DNA of 64,000 bases from an uncultured Actinomycetes bacterium. GTDB lineage: Bacteria; Actinomycetota; UBA4738; HRBIN12. Within the stretch, counting starts at the first letter, position 1. Each line of letters starts with the position of its first letter. The notes beneath the pieces were generated by a model that had not been told where the DNA came from, ran no database searches, and worked only from the letters and a program-made list of their open reading frames with translations. Both the position numbers and the translations under genes were made by a program. Positions 1 through 64,000 of this stretch are shown in pieces. The stretch covers positions 128,552 through 192,551 of the forward strand of contig CAVTGO010000013.1 of the NCBI GenBank assembly GCA_963734275.1, read 5' to 3'.

Positions 1-1545
1 CCGCGCGAGCGACACCAGCTGGCGCTCGCCGACCGAGAGCGACTCGCCTCGCTCGCCGACGCGTGTCTCGAGCCCCGCCGCGAGCCCCTCGACCCAGCCG
101 CCGAGTCCGAGCTCCTCGAACGCGGCCTCGGTCTCGCGGTCGGTTGCGCCCTCGCGGCCGGCGCGGACGTTCTCGCGCACGGTGACGTCGAACAGGAAGC
201 CGTCCTGCGGCACCATCCGGATCGCGCGCTGGCGCGACGCGCGCGCGACCTGACGCAGATCCACGCCCTCGACCTCGATGCGGCCGGTCACCGGGTCGGC
301 GAGCCGCGTCAGGAGCTTGCAGAACGTGGTCTTGCCCGAGCCGGTCTCGCCCACGACCGCGACGTGCGCCCCCGCCGGCACCTCGAGCGACACGTCGCAT
401 ACGACCAGCGGGCCGCCGCCGTAGCGGTACGAGACCTCGGAGGCGCGGACGCCGAGCGGACCCGGCGGCACCTCGGCGCCGGGCGAGGGCTCCACGATCT
501 CGATCGGCATCTCCAGCAGCGCGAGGATCTTGCGCCAGCCGCTGATGGCGGTCTGCGTGTCTGCGTAGATCTCGGGCAGGTCCGTGAAGGTGTGGATGAA
601 CACGTCGGCCAGGAACAGGAAGGCCGCCACCCGGCCGAAGGTCAGCCCCCAGTCGGGACCGAACGTCGCGCCGGTGAAGATCACGACCGAGAGCGACACG
701 CCCCAGAAGATCGTGGCCATCGGGAACATCGTCGCCGTGCGGAAGTGCGCGAGGACCTGCGCGTCGTACCGGTCCCTGATCGCCCGCTTCACGCGGCGGT
801 CCACGCGGTCCTCGAGCCCGTACGCGCGGACGACGGCCGCGCCCATCACACTCTCGGAGACCTCGGACAGCATCTCGCCGACGCGCACGCGGACCGCGTC
901 GTACGCCGCCGAGAGCGATCCCTGCAGCTTCGCCACGATCAGCAACAGCGGCCCCACCATCAGCACGACCGGGATCGCGAGCTGCCACGAGTACACGAGC
1001 ATCAGCACCAGCGCGCCGAGGATCATCGCGAACGAAACGATCCACGCGATGCCGCCCCACTCGGTGAACTTCGACAGCGTGTCGACGTCGGCGGTCACCC
1101 TGGCGACGTAGACGCCGCGGCGCTCGCCCGACTGCGCCGCGATCGACAGCCGGTGGATGTGCTCGAACCCGCGGACGCGGAGCTCCATCAGGGCCTCCTC
1201 GGAGGCGCGCGCGAGGCGGCGCGCCGCGGCCCGGCCGGCGAGGTACGCCATGCCGACCAGCGCGAGCGACACGCCGCAGATCCCGAACACGAACGCGGGC
1301 CGGAATCCGCCGTCGAAGCCGTGGTCGAAGATCTGCTGGATCAGGATCGGCGTCACGAGGTTGGCGACCGTGGCCGCGAGCGAGACGACCACCGTGAAGC
1401 CGAGGCCCTTCCGAAGGGCCGGGCTCACGCGCAGGCCCTCCTTCAGCACGCTCCACGCGCCGCGCAGGTGCGCGGGGACCGGCAGGTCCTCCTCGGACTC
1501 GGCGGCGAGCGGCGTCTCCTCCTCGGTCGCGGTCGCCGTGCTCAT
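1..1545 (-). CDS. ABC transporter, fused permease/ATP-binding protein. The C-terminus is truncated by the window edge; the N-terminal start is reverse ATG at 1545..1543
   Basis: Minus-strand translation gives six-TM ABC exporter helices and, at the window edge, the ABC signature LSVGERQLVSLAR. The start overlaps the stop of the upstream ABC gene (ATGA). Confidence 0.85.
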   Translation of the reverse strand, partial: MSTATATEEETPLAAESEEDLPVPAHLRGAWSVLKEGLRVSPALRKGLGFTVVVSLAATVANLVTPILIQQIFDHGFDGGFRPAFVFGICGVSLALVGMAYLAGRAAARRLARASEEALMELRVRGFEHIHRLSIAAQSGERRGVYVARVTADVDTLSKFTEWGGIAWIVSFAMILGALVLMLVYSWQLAIPVVLMVGPLLLIVAKLQGSLSAAYDAVRVRVGEMLSEVSESVMGAAVVRAYGLEDRVDRRVKRAIRDRYDAQVLAHFRTATMFPMATIFWGVSLSVVIFTGATFGPDWGLTFGRVAAFLFLADVFIHTFTDLPEIYADTQTAISGWRKILALLEMPIEIVEPSPGAEVPPGPLGVRASEVSYRYGGGPLVVCDVSLEVPAGAHVAVVGETGSGKTTFCKLLTRLADPVTGRIEVEGVDLRQVARASRQRAIRMVPQDGFLFDVTVRENVRAGREGATDRETEAAFEELGLGGWVEGLAAGLETRVGERGESLSVGERQLVSLAR

Positions 1546-3320
1546 CGCTCGCCTCGCTCGTAGGCGCGGACCATCGCCTCGTAGCCGCGCTGGGTGGCCA
1601 TCAGCTCCTCGTGCGAGCCGGTCGCGCGGATCCGTCCGTCCTCCAGGTAGAGCACGCGGTCGGCCAGGCGGATCGTCGAGAGGCGGTACGCGATCACGAT
1701 CAGCGTCGTGCGCAGCTCGCGGCGCAGGCCCGAGAGGATCTCGGCCTCGATCGTCGGGTCCACGGCGCTCGTGGCGTCGTCCAGGATCAGCACGCGCGGC
1801 TCGCGCACCAGTGCGCGGGCGAGGGCCACCCGTTGGCGCTCGCCGCCCGAGAGCGTGTGACCACGCTCGCCGAGGATGGTGTCGAACCCCTTCGGCAGCG
1901 CGCGCACGAACCGGTCGGCCTGCGCGATCGTCGCGGCGCGCTCGGCCTGCTCGCGCGTGACGCCCGAGTCGAGCGCGATGTTCTCGGCAACGGTGTTCAG
2001 GAACAGGAAGCTCTCCTGGAACACGACGGAGGCGGCTCGGCGGAGCGACGCCGGGTCGGCGTGGCGCAGGTTCACGCCGCCGATCAGGACCTCGCCGGCG
2101 TCGGGGTCGTCCAGGCGCACGAGCAGCTGCGCGAGCGTCGACTTGCCCGAGCCCGTCGGACCGACGAGCGCGACCGACTCGTCCGCGTGGACGTGGAGCG
2201 TGACCTCGTCGAAGACCCGAGTGCCGCCGAACCCGTACGTGAGGGACTCGGCGCGGACGTCGAGCGGACCGTCGGGCAGCGGGACCGGCCGCGCCGGGCG
2301 CTCGATCGTGACGGGCTGCTCGAGGACCTCGACGACGCGGTCGTGGCCGACGACGGCGCGTGGGAGCTCGGACAAGATCCATCCGATGAACCGCATCGGC
2401 CACGCGAGCATCCCGAACAGCGTGACCACCTGGACCAGCACACCGAGCGTGATCGCGCCGGTCGAGACCCGCCACGCGCCCACACCGAGGAGCACCGTCA
2501 TCGCGAGCGACGGCAGAGCCTCGAGCGCCGGCTCGAACCCGGCGCGGACGAAGCCGGCGTCCACCCGCTCCTTTCGGAGCGCCTCGGCCTTCGCGTGCAG
2601 GCGTTCGGTCTCGGCGCGCTCGCGGCCGAGGGCCTTGACGACGAGCGCGCCGTCGATCGACTCGTGCGCGACGGCGGAGACCTCGCCGATCCGCTCCTGC
2701 GCCCGCCGGGCCGGGCCCTGCATCCGGCGCGCGAACGAGCGGTTCAGCAGGGCCATCGCCGGGACCACCAGCAGGCCGACGAGCGCGAGGTACGGGTCGG
2801 TCGCGATCAGCGAGCCGAGGGCGAACACGACGAGGAACACCACGCCGATCGAGAACGGGATCGGGTACAGCACGTCGATCGAGGCCTCGACGTCCGCCTC
2901 CATGTGCGCGAGGAGTTCGCCGGTCGGCTGCGCCCGATGGTAGGAGAGCGCGAGGTCGCGGTAGCGGTCGGATACGCGGTCGCGGAGCGTGGCGGCGACG
3001 GCCGAGCCGGCCACGCCGCTGTAGAACCGGCGGATCCCGATGCCGAGGGCGCGCAGGGACGCGAGCCCCATCACCGCGCCGATGCCGAGCCAGACGGTGG
3101 AGGCCGGGACGCCCTCGGAGCCGAAGGCGGGCCGCAGGACCCGGTCCGTCACGCGCCCGAGGGCAACCGTCACCGCGACCGAGGCGATCGCGAACACGAA
3201 CGCCCCGGCCACCGCGACCCCGAACGGGCGTGGGTGCATCCGGACGTACGAGACGATCAGGCGGAAGCCCCGGGCGAACAGGCCCTTCGCGTCGAGACGG
3301 TCGCGTTCGGCGGTGTCCAT
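1542..3320 (-). CDS. ABC transporter, fused permease/ATP-binding protein (MsbA-like exporter half-transporter)
   Basis: 592-aa ORF with TM domain then Walker A GPTGSGKST, signature LSGGERQRVALARAL and Walker B ILILDDATSAVD. Confidence 0.9.
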   Translation of the reverse strand: MDTAERDRLDAKGLFARGFRLIVSYVRMHPRPFGVAVAGAFVFAIASVAVTVALGRVTDRVLRPAFGSEGVPASTVWLGIGAVMGLASLRALGIGIRRFYSGVAGSAVAATLRDRVSDRYRDLALSYHRAQPTGELLAHMEADVEASIDVLYPIPFSIGVVFLVVFALGSLIATDPYLALVGLLVVPAMALLNRSFARRMQGPARRAQERIGEVSAVAHESIDGALVVKALGRERAETERLHAKAEALRKERVDAGFVRAGFEPALEALPSLAMTVLLGVGAWRVSTGAITLGVLVQVVTLFGMLAWPMRFIGWILSELPRAVVGHDRVVEVLEQPVTIERPARPVPLPDGPLDVRAESLTYGFGGTRVFDEVTLHVHADESVALVGPTGSGKSTLAQLLVRLDDPDAGEVLIGGVNLRHADPASLRRAASVVFQESFLFLNTVAENIALDSGVTREQAERAATIAQADRFVRALPKGFDTILGERGHTLSGGERQRVALARALVREPRVLILDDATSAVDPTIEAEILSGLRRELRTTLIVIAYRLSTIRLADRVLYLEDGRIRATGSHEELMATQRGYEAMVRAYERGER

Positions 3321-3363
3321 AGGGACACCATGATGCGGGACGGGGCGGGGCGGCGACCGGCAG

Positions 3364-4980
3364 CTAGCCGGTCGCGGAGGTGCGCGGAACGGTGACGACG
3401 GTGCAGCCGAGCGTCACGGGGTCGGCAGGTGTGCAGGTCACGTCGTCGGTCCCGCCGGTCACCACGAGCACCGAGACGTGCCGCGCACCCGGGTCGAGAG
3501 CGAACGTCTCCTGGATCCGGACAGCCCCCGAGGCGTCGCCGTGCCGGGTGACGCTGCCGACCAGCACGCCGACGGTGTCGCCGGGCATGAACTCGCGGAT
3601 CCGGACCTGGATCGTGTCGCGGGCCCCCACGTCGGGCACCCGGACCGACATCGTGGCCGACACGGGCGTGGCGACCGTCCCGACCGTCGTGGTCGGCGCC
3701 GTGAACGTCACCGGCGTCGTGAACGACACGGGGCCGCCGAACTCGACCGGGGTGGTGAACGAGACGGGCCTGGTCACGGTGACGGGGATCGTCTCCGCGC
3801 TGAACGTCACCGTCGCGGCGGGCACGGCCTCGGCGCGGTCGAGCAGCGGGGGCGCCGCCGCGAACAGCAGGGCGAACCCGAAGACGACCCCCGAGATCCC
3901 GGCGCCCCACCTGAGCATGCCGACGCGGCCAGCGTAGTGGCGGCCCGCGACGAAGATGTCGTTCGGGTTGGTGTACGGGTCGCGCGTCGCGAACAGCGGC
4001 ACCGCCGTGATGGCGACGGCTGTGGCGGCGAGCACGAACGAGAACCCGAGCCAGCCGGGCGTCTCGCGCGCGGCCTGGCCGAAGGCGCCGGTGGCCCACG
4101 CGAACAGCACGAGGCCGGCGATCGTCGCGACCTCCACGATCATCAGCGCCGTCAGCCGGCGCTCGACCCGCGCGACCTCGGCCGGCGGCGCGAGGTCGGA
4201 GGCCGTGCCCCGCTCGATCTGCGCGTCCCACGCGTCGACCGGCGTGCCGACGACGAGCGCCGGCTCGGGCATGTCGGCGCCGGTGAACACGATCTCGTGG
4301 TGGACGGCCGGCTCGCCCTCGCGGATCGGGCAGGTCACGGCGACGCGCCACGGCGCGGCGGGCGGCTCCTCGTCGATCGGGAGGCGCGGGGTGCTCCGGA
4401 TCGCGTCGACGATCGCGTCCTCGTCTTCGCCGGCGGCCGCGAGGCTCGCCGACAGGTCGCTGAGCAGGAAGACGCCCTGGGGGATCACGCGCGAGCGGGT
4501 CTCGGGACGGGTCAGCACGGCGTGCAGACCCGGGGAACGTGACGGCGCCTGTGGAAGTTCGTCTGTCTCGCGGTCCTCCGCGGTGCCGTCCCCGTCCTCC
4601 TCGAGGACCAGGAGGTCGTCCTGCCCGGGGGAGCCGCCCAGGCGACCCGCGATCCGCCCGCTGGCGGGATCGGTGGGGAACAGGTGGTCCAGCTCGTACA
4701 GGCCGGGCGGGCGCGTCATCGTGCGCTCGGACAGCACCACGACGGGCAGGTCAGCCGGCGCCGGCGAGCCGCTCACGATGTGCTCGATGGCGGCCCGCCG
4801 CTCGTTCCAGCTGTCGAGGTGCAGGTCGCGGACCTCGTCGACCACCCGTTCGGCTGTGGCGAGGTAGGCCGTCGGGCGGGGGATGAGGGCCCGTTCCAGT
4901 CGGACCTGGGCGGTGAGGTCGATCGGCTGGTTCTCGGCGCGGTGCGCGTGCGACGGGTGTGCGCAGACGTATCTGGTCAT
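3364..4980 (-). CDS. hypothetical membrane protein: acidic N-terminal domain, about 3 TM helices, C-terminal Thr/Pro/Val-rich repeats
   Basis: 538-aa ORF with hydrophobic segments (LTALMIVEVATIAGLVLFAW etc.) and repeated PVSFTTPVEF / PVSFTTPVTF units. Start uncertain. Confidence 0.5.
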   Translation of the reverse strand: MTRYVCAHPSHAHRAENQPIDLTAQVRLERALIPRPTAYLATAERVVDEVRDLHLDSWNERRAAIEHIVSGSPAPADLPVVVLSERTMTRPPGLYELDHLFPTDPASGRIAGRLGGSPGQDDLLVLEEDGDGTAEDRETDELPQAPSRSPGLHAVLTRPETRSRVIPQGVFLLSDLSASLAAAGEDEDAIVDAIRSTPRLPIDEEPPAAPWRVAVTCPIREGEPAVHHEIVFTGADMPEPALVVGTPVDAWDAQIERGTASDLAPPAEVARVERRLTALMIVEVATIAGLVLFAWATGAFGQAARETPGWLGFSFVLAATAVAITAVPLFATRDPYTNPNDIFVAGRHYAGRVGMLRWGAGISGVVFGFALLFAAAPPLLDRAEAVPAATVTFSAETIPVTVTRPVSFTTPVEFGGPVSFTTPVTFTAPTTTVGTVATPVSATMSVRVPDVGARDTIQVRIREFMPGDTVGVLVGSVTRHGDASGAVRIQETFALDPGARHVSVLVVTGGTDDVTCTPADPVTLGCTVVTVPRTSATG

Positions 4981-5031
4981 GGGGCACGTCTACCCAGGTG
5001 CGAAGAACCGCAAACGCGTTCCGCCCGCCGG

Positions 5032-6243
5032 TCAGGCGCGAGGGCGTTCCCCGTCGGGGTCGTAGAAGGCCCGGTCCGTGACCGTCCCGATGGCCGACGC
5101 CTGGCCCTCGGCCGCGGTCACCGTCACCTCCTCGCCGAGTGCGGATGGCGGGAGGTAGGCCATCGCGAGCGCCCGGCCGAGCGAATGGCCCTGGTCGGCG
5201 GAGGTGACGGTGCCGACCGGCTCGCCGTCCAGACGCACCTCGTCGCCGATCGCGGGCACGAACGACAGGTCGGGGAACGCGATCCCGAGCAGCAGCCGTT
5301 CGACGCCCTCGTCGCGCTGGCGCCGCAGCGCCTCGCGACCGACGAACCCGTCCGAGTCGAGGTCGACGGCCCACGCGAGGTTCGCCTCGAGCGGCGAGGT
5401 CGTCTCGTTCACATCGAGGCCGTAGAGGGGGTACTTCTTCTCCATCCGCACGCTGCGCAAGGCGCCGAGACCGGCCGGCACGGCGCCGAGATCCCTGCCG
5501 GCGTCGAGCACCGCGTCCCAGACGTGCTCGGCGTAGTCGCGCGCGTAGAAGAGTTCGTACCCGAGCTCGCCCGAGTAGCCGGTCCGAGACAGGACCGCGG
5601 GGACCTCGGCGACGGTGGCGTCGGTGAAGCGGAAGTAGGGGAGCGCCTCGGTCGCCAGGTCGGCGTCGGTGATCCCGGACAGCAGCTCGCGCGAGCGCGG
5701 ACCCTGGACCGACAGGTACGCGGTGCCCGAGATCGTGTTCGTCACGTAGGCCCGCCGGTCCTCGGCGTGCTCTCGGACCCACGCCTCGACGACGTCGGCA
5801 CGCGCGGGGGTGGCCACCAGCCAGAAGTGCTCGGCCGAATGCCGGAAGCACGTGAGGTCGTCCACCATCCCGCCCTCCTCGTTGCACACGGCCGAGTACA
5901 GGACGCCGCCGTCGGTCAGGCGGCGGGCGACGTCGCGCACCAGGATCGTCTGCAGGAGCGCTTCGGCGTCGGGTCCCTTGATGTCGATCGGGCCCGAGTA
6001 GTACACGTCGTACACGCCGGCGGCGCCGCGGGTGGCGAGATGCTCGTCCTCGACGCTGGTGAACACCACCGCGGCGTCGAAGCCGATCCGGTCTGCCATC
6101 TCGGCTCCGGCCTCGAGCAGCTTGTGGAAGTACGGCGTGTGTCGGCGTGCCAACCGGAGCTCCGTTCCGGGCTCGGCGATCCGGACGGGGAGGAGGATAC
6201 GGCGTTCGGTCTCCCCCGTACCCGGCGTCAGGCACGCGAGAAC
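5032..6243 (-). CDS. aminomethyltransferase family protein (GcvT-like, folate-dependent)
   Basis: Collinear similarity to GcvT (TPYFHKLLEAGAEM..., GMVDDL, TGYSGELGYEL, GLGALRSVRMEKKYPLYG). The long N-terminal extension of the 528-aa ORF is R-rich and not GcvT-like. A GTG start near 6243-6246 is inferred. Confidence 0.75.
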   Translation of the reverse strand, partial: VLACLTPGTGETERRILLPVRIAEPGTELRLARRHTPYFHKLLEAGAEMADRIGFDAAVVFTSVEDEHLATRGAAGVYDVYYSGPIDIKGPDAEALLQTILVRDVARRLTDGGVLYSAVCNEEGGMVDDLTCFRHSAEHFWLVATPARADVVEAWVREHAEDRRAYVTNTISGTAYLSVQGPRSRELLSGITDADLATEALPYFRFTDATVAEVPAVLSRTGYSGELGYELFYARDYAEHVWDAVLDAGRDLGAVPAGLGALRSVRMEKKYPLYGLDVNETTSPLEANLAWAVDLDSDGFVGREALRRQRDEGVERLLLGIAFPDLSFVPAIGDEVRLDGEPVGTVTSADQGHSLGRALAMAYLPPSALGEEVTVTAAEGQASAIGTVTDRAFYDPDGERPRA

Positions 6244-6284
6244 CACCCGCGATGAGTAGCCCCGTCGTGAGCCGAAACGCTGTG
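6232..6284 (+). promoter_or_regulatory. conserved upstream element, copy 1 (candidate promoter/operator or leader RNA) preceding Zn-ribbon paralog A
   Basis: 53 nt (gcacgcGAGAACCACCCGCGaTGAGTAGCCCCGTCGTGAgCCGAAACGCTgtg) about 90% identical to 7918..7970. It ends 31 nt before the ATG at 6316. Confidence 0.5.
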
Positions 6285-6315
6285 GTTCCCGGGCACCGCT
6301 TCCGATAGCAGAGCT

Positions 6316-6663
6316 ATGAACATCAAGACCAAGTGCCCCTCCTGCGGAGGCGTCGAGATGGGGATCCACGAGATCTCCCTGCGCCTCAAGGCCGACGGCT
6401 CGAACGGGATCTACGGGTTCACGTGCCCGAGCTGCAGCCTCGAGGTGAACAAGTCGGCCAGCCGCAAGACCGTCGCGCTCCTGATCGCCGCGGGCGTGGA
6501 GCCTGTCGAGGCCGACTTCGAGGCCATGGAGGCCGAGCTCCGGGCGCTTCCGGCCCAAGACCTGAGCCCGAACCCGGCCGCTCCGGCGTTCACGATGGAC
6601 GACCTCATCTCGTTCCATTTCCTGCTCCTGGACGACGCGGCGCTCGACGAGCTCGTCTCCTAG
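6316..6663 (+). CDS. small Zn-ribbon protein (CPSCGG...CPSC), paralog A; hypothetical
   Basis: 115-aa ORF. Paralogous (roughly 60% identity by eye) to the ORF at 8003..8356. Four Cys in two CxxC pairs; conserved C-terminal acidic FHFLLLDDAALDEL tail. Confidence 0.7.
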   Translation: MNIKTKCPSCGGVEMGIHEISLRLKADGSNGIYGFTCPSCSLEVNKSASRKTVALLIAAGVEPVEADFEAMEAELRALPAQDLSPNPAAPAFTMDDLISFHFLLLDDAALDELVS

Positions 6664-6776
6664 CTCCTCCCCAGGTCCTCCGTCTCCTCCGCCACCCCGG
6701 GTCGGGTCTCACGTAGCCTGGTACGGCGGCGGATCGACCGTCCCGCTGGGATCCGTGCACGCGAGGAGGGGTATCC

Positions 6777-6998
6777 ATGGAGCAGCGACCGGACGAGGAC
6801 CAGGCGATCGAGGAGCTCGAGCATGCGACCGATCCCGGACGTGCGGACGTACCCGAGGCCGACGCCTTGGAACAGGCCAAGGAGCTCGATCCCTCCGCCG
6901 AGCGCGAGCCCGACGCGGTCGGCGACAAACCCGAGTCGGACGCGCTGGACCAGGAGCGCGACGTGGGCGACGACGAGGGCGACGTCGAGCGCCGCTGA
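6777..6998 (+). CDS. small highly acidic hypothetical protein
   Basis: 73-aa ORF preceded by GAGGAGGGG about 8 nt upstream of the ATG. Low-complexity D/E-rich sequence. Confidence 0.4.
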   Translation: MEQRPDEDQAIEELEHATDPGRADVPEADALEQAKELDPSAEREPDAVGDKPESDALDQERDVGDDEGDVERR

Positions 6999-7000
6999 GC

Positions 7001-7849
7001 TCAGACGGTTCCGCTGAACGTGTCGCAGGCGGCCGGGTCGCCGGTTCGGTAGCCGGTGCGGAACCAGTGCTGGCGCTGTGCCGAGGACCCGTGGGTCCAG
7101 GTCTCGCGGTTGACCCGGCCCTGGAACTGCTCCTGGATCCGGTCGTCGCCCACCGCCGCGGCCGCGCTGAGCGCGTCGGCGATGTCCTGGTCCGTGATCA
7201 CCGCGATGAAGCCGGTCTCCTCGGCGTTCGCGGCCCAGGCCCCCGCGAAGCAGTCGGCCTGGAGCTCGATCCGCACGGAGGTGCTCTGCGGCCCCTGGTC
7301 GGTGCCACCCTGGTCAAGCGCGCCCAGGAGGTCCTGCACGTGATGGCCGTACTCGTGCGCGAGCACGTAGGCCTGGGCGAGCGGCCCGCTCCGCGCCCCG
7401 AAGCTATCGAGTTCCTCGAAGAAGCCGAGGTCGATGTAGATCGTGCCGTCGGCCGGGCAGTAGAAGGGCCCCACCCGGCTGGTGGCCGTGCCGCAGCCCG
7501 AGGTCGTCTGGTCGGTGAACAGGACCGTTTGCGCCTCCTGGTAGCCCTTCAGGCGGTCCCCCCAGAAAGCCTGGATGCTGTTCACGAAGCCCACGATCCG
7601 GCAGTCCTCGCTCTGCTGAGCATCCGCGCCCGTCCGGCACTCCTCGAGGTCCGAGCCCCCGCCGGTCGCCCCGTTCGGCGACCCTCCGGCGGTGAGGTTG
7701 AGCACGATGAGGACGATCACGACGAGCAGGCCGATCCCCCCGCCGCCCATCGCCATGCCCGGGCTGAGTGATGCGCCGCCGAACGACCGCTGGCCACGCC
7801 GGTCCTGGATCTGCGAGGGATCGAGCCTCGCCCGCTTGCGCCATCTCAT
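7001..7849 (-). CDS. YpfJ-family neutral zinc metallopeptidase
   Basis: N-terminus [20 protein letters not shown]..., Gly-rich TM segment and HEYGHHVQ zinc-binding motif. The start was chosen at the MRWR Met to match the family N-terminus. Confidence 0.85.
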
Positions 7850-7917
7850 GCGGGGCACCCTACCCGGCTCGACCGGTCCCACTCCTGGCGAACGGCCTCC
7901 CCTGGGACCGGGGCCGT

Positions 7918-7970
7918 GCACGTGAGAACCACCCGCGTTGAGTAGCCCCGTCGTGACCCGAAACGCTACG
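7918..7970 (+). promoter_or_regulatory. conserved upstream element, copy 2, preceding Zn-ribbon paralog B
   Basis: Near-identical to 6232..6284. It ends 32 nt before the ATG at 8003. Confidence 0.5.
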
Positions 7971-8002
7971 GTCCGGCGTACCTTCGCGCCGATACTTCAG
8001 CC

Positions 8003-8356
8003 ATGAGCAACATCCGGACCAAGTGCCCGAGCTGCGGAGGCGTCGAGATGCGGCCCGCCGCCATCTCGCTGCGGATCCAGCCCGACGGCACCAGCGGCAT
8101 CTTCGGCTTCACCTGCCCCGAGTGCAGCCAGGAGGTCAACCGGCCGGCCAGTGAGCGGACCGTGGCCCTGCTGATGGCCGCGGGCGTGGAGCCCACGGAG
8201 GCCTTCGACTTCGGGGTCCGTGAGGCCGAGCTCCTCCAGCTCCCGCCAGAGGACCTCAGCACCATGCCCGGCGCGCCGGCGTTCACCCTCGACGACGTGA
8301 TCGCGTTCCACTTCCTCCTGGAAGACGACGCGGTGCTCGCCGAGCTCGCTGTCTAG
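8003..8356 (+). CDS. small Zn-ribbon protein (CPSCGG...CPEC), paralog B; hypothetical
   Basis: 117-aa ORF with the same architecture as the ORF at 6316..6663. Confidence 0.7.
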   Translation: MSNIRTKCPSCGGVEMRPAAISLRIQPDGTSGIFGFTCPECSQEVNRPASERTVALLMAAGVEPTEAFDFGVREAELLQLPPEDLSTMPGAPAFTLDDVIAFHFLLEDDAVLAELAV

Positions 8357-8357
8357 C

Positions 8358-8534
8358 TCAGCGCTTGACCTTCCGCTCCAGCTTGCCCGCGGTGTCCTGT
8401 ACCGATCCCTTGGCCTTCTGCACCGTCCCCTTCGCCTGAAGGCTCCGGTTCTTCGTCGCCTTGCCGACCGCCTTCTTCGCGGAACCCGCGACCTTGTTCG
8501 CCTTGCCCTTGGCCTGTTTCTCAGCGCCCGCCAT
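8358..8534 (-). CDS. CsbD-family general stress protein (58 aa); not in the ORF track because it is under 60 aa
   Basis: Minus-strand translation MAGAEKQAKGKANKVAGSAKKAVGKATKNRSLQAKGTVQKAKGSVQDTAGKLERKVKR, a typical CsbD KxxG repeat pattern. GAGAGGAGG precedes the ATG. Confidence 0.75.
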   Translation of the reverse strand: MAGAEKQAKGKANKVAGSAKKAVGKATKNRSLQAKGTVQKAKGSVQDTAGKLERKVKR

Positions 8535-8572
8535 CGCTGCCTCCTCTCTCGGTTTCGTGCGTCACCTCCCTG

Positions 8573-8598
8573 ATAACCGGGCGCGACCGATGTCAAAC
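8573..8598 (-). promoter_or_regulatory. candidate SigB/SigF-type stress promoter for the CsbD gene (GTTT-N16-GGTTAT)
   Basis: Minus-strand sequence CCGTTTgacatcggtcgcgcccGGTTATcagg lies about 35 nt upstream of the CsbD start. It matches the actinobacterial SigF/SigB consensus GTTT-N15-16-GGGTAT with one mismatch. Confidence 0.4.
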
Positions 8599-8674
8599 GG
8601 CCGTCGCGACGCGAGGGTTGGCCGGCGCCCGCCCCGGGTAGGAGCGGGGGAACCGTCCGACATGAGGGGGACAC

Positions 8675-8770
8675 GATGCTCGCAGCGCAGATCGGCATCA
8701 TCGGGATCGTCGTGGTCGTGCTGGTGGTTCTCGCCGTCCTATGGTTCATCCGGGGACGACGGACCGTCTA
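8675..8770 (+). CDS. possible 31-aa single-TM peptide (MLAAQIGIIGIVVVVLVVLAVLWFIRGRRTV)
   Basis: Short hydrophobic ORF just upstream of the PAP2 gene. Weak RBS. Speculative. Confidence 0.25.
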
Positions 8771-8775
8771 GGCGC

Positions 8776-9483
8776 GCCCACGTCGTGAGGAACGAGGGGT
8801 CCAACCGCCCGGTCGTCGTCCGGCGCCGGGGCGACGTGGTCGCGCTGGTCGCGTCGATCGGCGTGATCGCGCTCTCGACGGGCGTGCTCGGGCCCGTGCG
8901 CGAGGTCCCCGACGCGGAGCGCTCGGTGTTCCGAGCCCTGAACGGCCTGCCCGACGGGCTGCGGCCGTTCGTGGTCCCGGGGATGCAGCTCGGCGCGGCG
9001 CTCGCGATCGCGATCGTCGCCGTCGTCTGCGTGCTGGTCCGGCGGCGCCGGCTGGCCGCCGTGGTCGCGGCTGCGGGGTACGGCGCCTACCTCATCGCGC
9101 GGCTCTCGAAGCTGCTCGTCGGTCGCGAGCGACCGGGCGAGCTCCTCGACGCGATCCAGCTGCGCGACCAGGTGACCGGCCTGGGCTTCCCATCGGGGCA
9201 CTCCGCCGTCTCGATGGCGATCGTCCTTGCGGTGCTGCCGTACCTCGTGACCCGGTGGCGCTGGGCCCTGCTCGTCGTGCCGGCATTCGTCGGGTTCGCT
9301 CGCGTGTACGTCGGGGCGCACCTGCCGCTCGACGTCGTGAGCGGCTGGGCTATCGGGGTCGCGGCCGCCTTGATCACCCACCTCGCGTTCGGCGTGCCGC
9401 GGCGGATGCGTGGCTCTCGAGGCGCCGAGGATGGGGGAGAGCGGGGACGGGTGGCGGAGCGCGACCGGGAACCGGCCGTCTAG
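8776..9483 (+). CDS. PAP2-family phosphatase (phosphatidic acid phosphatase type 2 / undecaprenyl-diphosphatase-like)
   Basis: Motifs KLLVGRERP, PSGHS and YVGAHLPLDV (PAP2 signature), with multiple TM helices. A GTG start is inferred; the 340-aa ORF N-terminus is not protein-like. Confidence 0.75.
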   Translation, partial: AHVVRNEGSNRPVVVRRRGDVVALVASIGVIALSTGVLGPVREVPDAERSVFRALNGLPDGLRPFVVPGMQLGAALAIAIVAVVCVLVRRRRLAAVVAAAGYGAYLIARLSKLLVGRERPGELLDAIQLRDQVTGLGFPSGHSAVSMAIVLAVLPYLVTRWRWALLVVPAFVGFARVYVGAHLPLDVVSGWAIGVAAALITHLAFGVPRRMRGSRGAEDGGERGRVAERDREPAV

Positions 9484-9806
9484 CGACCCACGGCGCGCTG
9501 CAATTGCTGCTTGTCCATCTTCGAGCGGCCCTCGACGCCCTTGCGCCTGGCCTCCTCGTACAGCTGCGCCTTCGTTCGGCCGCCCGGGCCCGAGTGCGAT
9601 CGCAGGCCGCCGCGGCGCGAGGACGAGATGTCCTTCACCGACGTACGGCTGCGCGTCTTGGACTCACCGGCTCGTGCCCGTTCCTTGTTGACGGTTCGCG
9701 CGGCGATCTCCTCGGCCGTGTCCTCGCTCCGTCCGCTCTTCTTCAGCCCCTGCTTGATGTGCTTGTACTGCCGTTCGCGCTTCGCGCTCCATGCCTTCTG
9801 CGGCAT
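9480..9806 (-). CDS. small basic protein with C-terminal Rho-N-like motif (TKAQLYEEARRKGVEGRSKMDKQQL)
   Basis: 111-aa ORF with GGAAGGA about 11 nt upstream of the ATG (MPQKAW...). Lys/Arg-rich. Confidence 0.6.
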   Translation of the reverse strand: MPQKAWSAKRERQYKHIKQGLKKSGRSEDTAEEIAARTVNKERARAGESKTRSRTSVKDISSSRRGGLRSHSGPGGRTKAQLYEEARRKGVEGRSKMDKQQLQRAVGR

Positions 9807-9837
9807 CTTGATCACGTCCTTCCGGATGAGACGACCC

Positions 9838-10155
9838 CTACACGACCTCGGAACGCTCCTCGCCCGCGCGGGGCAGCGGGTCGTCCTCCGCGGCGGGCGG
9901 GCCGAGGCCGGTCATGCCACCCCAGAACGCCCCGAGGAGCGCTCCGAACACGGCGCCCGCTACGACGGACCCCCACATCCCACGGGCGCCGGCCTCGAAG
10001 AAAATCATGCCGGCGCCGACGCCCAGCGCGGCGCCGATGAGCACGCCGACGATTGATCCGAGCGCGATGCGGGGCCCCACGCCACGGCCGACGCGGTCCG
10101 AGCGGTGCGGATCGGCACCCATCGCCCGGACCGTACCCGCCTCGGCAACGCTCAC
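9838..10155 (-). CDS. glycine-zipper (GxxxG-repeat) small membrane protein
   Basis: The 105-aa ORF contains GSIVGVLIGAALGVGAGMIFF and GAVFGALLGAFWGGMTG segments. Confidence 0.5.
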   Translation of the reverse strand: MSVAEAGTVRAMGADPHRSDRVGRGVGPRIALGSIVGVLIGAALGVGAGMIFFEAGARGMWGSVVAGAVFGALLGAFWGGMTGLGPPAAEDDPLPRAGEERSEVV

Positions 10156-10168
10156 ACCTTGCGGACGC

Positions 10169-10441
10169 TCAGCCTCCCTCGCCGGACTCGTATTCCATCT
10201 GCACGACCAGCCGCTCGATGTCCGGCTCGACGGTCCACTCGAGGATCTCCTCCTGCGAGAACACGTGGCCTCCGGAACCGAGCCGGCGGATCACCTCGGC
10301 ACGACCCTTGTCGGTGAGGAAGCGGAGCACGCGCACGCCATCCTCGTTCACGAACGATGCCTCGTAGTGCCCGGGCAGTGGCCCGGCGCCCTCGTCCAGG
10401 ACGTAGGGGGGTTCCTCGTCGAGACGGTAGGTCGCGATCAC
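10169..10441 (-). CDS. hypothetical protein (90 aa)
   Basis: Protein-like composition. Co-directional with the two downstream small genes. Confidence 0.4.
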   Translation of the reverse strand: MIATYRLDEEPPYVLDEGAGPLPGHYEASFVNEDGVRVLRFLTDKGRAEVIRRLGSGGHVFSQEEILEWTVEPDIERLVVQMEYESGEGG

Positions 10442-10503
10442 GGGGCCACCTTATCCGTTGCCTGTTCGCGACGTAACCCGGGGAACGCGGGTATGACACA
10501 CGG

Positions 10504-11553
10504 ATGAACCCAGTCCTCAACAACGGCGATGTCGGCGAGCTGCTGTGGCGGGCCGGCGCCGAGGAAACCGGCCACCGCAAGCAGGCGCTCCAGCGCGCCT
10601 CCCGGGCGGCCCGGTTCTGGCCCGAGGAGGCCGCCGACGTCGCCGAGGCCGGGCGCTCGCTCACCGAGCTCCAGGGCGTTGGGCCGTGGGTGGCCGCGCG
10701 GATCCACGGCTGGCTCGAGGCGCCGCCGCCGGTTCCCGAGCCCGACGAGACCCGGAGCGGCTACCTGACGCTCGCGCAGGTCCGGCGCGCGCTCGACGCC
10801 GATCCGGCGTGGGAGGCCACGCCGCACGCCGACCTGCAGGTCCACAGCACCGACAGCGACGGCGCGCTGCCGCTCCGCGAGATCGCGATGGCCGCTCGCG
10901 GGCTCGGCCGGACGTTCACGGCCGCCACCGACCACTCGCAGAGCCTGACGATCGCGCGCGGGATGGACGAGGCGCAGCTGGCGGACCAGGGGCGGCGCAT
11001 CGCGGCGCTGAACGCCGAGCTCGAGCTGGGCGGCGATGGATTCCGCGTGCTGCGCTCGATCGAGATGGATCTGCTCGGCGGCGAGGGTGACATGGACCCG
11101 TCGGCGCTCGTCGAGCTGGACCTCGTGCTCGGCGCGTTCCACACGAAGCTCCGTCTGGCCGAGGACCAGACCGAGCGCTACCTGAGCGCGCTTGCGAACC
11201 CGCACGTGCACGTCCTCGCGCACCCCAAGGCGCGGATGTACGGGCGACGCGCGGGGATGATCGCGGACTGGCCGCGCGTGTTCGACGAGGCCGCACGCCT
11301 CGGCAAGGCGGTCGAGCTCGACGCCACTCCGGCCCGCCAGGATCTGAGCGTGGAGCTCGCGCGGCTCGCGGTGGCTTCGGGCGTGCGGTGGTACTCGATC
11401 GGCAGCGACGCGCATGTCGAGCGCGAGCTCGAGTACCTGCCGTTCGGGTTGGCGACCGCGTCGCTCGCCGGCGTCCCGCGCGATCGCGTCCTGAACTACC
11501 GGGCGGCCGACGAGGTCGTCGCGTGGGCGCGGGAGCTGGGAGATGGCCGCTAG
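10504..11553 (+). CDS. PHP-domain phosphoesterase with HhH motif (PolX C-terminal-like, no polymerase domain)
   Basis: HhH LTELQGVGPWVA, PHP motifs HSTDSDG, TDHS and LAHP, with His/Asp metal ligands throughout. Confidence 0.8.
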   Translation: MNPVLNNGDVGELLWRAGAEETGHRKQALQRASRAARFWPEEAADVAEAGRSLTELQGVGPWVAARIHGWLEAPPPVPEPDETRSGYLTLAQVRRALDADPAWEATPHADLQVHSTDSDGALPLREIAMAARGLGRTFTAATDHSQSLTIARGMDEAQLADQGRRIAALNAELELGGDGFRVLRSIEMDLLGGEGDMDPSALVELDLVLGAFHTKLRLAEDQTERYLSALANPHVHVLAHPKARMYGRRAGMIADWPRVFDEAARLGKAVELDATPARQDLSVELARLAVASGVRWYSIGSDAHVERELEYLPFGLATASLAGVPRDRVLNYRAADEVVAWARELGDGR

Positions 11554-12118
11554 CGCGGCCGCAGGCCATTACGCTCTCGGCTCGATGCGGATCGACCACG
11601 ACTTCCAACCGCTCGTCACCGAGCGGCTCGTGCTCCGGCGCTCGCGTCCCGAGGACGCCGAGTCGATCTCGCGGTACCGGAGCGACCCGGAGGTCAACAA
11701 GTGGCAGGGGTGGGAGCGCACAGATCCCGAAGGGATCCGGCACGAGCTAGAGCTGATGGCGGGGCGTCGCCCCGGCGAGCCGGGCTGGGTGCAGCTCTCG
11801 GTGGAGGAGCGCGAGACGGGCAGGCTCGTCGGCGACGTCGGGCTCAGTCCCGCCGAGGGCGAGCCGGGCGTGATCAAGATCGGCTACACGATCGATCCGG
11901 CGTTCCAGGGTGACGGCTACGCGACCGAGGCCGTCGAGGCGCTCGTCGGCTACGCCCTCGACACGCTCGCCGCCGACATCGTCCGGGCGTACGCGAGCGC
12001 CGAGAACGTCCCGTCCCACCGCGTCGCCGAGAAGGCGGGCCTGGAGCTCATGGAGCGATTCGAGCACCGCGAGGGCGACGAGGTCTGGTTCGGCGTGCGG
12101 TACGAGCGCCGCCGCTGA
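11543..12118 (+). CDS. GNAT-family N-acetyltransferase (RimJ/RimL-like)
   Basis: TERLVLRR..., ...VGDVGL..., QGDGYATEA acetyl-CoA binding region. The start could alternatively be the Met at 11585. Confidence 0.8.
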   Translation: MAASAAAGHYALGSMRIDHDFQPLVTERLVLRRSRPEDAESISRYRSDPEVNKWQGWERTDPEGIRHELELMAGRRPGEPGWVQLSVEERETGRLVGDVGLSPAEGEPGVIKIGYTIDPAFQGDGYATEAVEALVGYALDTLAADIVRAYASAENVPSHRVAEKAGLELMERFEHREGDEVWFGVRYERRR

Positions 12119-12142
12119 GCAGCTGGTGAGCCCCGTCCGCGC

Positions 12143-13510
12143 TCAGCGCATCTCGAGGACATCGGCGCCCGCAGGCTCACCGACCCGGCCCAGCAGGAAT
12201 CGCGCGGACGTCGGACCCTTGCCCTTCAGCTGCAGCGTGGTGGACTCGCTCAGCTCGTAGCGGCCTCCGAGGAGCGCTGCGGTGAACTCCGATACGAGGA
12301 TCCGGCCCGGCGTGCCGTGCGCCTCCAGCCGGCTCGCGAGGTTGACCGTGTCACCCCACAGGTCGTACGCGAACTTGCGCCGCCCGATCACCCCCGCGAC
12401 GACGGGACCCGACGCGATCCCGATCCGCACCCGCATCGGGTCGCCGGTCGGCCAGGTCAGCGTCGCGAGCTCCTCCTGGATCCCGAGCGCCGTCTCCGCC
12501 GCCGCCTGCGCGTGGGCCGGGAGAGGCTCGGGTGCGCCGGCGACCGCCATGTACGCGTCCCCGACCGTCTTGATCTTCTCCATGCCGAATCGGTCGGCCA
12601 GTGCGTCGAAGCGGCGGAACACATCGTCGAGCACGTCGACGAGCTCCGCGGGCGGGATCGCCTCGGCCTGTCGCGTGAAGCTCTCGAGGTCGGCGAACAT
12701 CACGCTCACCTCGGGCGGCGCGTCGGCCAGCGACGTGGTCCGCGGGTTCGCGTGCTGCTCCTTCAGGCGACTGACGATCGCGCGTGGCAAGGTGTTGCCG
12801 AGGAGGTCGTCGGCGCGCCGGTGCTCGCGGTCGAGCTCCTGCTCGCGGATGAACAGGAGGCGCGCGAAGCGGTCCAGCCCGTACGCCCCCGCCATCCCCG
12901 TGGTCGCGAGCGCGGCGAGGAAGAAGTTCGCGAAGATCAGGTCGCGCGCCCGGTCGTCCGTGGAGACGATCGCGATGATGTCGTAGAACAGGATCAGCAG
13001 GCCACCCGCGATCGCGGAGTACAGGAACTGGATGCGGCTCAGGACGTAGTTGAACGACAGGATCACGATCAGCCCGGCGAAGGCCCAGTCGGCGTCGGCG
13101 CCCGGCACGAACGCGCGGTGCAGCACCCACGTCATCCCGTTCAACAGGAGGACGACGAACAGCACCGGCTGCCAGTGGCGGGGGTACCAGCTCGCGTACG
13201 TGAGCGCGAGGCTCACGAGGACGATCGGGATCGCCACGCCGAACCGCAGGACCAGATCCGCCGTCCCGCCGCCGTCCACAAGCAGGTAGCGGGCGAGCAG
13301 CGCGAAGGCAGCCCACACCCCGATGCCAAGGAGGTGAGCGAGCCGCAGGTAGGTCAGGTTGTCGCGGAAGTAGGCGGCTTGGAACGTCCGCTCGGTCTCC
13401 GGGTCGCGGAAGCGGAGCGAGAATGGGCGGAGCTCCGGCGCCTCGTCGAGGAAGCGGCGGACCGGGCTCGGGAACAGCTTCAGGCGGTCACGGGGAGCGT
13501 CGGAGGCCAT
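12143..13510 (-). CDS. membrane-anchored class III adenylate/guanylate cyclase
   Basis: Six TM helices then a cyclase domain (VSVMFADLESFT, KTVGDAYMAV, GDTVNLASRLE). Confidence 0.85.
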   Translation of the reverse strand: MASDAPRDRLKLFPSPVRRFLDEAPELRPFSLRFRDPETERTFQAAYFRDNLTYLRLAHLLGIGVWAAFALLARYLLVDGGGTADLVLRFGVAIPIVLVSLALTYASWYPRHWQPVLFVVLLLNGMTWVLHRAFVPGADADWAFAGLIVILSFNYVLSRIQFLYSAIAGGLLILFYDIIAIVSTDDRARDLIFANFFLAALATTGMAGAYGLDRFARLLFIREQELDREHRRADDLLGNTLPRAIVSRLKEQHANPRTTSLADAPPEVSVMFADLESFTRQAEAIPPAELVDVLDDVFRRFDALADRFGMEKIKTVGDAYMAVAGAPEPLPAHAQAAAETALGIQEELATLTWPTGDPMRVRIGIASGPVVAGVIGRRKFAYDLWGDTVNLASRLEAHGTPGRILVSEFTAALLGGRYELSESTTLQLKGKGPTSARFLLGRVGEPAGADVLEMR

Positions 13511-13591
13511 CGGCGAGATGGTCCCACAGGCCGCACTGTAGGCTCCACGTTCCGCCCTCGCGCGTACAGAGCCTTCGGAAAGGCGAAGCGT

Positions 13592-14308
13592 TTACAGGGC
13601 CGGTTCGCCGAGCGTGACGCCGTCTGCCGAGCAACCGGAGCCGCCGGAGATGACCCAGTGTCTGTCACGGAACTCCAGGCCGACGTTTGCGATCGTCCGA
13701 TCTTCTCGCACCACCCGTACGGAGCCCGGGCGCTGCGGATATCCCGCCGCCTCGACGGTGTCCCCGGGCTGGAGCCCTATGAGCGCCTCCTCCGCGACGT
13801 CGGTGGGGGCGCCCGAGCCCGGAGGTTCGCCCGGCGTGGGACCCGTCACGTCGGCGGGGGCCACGAAGTCATAGATCAGGCTCCACGCCTCGTCGTCGGG
13901 CGCGCATCCGAGTTCTGGACTGACGTACATGCTCCCTGGGTCCAGGATGGGGAGTTCCTGGGTCGGCGGCTCGTCGCCGGTGCCGTGGTCGGTGAACGGC
14001 CAGCAGGCGACGCCGAGTGTCCCCGGCTCGATGCCGAGAACCCACTCGGATGGCCCCGAATCGACGTCCATACCGAGGCCGTCTAGGCTCGCCGGCTCGT
14101 CGAGGTGGCTCAGGACCTCGAGGTGCACGCCGTCTGCTTGAGCCACGACCTGCGGCGTGACGAGGGTCGTCGTCCCGTCGGCCTCGCATACGATCCTCGC
14201 GACGTCGGTGCCGGCCACCGGCTCCTCTGCCGACGTTCCCGGTGGCGGAGCATCGGCGCATGCTACGGCGAGCACGATCGCGACCACCGAGAAGCGGAGA
14301 CGCATCGG
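13592..14308 (-). CDS. secreted lipoprotein, hypothetical
   Basis: Internal Met gives the signal peptide MRLRFSVVAIVLAVAC with lipobox LAVAC. The upstream part of the 276-aa ORF is R-rich. Confidence 0.55.
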   Translation of the reverse strand, partial: PMRLRFSVVAIVLAVACADAPPPGTSAEEPVAGTDVARIVCEADGTTTLVTPQVVAQADGVHLEVLSHLDEPASLDGLGMDVDSGPSEWVLGIEPGTLGVACWPFTDHGTGDEPPTQELPILDPGSMYVSPELGCAPDDEAWSLIYDFVAPADVTGPTPGEPPGSGAPTDVAEEALIGLQPGDTVEAAGYPQRPGSVRVVREDRTIANVGLEFRDRHWVISGGSGCSADGVTLGEPAL

Positions 14309-14910
14309 CGCTTCTCCCTCAGTGACGATGTCGTGGTCGCCAACGACGAGCGAGGACGAGCGCCAACGTCGAGAGACCCATGGTTCCGAGGGCCGCGAGC
14401 CAGAGGGCCAGGCCCGTGCCACGCACGATGGATGGCCCCGAGCTCGCGAGTGACGCCCCGATCAGGAATGCGAACCAAGAGATCGCCACGAGGCGTTGAA
14501 CCCTGCGCGCAGATCCCAGCGACCGGACCGTAGGGCTCGTCGAAGCTGTCACCCGGTCAGTGCTCACCATCGAAGCATCCCATGAGCGCCGCCGTTGCGA
14601 ACTCCCGATGACGCCAGCCAGGATCGCGAACGCTCCGACGAGCTGCCATTCCAGCCAGCGGATGTCCGTGATGAAGTCCACGAGCGCCAGACTGCCGCCC
14701 GCTCCCGGTCCGACGGCGGCGACCCCGCCCAACACACCAGGACGCGACACCGTGTTGGCCGGTTCATGCGTCGCGACGCCAGCGCCCGGGTCCGACGCAC
14801 GAGCCCACGGTGACCGTTGGTCACGGTGGGCGGATTCCTTCCTGCGCACGTCGGCCGTACCATCGGGCGGCATCCACCGGGCGAGCCTGACCCCGGTTAC
14901 GAGGAGCGAC

Positions 14911-15570
14911 ATGAGAGAAGACCTCGAGATCCTGAAGCAAGGCCTGATCGGCGCGGAGCGCGACGCGGCCGTCGGCGCCGTTCAACGCCTCGTGGACTCG
15001 GGGATGGACCCGAAGGCGATCATGGAGGACGGCATGGCCGTCGCCATGTTCGACCTCGGCGAGATGTGGAAGCGCGGCGAGGTGTTCCTGCCCGAGGTCG
15101 TGGCCTCGGCCGCGATCTTCAAGATGTGCAACGCGATCGTGGAGCCGGCGCTCCTCGCGCAGCGACAGCCGGGGGACGAGCGGGCCGCGCTGGTGCTCCT
15201 CGCGACGGTGAAGGGCGACCTGCACGACCTCGGCAAGAACATGGTTGGTGCGATGCTGCGTACGTCCGGGTTCGAGGTGACCGATCTCGGCAAGGACGTG
15301 TCCGCGGACACGCTGATCGAGAAGATCACCGAGCTGAGCCCGCAGATCGTCGGGCTCTCGGCGCTCCTCACCACGACGGTCCCGTACCAGGAGACGGTCA
15401 TCCGCAAGCTCGAGGCGGCCGGCCTGCGCGACTCGGTCAAGGTGATGGTCGGAGGCGCGCCCGTCACGCCGGAGTGGGCCGACAAGATCGGCGCAGACGG
15501 CTACGCGAACAACGCGCCCGAGGCCGTCGAGGTCGCCCGCAAGCTCGTCGGGCTGGCCCAAACAGCGTGA
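14911..15570 (+). CDS. cobalamin-binding corrinoid protein (MtgC/MttC-like)
   Basis: B12-binding motifs DLHDLGKN (DxHxxG), SALLTTT and MVGGA. GAGGAG RBS. 219 aa. Confidence 0.85.
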   Translation: MREDLEILKQGLIGAERDAAVGAVQRLVDSGMDPKAIMEDGMAVAMFDLGEMWKRGEVFLPEVVASAAIFKMCNAIVEPALLAQRQPGDERAALVLLATVKGDLHDLGKNMVGAMLRTSGFEVTDLGKDVSADTLIEKITELSPQIVGLSALLTTTVPYQETVIRKLEAAGLRDSVKVMVGGAPVTPEWADKIGADGYANNAPEAVEVARKLVGLAQTA

Positions 15571-16430
15571 CCGTGGTCGCGACCACCGTCCTGCGCGGCC
15601 GGGAGGCCGAGGTCAGGATCGGCGACGAGCATCCGTTCGCGATCGTCGGCGAGCGGATCAACCCCACCGGCCGTGCGCGGCTGACCGAGGAGCTCGTCGC
15701 CGGCGACATGACGACGGTGCGGGCCGACGCGCTCGCGCAGGTGGAGGCCGGCGCGCGGATCGTCGACGTGAACGCGGGGATCCCGGGGTTCGACGAGGCC
15801 GAGATGCTCGCGAACGTCGTGCGCGCGGTGACCGAGGTCGTGGGCGTCCCGCTCTGCATCGACTCCTCCACGCCCGCGGTTCTCGAGGCCGTCCTGCCGA
15901 TCGTCCCGGGCAAGCCGCTCGTGAACTCGGTGACCGCCGAGCAGCACTCGCTCGAGCGCCTGCTCCCGCTGATCGCGCGGCACGGCGCGGCGATGATCGG
16001 GATGGCGAACGACGAGGAGGGCATCTCGATCGACCCGCAGGTGCGGCTGAAGGCCGCCCGCAAGGTCGTCGAGGCCGCCGAAGCGCACGGGATCGCGCGC
16101 GAGGACGTGGTGATCGACCCGCTCGCGATGCCGATCGGCGCCGAGCCCCGCGCGGCGACCGCGATGGTCGAGACGATCCGGCTGATCCGCGAGGAGCTCG
16201 GCGTAAACGTCTCCTGCGGCGCCTCGAACATCTCATTCGGCATGCCCGACCGTCCGGCGATCGACGCGTCGTTCCTGACGTTCGCGATCCAGGCCGGCAT
16301 GAACCTCGCCATCACGAACCCGCTGCACGAGCGGGTCCGCAAGGCGGTCCTCGCAGCGGACCTGATGCTCGGTCGCGACGCGCACGGCGCGGCGTGGATC
16401 GCCGCGCACCGCGCCGAGCTCAGACGGTAG
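15567..16430 (+). CDS. methylcorrinoid:tetrahydrofolate methyltransferase (pterin-binding domain, MtgA/MtrH-like)
   Basis: GTGA start/stop overlap with the corrinoid gene. Pterin-binding fold signatures (IVDVNAG, GMANDEEG, NISFGMP). Confidence 0.8.
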   Translation: MTVVATTVLRGREAEVRIGDEHPFAIVGERINPTGRARLTEELVAGDMTTVRADALAQVEAGARIVDVNAGIPGFDEAEMLANVVRAVTEVVGVPLCIDSSTPAVLEAVLPIVPGKPLVNSVTAEQHSLERLLPLIARHGAAMIGMANDEEGISIDPQVRLKAARKVVEAAEAHGIAREDVVIDPLAMPIGAEPRAATAMVETIRLIREELGVNVSCGASNISFGMPDRPAIDASFLTFAIQAGMNLAITNPLHERVRKAVLAADLMLGRDAHGAAWIAAHRAELRR

Positions 16431-16923
16431 AGCTGACCCCGATCCCTCCGCGGGTCTGCGCGCCGTACCGCTCCTTCTCCTTCTGGATGTCGAGCGGGCG
16501 CATGGCCATCTCGTCGGCGTCGGTGAGCCGGTCGGCCGGCACCAGCCAGCAGATCTCGAATTCGAGCCCGTCGGGGTCCTTGCCGTAGACGGCCTTCGTC
16601 GTCCCGTGGTCCGTCGCGCCCGTCATCGCGTTCCGGGACGCGAGCGCTGCCGCGATCCGCTCGAGCTCGTCCAGCGTGTCGACCTCCCAGGCGAGGTGGT
16701 ACAGCCCGACGGCCCCTCGGCCGGCCGGGGAGTCGGCGGCCCCCGACCCGATGGCGAACACGCCGAGGTCATGGTCGTTCGTGCTCGCCTCGGCCTGCAG
16801 GAACGCGGCCCGGCCCGGGATCTCGGTCTTCACGCGGAAGGCGAGCACGTCCCGGTAGAAGCCCACGGTCCGCTCGAGGTCCCGGACGTACAGCACGGCG
16901 TGGTTCAGCTGGGTGATGGGCAT
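16420..16923 (-). CDS. VOC-family protein (glyoxalase/bleomycin-resistance/extradiol dioxygenase fold)
   Basis: MPITQLNHAVLYVRDLERTVGFY... HLAWEV... The start was set at an internal Met; the ORF N-terminus is R/G-rich. Confidence 0.8.
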   Translation of the reverse strand: MPITQLNHAVLYVRDLERTVGFYRDVLAFRVKTEIPGRAAFLQAEASTNDHDLGVFAIGSGAADSPAGRGAVGLYHLAWEVDTLDELERIAAALASRNAMTGATDHGTTKAVYGKDPDGLEFEICWLVPADRLTDADEMAMRPLDIQKEKERYGAQTRGGIGVSSTV

Positions 16924-16982
16924 GACGGGTTCTCCTCTCGTTCGCTCGTGGAACGCGGGAGCCGCTCGGAATCTTCCGCCGG

Positions 16983-17870
16983 TCAGTACTCGGCGCGCAA
17001 GGCGAGCAGGACCGCGACCGTCGCCGCCACGGCGAGCAGGCCCGCCACGGCCACGAACCACGCGCCGAAGCCCGTGATGGCCAGCTCGATCGACAGCTCG
17101 TCGCTGAGCTGCTCGTAGACGTCCACCAGGCCACCGGCGGTCGTCGCGGTGAAGGCGGTGCCGCCGGTCGTCTCCGAGATCCGCGCCATCAGCTCGACGT
17201 TCGCGCCCGCAAGCGTGCCCGGCTCGAGGTCCTGTCCGAGCACGACCGTGTAGACGGGGACCTCCAGGTCGGCCGCGTGTGCCGCGGCGTCGTCGGGATG
17301 GACCAGGCTCCCCGTGTCCCGGCCGTCGGAGAGCACGATGATCGCCGCGGGCGACTCGCCCTGCTGGTCCCAGAGGGTCTCGATCGCGGCGACCGACGCC
17401 TCGATCCCGTCGCCGATCACGGTGCCCTCTCCCCGAGGCAGGTCGATCAGCCCGTCGATGACCTCCTGGTGCTCGGTCGTCGGGGGCACGAGCAGCTCGG
17501 CTTCGGCCGCGAAGGTCACCAGGCCGACCCGCAGGTCGCCCGGGAGGTCCTCGAGGAATGCGCGCGCCGCCTCCTTCGCGGCCTGGAGCCGCGTCGGCGC
17601 GACGTCGTCGCGGCTCATCGACTCGGAGATGTCGAGCACGAGCACGACCGTGCCCGGCGAGCCCTGAAGGAACCGGAACTGCGTGAAGGCGATCAGCAGC
17701 AGGATGCCGGCCCCGGCCATCAGGACGGCGGCGACACGCTTGGCCCGCCGTGCCCGGTCGATCTTGTTGCTCTTACGCCCCGGAGGCCCCTTCTGTGGCG
17801 GCCTGCCGAAGATCACCGCGACGGCCAGGATCGCCACGACCGAGATCACGAGGAGCACGAGCGCGGGCAC
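16983..17870 (-). CDS. von Willebrand factor A (VWA) domain membrane protein (BatA-like)
   Basis: N- and C-terminal TM helices. VWA MIDAS motif DISESMS. Confidence 0.8.
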   Translation of the reverse strand: MPALVLLVISVVAILAVAVIFGRPPQKGPPGRKSNKIDRARRAKRVAAVLMAGAGILLLIAFTQFRFLQGSPGTVVLVLDISESMSRDDVAPTRLQAAKEAARAFLEDLPGDLRVGLVTFAAEAELLVPPTTEHQEVIDGLIDLPRGEGTVIGDGIEASVAAIETLWDQQGESPAAIIVLSDGRDTGSLVHPDDAAAHAADLEVPVYTVVLGQDLEPGTLAGANVELMARISETTGGTAFTATTAGGLVDVYEQLSDELSIELAITGFGAWFVAVAGLLAVAATVAVLLALRAEY

Positions 17871-17972
17871 GTCCCAACGCTAGCAAGGGTTCCGTGAGGA
17901 CGGGGGGAGCCGGCCGGGACGCGAGACGCGGCAGCTCTGGCCGGGACCACGCGGGAGCCGACGCCCCGCGCT

Positions 17973-17987
17973 GTGACCTCAGGTCAC
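17973..17987. promoter_or_regulatory. perfect inverted repeat GTGACCT-c-AGGTCAC (candidate operator) in the divergent intergenic region upstream of the RACo/MttB operon
   Basis: 7-bp arms, 1-nt spacer. Lies about 100 nt upstream of the GTG start at 18084. Confidence 0.3.
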
Positions 17988-18083
17988 GAACCGCCGTTCC
18001 ACCATCGTTCCTGATAGTGGGACGATCGCCTCGTGAGAGGCGGCCGGACATGACCCTGGGTAAGATGCGGAGGCCGCGCTAAG

Positions 18084-20531
18084 GTGCGCAAGCTCCAGGT
18101 CACCTACCTGCCGAGCGGCAAGACCGCCCACGTCCCCGAGGGGACCACGCTGTTCAACGCGGCTCACTGGGCCGGCCTGCCGATCGAGTCCACCTGCGGG
18201 GGGCGGGGCACGTGCGGCAAGTGCAAGGTCCGCGTCGTCGAGGGCATCCACGAGCCGACGCCGGCGGACCACCGAAAGCTCCCCGGCCAGGAGTTGGACT
18301 CCGGCTGGAGGCTCTCGTGCCAGCTCGCGGTCTCGGTCGACGCGGTGTGCGAGGTGCCGAACCTCCAGGTCACGCCGAAGGCCGCGACGATGGGTGTGGG
18401 GCGGTTCGTCCTGCTCGAGCCCAACGTGCAGAAGGTCCTCGTCGCGGTCGAGCCGCCGTCGCTCGAGGACGCGCGGAGCCACATCCGCCGGCTGCTGGAC
18501 GCGCTCGACGCCGAGGGGCTCGAGCCCACCTTCGGCCCGGCCGTGCTGCCGCGCCTGGCGCTCGCGATGCGCGACGAGCCGACGGAGGTCACCGCCACGA
18601 TCGTCGGGGAGCACCTCGTGGACGTCGAGGCCGGCGACACGAGCGGCACGATGTTCGGCGTCTCGCTCGACATCGGCACGACGACCGTCGTGGCCACCCT
18701 CGTCGACCTCACCACCGGCGCCGCCGCGGCCGTCGAGTCGACGATCAACAGGCAGGCGCCCTTCGGCGCGGACGTCATCGCGCGGATGGGGCACGCGATG
18801 ACCGGCCCCCAGGCGATCGACGACCTCCGCGCCGCGGCCCTCGATACGGTCAACGGGCTCCTCGAGAGCGTGTGCGCGACGGGCGGCGTCGCGCTCGAGG
18901 ACGTCTACGAGGTGGTGGTCGTCGGCAACGCGACGATGCTGCACCTGTTCCTCGGCGTCGACCCGCGCTCGATCGCGCTGTCGCCGTTCGTCGCGACCTT
19001 CCTCGAGCCGCAGGATCTGCGAGCGTCCGAGCTCGGCGTCGAGATCCATCCCGACGGCCGGGTCGCGCTGTTTCCCTCGATCGGAGCCTACGTTGGGGCC
19101 GACATCGTGGGTGACGTCGTGGCGACCGGCCTCGCGCGCGAGGAGGCCGTGCGGCTTCTCGTGGACATCGGCACGAACGGCGAGATCGTGTGCGGCAGCT
19201 CCGAGCGCGCGGTCGCCACCGCCGCGCCCGCGGGCCCGGCGTTCGAGGGCGGCCAGATCCTCCACGGGATGCGGGCCACCGAGGGTGCGATCGAAGGGGT
19301 CGTGCTCGACGAGGACGGGGTGCGCCTGCAGGTGATCGGCGGGGACGTGGCGCCCCGCGGGATCTGCGGGTCCGGCCTGATCGACGCGGTGGCTCAGCTC
19401 CGCCTAGCCGGGCTGTTGAGGGACAACGGGATCCTCCTGTCGCGCGACGAGGCCACGCTCGCGGGGCACCCGCTCGCCGGCCGCCTGGTCGACCGCGACG
19501 GCATCCGGGCGTTCGAGCTCGCCGAGGGCGTCCTCCTCACCCAGCTCGACGTCCGCGAGCTCCAGTCGGCCAAGGGCGCAATCGCGACCGGCATCGAGGT
19601 TGCGATGGACGCTCTCGGCGTCGGGGCGGAGGATCTGGACGAGGTGATGCTGGCCGGGTCCTTCGGGACGTACATCGACCCCGAGAGCGCGCGCGTGCTG
19701 GGGCTCGTGCCGCCGGTCCCGGTCGAGCGGATCCGGGCGGTCGGCAACGCCGCCAGCGAGGGTGCCAAGATGGCCCTCATGTCCTTCCGCGAGCGCGAGG
19801 TGGCGTTCGAGCTCCCGGCGTTCGTCGAGTACCTGGAGCTCTCGGGCGCCCCGGACTTCAACGACCGCTTCATCCGCAACCTCGCGTTCCCCGAGCTCGA
19901 CAAGCGCGGAGCGCGCCGAGTGACCTCCACCGGCGCCTCGGTGGCGTTCATCGCGTGCGGCGCGGTCGCCAAGGACACGGCGGCGATCGTGAAGGAGCGA
20001 GGCTGGAGCGCCGACGTGCACGGCATCTCGAGCGACCTGCACATGACGCCGCTCGACATCGGTCCGGCCGTCGAGGAGAAGCTCCAGGCGTTGCTGCCGA
20101 GGTACGACCGCGTGATCGTCGTCTACGGCGACTGCGGGACCGGCGGACGCCTGGACGCCGTCCTCGAGAAGTACCCGGCGGTCCGTCCGGCGGGGTTCCA
20201 CTGCTTCCAGTGGTACGCCGGCGAGCTGTACCGCCGGTTCGAGGACGACATCGGCATCTACTTCCTCACCGACTGGCTGGTGCAGAACTGGGACCGCGCC
20301 GTGATCCACGGCCTCGGCCTGGACCGCTTCCCGTGGCTGAAGGACGAGTACTTCGGCAACCTCACGCGGATCCTGTTCGTCCGCCAGCATCCCGATCCGG
20401 GGCGCGAGACCCGCGCGCGGGAGATCGCCGAGTGGATGGGCAAGCCGCTCGAGATCCACGACCTCGGAACGAAGCCGCTCGAGGACCTGCTCGTGCCGCT
20501 CATGGAGGAGACCTCGGATGTTCACGCCTGA
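18084..20531 (+). CDS. corrinoid reductive activase (RACo-like: 2Fe-2S ferredoxin + ASKHA ATPase) fused to a C-terminal DUF1638-like domain
   Basis: N-terminal plant-type ferredoxin motif CGGRGTCGKCKV. Central ASKHA-like region (GVSLDIGTTTV..., LVDIGTNGEIV). C-terminal roughly 200 aa (YDRVIVVYGDCGTGG...FLTDWL) resembles DUF1638. GGAGG RBS. Confidence 0.85.
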   Translation: MRKLQVTYLPSGKTAHVPEGTTLFNAAHWAGLPIESTCGGRGTCGKCKVRVVEGIHEPTPADHRKLPGQELDSGWRLSCQLAVSVDAVCEVPNLQVTPKAATMGVGRFVLLEPNVQKVLVAVEPPSLEDARSHIRRLLDALDAEGLEPTFGPAVLPRLALAMRDEPTEVTATIVGEHLVDVEAGDTSGTMFGVSLDIGTTTVVATLVDLTTGAAAAVESTINRQAPFGADVIARMGHAMTGPQAIDDLRAAALDTVNGLLESVCATGGVALEDVYEVVVVGNATMLHLFLGVDPRSIALSPFVATFLEPQDLRASELGVEIHPDGRVALFPSIGAYVGADIVGDVVATGLAREEAVRLLVDIGTNGEIVCGSSERAVATAAPAGPAFEGGQILHGMRATEGAIEGVVLDEDGVRLQVIGGDVAPRGICGSGLIDAVAQLRLAGLLRDNGILLSRDEATLAGHPLAGRLVDRDGIRAFELAEGVLLTQLDVRELQSAKGAIATGIEVAMDALGVGAEDLDEVMLAGSFGTYIDPESARVLGLVPPVPVERIRAVGNAASEGAKMALMSFREREVAFELPAFVEYLELSGAPDFNDRFIRNLAFPELDKRGARRVTSTGASVAFIACGAVAKDTAAIVKERGWSADVHGISSDLHMTPLDIGPAVEEKLQALLPRYDRVIVVYGDCGTGGRLDAVLEKYPAVRPAGFHCFQWYAGELYRRFEDDIGIYFLTDWLVQNWDRAVIHGLGLDRFPWLKDEYFGNLTRILFVRQHPDPGRETRAREIAEWMGKPLEIHDLGTKPLEDLLVPLMEETSDVHA

Positions 20532-21966
20532 GACGGCCCCGGCGGTGCTGTCCGACGAGCAACTCGCCCAGATCCACGAGACCGCCATGCGGATCTGCGA
20601 GGAGATCGGCCTCGACGTCCTGCACGACGGCGCCCGCAAGCTCCTTTCCGAGGCCGGCCTGAAGGTCGACGGCGACCGCGTCCGGTTCGACCGCGGGTTC
20701 GTGGAGGAGCAGGTCGCGAAGGCCCCGGCGTCGTTCGGGCTGCGCGCGCGCAACCCCGAGCGCTCGCTCGAAGTCGGCACCGGCACGCCCGTGTGGATGA
20801 ACGTCGGCGGGCCGCCGTTCGCGAGCGACCTCGACGAGGGGCGCCGCAGCGGCCGCGCGCAGGACCACGACGCCCTCGTGAAGCTCACGCAGGCGACCGC
20901 GGTCCTGAACTGCGTCCAGACCGGTGCGGTCGAGTCGGTCGACCTCGACGTGACCACCCGGCATCTCGACATGGAGTACTCGACGATCCGGTGGTCGGAC
21001 AAGCCGTACGTGACCTACGGGACCAGCGGCCCGAAGGCGCGCGACGGGATCGCGATGGCGGAGATCGTGCACGGCGGGCGCGAGGCGATCGAGCGAACGC
21101 CGGCGCTCATTGGCGTCGTGAACCCGAACAGCCCGCTCGTGTGGGACTTCCGGATGACCGACGCCCTGATCGCGTGGGCCGAGGCCAACCAGCCGGTGAT
21201 CGTGACGCCGTTCCTGCTGGCCGGCGCGACGAGCCCGGTCTCGATGGCGGGCGGGTTCGCCCAGCAGGCCGCCGAGGCCCTCTCGGGCGTGGCGCTGGCG
21301 CAGCTCGTGCGGCCGGGCGCGCCCTGCCTGTACGGATCGTTCTTCACGGTGACCGACATGCGGACCGGCGCGCCGGCATTCGGGACGCCCGAGGGCGTGC
21401 TGGCCGTGCTGGCCGGGGCGCAGATCTCGCGTCGCTACGGGCTGCCGTTCCGCGGCGGCGGCGGGCTCTCGAGCTCGAACGCCGTGGACGCGCAGGCGGC
21501 GGCCGAGACCCAGAACATGCTGTGGGCGACGCTGCTCGCCGGCACCGACGTGGTGCTCCACGCCGCGGGCTGGCTCGAGGGCGGGCTGACCGCCTCGTTC
21601 GAGAAGTTCGCGATGGACGTGGAGCTCCTGTCGCAGTTCCGGCGGATGGGGCAGGGGATCGGGTTCGGCGACGAGGAGCTGGCGTTCGACGCGCTGAAGG
21701 CGCTCGGGCCCGGCGGCCTGTTCCTGGAGTCCGACCACACGATGGCGCACTTCAAGGAGTGGCTCACGATGAGCCCGATCTTCCAGACGCAGGACTTCGC
21801 GACGTGGGAGATGTCGGGCTCGGTCGGGCCGGCGGAGCTCGCCAATGCGCGGTGGAAGGAGCTGCTTGCGTCCTACGAGGACCCCGGGATCGACGGGGCC
21901 GTGGACGAGGAGCTCCGCGCCTACCTCGAGCGCCGCAAGCAGGATCCGCCCGAGGACGAGGACTGA
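20518..21966 (+). CDS. MttB-superfamily methyltransferase, non-pyrrolysine type (quaternary amine:corrinoid methyltransferase, MtgB-like)
   Basis: 482-aa uninterrupted ORF (no in-frame TAG). The TIM-barrel MttB family pattern is present throughout. Start overlaps the RACo gene end. Confidence 0.9.
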   Translation: MFTPETAPAVLSDEQLAQIHETAMRICEEIGLDVLHDGARKLLSEAGLKVDGDRVRFDRGFVEEQVAKAPASFGLRARNPERSLEVGTGTPVWMNVGGPPFASDLDEGRRSGRAQDHDALVKLTQATAVLNCVQTGAVESVDLDVTTRHLDMEYSTIRWSDKPYVTYGTSGPKARDGIAMAEIVHGGREAIERTPALIGVVNPNSPLVWDFRMTDALIAWAEANQPVIVTPFLLAGATSPVSMAGGFAQQAAEALSGVALAQLVRPGAPCLYGSFFTVTDMRTGAPAFGTPEGVLAVLAGAQISRRYGLPFRGGGGLSSSNAVDAQAAAETQNMLWATLLAGTDVVLHAAGWLEGGLTASFEKFAMDVELLSQFRRMGQGIGFGDEELAFDALKALGPGGLFLESDHTMAHFKEWLTMSPIFQTQDFATWEMSGSVGPAELANARWKELLASYEDPGIDGAVDEELRAYLERRKQDPPEDED

Positions 21967-22088
21967 GCGAGCTCTCCTCGCGCCTCGGTTCAGGTGGACG
22001 ATCACCGAGATCGCGACCCCGTTCCGACTTGCCCTGGCAGCCATCGGGGCGGGAGGATGGCCGGGTTCATCGTAGATAGGGGGAGGGT

Positions 22089-22553
22089 ATGCGCGGGAAG
22101 GCGAGGATCATGCTTGCTGCCGCCGGTATCTCGGCGGTCGTCCTGGTGATCTCGTTGATCACCGTATCGAGCGCGGCCACCGTCACGAGGATCCACGTGA
22201 TCGAGCACGCGACGACCGACGTCGTGATCGACACGGACGGTGACGGAGCCGACTCGACAGGAGACCTGCTCACGTTCCACAACGAGCTGTTCGACGCGGA
22301 GAACGGCGTGGTCGTCGGCACCAATCAGGGCGACTGCATCCGTATCGAGGTCGGCGTGAGCTGGGAATGCCGGTTCGTGAACTTCCTCGAGGGCGGCTCG
22401 ATCACGGTGGAAGGGCCGTTCCTGGATGCCGGGCCCTCGACCTTCGCTATCACCGGAGGGACCGGTGTCTTCCGCGACGCCGGGGGAACGATGCGCCTGA
22501 TCTCGAACGAGGACGGCACCGAGTTCGACTTCATCTTCCGGGTCATCCGGTAG
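22089..22553 (+). CDS. secreted allene-oxide-cyclase/dirigent-like beta-barrel protein, hypothetical
   Basis: N-terminal signal-anchor MRGKARIMLAAAGISAVVLV. ITGGTGVFRDAGG motif typical of AOC-barrel-like proteins. GGGGGAGGG RBS. Confidence 0.55.
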   Translation: MRGKARIMLAAAGISAVVLVISLITVSSAATVTRIHVIEHATTDVVIDTDGDGADSTGDLLTFHNELFDAENGVVVGTNQGDCIRIEVGVSWECRFVNFLEGGSITVEGPFLDAGPSTFAITGGTGVFRDAGGTMRLISNEDGTEFDFIFRVIR

Positions 22554-22747
22554 TCGCATCCGAGTCGTCGCCCGTCCTGTTGCGATGTTGAGCTTGAGCC
22601 ACGGGGTTCAGCTCGAGGTAACGTCGGCTCGGCGCCTCTTGGCCTGGATTGGGTCCCCTACGCGGACATCTGGTGGGGCATGCTCGCTTGCGCTCTCGAT
22701 CGAAACAGAACAGACTCGCGCTGGTTCGGTCATGGTCGAGCTCGGGT

Positions 22748-23578
22748 ATGGTCGAGGAAGGGGTCGGCGAAGGCGTGGAGCAGCCGCTTCCGGCGGAGCG
22801 TCACCGGCGCATCCAGGAGCTCCTTCGTGACCGTCGCGTCGTCCGCGTGTCGGCCCTCTCCGAGATCATGGGCGTCTCCGAGGTCACGGTCCGGCGCGAC
22901 CTCGAGGCCCTCGAGCGCCGCGGCCTCCTCGAGCGGACGCACGGAGGCGCAGTGCTCACCCAGCGGATGCGAGCTGAGCCCGCCTATCTCGACGCCGCGA
23001 ACAGCAACCCATCGGAGAAGCGGCAGATCGGGCAGACGGCGGCCGGGCTCGTGGAACCGGGGGACGCCGTCTACCTGAACGGCGGAACGACGACCCTCGA
23101 GGTGTTCCGCAATCTCCGCGCCCCGGGCGTTACGGTGATCACGAACCACGTCGGGATCGCGCTCGAGGCACCGGACCACGACATCGACCTCCTTCTCCTC
23201 GGAGGCCACTATCGGGCGCCGAGCAACTCGGTGGTCGGGCCGTTCGCTACCGACGCGCTCCGGCGGACGCACGCGACCAAGGCGTTCATCGGCGTCGAGG
23301 GGATCAGCATGGGCTCCGGTCTCACGACACCGGTCGCCGCCGAGGCGGAGATCGCGCGCGTGATGATCGAGCAGACCCGCGGCCGGGTCGCGGTCGTCGC
23401 CGACCACTCGAAGATCGGGACCGTGGCCGACTTCGTGATCGGACCGCTGGGTCAGGTCGATCGCCTGATCGTGGACGCTGGGATCGGCATGGAGATCCGT
23501 GACCAGTTCGTGGAGGCGGGCGTGGACGTGATCGTCGCCGGGGAGATGGCCGCGCCGGCTGGGGTGGGTCGTGGATAA
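22748..23578 (+). CDS. DeoR/GlpR-family transcriptional regulator
   Basis: N-terminal HTH (RHRRIQELLRDRRVVRVSALSEIMGVSEVTVRRDLEALE) and C-terminal DeoR sugar-binding domain. Confidence 0.8.
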   Translation: MVEEGVGEGVEQPLPAERHRRIQELLRDRRVVRVSALSEIMGVSEVTVRRDLEALERRGLLERTHGGAVLTQRMRAEPAYLDAANSNPSEKRQIGQTAAGLVEPGDAVYLNGGTTTLEVFRNLRAPGVTVITNHVGIALEAPDHDIDLLLLGGHYRAPSNSVVGPFATDALRRTHATKAFIGVEGISMGSGLTTPVAAEAEIARVMIEQTRGRVAVVADHSKIGTVADFVIGPLGQVDRLIVDAGIGMEIRDQFVEAGVDVIVAGEMAAPAGVGRG

Positions 23579-24340
23579 GCGGTCGTTCGAGGCCGAGGCC
23601 GATCGGCTGGTCCGAGGCGCGCGCGCGAATGACATCACGCTCCGCGTGCTCGGAGCGCTCGCGTTCCACCGGCGCTGCCCGAGCCACTCCCACCTACAAG
23701 AGCGCCTGAAGCGCGTCTACACGGACATCGACTTCGGAGGCTACGGGAAACAGGTCCGCCAGATCCGCGGGTTCCTGGTCGCCCAGGGCTACGTCGAGGA
23801 CGAGATGACGTACGTCGAGTCCCAGGGCTCGCGTCTGGTCCTGAACCATCCGGGCATCGGATTGCACATCGACGTGTTCCTCGACAAGCTCGAGTTCTGC
23901 CACACGGTCGACTGGAAGGGCCGACTGGAGCTCGATGACTGGACGATACCGCTCGCCGAGATGCTGCTGCAGAAGATGCAGATCGTCCAGATCAACGAGA
24001 AGGACCTGATCGACACGATCATGCTGCTCCTCGAGTTCCCGCTGACCGAGGACGACAGCGGCGTGAACATCGCGCGCGTCGCTGGTGTGTGCGCGAAGGA
24101 CTGGGGCTGGTGGCGCACGCTCACGATGAACCTCGGCAAGGTTCGGCAGATGGCCGGGCATACGAGCGATCTCGAGCCCGACGAGACAGCGCCGCGTGGC
24201 GGAACAGGTCCACGCCGCCCTCGAGCGGATCGAGAGCGAGCCGAAGTCGCGGGCGATGGAGGATGCGCGCCAAGGTGGGTGACCGCAAGAAGTGGTACCG
24301 AGAGGTGGGTGAGCTGGCCGACCGGGTCCAGGAGCTCTGA
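23571..24340 (+). CDS. hypothetical protein; the C-terminal third appears frameshifted
   Basis: The first roughly 200 aa are protein-like (MDKRSFEAEADRLV...). Beyond about 24170 the reading frame decays and protein-like sequence continues in other frames. Confidence 0.35.
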
Positions 24341-24343
24341 AGC

Positions 24344-25340
24344 GATGCCGCTGTTCAGGAAGGGGAAGCGAGGCGGGCCCGACGCGGCTGTTCTACGCGT
24401 GCGACATCCACGGGTCGGAGCCCACGTACCGCAAGTTCCTGAACGCCGCGAAGTTCTACGAGGTGGACGCCCTCATCTTCGGCGGCGACCTGATGGGCAA
24501 GCTCCTGATCCCGATGGTGCCGACGCGGGTGGGACGTGGCGCGCGCGCCTGCAGGGACAGGACCACCACATCACGAGCGGTGAGGGCATGAAGGAGTTCA
24601 AGCGGACGATGCAGACGCTCGGCTTCTACTGGCAGGAGATGGAGCCCGAGGAGTACGGGACCTACGTGGGAAAGCAGGATCGGATCGACGACCTCTTCGA
24701 CGTCCTGGCCAAGGAGCGCCTGGCTGAGTGGGTCGAACTCGCGGAGGAGCGGCTGGCCGGTACCCACGTCCGCGTCTTCCTGTGCGGGGGCAACGACGAC
24801 ACCGACGAGGTCCTGACCGCCCTGGATGAGGTCCCGCATGATCGGGTCGTGAACGCGGAGAATCGCGCCGTGCCGGTGGACGACGAGCACGTCGTGGTAA
24901 CGATCGGCTACTCGACACCGACGCCGTGGGAGACGCCGCGCGAGAGGACCGAGTCCGAGATCGCCGAGGTCATCGAGAAGGTGATGGCCGAGGTGCCGGA
25001 CCCGTCGCGGGCGGTCTTCAACTTCCATTGCCCGCCGCTGGACTCCGGTCTGGACACGTGCCTGAAGCTCGACGCCTCGGTCTGGCCGCCGACGCCCGTG
25101 CTCGTGAGCGGCCAGCCCGTCTATTACGGCGCCGGCTCCCAGGCGGTGGCCGACGCACTGACGAGCTACCAGCCTACGGTTGGGCTCCACGGCCACATCC
25201 ACGAGTCACGGGGGGTGAACGACTACGGCCGCACGCCCGCGTTCAACCCGGGAAGCGAGTACGGGGAGGGGGTGTTGCGGGGTCTGATCGTGGCGATCCG
25301 AGGAGGAGAGGTCATCGGGCACCAGTTCACGTCCGGGTAG
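24344..25340 (+). pseudogene. metallophosphoesterase (calcineurin-like) disrupted by at least 2 frameshifts
   Basis: MPLFRKGKRG... in one frame, then RLFYACDIHGSEP...GGDLMGK in another, then ...GLHGHIHESRG in a third. Confidence 0.55.
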
Positions 25341-25375
25341 CCCGCACCTGGAGGCGTCGAGCACAAGGAGGGGGG

Positions 25376-27014
25376 ATGGCAGAAGCCGTAGCGCCGCAGG
25401 TCTTCACCCGGCGGGCCTCGGGCCTCGTCCGAGTGATGTCGCCGTACTCGGCGTTCATCTACAACGTCCTGACGATGGGGATCATCTTCCCCTGGACCTA
25501 CGTGTGGGCTCCCACAGCGTTCCAGGGGTCGAACCTCGTCCTCGGCATCGCGTTCGCGTTCGTGTTCGAGCTGCCGATCGCGCTCGCCTACGTGTGGCTC
25601 GCGACCGCGTTGCCGAGCTCGGGCGGGGACTACGTGTTCCAGAGCCGGGTGTTCGGGGGCGGGTTCGGGTTCACGGTGGTGTTCGCGTTCTTCGTCGTCT
25701 GGATCCTGCAGTGGGTGGCGCTGTCGGGATGGCTCCTCGCCGTCCTCGGCATCGCGCCCACGTTCATCGGCCTCGGGGTGACGCTGGAAAACCAGACGCT
25801 GATCAACTGGGGGCGAACGTCGCGACGGCGAACGGGATCATCGTGATCAGCATCCTGAACGCGTTGCGTGTCGCTGGTCGCTGCTCGTGACCGGGTTCCG
25901 GAACTACGTCCGGTTCCAGTACGTGATGTGGTACGCGATCCTTGCCTCGTTCGCCGTGATGCTCCTGCTCTTCTTCACGACGAACCCAGGCGACGCTGCG
26001 GGCGAGGCTGGACGAGTTCGCGCTGGCCACGGGCGGCGCGCCGGACTTCTTCGAGACCGCGAGGGCGGCGGCGGCCGACGCGGGCGTGAACTTCAACCCG
26101 CCGTTCTGGCTCTTCGGGACGCTGATGGTCGCGCCGATCGCGTGGACGAGCCTGCAGTGGGCCACCTACTCAGTCGGAGCAGGGCGGCGAGATCAAGAAC
26201 GCCAACGTGTTCCGCAGCCAGGTCTTCATCATCGTCGGCTCGCTCGCCCTCACCGCGGGGCTCCTGATCCTGCTGGCGCTGGCGATGGGCAAGGGGATCG
26301 GGCAGGACGGGCATCCTGGTCGCGTCCTCCGGCTACTGGTACGGGGTCGCGGAGGCGACGCATCGCGGGGACCTTCATGATGCCCAACCTGATCGCGATC
26401 GGGCTCACGACCAGCCCGATCCTGATCGCGATCATCGGCATCGGGTACATCCTCAACTCGTTCCAGATCGTCTGTAACTGCTACATCGGGACGACGCGGA
26501 TCATGGTGGCGCAGGGGCTGGACGGGTTGCTGCCGGACTGGTTCGCACGGGTGCATCCGCGGTGGAAGACACCGGTGAACGCGCACATCGCCTACTTCCT
26601 GGCGGCGATCCCGGTGATCTGGGGCTACAACAAGATCGGGAGTGGGTGCGGTGGACGCTCGGCGTCACGTTCGCGAACGGCGCGGTGATGACGCTCTCTG
26701 CGCTGGCGGCGGCGCTCCTGCCGTACCGGGCGGCCAAGCTCTACGAGGCGTCGCCGGGGGCGCAGTACAAGGTCGGCAACACGCCGATGGTGACCGTGTT
26801 CGGGGCGCTCGGGTTCCTGTTCGGGGCCTTCATGGTGGGGTCGTTCCTGTTCGTGGAGGACCTCGGCCTGGCGTCCTCGAACGACGCCGTTCCCGTACTA
26901 CATCGTCCTGGGAACGGCGGTGTTCGGGCTGCTCGTGTACTGGTGATGCGGCAGGTCCGGGCGAGCGCCGGCCTCAAGGTCGAGTACGCGTTCCGGGAGA
27001 TCCCGCCGGAGTAG
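25376..27014 (+). pseudogene. APC-family amino acid/polyamine permease disrupted by at least 3 frameshifts
   Basis: TM-rich permease segments spread over ORFs 24926..25846, 25887..26267, 26086..26688 and 26562..27014 in three frames. AAGGAGGGGGG RBS before the ATG at 25376. Confidence 0.6.
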
Positions 27015-27084
27015 CGGGTAGCCGGACGCGGTGGTGGTGGGGCGGGGCCGTTGGCCCCGCCCCATCCGTCTCCGGGAGGGCTCG

Positions 27085-29535
27085 GTGACCGAACGGGTCC
27101 GCGCGGTCGTGATCGGCGGCGGCGTCGCCGGGTGCAGCGTCGCGCTGCACCTGGCTAAGGCCGGGCTGGACCGACGTGCTCCTGTTGGACAAGGGCGAGC
27201 TGACGAGCGGGTCCACGGCGCACGCGGCCGGGTTCGTCACGATGTTCAACCCCTCGCCGACGATGATGCGCGTTCCGCCGCTACTCGATCGAGCTGTACC
27301 GCGAGCTCGGGGTGTTCGAGACGGTCGGGAGCCTGCGGATCGCCTCGAGCGCCGAGTAGCTGCTAGAGCTGCAACGCGGGGTGTCCCGCGCGCGAGGGAT
27401 CGGCCTCGACGTCGAGCTCTGTCGGGCCCGACGAGACGCTGAGGCTGATGCCGGCGGCGAGCGCCGAGTCGCTCTTCGGGAGCGTCTGGGTGCCCGGCGA
27501 CGGCTTCCTCGACCCGCACACCGCGACGTACGCGCTCGCGGCGGCCGCGCGCGCGCTCGGGCGGCACGATCCGGACGGGAGCGCGCGTGACGGCGATCGA
27601 GCTCTCCGAGCGGCGGGAGGTGACCGCGATTGTCGTCGACGGCGAGCGGATCGAGTGCGAGGTCGTCGTGGACGCCGCCGGGATCTGGGCGCCGCGGGTC
27701 GCGGCGATGGTCGGGGCTCCGGGTCCCGTCGACGCCGGTCGACCACCAGCACATCGCGCTGAAGGCGGTGCCGGGGGTCGGAGCTGCCGCGCGACATGCC
27801 GTGCTTCCGCGACCCGGACAACCTCGTCTACGGGAAGTCCGAGGCCGGCGGCATCGTGTTCGGCGGGTACGAGCCCGATCCGGTCGCTCGATGGATCGAC
27901 GGCGCGCCCTGGGAGCACGGCGGCGCGCTCGCTGCCGCCGGACATGGATCGGTTCGAGCAGCTGCTGCGCGGCGCCGCCCGCCGGTTCCCCTTCATCGAG
28001 GACGCCGAGATCGTGAAGCTCGTCTGCCATCCCGACGCGATGACGCCCGACGCGAACCCGCTCGTCGGCCCGATCGCCGACGGTCCGCGGGCCTGTGGCT
28101 CGCGGCCGGGCTGTCGCTGAACGGCTTCGGTGGGGCCGGCGGGCTCGGCAAGGCGCTCGCCGAGTGGATCACGGCCGGCGAGACCGAGCTCGACCTCACC
28201 GCCGTACCGGCCGTGGCGGTTCGGGCGCGTGCACGAGGACGCCGGCTGGGTCGCGCGAGCTGGCGCGCGAGGCCTATCGCTACTACTACCTCCTGCGCTA
28301 TCCGTTCGATCACGACGAGTGGGGACGGCCGAAGCGCGTGTCGCCGCTGCACGGCCGGCTCCAGGAGCCGGCGCCGTGTTCCAGGCGAAGAACGGGTGGG
28401 AGCGCGCCGAGCGCTTCGAGCCGGGCGAGGCCGTGGCGGCGGGCCGGGCGCGGATCAGCGGGCGTTCGGGTGGGCGCGGCCGCCGTGGCTCGACCGGGTG
28501 GGCGAGGAGCATCGCGCGCGTCCGCGAGCGCGCCGGGTCTGTCGACCTGTCAGCTCGTTCGGGAAGATCGAGGTGGCCGGGCCGGACGCGCTCCGGCTGC
28601 TCGAACGGGCGGCGGCGAACCGCGTCGACCGGCCGGTGGGCTCGATCGTCTACTCGCCAGTTCCTCGATCGGCGGGGCGGGATCGTCGGCCGACGTCACG
28701 ATCGTCCGGCTCGCCGAGGACGGTTCCGCGTGGTCACCGGCGTCGGGCGACCGTCGACGGCGACCTCGGCTGGCTGCGGATGCACGTGCGTGACGGAGAC
28801 GGGCGCCGTCGAGCTCCGGGACGCGAGCGAGGAGCTCGCCGTGATCGCACTCTGGGGTCCGGCCGCTCGCGACGTCCTCGGCGGCGACGACCGAGGACGA
28901 CGTGTCGAACGAGGCCTTCCCGACCTGAGCGGCGCGAGCGCTGCGGATCGGTGCCGCGCCGGTACTGGGCCCAGCGGATCAGCTACGCCGGCGAGGCTCG
29001 GCTGGGAGCTGTGGGTCGAGCCGGCGGTGGGCGGTCCAGGCCTGGGACCGGCTGTGCGGCGGCGGGCGAACCGCTCGGTCTCGAGCCGTGCGGGTACCGG
29101 GCCTCGACGGCCTGCGCATCGAGCAGGGGTTCCGGTACCTCGGGACCGACCTCACCGCGGGCGACACGCCCGACGAGGCGGGGCTTGGCCTTCGTCGCGT
29201 TCGATCCCTCGAAGGACTTCGTCGGGCGCGACGCCGTCTTCGCCGCGCGCGAGGCGGGGCCGCCGACGCGGCGGCTGCGGACCCTGCTCGTTGGCGCAGG
29301 CTACGTCACGGCCTACGGGGGAGAGGCGGTGCACGCCGGCGACGAGGTGGTCGGGCGGGTGCGGAGCGTGCGCGTACGGCTACACCGTCGGACCGGAAGG
29401 TCGCGACTCGCCTACCTGCCGTCGGCCCTCGGCCCCGGCGATCGCGTGGAGGTGGAGGTGTTCGGCGAGCTGGTTCCGGCCGAGGTGGCCGAGGACGTCC
29501 TGGTGGATCCCGAGGGCAAGCGAGTGCGGAGCTGA
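27085..29535 (+). pseudogene. dimethylglycine dehydrogenase/oxidase-like (FAD oxidoreductase + GcvT-type folate domain), heavily frameshifted paralog of 30781..33214
   Basis: FAD motif VIGGGVAGCSVALHLAKAG, then LLDKGELTSGSTAHAAGF in the next frame; the GcvT-like C-terminus (FVGRDAVF..., ...VDPEGKRVRS) sits in further frames. Many single-nucleotide indels. Confidence 0.65.
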
Positions 29536-30444
29536 TGCCGACGATCGAGCAGGTCGTCCAGGCCGCGGCGACCTTCCGCGGCCGGCAGGTCGAGGTCTCC
29601 GAGCTCTCGGGCGGTCTCACCAACACGAACTACCTGGTGGATCGCCGACGGCGCGAAGTACGTGGTCCGCATCCCCGGACGCTCGACCGAGCTGCTCGCC
29701 GTCGACCGCGCGAACGAGCGCCACAACGCCGAGGCGGCGTCCACGACCGGGGTGTCGCCTCGGATCGTCGAGGTGCTCGAGGACGTGGAACGTGATGATC
29801 ATGGAGTTCATCGAGGGGCAGACGATGTCGGCGGAGACGCTCCGCGCGCCCGAGCAGGTGCGCCGGATCGCGGCGTCGCTCCGGACGCTGCACGCCGCGC
29901 CGCGGTTCGCTGAAGGACTTCGACATGTTCCGGTTGACCGAGTTCTACCTGGGCGTCTGCGCCGAGCGCTCGGTCCGGATCCCCGACGGGTTCCGAGACC
30001 GCATGCCGACGACGTGGCCGATGATCGAGCGCGCGCTCGCCGCGAACCCCGTGGAGACCGTGCCCTGCCACAACGACCTGCTCGCCGAGAACTACATCGA
30101 CGACGGGTCGCAGCTGTGGATCGTCGACTTCGAGTACAGCGGGAACAACGACCCGTGCTTCGAGCTCGGCGACACCGCGCAGGAGTGCGGGTTCGACCAG
30201 GAGCTGCGGGCGGTGCTGTGCGAGGCCTACTTCGGCACGCGCCGCGAGGACCGGCTGGCGCGGATGGACCTTCAGGCGCGTGATGGCGGACGTCGGATGG
30301 ACCCTGTGGGCCGCGATCCAGGCCACGATCTCCACGATCGACTTCGACTTCTGGGGCTGGGCGGTGGAGCGGTGGGACCGGGCGGTGGCTGTCTTCGACT
30401 CGGACGACTTCGCTCGCTGGGTCCGCGCGTCGGCGGGAGGTTGA
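29535..30444 (+). pseudogene. APH/choline-kinase-family phosphotransferase, frameshifted paralog of 33217..34131
   Basis: SGGLTNTNYLV, CHNDLLAENYI and IVDFEYSGNNDPCFELG motifs lie in different frames. At least 4 frame changes. Confidence 0.6.
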
Positions 30445-30475
30445 CGCATCCGCGCCCGCGTCCGAGGGTGATGGC

Positions 30476-30775
30476 GTGCGCGTGATCGCGACCGGCGAGG
30501 CGGTCGAGTTCGTCCGCGACCACGGCGGGCGGGTGTTCGTCTGGCCCGTCGTGATGGATGTGCCCTCCGGCGGCGCCGTCGTCTTCACCTTGGAGGCGTC
30601 CACCGAGTCGCCGGGCGCGGCGCACGAGTTCGTTCGGTTCGGCGGCGAGGGGTTCGACGTGCTGATCGACGCGACGGGTCACGGCGTCCCCGATGAGCTG
30701 CACCTCGCGATCAAGGGCTGGCGCCGGAGGCAGATCCGCGCCTACTGGAACGGTAACTCGTTCGGCCGAGCCTGA
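30476..30775 (+). CDS. hypothetical small protein (99 aa)
   Basis: Intact ORF with GTG start and protein-like composition, between the two convergent modules. Confidence 0.35.
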   Translation: MRVIATGEAVEFVRDHGGRVFVWPVVMDVPSGGAVVFTLEASTESPGAAHEFVRFGGEGFDVLIDATGHGVPDELHLAIKGWRRRQIRAYWNGNSFGRA

Positions 30776-30780
30776 GCAGG

Positions 30781-33214
30781 TCAGACGCGGATCCGCTCGC
30801 CCTTCGGGTCGTAGAGCGGGTCGTCGACGACGACGGCGCCCACGAGCTCGCCGAAGACGTCGACCGTCAGTCGCGTTCCCGAGGCGGCGAGCTCGGCCGG
30901 GAGGTAGGCGAACGCGATGCTCTGGCCGATCGCGTAGCCGATCCCCCCGCTCGTCACGCGCGAGACCACCCGGTCTCCGCTGCGAACCGGCTCGTTGCCG
31001 AGGGCCATCGCGGTGGCACCGGCGAGGGTCAGGCACCGCAGGGACCTCGATACGCCGCCCTCCCGCTGGGTCTCGAGCGCCTCGCGGCCGACGAACGCTC
31101 GGTCGTCCCACGCGACGGCGAACCCGAGACCGGCCTCGAGCGGCGTGTCGTCGGCCGTGACGTCCGAACCCCACGCGCGGTAGCCCTTCTCCAGCCGCAG
31201 GGAGTCGATCGCCCGGTAGCCGGCCGGGACCAGCCCGTGCGGCGTGCCGGCCTCGACCAGCGTGTCCCAGAGCGCGGCCCCGAACTCGGCCGGCGGGTAC
31301 AGCTCCCAACCGAGCTCGCCCACGTAGGTCACCCGGAGCGCGAGGCACGGGACGTCGCCCACGGTGATCTCGCGCGCGGTCATGTACGGGAACGCCTCGT
31401 TCGACAGGTCGTCGGCGCACGCGGCGGAGAGGATCTCCCGGGCCTTCGGGCCCCACATGCCCAGGCAGGCGAGCGCGGACGTGACGTCGCGGAGCTCGAC
31501 GCCCGGATCGTCCTCCCGCCTGCGTTTCTGCAGCCACGCCAGGTCGTGGTTCCCCGAGGCCGTGCCGGTGACGATCCGGTACCGATCCTCGGTCCAGGCG
31601 CGTGACCGTGACGTCGGCCTCGATGCCGCCGCGGCGGTTCAACATCTGCGTGTAGACGACGCTGCCGAGCGGCCGGTCGACGTCGTTCGCGCAGACCCGC
31701 CGCAGGAATGTCGTTGCTCCCGGGCCGGACACCTCGAGCTTCGCGAAGCTCGACTCGTCGAACAGCCCTGCCGCCTCTCGGGTCGCGAGGTGTTCGGCCG
31801 GGATCGCGGTCGACCAGTGCTCCCCCGCCCATCCTCGCGGTCGCAGGTCCTCGAAACGCTCGTCCTCGTTGGTGGCGAACCAGTTCGCCCGTTCCCACCC
31901 CGCCTTCTCGCCGAACTCGGCGCCGAGCGCCTGCAGCCGCGCGTACGTGGGGGATGTCTTCAGCGGCCGACCCGCCTTCGACTCCTCTCCTGGGTACCGG
32001 ACGTCGTAGTGCGTCGAGTAGATCTCGTACGCCTTGGCGAGCGCGTAGTCGCGGTCACGGTACGCGGGGCCGAACCGCCGGACGTCCATCTTCGACAGGT
32101 CCATCGAGGGCTCGCCCTCGACGATCCACTCGGCGGTGGAGCGGCCCACCCCCGCGGCTCCGGTGATGCCGTGTGCGCAGAACCCCGCGGCCACGAACAG
32201 GCCCGAGACCTCGGTCTCGCCGAGGATGAAGTCGTCGTCGGGCGTGAAGGCCTCGGGGCCGTTGATGAAGCGGTTGACCTCCACGGTCTGCAGCGACGGG
32301 ATCAGCGCGAACGCGCCCTCGGCGATCGCCTCGAACCGCGGCCACTTCTCCTCCAGCAGGCGGTGGTTGAAGTCCTGCGGGATCGGCGTGTGGACGTTCC
32401 AGGGATCCGGGTTCCGCTCGTAGCCGCCGACGACCAGACCGCCCACCTCCTCTCGCACGTAGACGAGGCGGTCGGGGTCGCGGAGCGTCGGGAAGTCGGG
32501 CCTGACACCCTCGATCGGGCGGGTGATCAGATACTGGTGCTCCATCGGGACGACGGGGATCTCCACACCGGCCATGCGCCCGAGCTCGTTGGCCCACAGG
32601 CCTCCCGCGATCACCACCACCTCGGCCTCGATGCGACCGTGGTCGGTGACGGCGCCGGTCACGCGGCCGCCTTCGACCGGGATCTCCACGACCCGGACGC
32701 CGGGACGGATCCGTGCGCCGCGCGACCTGGCGCCTTCGGTGAAGGCCGACGTGAGACCCGAGGGGTCCAGGTGCCCGTCCGTCGGGACGAACGCGGCGCC
32801 CAACACGTCCGTGCGGTCGATCAGCGGGAAGCGGTCGTGCGCCTGCGCCGCAGAGACGATCTCGATCGGCAGGCCGAACGACTCGGCCCATCCGGCCATG
32901 CGCGCGAGCGCCTCGAGCCGGTAGGCCGAGGTCGCGAGGTGCAGGGTTCCCACCTGGTGCCAGCCTGGGTCGACGCCGGTCTCCTCGTGCAGGCGGGGAT
33001 ACAGGTCGACGCCGTACATCATCATCCGCGTGTGGCTGACCGAGTTCCGCAGCTGCGCGACCAGGCCTGCCGAATGGAACGTCGAGCCGCTCGTGAGCTC
33101 GGAGCGCTCAACGAGCACGACGTCGGTCCAGCCGAGCTGCGTGAGGTGGTAGGCGATGCTGGCACCGGCGACGCCTCCGCCGACGATAACGACGCGCGCG
33201 CGATCCTCGGCCAC
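30781..33214 (-). CDS. dimethylglycine dehydrogenase/oxidase-like bifunctional FAD oxidoreductase + aminomethyltransferase domain; one apparent +1 frameshift near 31585-31595 (possible pseudogene or sequencing error)
   Basis: N-terminus VVIVGGGVAGASIAYH...TSGSTFHSAGL; C-terminus (ORF 30781..31458) is GcvT-like. The frames join if one C is removed from gaccgagg: ...VTRLDEDRYRIVTGTASGNHDLAW.... Confidence 0.7.
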
Positions 33215-33216
33215 GG

Positions 33217-34131
33217 CTAGAGGCCGGCCGCGGCGTCGGTCAGCCAGCGCTCGAACCGCTCGTCGGCCATCGTGCGGGCCAACCGGTCGAAATGGGTCTG
33301 CGCGTACGCCACGTAGTCGATCTCCAGGCTGGACAGGCCCTGCTGCACGACGCCCCACATCGCCTCGCGGAAGTCCGACATGACCCGCATCAGCCGCAGG
33401 CGGGCGCGGTGACCGTCGTGCACGTCGCCGAAGTAGAGACGGAGCATCGACTCCTGCGACTCCTCGGACAGGTCGTTGTTGATCGACAGGTTGCCGAGGT
33501 CGAAGAACGGGTCGCCCATCCCGGCGTACTCGTAGTCGACGAGCCACAGGTGTCCCTCGCCCCGCAGGAAGTTGTCCGAGAGCAGGTCGTTGTGACACGG
33601 GTGGACGGGCCGGGGCGTCCGGTTCAGCGCCTGCTCGATCCGCGAAGCGCGCGCCTGCGCATGGTCGAAGTCGGATGGCACGGCGACGTCCCGCTCGAGC
33701 GAGACCCGCCGGTAGTCCTCGACGATCCGGAAGCTGTCGAACGTCCAGTCGAGCTCGGGTCCGGAGTGGATCGTTCGGACGACGGCGACGACGTCGGCGA
33801 GCACGGCCTCGTCGTCCATGTCGCCTTCGGCGAGGGGCAGGCCCGGCACCCACCGTGTGACGAGGCACCCGAGCTCGGGCAGGTGCGCGATGACCTCGGG
33901 GGCGACGCCCGCCTCGGCGGCCGCGGATGCGGCCCGGTGCTCGGCGGTCCGGTCGATCCCGAGCAATTGCGTGTCCTTGCCCGGCAGGCGGAGGAAGAAG
34001 GTCTCGTGCCCGATCTCCACGAGGAAGTTCCGGTTGGTGCGTCCGGCCTCGATGGGCACGACACGCGTCTCGAGACCCGACCAGCCCGGAACCGCGTCGA
34101 TCGCCCGTGACACGTCCGGGTCGAGGTCCAC
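33217..34131 (-). CDS. APH/choline-ethanolamine-kinase-family phosphotransferase
   Basis: Intact 304 aa with Brenner motif HPCHNDLLSDNFL and LVDYEYAGMGDPFFDLG. GTG start; the stop lies 2 nt before the downstream DMGDH-like start. Confidence 0.8.
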   Translation of the reverse strand: MDLDPDVSRAIDAVPGWSGLETRVVPIEAGRTNRNFLVEIGHETFFLRLPGKDTQLLGIDRTAEHRAASAAAEAGVAPEVIAHLPELGCLVTRWVPGLPLAEGDMDDEAVLADVVAVVRTIHSGPELDWTFDSFRIVEDYRRVSLERDVAVPSDFDHAQARASRIEQALNRTPRPVHPCHNDLLSDNFLRGEGHLWLVDYEYAGMGDPFFDLGNLSINNDLSEESQESMLRLYFGDVHDGHRARLRLMRVMSDFREAMWGVVQQGLSSLEIDYVAYAQTHFDRLARTMADERFERWLTDAAAGL

Positions 34132-34274
34132 GACCCCGAACGGTACCTCGGGCGTTCGTTCCTGGTCAATCTCGACCGAACGCGTGCGTTCATTGCCCCG
34201 TCGCCTGTTCGTCCCTGACCGGATGCCGGCCCGACGGTTGACAGGCGCAAGCTCGCCGCTACACTCGACGGACC

Positions 34275-34325
34275 ATGACGAGGAAGAACTTCACCGAGCC
34301 GCTGGTCCTCGTACTTATCCGGTAG
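34275..34325 (+). CDS. ilvB leader peptide (MTRKNFTEPLVLVLIR), candidate attenuation sensor
   Basis: 16-codon ORF ending in six consecutive Leu/Val/Ile codons, directly upstream of a terminator hairpin and the ilv operon. Confidence 0.5.
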   Translation: MTRKNFTEPLVLVLIR

Positions 34326-34364
34326 GCGCGGCCGGGCCCAGGAGGCCCGGGACCCGCGCCGGAT

Positions 34365-34389
34365 GCCCCTCGCTCGCGGGGGGCTTTTT
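34365..34389 (+). terminator. attenuator: intrinsic terminator hairpin (GCCCCUCG-CUCG-CGGGGGGC) followed by UUUUU
   Basis: 8-bp GC-rich stem with tetraloop plus T5 run. An alternative upstream pairing region gcgcggccgggcc/ggcccgggacccgcgc at 34326..34360 could act as antiterminator. Confidence 0.5.
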
Positions 34390-34467
34390 CTACCCCACCG
34401 ATCACCGTCGCTGCGACCCGGGGCCAACGAAGGGCAACGGAAGGCGAGAAGGAAGGAAGGAGACGAG

Positions 34468-34791
34468 ATGCGCTACGAGTTCGAGCGTGACGGGCACCGG
34501 GTGGCGAGCGTGCTCTGGGAGGGCCCCGGTCAGGTCACCGTGGACGTCTCCGAGGCCTCCGATCGCCCGCAGTTCGACCGGTTCTTCGGCTCCGAGGTCG
34601 TCTACCTGTCGGCCGACATGGACTTCGGGGGTGGCTTGGGCGAAGGCGGGCTGGCCTCGCGGCGGCGCGACTGGTCGCCGTGGGAGTTCGAGCGCCACGC
34701 GCGCAACCTCGCGCATCGCCTGGGCTGCACGCTCCGCCGGGTGGAGACCGGGCCCGTCGAGGAGCGTCCCGCGGGTGTGGGGTCCCGATGA
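34468..34791 (+). CDS. hypothetical protein (107 aa), translationally coupled to ilvB
   Basis: Strong RBS GGAAGGAGA. Its stop overlaps the ilvB ATG (ATGA at 34788..34791). Confidence 0.5.
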
Positions 34792-36536
34792 AGGTCACGG
34801 GCGCGCAGGCGCTCTTCAAGTCCCTCGAAGGCGAGGGAGTGGACATCGTGTTCGGGATCCCGGGAGGAGCGATCCTCCCCGCGTACGACCCGCTGCTCGA
34901 ATCCAGTGTCCGCCACGTTCTCTGTCGCCACGAGCAGGGTGCCGGCCACGCGGCCGAGGGCTACGCATGGGCCACAGGAAAGGTCGGCGTCGCGATCGCG
35001 ACGAGTGGTCCCGGCGGCTGCAACCTGGTCACCGCGCTCGCCGACGCGAAGATGGATTCGGTGCCGATCGTGGCGATCACCGGCCAGGTCCCGACGCCCG
35101 TCGTCGGCAACGACGCGTTCCAGGAGGCCGATATCACCGGCATCACGATGCCGATCACCAAGCACAACTTCCTGGTGAAGGACGCCAACGAGCTGGCCGA
35201 GACGATCCGCGAGGCCTTCCACATCGCCTCCACCGGGCGTCCGGGTCCCGTGCTCGTAGACATCCCGAAGGACGTCCAGCTCCAAGAGATCACCTGGCAC
35301 TGGCCCGACTCGGTGGATCTGCCCGGCTACAAGCCGACCACGAAGGGCAACCTGAAGCAGGTCCGGACGGCCGCGAAGATGATCATGGAGTCGACGCGGC
35401 CCGTGCTGTACGTGGGCGGCGGCGTGATCAAGGCGAACGCCAGCAAGGAGCTGTTCAAGCTCGCGACCGATGGCCACCTGCCTGTCACGACCACGCTCAT
35501 GGCGCGCGGCGCCTTCCCCGACACGCACGAGCTCGCGCTGGGCATGCCCGGGATGCACGGCGCGTACACGGCGGTCACCGCGATGCAGAAGGCGGACCTG
35601 CTGGTCGCACTCGGGGCGCGGTTCGACGACCGCGTCACGGGTCAGCTCTCGAGTTTCGCGCTCGGCGCGAAGATCATCCACGTCGACGTGGACCCGGCCG
35701 AGATCGGGAAGAACCGCACGGCCGACGTCCCGATCGTGGGCGACGCGAAGGACGTGATCGCCAAGCTCCATGCCGAGCTGAAGCGCCTGCAGGAGGAGGC
35801 GGGCGGCGAGCCTGATCGAGCCGCGTGGCACGCGCAGCTCGAGAAATGGAAGACGACCTACCCGTACCGCTACGACCAGCCGGCCGACGGCCCGCTGAAG
35901 CCGCAGTTCGCGATCGAGCGCCTGTACGAGCACACGAAGGGTGACGCGGTCGTCGTGGCCGGCGTCGGCCAGCACCAGATGTGGGCGTCGCAGTTCTGGA
36001 AGTTCACGGAGCCGCGCACCTGGGTGAACTCGGGTGGCCTCGGGACGATGGGGTTCGCCGTCCCGGCGGCGCTCGGCGTGAAGGCCGGCGTGCCCGACCG
36101 TCGCGTCATCGCGATCGACGGCGACGGGTGCTTCCAGATGACCTGTCAGGAGCTCGCGACCTCGACGGCAGAGGGCATCCCGTTCATCACGGCCATCATC
36201 AACAACGCGCACCTCGGGATGGTCCGCCAATGGCAGGAGCTGTTCTACGAGGAGCGGTACTCGCAGGTGTACCTGTCCTACGACGTCCCCGACTACGTGA
36301 AGCTCGCCGAGGCGTACGGGGCGGTCGGCCTTCGCGCCGAGCATCCGGACGAGGTCGACGCCGTGATCGACAAGGCGCTCTCGATCGAGGACCGCAGCGT
36401 CGTGATCGACTTCCGGGTCGACGCGAAGGAGATGTGCTTCCCGATGGTCCCGGCCGGCGCCAGCAACGACGACATCATCGTCGGGCCCGAGGGCCTGAAG
36501 CGCGTCAACGATCCGGCGGAGGCACCGGTCGCATGA
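34788..36536 (+). CDS. ilvB: acetolactate synthase, large (catalytic) subunit
   Basis: TPP enzyme with [19 protein letters not shown] and ...GLGTMGF... motifs. 583 aa. Confidence 0.95.
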
Positions 36537-37090
36537 TGACCCTGCATACGATCTCCGTGCTCGTCGAGGACAAACCCGGCGTGCTGACCCGCGTCGCCGG
36601 ACTGTTCGCGGCGCGCGGTTTCAACATCGATTCGCTGGCGGTGGGACCCACCGACGACCAGGGGCTGTCGCGGATGACGATCGTGGTGCAGGTGGACCGA
36701 AAGCCCCTCGAGCAGATCACGAAGCAGCTGAACAAGCTGATCAACGTGATCAAGATCCTGGAGCACGAGCCCGGCGAGTCCGTCGAGCGCGAGCTGATGC
36801 TCGTCAAGGTCAGGGCCGAGGGCGAGGCGCGAGCGCGGATCCTGGAGATCTGCGACGTCTTCCGCGTCCGGGTCTTGGACGTGACGCACAAGACCATCAT
36901 GGTCGAGGGCACCGGAACGCCCGACAAGCTCGAGGCGCTTCTGGAGCTGCTCCGGGACTTCGGCATCGTCGAGCTCTCGCGGACCGGACGTATCGCCCTC
37001 GCGCGGGGCGACCGCGGGATCAAGGAGCGGACGAACCGGACCCGCGCGGTCGCCGCCGGCGCCGAGGACTACGCAGGCGGCGGCGTCTAG
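36533..37090 (+). CDS. ilvN: acetolactate synthase, small (regulatory ACT) subunit
   Basis: [41 protein letters not shown] overlap with ilvB. Confidence 0.9.
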
Positions 37091-37129
37091 GCGGCCGCCG
37101 CCGATCCAGACCTCTCGAAGGGACGAGCG

Positions 37130-38143
37130 ATGGCAACCATCTACCACGAGAACGACACGGACCCCTCGGCGCTGTCCGGCCAGGCGATCGCCGTCGTCGG
37201 CTTCGGGAGCCAGGGGCATGCGCACGCGCAGAACCTGAAGGATTCCGGGTTCGATGTCCGAGTGGGTCTGCGCGAGGGGTCGCAGAGCCGGGCGAGGGCG
37301 GAGGAGGCCGGGCTCGCGGTCAAGCCGGTCGCCGAGGCGGCGGCGGAGGCGGACGTGGTGATGATCCTGCTGCCCGACACCTCGCACGCGAAGGTCTACG
37401 CCGAGGAGGTGGCTCCGCACCTCGCCTCCGGCGACATGCTGATGTTCGCGCACGGGTTCTCGATCCACTTCGGCACCGTCGTGCCGCCCGCCGACGTGGA
37501 CGTCACGATGATCGCCCCCAAGGGCCCCGGGCACCTGGTCCGCCGGACCTTCACCGAGGGGATCGGGACCCCCGCCATCGTCGCCGTGCAGCAGGACGCC
37601 ACCGGCAAGGCGCTGCAGCGGGCGCTCGCCTACGGCGCCGGGATCGGGGCGGCGCGGGCGGGGATCATCCAGACGACGTTCAAGGAGGAGACCGAGACCG
37701 ACCTGTTCGGCGAGCAATCCGTCTTGTGCGGGGGTCTGTCCACTCTGGTCCAGGCCGGTTTCGAGACGCTCGTCGAGGCCGGGTACCAGCCCGAGATCGC
37801 GTACTTCGAGTGCCTGCACGAGATGAAGCTGATCGTGGACCTCGTCTACGAGGGCGGTCTGTCGTGGATGCGCCACTCGATCAGCGACACGGCCGAGTGG
37901 GGCGACTACCGCAGCGGGCCGCGCGTGATCGACGAAGGTGTGCGGGACCGGATGCGCCAGATCCTTTCGGAGATCCAGGACGGATCCTTCGCCAAGGAGT
38001 GGATCGGGGAAGCCGAGCAGGGATTCCCCCACTTCCTCGCCTTGCGCCGCGAGGCGCGCGCCGCCCAGGTCGAGCGGGTGGGCCGCGAGCTCCGCCGGAT
38101 GATGCCGTGGCTGAACTCCGCGGAGAAGGTGGTCGAGGGATGA
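37130..38143 (+). CDS. ilvC: ketol-acid reductoisomerase
   Basis: 337 aa. NADPH-binding [15 protein letters not shown]. Typical IlvC throughout. Confidence 0.95.
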
Positions 38144-39696
38144 CGAACACGACGGAAGGTGACGTAGGCCGGGTACGGATCTTCGACACGACGCTCCGCG
38201 ACGGCGAGCAGGCCCCCGGGATCGCGCTCACCCGACCAGAGAAGGTCGAGATCGCGGAACAGCTGGCCCGTCTCGAGGTGGACATCATCGAGGCGGGCTT
38301 CCCCATCTCGGGCGACGGCGAGTTCGAGGCCGTGCGCGAGATCGCCACGAGCGTGCGCGGGCCCGTGATCGCCGCGCTCGCCCGCGTGACCCCCGGCGAC
38401 ATCGAGCGCGCCGCGGAGGCCCTCAAGGGCGCCGAGCGCTGGCGGATCCACACGTTCATCTCCACGAGCGACATCCACATGACCGACATGCTGCGGATGA
38501 GCCACGGGCAAGTGCTCGACGCGATCCGCGAAGGCGTGAAGCTCGCCGTCGACTACACGGACGACGTGGAGTTCAGCGCCCAGGACGCCACCCGAACCGA
38601 GCTCGAGTTCCTGCTCGAGTGCTACAAGGTGGCCACCGACGCCGGCGCCACCACGATCAACGTGCCCGATACCGTCGGCTACGCGATGCCGCACGAGTTC
38701 GGCGAGCTCGTCCGGGTGGTCCGCGAGGCCGTGCCCGACGACGTGGTGATCTCGACGCACTGCCACAACGACCTGGGGCTGGCGGTCGCCAACTCGCTCG
38801 CGGGGGTCGTGAACGGGGCCCGGCAGGTCGAGGTAGCCGTCAACGGGATCGGCGAGCGCGCGGGCAACTGCTCGCTCGAGGAGATCGCGATGATCGTGCG
38901 GACCCGCCGACAGGCGCTCGGCGTGACCCACGGACTGAACATCAAGGAGATCGTCCGGACCTCGCGCCTCGTCTCCATGACCACCGGATACGGCGTCCAG
39001 CCCAACAAGGCCGTGGTGGGGGCGAGCGCGTTCGCGCACGAGAGCGGGATCCACCAGCACGGCGTGCTCTCCAACCGCGCCACCTACGAGATCATGGACC
39101 CGCTGGAGATCGGGCTTGAGGGCAACCGGCTGGTCCTCGGCAAGCACTCGGGTCGGCACGCCTTCGCCGACGCCCTCGACAAGATCGGCATCCAGCTCGA
39201 TCCAGAGCACCTCAACCGAGCGTTCGCGAGGTTCAAGGAGCTCGCGGACCGCAAGATCCAGCTCACCGACCAGGACCTGTCGGCAATCGTCTCCGAGGAG
39301 CTCGGCGCGGCCGAACAGGACACCTTCGTGCTCGAGTCCATCGTGGTCGGCGGTGGGACGCACCTGCAGCCTCGGGCCTCCGTCCTCCTGAAGCGGGGCG
39401 AGGAGGTGATCGAGGAATCCGCCATCGGCGACGGCCTGATCGACGCCGCGCTCGGAGCCATCCAGCGCGCGACCGCCGTCGAGGGCCGCCTCGTGAGCTT
39501 CAACGTGAGCGCCGTGACCGGCGGGACGGACGCCCTCGGTGACGTGATCGTCCAGCTCGACGTCGACGGCCGCCGCGTGACCGGCCGGGGCGTGGCCACC
39601 GACGTCGTCGAGGCGAGCGCGCGCGCTTACCTGGCCGCGGTGAACCGGGCGCTGCAGGTCGCGCGCGCGGACGGCGAGGAGACGGTCACCCTGTGA
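38140..39696 (+). CDS. leuA: 2-isopropylmalate synthase
   Basis: [12 protein letters not shown]..., [13 protein letters not shown]-terminal LeuA dimerisation/regulatory domain. ATGA overlap with ilvC. Confidence 0.9.
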
Positions 39697-40745
39697 CGCG
39701 CGCCCACACGGTCGGTGTCATCCCCGGCGACGGCACCGGCCCCGAGGTCGTGCGCGAGGCCCTGAAGGTCCTCTCGGCCGTCCGCGAGGGGTTCGACGTC
39801 GGACTCGTCGATTTCGACCTCGGCGCCGAGCGGTACCTGCGCACCGGCGAGGTGTTGCCGGACGAGGACCTCCGGAAGCTCCGCGGGATGGACGCCGTGC
39901 TCCTCGGTGCGGTCGGAGACGCGCGGGTCCGGCCGGGGATCCTCGAGCGCGACCTGTTGCTGCGGATCCGGTTCGAGCTGGACCAGTACGTGAACCTGCG
40001 GCCGATCTTCCGATACCCTGGCGTGAAGACCCTGATCCCCAGCCACACCGAGGACGACGTGAACATGGTCGTCGTGCGGGAGAACTCGGAGGGCCTCTAC
40101 GGCGGCGCGGGAGGCTTCCACCGCAAGGGGACCGAGCACGAGGTGGCCGTTCAGGAGTCGATCAACACGCGCCACGGCGTCGAGCGGATCGTGCGCCACG
40201 CCTTCGGGCTGGCGGCGGAGCGACGGAACAAACTCACGCTGGTGCACAAGACCAACGTCCTCACGTTCGCGGGCGACCTATACCAACGCGTGGTGGACGA
40301 GGTGGGCGAGGCGGACTTCCCCGGCGTCCAGCGCGACTACGTCCACGTGGACGCCGCGTGCATCTACATGCTCGACGCCCCCGCCCGGTTCGACGTGATC
40401 GTCACCGACAACATGTTCGGCGACATCATCACGGACCTCGGCGCGATGATCCAAGGCGGGATGGGCATCGCTGCCGGCGGGAACATCAACCCGGCCGGCG
40501 TGTCGATGTTCGAGCCGATCGGCGGCACGGCGCCGGACCACACGGGGAAGGGAACGATCAACCCGCTCGCGGCGATCGGCGCGCTCCAGATGCTCCTCGC
40601 GCAGCTCGGCGAGTCGGGAGCGGCGGCACGGGTGGACGCCGGGATCCGGTTCGCATGCTCGAAGATGGCCTCGATGCGGGCCGGGGAGATGGGGTTCTCC
40701 ACCGCCGAGGTCGGCGACCTCGTCGTCGAGGGGGCGCTCACATGA
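39693..40745 (+). CDS. leuB: 3-isopropylmalate dehydrogenase
   Basis: IPGDGTGPEV..., NMFGDIITDLGA. GTGA overlap with leuA. Confidence 0.9.
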   Translation: MTRAHTVGVIPGDGTGPEVVREALKVLSAVREGFDVGLVDFDLGAERYLRTGEVLPDEDLRKLRGMDAVLLGAVGDARVRPGILERDLLLRIRFELDQYVNLRPIFRYPGVKTLIPSHTEDDVNMVVVRENSEGLYGGAGGFHRKGTEHEVAVQESINTRHGVERIVRHAFGLAAERRNKLTLVHKTNVLTFAGDLYQRVVDEVGEADFPGVQRDYVHVDAACIYMLDAPARFDVIVTDNMFGDIITDLGAMIQGGMGIAAGGNINPAGVSMFEPIGGTAPDHTGKGTINPLAAIGALQMLLAQLGESGAAARVDAGIRFACSKMASMRAGEMGFSTAEVGDLVVEGALT

Positions 40746-42328
40746 GCGACGACGGCGGTCTGCGCGTCGAGCTGTACGACACCACCCTGCGCGACGGGGC
40801 GCAGGCCCCGGGGATCTCGTATTCGATCGAGGACCGGTTGCGGATCCTCCACAAGGTCGACCAGCTGGGGGTCCCCTACATCGAAGGCGGCTGGCCGGGC
40901 GCGAACCCGCGCGACACCGAGTTCTTCTCGCTCGCCACGAAGGAGACGCTGACGCACGCCTCGCTCACGGCCTTCGGGATGACGCGCAAGGCGGGGGAGC
41001 GGGCCGCCGACAGCGCCGTGCTTCGCGAGCTCCTGGACGCCGGGACCGAGGTCGTGTGCCTGGTCGGCAAGGCCTCGGACCTGCACGTCACCGTGGCGCT
41101 GCGGACGGACCTCGACGAGGCGGTCGCGATGGTGCACGACTCGATCGCGTTCCTCCGCGCCGAGGGCCGCCGGGTCTTCTTCGACGCCGAGCATTTCTTC
41201 GACGGTTACGGGCGCGACCCCATCTTCGCTCTCCGGGTGCTCGCCGCGGCGGAGGAGGCCGGCGCCGAGCGGCTCGTGCTCTGCGACACGAACGGGGGCA
41301 TGCTGCCCACCGACGTCGCGCGCGTCGTGACCGAGGTGCGCGAGCGTGTGACGGCGCCGCTCGGGATCCACGGCCACAACGACGCCGGGTGCGCCGTGGC
41401 GAACTCGCTGATCGCCGTCGAGCACGGCGCGTTCCAGGTGCAGGGGGTCGTGAACGGCTACGGCGAGCGCACCGGCAACGCGGACCTGATCCCGATCGCA
41501 GCGAACCTCGTGCTGAAGATGGGTGCCGCGTGCCTGCCCGAGGGCGCCGTCGAGCGCCTGACCGAGGTCGCGCACTACGTGGCCGAGGTCGCGAACCTCG
41601 CGCCCGACTCGCGCCAGCCGTACGCGGGCCGGTACGCCTTCACGCACAAGGCGGGGCTGCACGCGAGCGGGGTCGCCCGGCTGACGAGTGCCTACGAGCA
41701 CATCGAACCCGAGACGGTCGGCAACCGCCGAGGCGTGGTCGCCTCGGACCTCGGTGGCGCGGCGACCCTTCGGATGAAGGCCGACGTGTTCGGCCTGCCG
41801 CTGGAGGGCGACGCCGTCGCCCGCGTGCTCGAGGACCTGAAGGGGCGCGAGGCACGCGGCTACACCTTCGAGGTGGCCGATGCGTCGCTCGAGCTGCTGA
41901 TGCGACGCTCGGGCGGGTGGGCGCAGCCGTTCTTCCAGATCGAGAGCTACCGGGTCCATGTGGAGGAGCGCGTCGGCGACGGCGAGCCCCCGCTCGCCGA
42001 GGCGACCGTCAAGGTGGTCACCAAAGGCGAGCGCCATATCGAGAGCGCCGAGGGTCAGGGGCCGGTGGGCGCCCTCGACAACGCCCTGCGCAAGGCCCTG
42101 TCGAACGAGTACCCCGAGCTCCGACGAATCACGCTCGAGGATTTCCGGGTCCGCGTTCTCGACGAGACGCACGGTACGGGCGCGGTGGTCCGGGTGCTGA
42201 TCGACACCTCGAACGGCCGCAACGAGTGGACCACGGTCGGGGTCAGCGAGAACATCATCGAGGCCTCGTGGGAGGCCCTCGTGGACGGCTACCTGTTCGG
42301 CCTGCTCCATCCCCGCGACGACGACTGA
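40742..42328 (+). CDS. cimA: (R)-citramalate synthase (CimA; LeuA-like with C-terminal regulatory domain)
   Basis: LYDTTLRDGAQ..., HGHNDAGCAVANS, about 528 aa with the CimA-type C-terminal domain. ATGA overlap with leuB. Confidence 0.85.
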   Translation: MSDDGGLRVELYDTTLRDGAQAPGISYSIEDRLRILHKVDQLGVPYIEGGWPGANPRDTEFFSLATKETLTHASLTAFGMTRKAGERAADSAVLRELLDAGTEVVCLVGKASDLHVTVALRTDLDEAVAMVHDSIAFLRAEGRRVFFDAEHFFDGYGRDPIFALRVLAAAEEAGAERLVLCDTNGGMLPTDVARVVTEVRERVTAPLGIHGHNDAGCAVANSLIAVEHGAFQVQGVVNGYGERTGNADLIPIAANLVLKMGAACLPEGAVERLTEVAHYVAEVANLAPDSRQPYAGRYAFTHKAGLHASGVARLTSAYEHIEPETVGNRRGVVASDLGGAATLRMKADVFGLPLEGDAVARVLEDLKGREARGYTFEVADASLELLMRRSGGWAQPFFQIESYRVHVEERVGDGEPPLAEATVKVVTKGERHIESAEGQGPVGALDNALRKALSNEYPELRRITLEDFRVRVLDETHGTGAVVRVLIDTSNGRNEWTTVGVSENIIEASWEALVDGYLFGLLHPRDDD

Positions 42329-42379
42329 GCCCGTCCAGCGCCGGGCGTGGTGAGCGAAGCGGGCTGTACCCTGTCCGCC

Positions 42380-42889
42380 ATGCGGATCCGCGTGGCCGGC
42401 CCGAAGGACGCTCCTGCGATCGCCGGCGTGCACGTCCGATCCTGGCAGGAGGCCTACCGCGGCCAGCTCACCGACGAGTTCCTCGACGGACTGAGCGCGG
42501 AGGACCGCCTCGATCAGCACCGGGCAACGCTCGAGGCGCCGCGCGCCGATTGGCGGACCTGGGTGGTCGAGGAGGACGGCACCGTCGTCGCGTTCGCGGT
42601 GACGGGTCCGAGCGAAGACGCCGACGCGGACGAGAAGACCGGCGAGGTCTACGCGATCTACCTGGAACCCGAGCGACTCGGCGCCGGTGTGGGTCGCGAG
42701 CTGTTCGCGCACGCCGTCGAGGACCTGCGCGACCGCGGGTTCCACGCCGCGTCGCTGTGGGTGCTCGAGACCAACGAGCGCGCCCGGCGCTTCTACGAGA
42801 TCGCCGGTTGGAAGCCGGACGGTACGGTCGCGAGCGAGCGCGTCGACTGCGAGATGCGCCCGACGGTTCGCTATCGCGTCGAGCTCTGA
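42380..42889 (+). CDS. GNAT-family N-acetyltransferase
   Basis: MRIRVAGPKDAPAIAGVH..., ...GAGVGRELFAHA... acetyl-CoA binding region. Confidence 0.75.
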   Translation: MRIRVAGPKDAPAIAGVHVRSWQEAYRGQLTDEFLDGLSAEDRLDQHRATLEAPRADWRTWVVEEDGTVVAFAVTGPSEDADADEKTGEVYAIYLEPERLGAGVGRELFAHAVEDLRDRGFHAASLWVLETNERARRFYEIAGWKPDGTVASERVDCEMRPTVRYRVEL

Positions 42890-42905
42890 GCCTTCGGCGG
42901 TTCCG

Positions 42906-44135
42906 CTACTTGCCCTTGGCGTGCTTCGCCTGGTCGAGCCCGAGGGCCTTTCCTCGCGCCCACGGAGGCGGGCCGCTCCCCGGCACGTGGTCTCGCTTGT
43001 GGCTCAGGCCCCAGGCCCTGCCGTCGCCGGGCCCGAAGGTGAACCCGTCTCCACCGCCGCCACCGCCGCCACCGCCACCATCCCCGCCGCCGTTGTTGCC
43101 ACCGCCGCCGTTGCCTCCGGTGGTGGTGTCGCCGCCGGACGTGCCGCCTGTGTTCGTGAGGGGCGTACCCCCCAGCACCACGTCGGATCCGCCGCCCGGC
43201 TCGGACTCGTCCTCGAGGACCGGGTACAGACCGCCGAGGATCTGCTGCAGGTCGCCGGAGACGCTCGCCGGGATCCCCGACACCACGGCCTGGAGCCGGG
43301 TCGTGACCTCGGCGTCGAGCCCGCTGATCGAGAAGCCTTGCGCGAGGGCCTGTGCGCGGTCGTCGATGAAGCTCTGCGCCTGCACGGTTGCCAGGACGTA
43401 GTTCCCGCCTTCGATCGCCGCGATCATCGCGTCCATCGACCTGTACGCGGCGTCGAGGGCCGTCTGTTCCGGCTGGGCGATCACGGTGCCGCCGTCGGAC
43501 TGATCGGTCCTGTCGACCGGTCTCGTCGCCGTGTCGGTCCCGATGGTGGTGATCATCGCGATCATCCCCCAGACGACGAGGATCGCCCCGCCGGCGAGCG
43601 TCGTGAGCCGCACCGCCACACCACGATCGCCGTCGCGCCTCGCGCGCAACGTCCCCTTCGTCATCCGCCCCGAGCTCTGGACCATGCCGGCCCTCGACGC
43701 GATGGCGGTGTCCGAGATCGAGTCGTCCGCGCCTGCCCCAGCTCCGACACCCGCCCCGACCAACGCCGGTTCGTGCAGCGAGCCGAGCTCAGAGAACAGC
43801 CGACCGAGGGTCGCCGTGAGGGCGGCGAGGCCGACCCCTTTCTCGAGATAGCCGTCGGCACCGGGGGGGACCCAGCCTTCGCCGGGCGTCGCCGACGTGA
43901 AGACGACGACCTTGGCGTCGGGCGCCTCGCGCCGGATGCGGCCGAGCGTTTCCCCGGGCACGAGCTCATCGTCCACCACGATCGCATCGGGGCGGCCCAG
44001 TCGGATCGCTGGCAGGAGCTCCTCCCCGGTCGTGGCCTCGCCGACGACCTCGTAGCCGTCGTCCTCGAGGAAGCGGCTCACGAGGGCGCGCTTCACGTAG
44101 ATGTTGCCCGCGATCAGGACGCGTATCCGACCGAC
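42906..44135 (-). CDS. receiver (REC)-domain protein with degenerate acidic pocket, one TM helix and a Gly-rich C-terminal tail
   Basis: RVLIAGNIYVKRAL... (GN where canonical REC has DD), ...AIVVDDEL..., then TM GGAILVVWGMIAMITTI and GGGGNNGGGDGGGGGGGGGGDG. Start inferred (GTG). Confidence 0.6.
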   Translation of the reverse strand, partial: VGRIRVLIAGNIYVKRALVSRFLEDDGYEVVGEATTGEELLPAIRLGRPDAIVVDDELVPGETLGRIRREAPDAKVVVFTSATPGEGWVPPGADGYLEKGVGLAALTATLGRLFSELGSLHEPALVGAGVGAGAGADDSISDTAIASRAGMVQSSGRMTKGTLRARRDGDRGVAVRLTTLAGGAILVVWGMIAMITTIGTDTATRPVDRTDQSDGGTVIAQPEQTALDAAYRSMDAMIAAIEGGNYVLATVQAQSFIDDRAQALAQGFSISGLDAEVTTRLQAVVSGIPASVSGDLQQILGGLYPVLEDESEPGGGSDVVLGGTPLTNTGGTSGGDTTTGGNGGGGNNGGGDGGGGGGGGGGDGFTFGPGDGRAWGLSHKRDHVPGSGPPPWARGKALGLDQAKHAKGK

Positions 44136-44326
44136 CAAGATCCTCCCGCCTCCCCTGTGGAACGCCGCCGCTCGTGCTCCCGGCAATCGTAGCGAGAACG
44201 CGCGCGGACCGGGAAGACGATGGTGGCAGGCCTACAGCGGATCGACTACGGCCGAAAGTCCCAAAGGGGGGACGGCCGTTCAGCCGTCTAGGGGGTTCCC
44301 GCGGGAGGCAACCCCGAGGTTCGTGC

Positions 44327-47300
44327 TCAGGAGGAGAGCTCGTTCTCGCGAGTGGCGAGGGCGTCTCGTGCCGTCAGCAGCTCGTCGATGCCTTCCATCG
44401 GCAGGGGCTTGGCGAAGTAGAAGCCCTGACCGAGGGCGCACTTCAGGTCGAGCAGCTTCTCGAGCTGGTCCGCGCGCTCGATGCCCTCGGCGACGGGACG
44501 GAGCTTCAGGATCCCGGCGAGCTCGATGATCGCGGCGGTGAGCGCCGACTCCTCGCCCCCTTCGTTCACGCCGTCCACGAACGATTTGTCGACCTTGAGG
44601 ATGTCCACCGGGAAGCGGCGGATGTAGTTCAGGCTCGAGTAGCCGGTGCCGAAGTCGTCGACCGCCAGCTTGATCCCGAGCTCCTTCAGCTCGGCCAGCC
44701 GCTGGATCGAGAGCTCCATGTCCTCCATCATCACGGACTCGGTGATCTCGATGACCAAGCTCGAGGGGTCGATCTGGGTCTGCATCAGGATCTCCGCGAC
44801 CTCCCCCACGATCTCGGGACGCTGCAGCTGCCGGGCCGACAGGTTCACGGCCATGTGTAGCGGCGGGTCGGCCGGGAAGCGCTGCTGGAGTTGCTTGGCC
44901 TGCTGGCATGCCTCCTGCAGGACCCACTGGCCGATCGGGACGATCAGGCCTGTCTCCTCGGCGAGTGGGATGAAGTCGAGCGGCGGCACCGTCCCACGGG
45001 TCGGGTGGTTCCAGCGCAGCAGCGCCTCCAGGCCCTCGATCCCGCCGGACTCCAGCTCGATGATGGGCTGGTAGTGCAGGACGAACTCGTTGTTGTCGAC
45101 CGCTCGCTGCAGATCCGCCTTCAGCTCCAGGCGCTTCAGCGCGGTGTCGTGCATCGCGGGCTCGAACACCTGGTACCGGCCCTTACCCGACTCCTTGGCC
45201 ATGTACATCGCGACGTCGGCGTTGCGCAGGAGCTCCTCGGCGCCCTCGGGGCCGCTGATCCGATCGGTGTCGGCCGATGCGATTCCGATCGACGCGCGGA
45301 CGAACACCTCCTTGCCCTCGAGGTGGAACGGACCGTCGAGGCTGGTCAGGATCCGCGCCGCGACCTCGGCCGCGTCCACGCCGTCGCCGTCGCCCTCGAG
45401 CAGGATCGCGAACTCGTCGCCGCCGAGACGAGCCGCCGTGTCGGCCTGGCGCAGCGTCGCCTTGATGCGGTCGCCGACCTCGCCCAGCAGGCGGTCGCCG
45501 GCGGCGTGGCCCAGCGAATCGTTGATCGTCTTGAAGTCGTCCAGGTCCATGAACAGGACCGCCACGGGCTCGCCGTCGCGACCCTGGCGCTCCAGGGCAT
45601 GCTCCACGCGGTCCTTGAACAGGGCCCGGTTGGCGAGCCCGGTGACCGAGTCGTGGAACGCCTGGTGCGCGAGCTGCTCCTCGAACGCCTTGCGCTCGGA
45701 CACGTCGCGGGTGTTCAGGACGATGCCCTTGACGTTCTCGTCGTGGAGCAGGTTCGTACGAAGCGTTTCGACGTTGAGCCAGAAGTCGTCGCGGTGGCGC
45801 ATGCGCCACTCGGTGAGCGCCGGGTGTCCATCGCCTTCGCGACGAGCCCCGCTCGTGAGGAACTGGAGCACCTGCGCCTTGTCCTCGGGGTGGATCAGGG
45901 CGATGAGTCGGCTTCCCTCGAGCTCGGCGGCCGAGTGGCCGAGCACGCGCTCGACGGAGGGACTCATGTAGCGGATCGTCGAGTCGGCCTCGACGACCAT
46001 GACCACGTCGGTGGAGTTCTGGACCAGCGAGGAGAAGCGCGCCTCGCTCTGGCGACGCAGCAGCTCCTCGGTCACCGCGGCGCTGTCGAGGGCGAGAGCG
46101 ACCTGCGACGACAGAGCCTCGAAGGCGTCGCGCAGGGCACGCGGCACGCCGGCCGGACCGGCGACGACGAGCAGGCCGCGCAGCTCATCCTTCATGAACA
46201 GCGGGGCGTTCAGGACGAATGCGGCGCTCTCGGGCATCCCGAGGGGGGCCGCGAGCTCGGCCTCGGCGATCGGCACCTCGTAGGAGCGATGCGAGCCGAG
46301 CCGGTCCCGCTTCCACTGGGGCAAGATCTCGAGGGAGAGCGTCTGTCCGGTCGCGCCGTCCTCCTCGCCGCCGGTCGCCGCCACGACGGTGAACTCGTCG
46401 TTGTCGGCGCCCTCGCTCGCGACCATCAGCCGGATAGCCACATCGTCGCCGACCAGCGTGCGGGCGGCGTGCAGCGCGGCCTCGTAGATGCTCTCGCGGT
46501 TCGTGGCGGTGACCAAGGATGCGCCCGCGTTGCGCAGGGCCTTCTCGCGCAAGGCGGAGACCTCCTGCTTGTGCACGAGGCCGGCCATCCGGGCGACCAC
46601 GAGGAGGAACAGGGCGACCGAGGCGCCGATCATGACCGGCATGTCGATCGTGTCCTCGCGCAGGTGCTGCACGAGCATGACGGCCGGGGCCATCAGGGAA
46701 GCTCCGGCGAGCAGCGCCAGCCGCGGCCTCGAGAGCCGCGGCTCGACGTCGGGAGCCTTGTCCGACAGGGTGCGCATGGACATGTGCAGGGCCGCCGCGC
46801 CCCAGAAGAGGTAGAACAGGCCCCATCCGGCCTCGAGGTAGCCCTCCTGGTTGTAGACGATGCCTTGGACCCCGAAGTAGCTGTACACGGTGTCGGTCAG
46901 GAAGAGTGACAGTGCCGCGGCGCCCATCAGGTAGAGGGACGGCGCCTTCTTGCCGGCACCGATCGCGAGGCGGACCACGACCGTCAGCAGGATCAGGTCC
47001 ATGAACGGGTACGCCATGCCGACGAGCTTCTCGATGATCCTGCTGCCCTCGCCGTGCGCGACCGGCGACAAGAGGAACACCCACTGGATCGTCCCGACGC
47101 CGATCGCGACGATCAGCGAGTCGATCACGCTGTCGCGGTCACGGCCGGGGTTCCGGCTACGGATCAGGAGCAGCAGGCCGCCGACCAGGCACGGGTAGAC
47201 GGACAGGTAGAGCAGGTCGCCGATGGATGGATACGGGAGCTCGGTCCCGAAGAACTTGTCGTAGTTGTACGTGATGACGTCGCCGGCCACGAAGAGCGCC

Positions 47301-47494
47301 TGGCCGAGCGCGAACAGGTACCAGGGCAGGCGAACCGCAGGCTTCCACATGCGGACGGCGAAGACGATCGCGACGGGCGAGGAGAAGGCGATGAGGTTGA
47401 AGAACCACCCCTGGCGCATCCCCGGGATGAACAGGAAGACCAGGAGGGCGGCCACGCCCGTGCACAGGTAGAGGAACCACGCTCGCCGCTTCAT
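44327..47494 (-). CDS. multi-domain c-di-GMP signalling protein: polytopic membrane sensor + PAS + GGDEF + EAL
   Basis: 1055 aa. About 9 N-terminal TM helices, PAS region, GGDEF (RLGGDEF) and EAL (EALLRW, DDFGTGYSS) motifs. Confidence 0.9.
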   Translation of the reverse strand: MKRRAWFLYLCTGVAALLVFLFIPGMRQGWFFNLIAFSSPVAIVFAVRMWKPAVRLPWYLFALGQALFVAGDVITYNYDKFFGTELPYPSIGDLLYLSVYPCLVGGLLLLIRSRNPGRDRDSVIDSLIVAIGVGTIQWVFLLSPVAHGEGSRIIEKLVGMAYPFMDLILLTVVVRLAIGAGKKAPSLYLMGAAALSLFLTDTVYSYFGVQGIVYNQEGYLEAGWGLFYLFWGAAALHMSMRTLSDKAPDVEPRLSRPRLALLAGASLMAPAVMLVQHLREDTIDMPVMIGASVALFLLVVARMAGLVHKQEVSALREKALRNAGASLVTATNRESIYEAALHAARTLVGDDVAIRLMVASEGADNDEFTVVAATGGEEDGATGQTLSLEILPQWKRDRLGSHRSYEVPIAEAELAAPLGMPESAAFVLNAPLFMKDELRGLLVVAGPAGVPRALRDAFEALSSQVALALDSAAVTEELLRRQSEARFSSLVQNSTDVVMVVEADSTIRYMSPSVERVLGHSAAELEGSRLIALIHPEDKAQVLQFLTSGARREGDGHPALTEWRMRHRDDFWLNVETLRTNLLHDENVKGIVLNTRDVSERKAFEEQLAHQAFHDSVTGLANRALFKDRVEHALERQGRDGEPVAVLFMDLDDFKTINDSLGHAAGDRLLGEVGDRIKATLRQADTAARLGGDEFAILLEGDGDGVDAAEVAARILTSLDGPFHLEGKEVFVRASIGIASADTDRISGPEGAEELLRNADVAMYMAKESGKGRYQVFEPAMHDTALKRLELKADLQRAVDNNEFVLHYQPIIELESGGIEGLEALLRWNHPTRGTVPPLDFIPLAEETGLIVPIGQWVLQEACQQAKQLQQRFPADPPLHMAVNLSARQLQRPEIVGEVAEILMQTQIDPSSLVIEITESVMMEDMELSIQRLAELKELGIKLAVDDFGTGYSSLNYIRRFPVDILKVDKSFVDGVNEGGEESALTAAIIELAGILKLRPVAEGIERADQLEKLLDLKCALGQGFYFAKPLPMEGIDELLTARDALATRENELSS

Positions 47495-47597
47495 AGTGTT
47501 CCGTATCGGTCGGTGGTGGGTCCGACCTTAGGCGTCGGATGCCGGAAGCTGGGGAGACCTACAGAGGCCGCTGACGTGCGGAAACACGCTTCCATCC

Positions 47598-49271
47598 CTA
47601 CCCCGCCTCGACCTCGAACGGGTCCCGAGGCCCGAGGACGTCGGACTCGGCCACCCGGTAGCCCTCACGCAGGGTGCGCAGGCTGCCCATCCGGATCCGG
47701 ACCTCGGCGAGTCGGACACGGATGCGCTCGGCCTCGGCCACCAGCCGGGCCTCCTCGCGCTCGAGCGTCTCCAGGTCGTCGTTGAGCGCCTCGCGCGAGG
47801 TCCACCAGCGATCCACGGCGGCCCGCATGCTGGTGAGGGTCTCGAGGTATCCCACGACCGTGTCGTCCTCGGGGACGACCGAGGCGGGCGCCACATCCAT
47901 CGCGTCGACCGCAGCAGGCAAGGCGTCGACGCGCACGGCAGGCACGGCCACGAGCGCGGGTGCCAGGGACTGCGGAGCGATCTCCGGCGGAGCGAGCTCC
48001 GGCGGTGCGGTGGGTTCCCGCCCGGCGCCCGCCGCGACGACGAGCCCGGTCCGTCCCTCCACCGAGCGCATGCCGGGCAGGAACAGGAAGGCGATCGTGA
48101 CGATGCTGCCGAGCACGCCCGCGACGACCAACGTCGTGCGTGCGCCGAATGCCTGGGCCACGGGCCCCGTGAGCGCGTAGGAGAGCGGCACGAGGCCGAT
48201 CGAGATGAACCAGTCGAAGCTCGAGACGCGGCCGAGCAGGCGCCCCGGCACGAGTCGCTGCTTGGTCGTGATCCACACGATCAGGCCGGCGCTCTCCAGG
48301 GCGTTGAAGAAGAAGCAGAAGATCATCGCCTGCCACGGGAGGTTCGCGAAGCCGTAGCCGGCGATCATCAGCGTAGAGACCGCCCAGACCACGTACATGA
48401 ACGTCATGTTCCGGCGGGGCATCTCGCGGTTGCCCATCACGATCGCCGCGAGCATCGCGCCGATGCCGCCCATCGCGAGGATGAGGCCGAGGTCGCTCGC
48501 GGAGCGCCCCATCTCCTCCTTCACGATGAAGGGCAGCAGCACCTCGGCCGGTCCCCAGAAGATCAGGTAGGCGAGGGTGGCGGCGAGGAACGTCCCCCAC
48601 AGCCACACCTGGGTCCTGACGAAGCGGAAGCCCTCCTTGATCTCGGTCAGCATCGAGGCGGACGACTCGTCTCCCTCGCGCGCCCGATGCGGCCGCATGA
48701 GGATCAGGCAAGCCACGGAGATCGAGAACGTCACCCCGTCGAGCATGAACGCCTCGCCCGGACGGCCGCCGAACGCGGCGATCAGGCCGCCACCGAGCGC
48801 CGGGCCGATCATCCGATACGCCGCAGGGCGCACGAACTGGTCCAGCGCATTGGCCTGCGTGAGCTCGTCCTCGGGGACGAGGTCGGGGACGATCGCGTCG
48901 AACGCGGGTCCGAAGAACGCGGTCCCGGCGCCGTAGACCGCGGCGATCAGCATCATGTGCCAGATCTGGATCATGCCGTAGACGGAGAGCAGCCCGAGCG
49001 CGAACAGCGCGGCCATCCGGATCGCGTCCGCGAACAGCATCACCTTGCGGCGGTCGAACCGGTCGCTCACGGCGCCGCCGACCAGCAGCAGGATCACGTG
49101 TGGGACGGTCATCGAGAAGCCGATCATCGAGAGCGCGGTCGGCGTGTTCGAGATCTCATACGCCTGCCACGCGAGCGCGATCGTGGTGATGCCGTCGCCG
49201 AGCAGAGAGACCGTCATCCCGGTCCACAGCAAGCGGAACTCGCGATGGCGAAGCGGTACCAGGATGCGCAT
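47598..49271 (-). CDS. MFS transporter with roughly 130-aa C-terminal cytoplasmic coiled-coil extension
   Basis: 12 TM pattern from MRILVPLRHREFRLLWTG. The C-terminus LETLEREEARLVAEAERIRVRLAEVRIRM is helical/charged. The ORF N-terminal 65 aa is not protein-like, so the internal ATG was chosen. Confidence 0.8.
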   Translation of the reverse strand: MRILVPLRHREFRLLWTGMTVSLLGDGITTIALAWQAYEISNTPTALSMIGFSMTVPHVILLLVGGAVSDRFDRRKVMLFADAIRMAALFALGLLSVYGMIQIWHMMLIAAVYGAGTAFFGPAFDAIVPDLVPEDELTQANALDQFVRPAAYRMIGPALGGGLIAAFGGRPGEAFMLDGVTFSISVACLILMRPHRAREGDESSASMLTEIKEGFRFVRTQVWLWGTFLAATLAYLIFWGPAEVLLPFIVKEEMGRSASDLGLILAMGGIGAMLAAIVMGNREMPRRNMTFMYVVWAVSTLMIAGYGFANLPWQAMIFCFFFNALESAGLIVWITTKQRLVPGRLLGRVSSFDWFISIGLVPLSYALTGPVAQAFGARTTLVVAGVLGSIVTIAFLFLPGMRSVEGRTGLVVAAGAGREPTAPPELAPPEIAPQSLAPALVAVPAVRVDALPAAVDAMDVAPASVVPEDDTVVGYLETLTSMRAAVDRWWTSREALNDDLETLEREEARLVAEAERIRVRLAEVRIRMGSLRTLREGYRVAESDVLGPRDPFEVEAG

Positions 49272-49317
49272 CCTGCGTTGTACGAAGGTGCCTCCCGAGC
49301 CCCCCCGGCCACCGGGG

Positions 49318-50013
49318 TCACCCGGCCTGAGACGCGGCTCGGAGCGTGGAGCGCAGGAGGTCGCGGGCGGCGATTGCCTCACGTGTGCCGGCCAGCGCCG
49401 GGCGCTCGGCCAGGGACTCCTCGAGGTCGTCGAGGGCCACCCGAACCACGCCGCGGAGGCGCTCAACGCCGCCGTTCACGGCCTGGTGCACGCCCCGCGA
49501 GTACTCGAGGAACGCGCGCGGGCGCTCGCCCGCGCAGAGGTGCGCGAGGGCGAGGTCGAACCGCACCGCGATCCACCGGCCGTCGCGGTTCAGGGCCTCG
49601 CGGAGCGTGGCCACGGCCTCTTCGCTGCGACCGAGGCGCAACTGGCACCAGCCGACGAGCTCCCAGAGGTCCTCCTCGCGCTCGTAGCGCGCCATGCCCT
49701 CGGCAACGACCTCCTCGCACAGGCGGTCGGCCTCGGCGACGAGGTCCATGCGGCGCAGCACGTTCGCGAGACCCTCCTTGGCCCACAGGGCGCCCGGGTC
49801 CAGCGACAGGGCCCGCTCGTACGCGCGCCGTGCCTCCAGCTGGCGAGCGGGCCCCAGGTTCTCGAGCGCCCACCCGCGCGCGGTGTGGACGGCGGCGTTC
49901 TCCGGATCCTGCGAGAGCGCGGCCTCGAGCTCGTCCAGGGCAGCCGCATAGCTCCCGGCGTCGGAGAGCATCTCCGCGCGCCCCAGCCCTTCGGCGACAG
50001 GACCCTTCGTCAT
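49318..50013 (-). CDS. TPR-repeat protein
   Basis: Repeated A-x-x-x-Y/ W-x-x-L-G TPR-like helices. Start at internal ATG (MTKGPVAEG). Confidence 0.7.
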   Translation of the reverse strand: MTKGPVAEGLGRAEMLSDAGSYAAALDELEAALSQDPENAAVHTARGWALENLGPARQLEARRAYERALSLDPGALWAKEGLANVLRRMDLVAEADRLCEEVVAEGMARYEREEDLWELVGWCQLRLGRSEEAVATLREALNRDGRWIAVRFDLALAHLCAGERPRAFLEYSRGVHQAVNGGVERLRGVVRVALDDLEESLAERPALAGTREAIAARDLLRSTLRAASQAG

Positions 50014-50017
50014 GGTC

Positions 50018-51412
50018 CTACCCTCGTGAGATCCGCGACTCGGCAAGCAGCGCGCGGTGATCCTCGTGCTGCAGCTCGAAGCGCTCGTTGATCTCGCCGA
50101 GCACCTCGCACAGCAGGTCGATCTCGGCGTCGGCATTGGCGGCGGTGATCTGCATGCGGAAGCCGACCTCGTCCTTGGGGACGAGCGGATACGCGGCCAT
50201 CGTGACGTAGATGCCCCGGTCGAACAGGTAGCGCCCGACCGCGTCGATGTCCTCGTGCTTGGCGAGCGGGATCTCGATCAACGGGAAGCCCGACTCGTTG
50301 GGCGTATAGATGTCCAGTTCGTGCAGGCGGTCGAGCACCTGCTTGGTCTTGCGGTAGATCTCGGCGCGGTAGGTGTCGCCGCGCTTCTCGTTCACGTCGA
50401 GCCCGACCAGCGTGGTGGCGAGTGACGCCACCGGGGACGGGCCCGAGTACAGGTAGGGAGGGGCCGCCACCTTCAGCACGTCTTTCAGACGGGTCGGCAG
50501 CGCGAGGAACGACAACAGCGAGCTGTACGCCTTGCTGAAGCCGGCGACCAGGATGACGTTCTCGTACGTCTCGCCCTGGTGACGTACGACGCTGTTGCCC
50601 CTCGTCCCCCACGGGGTGAGCTCGGTGGGAGAGCGCTCCCCGATGACCCCGAACCCATGGGCGTCGTCGACGTAGAGCAGCGCGTCGTACTCGCGCGCGA
50701 CGCGGGCGAGCTCGCGCATGTCGGGCGCGTTGCCGGTCATCGAGTTCACGCCATCCATCGCGATCACGCGCGGTGTCACCGTCGAGGCCTTCAACAGCTC
50801 TTCGAGATGCCGGTGATCGTTGTGACGGAAGCGTTGGATCGTGGCGCCGTGACCGCGGGCGATCATCGCGCCGTCGTAGATCGTCTTGTGGGCCCGCCCG
50901 TCGAGGAAGATGACGCCCGCACCGGCGAGGATCGGGATCACCGACATGTGGATGTGCGTGATCGTCGGGAACAGCAGGGTGTCCTGGCTCCCGAGCAGGT
51001 CCGTGAGCTTCTGCTCGATCTGCTCGTAGATGACGGGGCTTCCGAGCAGGCGGGACCAGCTCGGGTGGGTTCCCCAGCGCGCGACGTACTCGGGGATGGC
51101 GTCCATGATCTCCTGGTCCAGGTCGAATCCCAGGTAGTTGCAGCTGGCGAAGTCGGCAAGCCAGTGGTCCCCGATCCGGATCTGGCGTCCGATCTGTTCG
51201 TCGATCACGGCGTCGAGCATCGGGTGGGACTCCTTCAGGCGCGCCAGGTCGGCGACCGTGGCCATCCATCGCTCGAGCCAGCTATCCGTCTCGCGGCGCA
51301 GGGGCTTGTCCGCGACGACCTGCCGAGGCCGCATGTCGGATTCCCTGCGGCGGACCGCATCGGTACGACGGCGCCCGGCGTTAGCCGGGTCGAACTGCGT
51401 GGGCGTCGACAT
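50018..51412 (-). CDS. PLP-dependent alpha-oxoamine synthase family protein (8-amino-7-oxononanoate synthase / serine palmitoyltransferase-like)
   Basis: Class I/II aminotransferase fold, PLP-Lys region ILVAGFSKAYSSL, YVDDAHGFGVIG. Confidence 0.85.
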   Translation of the reverse strand: MSTPTQFDPANAGRRRTDAVRRRESDMRPRQVVADKPLRRETDSWLERWMATVADLARLKESHPMLDAVIDEQIGRQIRIGDHWLADFASCNYLGFDLDQEIMDAIPEYVARWGTHPSWSRLLGSPVIYEQIEQKLTDLLGSQDTLLFPTITHIHMSVIPILAGAGVIFLDGRAHKTIYDGAMIARGHGATIQRFRHNDHRHLEELLKASTVTPRVIAMDGVNSMTGNAPDMRELARVAREYDALLYVDDAHGFGVIGERSPTELTPWGTRGNSVVRHQGETYENVILVAGFSKAYSSLLSFLALPTRLKDVLKVAAPPYLYSGPSPVASLATTLVGLDVNEKRGDTYRAEIYRKTKQVLDRLHELDIYTPNESGFPLIEIPLAKHEDIDAVGRYLFDRGIYVTMAAYPLVPKDEVGFRMQITAANADAEIDLLCEVLGEINERFELQHEDHRALLAESRISRG

Positions 51413-51502
51413 GGCCTACTCCCCATCGGACCGTCCACGCACGGGCTTGAGCCCTTTGGACGGGTTGCCGGTCGGCCGACCGGGGGAACGTCGGGCGGGC
51501 CG

Positions 51503-52096
51503 TCAGCGGGCGGGGATGGAGGGCCGCCAGAGGGGGCGCGAGCGTTCGTAGACGTCGATCGCGTCCGCGTGGCGGAGGGTGAGACCGATGTCGTCGAGCC
51601 CCTCGAGCAGGCGCCACCGGGTATAGGGGTCGACCCGGAATGACTCGACCATCCCGGGGGCGGTGACGCGCTCCTCCTCAAGGTCGACGGTGATCTGCGT
51701 CGTGGGGTCGTGGACCACCGCGTCCATCAGCGCGCGGACGGACGCGACCGGCAGCTCCACCGGGAGCAGTCCGATCTTGCCGCAGTTGTTGCGGAAGATG
51801 TCGGCGAAGCTCGGGGAGACGATGGCCCGGAAGCCTGCGTCTTCGAGCGCCCACACCGCGTGCTCGCGGCTGGAGCCGCCCCCGAAGTTCGGCCCGGTCA
51901 GCAGGATGCTCGCGCCCCGGTATCCGGGCCGGTCCAGCACGAAGTTCGGGTCCGCGCGCCACGAGTCGAACAGGAACGGGCCGAACCCCGTGCGCTCGAC
52001 CCGCTTCAGGTACTCGGCCGGGATTATCTGGTCGGTGTCGACGTCGGAGCGGTCCAGGGGAACGGCCCGGCCCGTGTGCACGCGGAAGGGCTTCAC
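51503..52096 (-). CDS. leuD: 3-isopropylmalate dehydratase small subunit
   Basis: [26 protein letters not shown]... GTGA overlap with the leuC stop. CCCCGGAGGACCT RBS. Confidence 0.9.
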
Positions 52097-53457
52097 AGGT
52101 CCTCCGGGGTCGCGAAATGGCCGGCGACCGCGGTCGCGGCCGCGACGGCCGGGCTGACGAGGTGCGTCCGTCCGCCCCTGCCCTGGCGCCCTTCGAAGTT
52201 GCGGTTCGACGTCGAGGCCGACCGCTCGCCGGGCGCGAGCTGATCCGGGTTCATCCCGAGGCACATCGAGCAGCCCGCGTCCCGCCACTCGAACCCGGCG
52301 GCGGTGAAGACCTCGTGCAGACCCTCCGCCTCGGCCTCGCGTTTCACGAGCATCGAGCCGGGGACGACCATCGCGCGCAGGCCCTCGCGGATCGTCTTGC
52401 CGCGCAGGATCTCGGCGGCCTCCCGCAGGTCGGACAGCCGGCTGTTGGTGCACGACCCGATGAAGACGGTATCGGGGCGGATGTCGCGGATGGGGGTGCC
52501 GGGCCGCAGGGCCATGTACGTGAGGGCGCGCTCGGCGGTCTCGTCGGCGGGCTCGGGGACGACGTCGTCGATCGTGACCGTCTGCGCGGGGTTCGTTCCC
52601 CACGACACGTATGGCCGGAGCTCGGCGGCGTCGATGCGCACCTCTCGGTCGAACGTCGCGCCGTCGTCGGTGGGGAGCGACCGCCACTCGTCGAGTGCCG
52701 CCTCCCAGTCCGACGGCGCGTGCGGGCGGCCCTCGAGGTACGCGAACGTCGTGTCGTCCGGCGCTACGACCCCGGCGCGAGCGCCGGCCTCGATCGACAT
52801 GTTGCACACCGTCATGCGGCCTTCCATCGACAGCGAACGGATCGCGCTCCCTCGGTACTCGAGGACGTGGCCCACGCCGCCGCCGGTGCCGATACGGGCG
52901 ATGATGCCGAGGATCACGTCCTTGGCCGAGACGCCGGACGGCAGGTCGCCCTCGACGGTGATCGCCATCGTGCCGGGACGCGCCTGCGGGAGGGTCTGCG
53001 TTGCGAGGACATGTTCGACCTCGCTGGTGCCGATGCCGAACGCGAGCGCGCCGAAGGCCCCGTGGGTGCTGGTGTGCGAGTCGCCGCACACGATCACGAG
53101 GCCGGGCTGGGTGAGCCCCATCTGCGGGCCGATCACGTGCACGATCCCTTGCCCGATGTCGCCGGTCGGGAACAGGCGGATGCCGAACTCCGCGGCGTTG
53201 CGGGCGAGCGCCTCCATCTGCTTCACGCTCACGGGGTCCACGGGCCCCGGTCCGGTGGGCACGTTGTGGTCCATCGTCGCGACGGTGAGGTCGGGGCGCC
53301 GGACCGGGCGCCCCTCCATGCGCAGGCCGTCGAAGGCCTGCGGGCTCGTGACCTCGTGGACCAGGTGCAGGTCCACGTAGAGCAGGTCGGGCTCGCCCTC
53401 AGCGCTGTGCACCACGTGGCGGTCCCAGACCTTCTCGGCGAGCGTGCGCGGTTCCAT
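52093..53457 (-). CDS. leuC: 3-isopropylmalate dehydratase large subunit
   Basis: [16 protein letters not shown]..., aconitase-family Cys ligands (CGDSHT, GSCTNSR). 454 aa. Confidence 0.9.
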
Positions 53458-53498
53458 GGGTCCGATGGTGGCAGCCGGTGGACCCTCTGTCCACGGTT

Positions 53499-53535
53499 GT
53501 TCCATCATATGGAACTGTGTTCCACTATATGGAAC
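53499..53535. promoter_or_regulatory. two 17-bp palindromic IclR-type operators: GTTCCATCATATGGAAC (53499..53515) and GTTCCACTATATGGAAC (53519..53535)
   Basis: Perfect GTTCCA-N5-TGGAAC inverted repeats, 20 bp centre to centre, in the 78-bp leuC / IclR divergent intergenic region and overlapping the regulator's candidate start codons. Confidence 0.6.
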
Positions 53536-54423
53536 ATGCCACCGAGCCCACCGAGCCCACCGAGCCCACCGAGCCCACCGAGCCCACCGAGCCCACCGAG
53601 CCCACCGAGCCCACCGAGCCCACCGAGCCGCCTGCGCCCGCCATCCGACCCTTGGCGGCCGCATCGAGCCGCGCCCAGAACGCCGGACCCGACGGCCCCA
53701 TCCGACGTCCCGAACACGGGCGTCGGGACCCTCGACCGGGCGGTCGCCGTCATCGAGGCGGTGGAGCGAGGCGCGAGTTCCTTCACCGCGATCGCCGAGG
53801 CGACCGGCTTGTCCCGGGCGACCGCCCACCGCCTGGTCAAGGCGCTCGTGGAACACGAGCTCCTCGCGACGTACGGAGGGTTCGGCTACCGAATCGGGCC
53901 AAGGCTCCTGCGCCTCGCCGACCGCGCGATGCGCGAGCTCCCCCTCCGTGAGCTGGCCCGCACCGCGCTCGAGCGCCTCGCGCGGGTGACGGGGGAGACC
54001 GCGCAGCTCTACGTCCGTTCGGGCGACGAGCGCGTCTGCATCGACACCGTCGAGTCCGCGAACGAGCTCCGCACGATCGTGCCGATCGGCGCCACCCTGC
54101 CTCTCACCGCCGGCTCCGCCGCCAAGGTGTTCCTCGCCTACGATCCCCGTGCCGACCGGCTGATCCGGCGGGCCGCCGATCCGGCCCGGTTCGGCCGCGA
54201 GGTCGCGCGGGTCAGCGGGCGCGGATGGGCGTCGAGCACCGGCGAGCGGCAGGCCGGGGTCGGCTCGGTGAGCGCCCCGGTCCTCGCGCTGAACGACCTG
54301 CCGATCGCGGTGGTCTCCGTGTCGGGACCGGCGTCGAGGATGGGGCGCATCAGCGCGAAGCGGTACGCGCCGGCGGTGATGGATGCCGCGCGCGAGATCG
54401 AGCGCGCGCTCGGAACGGCTTAG
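53536..54423 (+). CDS. IclR-family transcriptional regulator (LtbR/NdgR-like, divergent from leuCD) with N-terminal (PPS)n low-complexity extension if the ATG at 53536 is used
   Basis: [45 protein letters not shown]-terminal IclR effector domain. Alternative ATG at 53509. Confidence 0.8.
53539..53628 (+). repeat. perfect 9-bp tandem repeat (CCACCGAGC) x10
   Basis: 90 nt of exact repeats immediately after the ATG at 53536. In the regulator frame they encode (PPS)10. Confidence 0.9.
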
Positions 54424-56315
54424 ACGGAACCCGGGATGATGCCGATCGGTCCGTCGGGCAGGTAGACGCGGAACGACGCCCCACCGTCCGGCCGCGCCTC
54501 GACCCACGCCCGTCCGCCGTGCAGCTCCGCGAACCGGGCGACGAGGGAGAGCCCGATCCCGCTGCCTTGTGTCCCCTCGGTGCCGGGACCGCGACGGAAC
54601 GCCTCGAACACGGTCTCCTCGAACCCGGCAGGCACGCCCGGGCCGTCGTCGTCGACGATGATCAAGGCGCCGCCGCCCTCGCGCCGGCAGCGGGCCCAGA
54701 TCCGCGCGTCGGACCCCGTGTGCCGGACGGCGTTCGCGAGCAGGTTCTCGATCATGCGCTCCACCTTCGGGACGTCCACGTTCGCGATGCACCGGCCCGG
54801 CTCCACCTCCACCTTCCGGCCGCGGAGCACGACCGTCCGCTCGACCAGCCCCGACACGAGCTCCACGAGGTCCACCGGGAACCGGCGCGGCTCCGTGATC
54901 CCCGAGTCCAGCCGGTCCAGGTCGAGGAGGTCGGTCAGCAGGCCGTTCATCGCCTTGGTCCGCGCGCCGAGCGTGTGGAGCAGGGCCGTGCGCTCCTCCT
55001 CATCGAGCTGGTCGTCGAGGCGCTCCAGCGTGCTCGCCGCCCCCAGGATCGCCGTGAGCGGCTCCTTCAGGTCGTGCGAGAGGGTGTGGAGCAACGTGTT
55101 CTTCAGCCGGTCCAGGGCCACCAGCCGTTCTTCGGCCCCGCGCCGCTCGGTGATGTCGTACATGAGGCCCTGCAGGCAGATCGGGTTGCCCTCGTCGTCC
55201 AGCACGGCCGTGGCCTCGTCGAGCAGCCACACCCACTCCCCGTCGCGACGCTGCATCCGGTACTCGATGCGGAACGGCACGCCTTCGCGCTGGGACCGCA
55301 CCTCGGCCTCCCGGACCATCTCGAGGTCGTCGGGGTGGGTGAACGAGGCCTGCGGGTGCGGGTGTTCCATCCACTCCGTGGGCGTGAACCCGAGGACGCG
55401 CTCGATCTGGGGGCTGACGTACAGCCAATCGCCGTCGTCCCCGTACTTGGCGAGGTAGACGACGCACGGGAGAGACTCGACGAGGGTGCGGTACTTCGCC
55501 TCGGTCTCCGCGTGGTGCTCTGCCGTCTCCTTCATCTCGGTGACGTCGAGCATCATGCCCTGCCAGAACCGAACCCGGCTCACGGGGTCGGTGATCAGGA
55601 CCGCCTCGTCGCGGAACCACACCACGCGCCCGTCCCGAGCGATCATCCGGTATTCGCTCAAGAAGCGGTCGCCGGTGGTCGCCGACCAGTGGTCCTGCGC
55701 GACGAGCTGGTCGCGATCGTCCGGGTGGGTGGCCCGGACCCGCAGCTCGGGATCGGCCTGCCACTCCCCAGGCGTGTAGCCGAGGATCCGCTCGGTCTGG
55801 GGGCTGATGTACAGGTTGCGGAAGCCGGTGGGACTGGTCGGCTCCTCGACCTGGGTGTACGTGATCGCCGGCATCTGCTCGACGAGCGCGCGGTAGGCCA
55901 TCTCGGTCTCGCGCAGCTCCCGATACCGGCTCCCGGCGGCTGCCCGCCCGTCGACGTCGGAAGCGCGGACGACGACGAGCGGTTCGCCCCCGTTCACGAC
56001 CTCGGCCCACAGGCGGATCACCCGGGTCTCGCCCTCGGGGGTCGACACGGAGGTGTCGAACCCGTCGATCAGGCCGGTCTGCGCGAGACGCCCTCGCGCC
56101 CTGTCCGGCCCGAGCGCGCCCCACAGATCCAGGTCGTACACGTCGGCCCCAAGGACCTCGCCGAGACCTACGCCCATCAGGGCGCAGAATCGGTCGTTGG
56201 CCTCCTGGATCCGGCCGTCATCGAGCCGGGCGACGACCATGCCCACCGCGCTCGCGTGGAAGACGCGGTCGAGCAGGCCCGCCCGATCCTGGGCAGGGGC
56301 GACGTGAGAGTCCAT
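54420..56315 (-). CDS. multi-PAS sensor histidine kinase (orphan)
   Basis: Three PAS-like segments, HisKA H-box [13 protein letters not shown], HATPase_c (...GIGLSLV...). Start at the internal ATG (MDSHVAPAQ); the ORF N-terminus is antisense-type R-rich. Confidence 0.85.
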
Positions 56316-56449
56316 CCCAGGATGCATCGGGTGTCCGCGCGACCGGGTTGACGCATGGGTCGTCATCTGCGTCCTTTGGACGCATCGTTCGGACCATCGG
56401 CCGGTGGGTGACCAGGCCGCGTGGTTCGGGCGCGAGCCACCCGTTCGGG

Positions 56450-58198
56450 CTAACCCAGCTGCCCGGCCAGCACGCGAACGATCTCGTCCTCGATCCCCGA
56501 GGCGGTGGACTTGGACAGACCCGAGCACAGGATCGAGAACTCCACCCAGGCGTCGAGGCGGTCGGCGTAGACCCAGCCCGAGAGGGCGGACACGTCGGTG
56601 AGGGTGCCGGTCTTCGCCCTGATCTTCACGTTGTGGAGCCGGTCGCGAAGGGTCCCCTGGCCGCCGGTGGGCAGGGCCCGCCGCAGGTCGACGCCCCAGG
56701 GCGCGTCTTCTGCGTGCCAGAGCAGCTCCACCATCCCGCGTGCGCTCACTCGGTTCGCGTACGACAGGCCCGAGTTGTCGAACAGTTCGAAGCCCGCGCC
56801 GCGCTCGTTGACCCATTCCTCGACCGTCGCCGCGCCCTTGGCGATCGTGCCCGGGGCGCCGCGAACCTCGGCGCCGAGCCGCTTGCCGAGCACCTCGGCC
56901 GAGAAGTTGTTCGAGGGGACGAGCGTCTTGCGAAGGAGCGTGGCGAGCGGTTGCGAGGAGACCGATGCCACCGGCGTGAGTCCGTCGGGCGACCGACCCG
57001 ACCCCGGCGTTCCCCCGACGCGCACGCCGAGCTCCTCGAGGCGCTCCGTGAGCGCCTCGGCCGCGCGGCGCTCGGGGGCGGGCGAATCGTTGCCATCGAA
57101 CGTGAGCGCCGTCGGCCGGTTCACGTAGTCGCGTGCGACGTTGTTCCATCCCGGGGCGTCCCAGTCCCGTCGGAAGTAGGTGGTGCTCCCGCGGACGTCG
57201 CCCGCGATCCGCACGATCCCCGCGTCCACGATCCGCTGCGCGAGCGCACCCATCGACGCCCGTCCCACACCTGGGTCGCCGCGGCCGAGGATCCACAGGT
57301 CGCCGCGCACGACGCCGTCCCGCACCGTGCGGGCCGAGGCCCGGGTCTGGACCTCGAAGTCGGCTCCGAACGTGTCGAACATCGCCATCGCGAGCAGCAG
57401 CTTCTCGTTCGATGCGGGGGTCCGGGCCGTAAGGTCGGCGCGCCGGTAGAGGTAGACGTCCTCTTCACCGACGGTCACCGAGATCGGGCGACCGCCGATG
57501 GCATCCTCGATCGACTCCATCCACGCGGCCGGCGTGACCTCGAACGCCAGCATCGGCGTCGTGGCCGTCTCGTTCAGCTCGTCCTGCGCGGTCCACCGGA
57601 ACCGGTACCGCACCACCCCGATGTCGTCGAACCCGAGGCAGGGGCTGGCCGTCGCGCTCGAATGAGCGTCGAGCGTCAGCGACTCGAGCACGACCCATCC
57701 GTCCTTCGTGCGCCGCTGGAGCTCGACGAGCTGGCCGGTCTTCGACGGCGTCACGCTGACGAACGCATCGACGCAGGACCCGGCCTCCGCATCGCCGGCG
57801 ACGACCGAACCGTCCACCGAGGCGCGGACGCGCACGAGCGCCAGCTCCGAGGTGGCGGCCGTGCAGCCGCCGCTGGAAGACACGCTCGCCCGGTACCGGC
57901 CGGTGTGCTGCTGGGACTGGTCGAGGGCGACCGTCCCGGTGTCGTCCGTGGTTCCCTGTCCGACGATCGCGGATCCCGAGGAGTCGGCGGGACGCCACTC
58001 GAGGGTGACGGTGCGACCGTCGAGGCACGCCGGGTCGCCCTCGACCGTAACGGTGAGCGTGACGTCGCCTCCGTATGGGGTCGTCTGGTCCGAGGCGACG
58101 ATCGTGACCGTGCTCGTGCCGGCGTGCGCCGGGCCGGCGGCAAGGATCGGCAACAGCACGGCGAAGGTCGCAAGGAGAACGAGGGCGCGGGCTCTCAC
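56450..58198 (-). CDS. dacB: D-alanyl-D-alanine carboxypeptidase/endopeptidase (PBP4, peptidase S13) with N-terminal Ig-like extension
   Basis: Signal peptide VRARALVLLATFAVLLPILAAGPAHA. S13 motifs SNNFSAEVL and KTGTL. Confidence 0.85.
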   Translation of the reverse strand: MRARALVLLATFAVLLPILAAGPAHAGTSTVTIVASDQTTPYGGDVTLTVTVEGDPACLDGRTVTLEWRPADSSGSAIVGQGTTDDTGTVALDQSQQHTGRYRASVSSSGGCTAATSELALVRVRASVDGSVVAGDAEAGSCVDAFVSVTPSKTGQLVELQRRTKDGWVVLESLTLDAHSSATASPCLGFDDIGVVRYRFRWTAQDELNETATTPMLAFEVTPAAWMESIEDAIGGRPISVTVGEEDVYLYRRADLTARTPASNEKLLLAMAMFDTFGADFEVQTRASARTVRDGVVRGDLWILGRGDPGVGRASMGALAQRIVDAGIVRIAGDVRGSTTYFRRDWDAPGWNNVARDYVNRPTALTFDGNDSPAPERRAAEALTERLEELGVRVGGTPGSGRSPDGLTPVASVSSQPLATLLRKTLVPSNNFSAEVLGKRLGAEVRGAPGTIAKGAATVEEWVNERGAGFELFDNSGLSYANRVSARGMVELLWHAEDAPWGVDLRRALPTGGQGTLRDRLHNVKIRAKTGTLTDVSALSGWVYADRLDAWVEFSILCSGLSKSTASGIEDEIVRVLAGQLG

Positions 58199-58266
58199 GG
58201 TTCGGCGATGCTCCCACGCGGGGGCAGAGGCCTCAATAGGGTTCCGGAAGGAGCGGCCGCGGCCGC

Positions 58267-59850
58267 TCAGTCGCGGGACGGGCCGGGAAGGAACACGCGG
58301 AACGAGCTGCCACCGCCGGGTCGATCCTGCACCCACGCGCGTCCCCCGTGGAGCTCGGCGAACCGCGACACGAGCGACAGGCCGATGCCCGAGCCGGCCG
58401 ACCCGGGGTCGCCCTTGTGGAAAGGCTCGAAGATGTCCTGCTTGATCTCGTCGGGAACGCCGGGGCCCTCATCCTCCACGGCGACGAGCACACCACCGTC
58501 CTCCGGCAGGACGCGCACCCACAGCCGCGAGCCCTCGGGCGTGTGCCGCGACGCGTTCACGAGCAGGTTGTCCACCATGCGCTCGACCTTCGGCGCGTCG
58601 ACCGGGGCGACGACCGGACGTGCGGAGATCTCGACGGGTCGGCCGCCGAGGACATCGCTCGCGTGCACGAGGTCGGTCACGAGCTGCCCAACGTCAACCG
58701 GGAAACGCGTCGGTTCTGCGATCCCGCGACCCAGGCGCTCGAGATCGAGCAGGTCGTCAAGGAGCTTGTCCATCTTCCGCGCCCGAACCGTCATCCCGTC
58801 GAGGAGCTCCTGCGCATCGGACTCGCGCAGCTCGGGCCGCTTCAGGGCAGAGGTGGCCGTCAGGATCGCCGTGATCGGTCCCTTCAGGTCGTGCGAGAGG
58901 GTGTGCAGCAGCGTGTTCTTCAGGTCGTCCATCGCACGCAGCTGTTCGGCCTGGGCTTGTTCGCGTTCGAGCGCGCTCATGAGATCGGCCTCGGCCTCCA
59001 TCTGCGCCGAGATGTCGAGCAGGAAGCCCTGCGAGAACAGCGCGGTGCCGTCTTCCTCGAACACGACGACGGCAACGTCGCGGACCCACACGATCCTCCC
59101 ATCGCGGTGCGTCACGCGGTAGGTCTCGTCGAACGGCTCGTTCGTCTCGGCGTGTGCGGCCTCGGCCGCGCGGCAGCGCTCTCGGTCGTCCGGATGCACC
59201 AGCGTGCCGAGCCACAGATCGGGGTCGTCCACCCAGGCCTGTTGGTCGTAGCCGAACAGCGCCTCGGTCTGCGGGCTCGTGTAGACGTTCGTGGCGCGCT
59301 CGTCGAGCTCGTCAACGTAGACGACGCAGGGGAGCGACTCGACGAGGCTGCGGTAGCGCCGGTCTGCGCGCCGCGCTTGCTCCTCGGCCTCCTTCTCGGC
59401 GGTGATGTCGAACATCACGCCCTGCCAGAACGTCCCGCCGTCGCGCTCGATGATCACCGCGTTGTCGCGGAACCAGTGGAGCCGGCCGCCTCGGTCGTGC
59501 ATCCGGTACTCGGCGTGGAACGGGCGCTTGGTCAGCTCGGCCGTGCGCTCGGCCGCCATCACGGTCGTTCGGTCGGCGGGGTGCCTCAGCTTCTGCCACA
59601 GGCCGGGATCGTCGAGGAACTCCTGCGGTGCGTGGCCGAGGATCCTGGCCGCTTGCGGCGAGACGTAGGTGCTCCGCTGACCGGAGGGCGCGCCCGACAT
59701 CGAGGACCCGTGGACCTCGGTATAGGTGATCGCGGGGATCTGTTCGACGAGCGTGCGGTAGTCCACCGGTCCGTCCGGACCGGTCTTCACCGCCGCCGGG
59801 GCGTGGTCGTCCGGCTGCGTCGGCGGTTCCGCTGATCGCGCGAGCGACAC
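58267..59850 (-). CDS. PAS-PAS sensor histidine kinase (orphan), paralog of the kinase at 54420..56315
   Basis: H-box [13 protein letters not shown]. The HATPase_c region is nearly identical in pattern to the other kinase ([21 protein letters not shown]). Confidence 0.85.
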   Translation of the reverse strand: MSLARSAEPPTQPDDHAPAAVKTGPDGPVDYRTLVEQIPAITYTEVHGSSMSGAPSGQRSTYVSPQAARILGHAPQEFLDDPGLWQKLRHPADRTTVMAAERTAELTKRPFHAEYRMHDRGGRLHWFRDNAVIIERDGGTFWQGVMFDITAEKEAEEQARRADRRYRSLVESLPCVVYVDELDERATNVYTSPQTEALFGYDQQAWVDDPDLWLGTLVHPDDRERCRAAEAAHAETNEPFDETYRVTHRDGRIVWVRDVAVVVFEEDGTALFSQGFLLDISAQMEAEADLMSALEREQAQAEQLRAMDDLKNTLLHTLSHDLKGPITAILTATSALKRPELRESDAQELLDGMTVRARKMDKLLDDLLDLERLGRGIAEPTRFPVDVGQLVTDLVHASDVLGGRPVEISARPVVAPVDAPKVERMVDNLLVNASRHTPEGSRLWVRVLPEDGGVLVAVEDEGPGVPDEIKQDIFEPFHKGDPGSAGSGIGLSLVSRFAELHGGRAWVQDRPGGGSSFRVFLPGPSRD

Positions 59851-59990
59851 CCGGTCCTCCCGACCTGTCGATCATCCGTTCGGAGTAGGCATCGGCGCGG
59901 TCGGGCGAGGTCTTGATGGGCGGGTAACGGTTCTGTGAACAGGCACGCTCGAGGCTTGTGCCCTCGCGGTCCCGGGGGCATCATGCCTGC

Positions 59991-60263
59991 GTGGAGGCGT
60001 ACATCTTCCTGCAGGTCAAGGTCGGGACCGATGCGCGCGTGGCTCGGGCCGTCGGCGACCTGGACGGGGTGACCTCGGTGGACGTCGTGACCGGGCCGCA
60101 CGACGTGGTCGCCCGGGCCGAGGCCGACAGCCTCGACGAGCTGGGCAAGCGAGTGCTGCGCCCGTTGCAGGAGGTCGACGGCGTGGTCCGCACGCTGACC
60201 TGCCCGATCATGCGGCGCTGGACGAGGCTCGCCGAGGCCGAGGGAGCGACGGACCCCGAGTAA
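59991..60263 (+). CDS. stand-alone Lrp/AsnC-type RAM (ligand-binding) domain protein
   Basis: VEAYIFLQVKVGTDARVARAVGDLDGVTSVDVVTGPHDVVARAEADSLDELGKRV matches the AsnC C-terminal fold. GTG start inferred. Confidence 0.6.
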   Translation: MEAYIFLQVKVGTDARVARAVGDLDGVTSVDVVTGPHDVVARAEADSLDELGKRVLRPLQEVDGVVRTLTCPIMRRWTRLAEAEGATDPE

Positions 60264-60277
60264 CCGGGCGCGGCCGT

Positions 60278-61162
60278 GTGACAGCCGGCCCCGGCTCGGT
60301 CCAGACTGTCCGGGTGAGCCACGTCGAGTACCGCGCCCGTCCCGAGATCGACCGTCCGATCGTCGTGTGTGCCTTCTCCGGGTGGAACGACGGCGGGGAG
60401 GCCGCGACCACCGCGGTCCGAGAGCTCCGTGACCAGTGGGGCGCGCGCCGGTTTGCGTCGATCGACCCCGAGGAGTTCTACGACTTCCAGGTCAACCGGC
60501 CCACGGTCCGGTCGATCGAGGGCGCGATGCGGCGCGTCTCGTGGCCGCGCAACGACTTCTCGTTCGCGCGCCTCGGCGGTCGCGACATCGTCGTGTTCCT
60601 CGGCGTCGAACCCAATGTGCGGTGGCGGACGTACGCGCAGTCGATCCTCAGCGTTTGCTCCGAGCTCCGCGCCGAGTTGCTCGTGACGCTCGGCGCGTTC
60701 CTCGCCGACGTGCCGCACACGCGGCCGTCGCCGGTGAACGCCGCCAGCGAGGACGAGACGTGGCTGGCGAAGCCCGGCGTCGAGCCGGCGCGGTACGAGG
60801 GTCCCACGGGCATCGTGGGCGTCGTGAACGCGACCGCGGCGCGCGCCGGCGTGCCGGCGCTGTCCCTGTGGGGCGCGGCCTCGCACTACCTGCCGCAGAC
60901 CGTGAACCCGAAGGTCGCGCTCGCGCTGCTGGAGGCCCTGCGGGAGCTGACCGGCCTGCCGATCGACACCGGCGAGATGGAGATGGCCGCCCGCGCGTTC
61001 GAGCGCGAGGTGACCGAGGCGATCGAGGAGGACGGCAACCTCGAGGCCTACGTGAAGCGGCTCGAGGAGTCCGTCGAGGGCGGAGAGCTCGAGGTGGCGA
61101 GCGGGGACGACCTCGCGGCCGAGCTAGAGCGCTACCTCCGCGACCACGGCGGCGCTGAGTAG
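60278..61162 (+). CDS. PAC2-family protein (proteasome-assembly-chaperone-2-like, actinobacterial)
   Basis: 294 aa, ...PIVVCAFSGWNDGGEAAT... pattern typical of the actinobacterial PAC2 family. Confidence 0.7.
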   Translation: MTAGPGSVQTVRVSHVEYRARPEIDRPIVVCAFSGWNDGGEAATTAVRELRDQWGARRFASIDPEEFYDFQVNRPTVRSIEGAMRRVSWPRNDFSFARLGGRDIVVFLGVEPNVRWRTYAQSILSVCSELRAELLVTLGAFLADVPHTRPSPVNAASEDETWLAKPGVEPARYEGPTGIVGVVNATAARAGVPALSLWGAASHYLPQTVNPKVALALLEALRELTGLPIDTGEMEMAARAFEREVTEAIEEDGNLEAYVKRLEESVEGGELEVASGDDLAAELERYLRDHGGAE

Positions 61163-61180
61163 CGCGCTGCCCCGGCGCGC

Positions 61181-62260
61181 TCAGGCCGACTCGGCGCGGA
61201 ACCCATCCATGAATGCCCGGAGCGCCTGCACACCTTCGAGCGGCATCGCGTTGTAGATCGACGCCCGGATGCCGCCCACGCTCCGGTGTCCGCGCAGCTC
61301 CACGAGACCGGCCTCGGCGGCACGGTCCACGAACATCCGCTCCAACTCCTGCGACGGGAGCCGGAACGTGACGTTCATCAGCGAGCGCGCGCCGGGCGCC
61401 GCGTGACCGCGGTAGAAGCCCTCCGAGCCGTCGAGCGCCTCGTACAGCAGGCCGGCCTTCGCCCGGTTGCGGTCGTGCATCTCCTCGAGCCCGCCGACGT
61501 CGTCGAGGAGCCAACGCGTGACGAGCATCATCACGTAGATCGCGAACACCGGCGGCGTGTTGAACATCGACCCGTGATCGGCGTAGGTCCGGTAGTCCAG
61601 CATCGTGGGGAGGCCGGCCGGGCCCTGCTCGAGCAGGTCCTGCCGGGCGATCGCGATCGTCGCCCCGGCCGGTCCGGCGTTCTTCTGCGCTGCCGCGTAG
61701 AGCAGCCCGTAGCGCTCGACCGGGATCGGCTGGGACAGGACGTCGCTGGAGGCGTCGCAGACGAGCGGAGGACCGTCGAGGGGCTCGAAGCCGCTCGGGA
61801 ACGCCACGCCCTCGATGGTCTCGTTCGACGTGACGTGCAGGTAGCCGGCGGCGCCGGGGTCCATAGCCGAAAGATCGGGAACGTCGGTGAAGCTCCCGCC
61901 GGCGCCGTCCCACGCCGAGATCGGATCGCCGAGCCTCTGGGCCTCGGCCCACGCGCGGCGACCCCACGAGCCGGTCACGACGTACGCTCCACGGCCGAGG
62001 TTCATCGGCACCATCGAGAACTGCAGCGACGCCCCGCCCTGCAGGAACAGCACCTGGTACGTGGGCGGGATCCGCAGCAGGTCCCGAAGGTTGGCCTCCG
62101 CCTCCTCGATGACCGCCTCGAACGCGGGAGAGCGATGGCTGATCTCCAGGACCGAGGCGCCCGCGCCGGGGAGCGACAGGAGCTCGTCCCGGGTCCGCTC
62201 GAGCACCGGGAGCGGCAGGGCCCCGGGCCCAGCGGCGAAGTTCCACACGCGCTCGGTCAT
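61181..62260 (-). CDS. serC: phosphoserine aminotransferase
   Basis: MTERVWNFAAGPGALP..., PLP-Lys context (...AQKNAGPAG...). 359 aa. Confidence 0.9.
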   Translation of the reverse strand: MTERVWNFAAGPGALPLPVLERTRDELLSLPGAGASVLEISHRSPAFEAVIEEAEANLRDLLRIPPTYQVLFLQGGASLQFSMVPMNLGRGAYVVTGSWGRRAWAEAQRLGDPISAWDGAGGSFTDVPDLSAMDPGAAGYLHVTSNETIEGVAFPSGFEPLDGPPLVCDASSDVLSQPIPVERYGLLYAAAQKNAGPAGATIAIARQDLLEQGPAGLPTMLDYRTYADHGSMFNTPPVFAIYVMMLVTRWLLDDVGGLEEMHDRNRAKAGLLYEALDGSEGFYRGHAAPGARSLMNVTFRLPSQELERMFVDRAAEAGLVELRGHRSVGGIRASIYNAMPLEGVQALRAFMDGFRAESA

Positions 62261-62343
62261 CCTCCCATGCTCCCGGCCGGGCGGTCGAGCGTCACTCGAG
62301 TCGGTGTTTCACCCGAGGGGGCGGTCGTGCCGATACCCATGCC

Positions 62344-63888
62344 ATGGCCGTCGTCGCCGCTTCCCTGCTGCGCTCGCGAACAGCGCGCGTGCGGCCGTTC
62401 CTCTGGGTCCTCGTGCTCTGCGCAGCGGCGGGCGGGCTCTACGCCTGGATGCGCGTGCCGGTCGCCGGCCAGCTGCACGCGGATTTCGCGGGCTGGTGCG
62501 AGCGGCTGTCGATGCGCCCGGGGGACTGGCCGTGCGAGCTGACGGGCTCGCGGATGCTCGTCTCCTACGTGGGTGGCTCACTCCTGATCGCGGCCGCCCT
62601 CGCGCTCCCGGGGGTCCTGCTCGCGCTGAGCGGGCGTCGGCTCTCGGCGCTGCTCCCGGCCGCGCTCGGCGGCGGGGCCGCGCTGCTCTCCGCCGTCGTG
62701 AACGTGAGCCGCGGGGGCGATCCGCAGATGCTGTTCGGGATCGGTGACTCGTTCCTCGGGGGCGGCGACGGATCCTCCTACTGGCAAGGGCACGGGGCGC
62801 TCGCGATCGCGGCGGACCTGGTCCTCGTGACCGTGCCGGCCGTCGCGGTGATGACCGTGCTCCGGCCGAAGCCCCGGCTGCGGCCGACGGACCTCCCGCG
62901 GCATGCGGCGTGGGCGGCGACCTTCGTCGTCGCCGGCGTCATCCTGATGTTCCGACTGCTCTGGTTCCGCCTGCCCGGTGAGATGTTCATCTCCACGACG
63001 CTCGCGTTCTCGTGGGTCTCGGTCGGCATCATGGCTCTGTTCGGGGCGTTGCTCGGGACACACCGGCGGTGGTGGCCGTGGGCCCTCGCGCCCGTTGCGA
63101 TCCTGCTCTCGCTCGGACCCGCGATGGCCCTGATGGGGATCCCGTCGCGGTTCACGGCTCTCACGTGGTTCCGGGGCGCCGTGCCGCTCGCCGGCGTCGG
63201 GCTGGTTGCCTCGCTGTGGCGGCCGATCGCGAACGTCTTCGCGGGACGTGGCCGCCGCGAGTTGCGGCCGGCGGCCGTCTCTCTGACGATCGACGTTCCG
63301 AGCGTGCGACCGGCGGTGGTCTGGAACGCGCTCGCGGCCGGGCTCCTGGTCGTGACGTTGATCGCCGTTCGTGCCGATCCGCTGCCCGTGCAGATCTCCA
63401 TGACGCTCCCCACCTACCTCGGGCAGCGGGAGCTGGCGCATGACGTTCGCGCCAAGCAGAACCTGGATGCCGCGCTCGACGCGATGGAGTCCTACCGCGC
63501 GACGAACGAGACCTACGCGGGGTTCGACGCGGCAGTCGGAGAGGCGGCCTCCCCCGAGCTCTCCTGGCAAGACGGGCGGACCGGGGAACACCTCGTCGTC
63601 GGCGTGACGCTCGCAACGGAGTCTCACGCGCAGGTGGTCGCGCTCAGCGGGAGCGGGACCGCGTTCTGCCTCCAGGAGATCGGCGGCGATCGGACGCTCG
63701 GTGCGGCGGAGCGAGGTGGTCTGGCGGCCGCGCGCGCCGAGTGCGGCTCGACGATGTGGACCGCGGGGGAGCTGCGCATGTTCGACGTCGAGGCGATGTG
63801 CGACGGCATGGACGATCAGGTCGTGACGATGTGCCGTGCCGTCCAGCGCCTCGTGTACGAGACGCTCGCCACGTCGGCACCTGCCTGA
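62344..63888 (+). CDS. hypothetical polytopic membrane protein with C-terminal extracytoplasmic Cys-containing domain
   Basis: 514-aa ORF, at least 8 hydrophobic helices, C-terminal region with 4 Cys. Confidence 0.55.
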   Translation: MAVVAASLLRSRTARVRPFLWVLVLCAAAGGLYAWMRVPVAGQLHADFAGWCERLSMRPGDWPCELTGSRMLVSYVGGSLLIAAALALPGVLLALSGRRLSALLPAALGGGAALLSAVVNVSRGGDPQMLFGIGDSFLGGGDGSSYWQGHGALAIAADLVLVTVPAVAVMTVLRPKPRLRPTDLPRHAAWAATFVVAGVILMFRLLWFRLPGEMFISTTLAFSWVSVGIMALFGALLGTHRRWWPWALAPVAILLSLGPAMALMGIPSRFTALTWFRGAVPLAGVGLVASLWRPIANVFAGRGRRELRPAAVSLTIDVPSVRPAVVWNALAAGLLVVTLIAVRADPLPVQISMTLPTYLGQRELAHDVRAKQNLDAALDAMESYRATNETYAGFDAAVGEAASPELSWQDGRTGEHLVVGVTLATESHAQVVALSGSGTAFCLQEIGGDRTLGAAERGGLAAARAECGSTMWTAGELRMFDVEAMCDGMDDQVVTMCRAVQRLVYETLATSAPA

Positions 63889-64000
63889 GGATCCGCTAGC
63901 CGGAGGCGGCCCGCCCGGCCAGGATGCGCACCGTCTGCGAGCCCCATCCGCCGACTAGCTGGAGGAGGGGTGTCCCGATCAGCCAATGGTGACCGTGGGG

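Follow-up and report, generated by a model that had tools for sequence, protein, structure and literature searches.

A perfect in-frame 9-bp tandem repeat encoding (Pro-Pro-Ser)10 at the start of an NdgR/LtbR-like regulator gene beside leuCD, probably a strain-variable length polymorphism

A perfect 9-bp tandem repeat directly follows the likeliest start codon of an IclR-family regulator gene that diverges from leuCD in the DNA of an uncultured actinobacterium. We read this array as a young, in-frame variable-number tandem repeat (VNTR) that is translated from ATG 53536 as part of a disordered N-terminal tail, was made by replication slippage and is near-neutral, and we give this reading a probability of roughly 70%. 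The window, by which we mean the whole stretch of 64,000 nucleotides (64 kb) that was analyzed, has a GC content of 70.6%, with a GC3 of 0.93 in the five genes neighboring the regulator. Throughout the window, Tandem Repeats Finder returned the CCACCGAGC array as its sole strong tandem repeat, with 10.1 copies, 100% matches and 0% indels and a score of 182, while the runner-up scored only 64. When the double unit, the 18-mer CCACCGAGCCCACCGAGC, was searched for with up to two mismatches allowed, nine matches were found in the window, every one of them within the array; the chance expectation for this 18-mer is 0.03 matches (100 dinucleotide shuffles). Head-to-tail copies of such high identity are the mark of a VNTR or minisatellite. 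The array fills codons 2-31 of the gene and its translation, (Pro-Pro-Ser)10 or 30 residues, is in frame with the IclR helix-turn-helix (HTH) and effector domains; the predicted protein starts with M(PPS)10, runs on for 13 more residues and later reaches GVGTLDRAV. A first-pass annotation had described a perfect 9-bp repeat at the 5′ end of the IclR gene, read in frame as (PPS)10 and built of a unit that preserves the reading frame, and all of this was borne out, the unit being three codons long. Its reading of the opposite strand as (GGL)n is likewise correct by translation. The features discussed below are collected in Table 1.

Table 1. Features at and around the repeat array, numbered by their position in the window.
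Feature	Position	Strand	Basis or remark
leuD, small subunit	51503..52096	-	Pfam Aconitase_C, E 2e-26
leuC, 3-isopropylmalate dehydratase large subunit	52093..53457	-	Pfam Aconitase, E 8e-172
Operator 1 (putative), 17-bp palindrome GTTCCATCATATGGAAC	53499..53515	.	GTTCCA-N5-TGGAAC
Operator 2 (putative), 17-bp palindrome GTTCCACTATATGGAAC	53519..53535	.	GTTCCA-N5-TGGAAC; adjoins ATG 53536
IclR-family regulator gene, 295 aa + stop	53536..54423	+	Pfam domains, NdgR/LtbR-like arrangement
Likeliest start codon, ATG	53536..53538	+	abuts right half-site of operator 2 (GGAAC, then ATG)
Perfect tandem array CCACCGAGC, period 9	53539..53629	+	Tandem Repeats Finder score 182
Tail after repeat, residues 32-63, Pro/Arg-rich, predicted disordered	53630..53724	+	pLDDT, composition
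Helix alpha1 of winged HTH, residues 64-77	53725..53766	+	AlphaFold2, pLDDT 87-97
GTG, start of public gene call (220-aa product P0121)	53761..53763	+	residue 76, inside helix alpha1

The 295-aa product, whose stop codon lies at 54421-54423, carries the Pfam domain HTH_IclR (residues 65-111, E 7e-12, 45.3 bits, cut-off 22) followed by IclR_C (residues 131-289, E 6e-27, 94.7 bits, cut-off 24), which is the succession expected of the IclR family. NCBIfam IclR-type models align to it from residue 52-63 onward, and the PDB IclR chains 2o0y, 1mkm and 2xrn from residue 56-67 (68 at most) onward. At about 45 aa beyond the family norm of ∼250 aa, the protein is long for an IclR regulator, and the excess is the tail. 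A protein search yielded 2287 homologues, the best unrelated ones at 65-76% identity, and none of the homologues listed bears the name NdgR (SCO5552), LtbR (Cg1486) or Rv2989. On the other side of a 78-bp intergenic region, leuC is divergent from the regulator gene, and the GTG start of leuD overlaps the leuC stop codon (GTGA). The regulator is thus adjacent to and divergent from leuCD, as expected for the NdgR/LtbR group, and this divergence from leuC is kept in the orthologous loci L002 and L004-L007 and, as far as its contig extends, in L003. The exact pattern GTTCCA-N5-TGGAAC of the two putative operators has two matches in 64 kb, both intergenic, against 0.02 expected, and a two-operator arrangement is also present in the orthologous loci. 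Judged by eye, each palindrome fits 13 of the 15 positions of the published NdgR/LtbR consensus KTYCRSMWYSYGRRM, which is too degenerate to discriminate; with two or fewer mismatches it has 273 matches versus 193 expected and is too permissive.

NdgR of Streptomyces coelicolor, LtbR of Corynebacterium glutamicum and AreB of S. clavuligerus are IclR-type regulators of leucine and branched-chain amino acid biosynthesis encoded beside leuCD. NdgR and its orthologues are encoded next to leuCD, where they recognize a 15-bp imperfect palindrome (PMC4340878), and NdgR and LtbR have been placed in a group defined by GTNCG-N5-6-CGNAC (PMC8222616). Like these proteins, the regulator described here combines an IclR HTH with IclR_C, is encoded divergently from leuCD and shares with it an intergenic region bearing GT(T)CC-N-GGAAC-type palindromes. 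It differs from them in its operator, a 17-bp GTTCCA-N5-TGGAAC palindrome rather than GTCCAC..GGAC, and in its N terminus, since no N-terminal repeat or long Pro-rich tail is described for the characterized members (PMC4340878, PMC8222616). By family, synteny and operator arrangement, the regulator resembles the NdgR/LtbR type, and its putative regulation of the leu genes is what we infer from synteny only.

Whether the array is read as protein depends on the start codon. Ahead of helix alpha1, the frame offers just three canonical starts, TTG 53497, ATG 53509 and ATG 53536. We compared the start with those in six orthologous loci (L002-L007), in which leuC is divergent, two operators are present and the junction is visible. 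L007 shows the identical GGAACATG junction, with the start directly after the second operator. In L003 and L004 the second operator contains the start codon, which follows GGAAC by 1 nt in L005 and by 3 nt in L002; in L006 the regulator starts 30 nt past the second operator. Many annotated orthologue N-termini moreover read M-x-R-N-M, the translation of ...CGGAACATG. ATG 53536 thus corresponds in position to the orthologue starts, which makes the array coding, and translation most likely starts there. The first-pass annotation had raised the possibility of a true start farther downstream, which would leave the repeat in a 5′ UTR, and this proposal did not hold up. No ATG, GTG or TTG occurs in frame between 53539 and GTG 53761, which encodes residue 76 and falls in alpha1, a helix predicted by AlphaFold and conserved in all orthologues, so the 5′-UTR alternative is left unsupported among canonical starts. 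CTG 53632, in frame, is the only non-canonical start candidate after the array. An Rfam scan found no RNA family in the whole window, so an explanation by a leader or riboswitch does not apply, and a consensus scan found no sigma-70-type promoter or terminator in 53300-53800. Since the ATG abuts the operator, the regulator mRNA probably has a very short leader or none.

Codon usage was less informative about the frame. CCA, the Pro codon used in the PPS frame of the unit, accounts for 1.7% of Pro codons in the five neighboring genes, and the first 60 codons of the regulator give a weak coding signal. GC3 leaves the frame inside the array undecided, because ten identical units amount to just three independent codons. 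An out-of-frame reading of the array as TEP would use preferred codons only; we rejected this preference as a sign of another frame since the TEP reading is out of register with the HTH.

The repeat appears to have disturbed the public annotation of the gene. The protein collection holds the 220-aa product P0121, called from GTG 53761, and the 295-aa form is absent from it; P0001, the counterpart in the second strain introduced below (L001), has the same downstream-start gene call. Because GTG 53761 lies inside alpha1 and orthologue starts sit at the second operator, the 220-aa call is, by this comparison, truncated and loses helix alpha1 of the DNA-binding domain, which was cut off because the gene caller avoided the repeat. 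In an alignment of 42 sequences, V63, G64, L66, D67, R68, A69, A75, V76 and E77 of the alpha1 region are invariant or nearly so. The AlphaFold2 model built on this alignment shows residues 1-63 without regular secondary structure, with pLDDT 51-58 for residues 31-60 and above 85 from residue 61 onward. The PPS block itself has pLDDT 82-91, which is consistent with an extended polyproline-type rod, as read from the pLDDT values and not from coordinates. The tail that follows the repeat has no counterpart in solved IclR structures, is 26% Pro and has a GC3 of 0.80, versus 0.93 in the neighboring genes.

Orthologues place the array in a segment that varies in length. Among 107 orthologues with a recognizable alpha1 anchor, the tail ahead of this helix is 41 aa at its longest and 17 aa at the median; in this regulator it is 65 aa, or 35 aa minus the array. 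The orthologue tails are unconserved in sequence and rich in G, T, R, V, A, S and P, and orthologue P0046 has a Pro-rich quasi-repeat of its own, DPTDPPHPPDPPDPT, in its tail. These unconserved tails and the P0046 quasi-repeat indicate that the tail is, across the orthologues compared, a length-tolerant low-complexity segment. The array itself is absent from all ∼119 orthologues (59-76% identity), in agreement with the first-pass remark that such a repeat is unusual for this regulator family. With a median tail of 17 aa and no repeat in the orthologues, the array is best described as a lineage-specific insertion into a length-tolerant segment. Its absence there, together with the identity of its ten units, implies that it is either recent or continually homogenized by slippage.

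The sole close relative of the locus is L001 (ENA assembly ERZ25039588, contig_58226). Relative to the window, L001 has 102 substitutions over 6.7 kb (∼1.5% divergence), mostly synonymous; third codon positions account for 20 of 28 substitutions in leuC (19 of them synonymous), 16 of 23 in the aminotransferase gene and 7 of 11 in leuD. Because the substitutions are mostly third-position and synonymous, L001 represents a genuinely diverged strain rather than a second consensus of the same DNA. Within the regulator gene, only 2 of 885 nt differ, compared with 1.3-2.1% in the flanks; this low divergence could reflect selection or recent recombination at the locus. In L001 the array occupies the same site between identical flanks and measures 67 nt rather than 91 nt, or 7.1-7.4 copies rather than 10.1. 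As assembled, the L001 array is imperfect and out of frame, consisting of four perfect units, a garbled stretch and two or three more units. The alignment has 44 gap openings, among them 39 small indels outside the array that are nearly all single-base insertions, and since these insertions fragment leuC, the L001 consensus is noisy. The net loss of 23 nt in the array is unlike this single-base-insertion error mode. Copy number thus varies at one locus, 10.1 in the window and ∼7.4 in L001, as the first-pass annotation had anticipated for a repeat of this kind, in a comparison of two assemblies of which L001 is error-prone. We conclude that the array predates the split of the two strains, after which its length has probably altered by about three units, as far as two assemblies tell. 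Exact look-ups of P0121 and of the LeuC protein of the window gave no record of further strains, a protein search found just one cluster above 76% identity, and a scan of species-representative genomes contained no relative closer than 72%, so the copy-number comparison is that with L001. The host is an uncultured soil actinobacterium whose nearest genome-level relatives are uncultured Actinomycetota MAGs.

The same unit is found in unrelated DNA. A scan for a 27-mer made of three exact unit copies matched at least 120 unrelated metagenome contigs; the matches listed have 3-7.4 perfect copies, several at contig ends, and none of them lies beside or within a gene for an IclR or LeuC relative. 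In the clearer cases, the unit is translated as (PTE)n linkers of very large proteins that seem to be secreted, and again as (PTE)n where a histidine-kinase-like ORF begins; it gives (PPS)n in extensin-like, eukaryotic-looking proteins and (GGL)n in a ubiquilin-like protein. Its presence in so many unrelated contigs implies that the unit is slippage-prone and recurrent rather than specific to the regulator, and this recurrence argues against a dedicated regulatory function of the repeat sequence itself. As judged from these contigs, slippage in GC-rich DNA produces the unit recurrently, and it codes for linkers of a flexible or extended kind.

Taken together, these observations suggest how the array would behave. 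It would arise and change in length by replication slippage, each step altering the tail by three residues and leaving the operators and the start codon untouched, and (Pro-Pro-Ser)10 would simply lengthen an already long, poorly conserved, disordered tail ahead of helix alpha1. With a 9-bp unit, slippage gains or loses blocks of three residues and keeps the frame intact, giving a length polymorphism and no on/off switch; since the array lies downstream of the start codon and of both operators, operator and promoter spacing are unaffected. The array therefore lacks the frame shift or altered promoter/operator spacing that characterizes an on/off contingency locus, and we ruled out on/off phase variation on these two grounds, a unit that is a multiple of three and a position downstream of the operators. 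A role as a hairpin or cruciform was also rejected; when folding was compared with shuffles, neither DNA strand of the array formed a stable hairpin, the RNA was essentially unstructured (z = +1.6), and both DNA strands and the RNA folded more weakly than the shuffles. Near-neutrality is the most probable status of the array, and is assumed by default.

An adaptive explanation would have the repeat length under selection, setting the amount or activity of an autoregulated leucine-pathway regulator. More units might slow early elongation, with ribosome queuing and dependence on EF-P, or a longer polyproline rod might alter tetramerization, DNA looping between the operators, or turnover, and slippage would by either route yield heritable, reversible heterogeneity in leuCD control. 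We consider this set of proposals, taken jointly, unlikely. To our knowledge, PPS is not among the strongest stalling motifs, and this counts against it. The array does supply ten Pro-Pro motifs and ten CCA codons, which are locally rare, on an unstructured RNA whose leader is very short or absent given the position of the ATG, and its PPS block is modeled confidently as an extended segment. Consecutive prolines near the 5′ end (codons 2-30), a feature of EF-P-dependent stalling sequences, are present at the level of sequence only. According to a review (PMC12856214), proline motifs stall more strongly through ribosome queuing when they lie within the first 100 nt of the transcript, but actinobacterial EF-P is constitutively active. 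All Pro-Pro motifs of the array fall within the first 93 nt. That the array is kept in two diverged strains, and that P0046 has a Pro-rich quasi-repeat in the same tail, would also suit selection on length. Yet all other orthologues function without the array, it lies about 30 residues from alpha1, and its perfect copies and restriction to a single lineage suit a recent neutral expansion equally well. A bolder version holds that the minisatellite is hypermutable and works as a heritable, reversible rheostat that grades the synthesis or activity of a probably leaderless, autoregulated core metabolic regulator, a quantitative form of translation-level phase variation, each 9-bp unit adding a rare CCA codon, a Pro-Pro motif and a longer stretch of polyproline rod; we regard it as distinctly doubtful.

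The remaining alternatives question what the array is rather than what it does. A start after the array, at CTG 53632 or another non-canonical codon, would turn the repeat into an untranslated 5′-UTR element, which we think improbable. CTG 53632 stands in frame right after the array, the repeat and tail give a weak codon-usage signal, and public gene callers skipped the region; against this, nothing resembling a Shine-Dalgarno sequence precedes the CTG, canonical starts are lacking in frame from 53539 to 53761, ATG 53536 occupies the orthologue start position, and the start chosen by the callers removes the conserved alpha1. CTG starts are very rare in bacteria. An error of assembly or consensus, in which the length, perfection or frame of the array comes from long-read calling and the copy-number difference is non-biological, seems to us just as improbable. 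Assemblies are known to go wrong at tandem repeats (PMC6868369), and L001 has its small indels and fragmented leuC. Two independent assemblies of diverged strains nevertheless share the array at the same site, the flanking genes of the window are intact, the ATG and the HTH stay in one frame across the array, and the errors elsewhere in L001 are single-base insertions rather than multi-unit losses. Least credible of all is that the repeat belongs to another gene, either the opposite-strand ORF 53505-53840, read as (GGL)n, or the +2-frame ORF from ATG 53529, read as (TEP)n. Both ORFs are open, the TEP frame uses only preferred codons, and in other contigs, among the matches listed, the unit is most often read as TEP or GGL. 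But long spurious ORFs are expected at 70.6% GC, both ORFs overlap the IclR gene and cross its conserved HTH region in the wrong frame, and no homologue-based support was seen for either.

The reading of the array as a young, translated VNTR can be set beside bacterial repeats described elsewhere. Escherichia coli tolA has an in-frame intragenic repeat whose copy number varies between strains, and there too the frame is kept and only the length of a low-complexity segment changes, as PMC3477136 outlines it; in that same outline, TolA is an envelope protein whose variants experimentally alter stress tolerance, whereas the protein here is a cytoplasmic transcription factor. The sigma factor gene rpoT of Mycobacterium leprae contains a 6-bp in-frame repeat in three or four copies that serves as a strain marker (PMC10183076). 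Like the regulator gene, rpoT is an actinobacterial gene of the transcription machinery with a short in-frame repeat of strain-variable copy number; it differs in having 3-4 copies of a 6-bp unit described as a typing marker, compared with ten copies of a 9-bp unit after the start codon. Slippage in promoter repeats of Mycobacterium tuberculosis generates copy-number variation that long reads are needed to see, and the repeats are proposed to modulate gene expression, according to the part of PMC12817950 that deals with them. Slippage-driven variation in an actinobacterium is thus common to both cases; within what that part states, the M. tuberculosis repeats lie in promoters and alter promoter strength, while the array here is coding and downstream of the operators.

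Repeats that expand in frame within disordered, length-tolerant protein tails are well known, and on present evidence the biology of the array is ordinary and mechanistically unsurprising: by the comparisons made here, it is a strain-variable length polymorphism of a familiar kind. Slippage cases described so far are mostly on/off switches of surface or virulence genes. If repeat length were selected to set the amount or activity of the regulator, slippage would control a housekeeping metabolic regulator by degrees, and if each unit graded its translation, populations would be heterogeneous in their control of branched-chain amino acid biosynthesis. The public 220-aa call for the regulator is a concrete case of a tandem repeat degrading annotation, and the array offers a ready-made strain marker for this uncultured Actinomycetota lineage.

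Public gene calls for both the window genome (P0121) and strain L001 (P0001) place the regulator start at GTG 53761, giving a protein of 220 aa. When called from this GTG, the regulator loses helix α1 of its HTH. This start is likely a mis-annotation caused by the repeat together with the tail, the predicted disordered residues that precede helix α1, in which codon bias is weak. Upstream of the array, two palindromes with AT-rich spacers, CATCATATG and CACTATATG, take up the second half of the 78 bp between leuC and the regulator gene. Judged by sequence, these spacers are the only plausible -10-like candidates for both divergent promoters.

Features at the regulator locus (window coordinates)
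Feature	Position	Strand	Remark
Two 17-bp palindromes, GTTCCATCATATGGAAC and GTTCCACTATATGGAAC	53499-53535		Each unique within the window
Half-site-like GGTTCCATGG, additional to the palindromes	53450-53459		Overlaps the leuC start codon
Publicly called regulator ORF	53761-54423	+	
Sensor kinase ORF, PAS/PAS_3-HisKA-HATPase_c	54420-57296	-	Convergent on the regulator gene

The array DNA can also be read in other ways. ATG 53529, which lies in the operator 2 spacer, starts the +2 frame, which reads MEHA(TEP)10..., remains open until 53951 and does not share the register of the IclR domains. The ORF at 53529-53951 is probably a GC-rich artefact, though its TEP reading, built of preferred codons only (ACC, GAG and CCC), accounts for the GC3 preference for this frame inside the array. 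The template (minus) strand of 53539-53628 reads (GCTCGGTGG)n with GG/GGG runs spaced a few bases apart. As a prediction from this spacing, a two-tetrad G-quadruplex is possible on the minus strand; ordinary hairpin folding there is weak.

When we compared window 53458-54420 with the L001 locus (ENA ERZ25039588), we found a stretch of low divergence, with 2 substitutions in 885 nt of the regulator gene and none in the leuC-regulator intergenic region; divergence in leuC, leuD, the aminotransferase gene and the histidine kinase gene is about 1.3-2.1%. The low divergence at the regulator locus could reflect recent recombination or a sweep, unusually strong constraint, or chance. Against the window, L001 (1-6663) carries 33 single-base insertions, the majority not in homopolymers, which break up leuC and other genes of the contig. 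As a long-read consensus this contig is noisy, and protein calls made on it cannot be relied on. In the window, the stop codons of the regulator gene and the sensor kinase ORF share 4 nt (54420-54423), and the long annotated N-terminal part of the kinase may be an ORF over-extension.

At least 120 unrelated metagenome contigs (L021-L140) from soil, marine, brine and skin sources contain an identical 27-mer, corresponding to three array units. There it codes for PTE, PPS or GGL linkers of unrelated proteins, some eukaryotic- or phage-derived in appearance. The 27-mer is frequently located at contig ends, which suggests that assemblies break at the repeat. The window has one further low-complexity repeat, an imperfect one (CCACCGCCG / CCG, 43051-43119, 70-82% matches), which on the minus strand lies within the Gly-rich C-terminal stretch GGNGGGGNNGGGDGGGGGGGGGGDG of ORF 42906-44186.

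Among orthologues of the regulator, P0046 (71% identity) has the N-terminal tail MDMLTDPTDPPHPPDPPDPTLRR, an independent Pro-rich quasi-repeat in the same position as the array-encoded repeat of the window regulator. At the level of sequence, this suggests that in this family of regulators the tail recurrently acquires low-complexity expansions.
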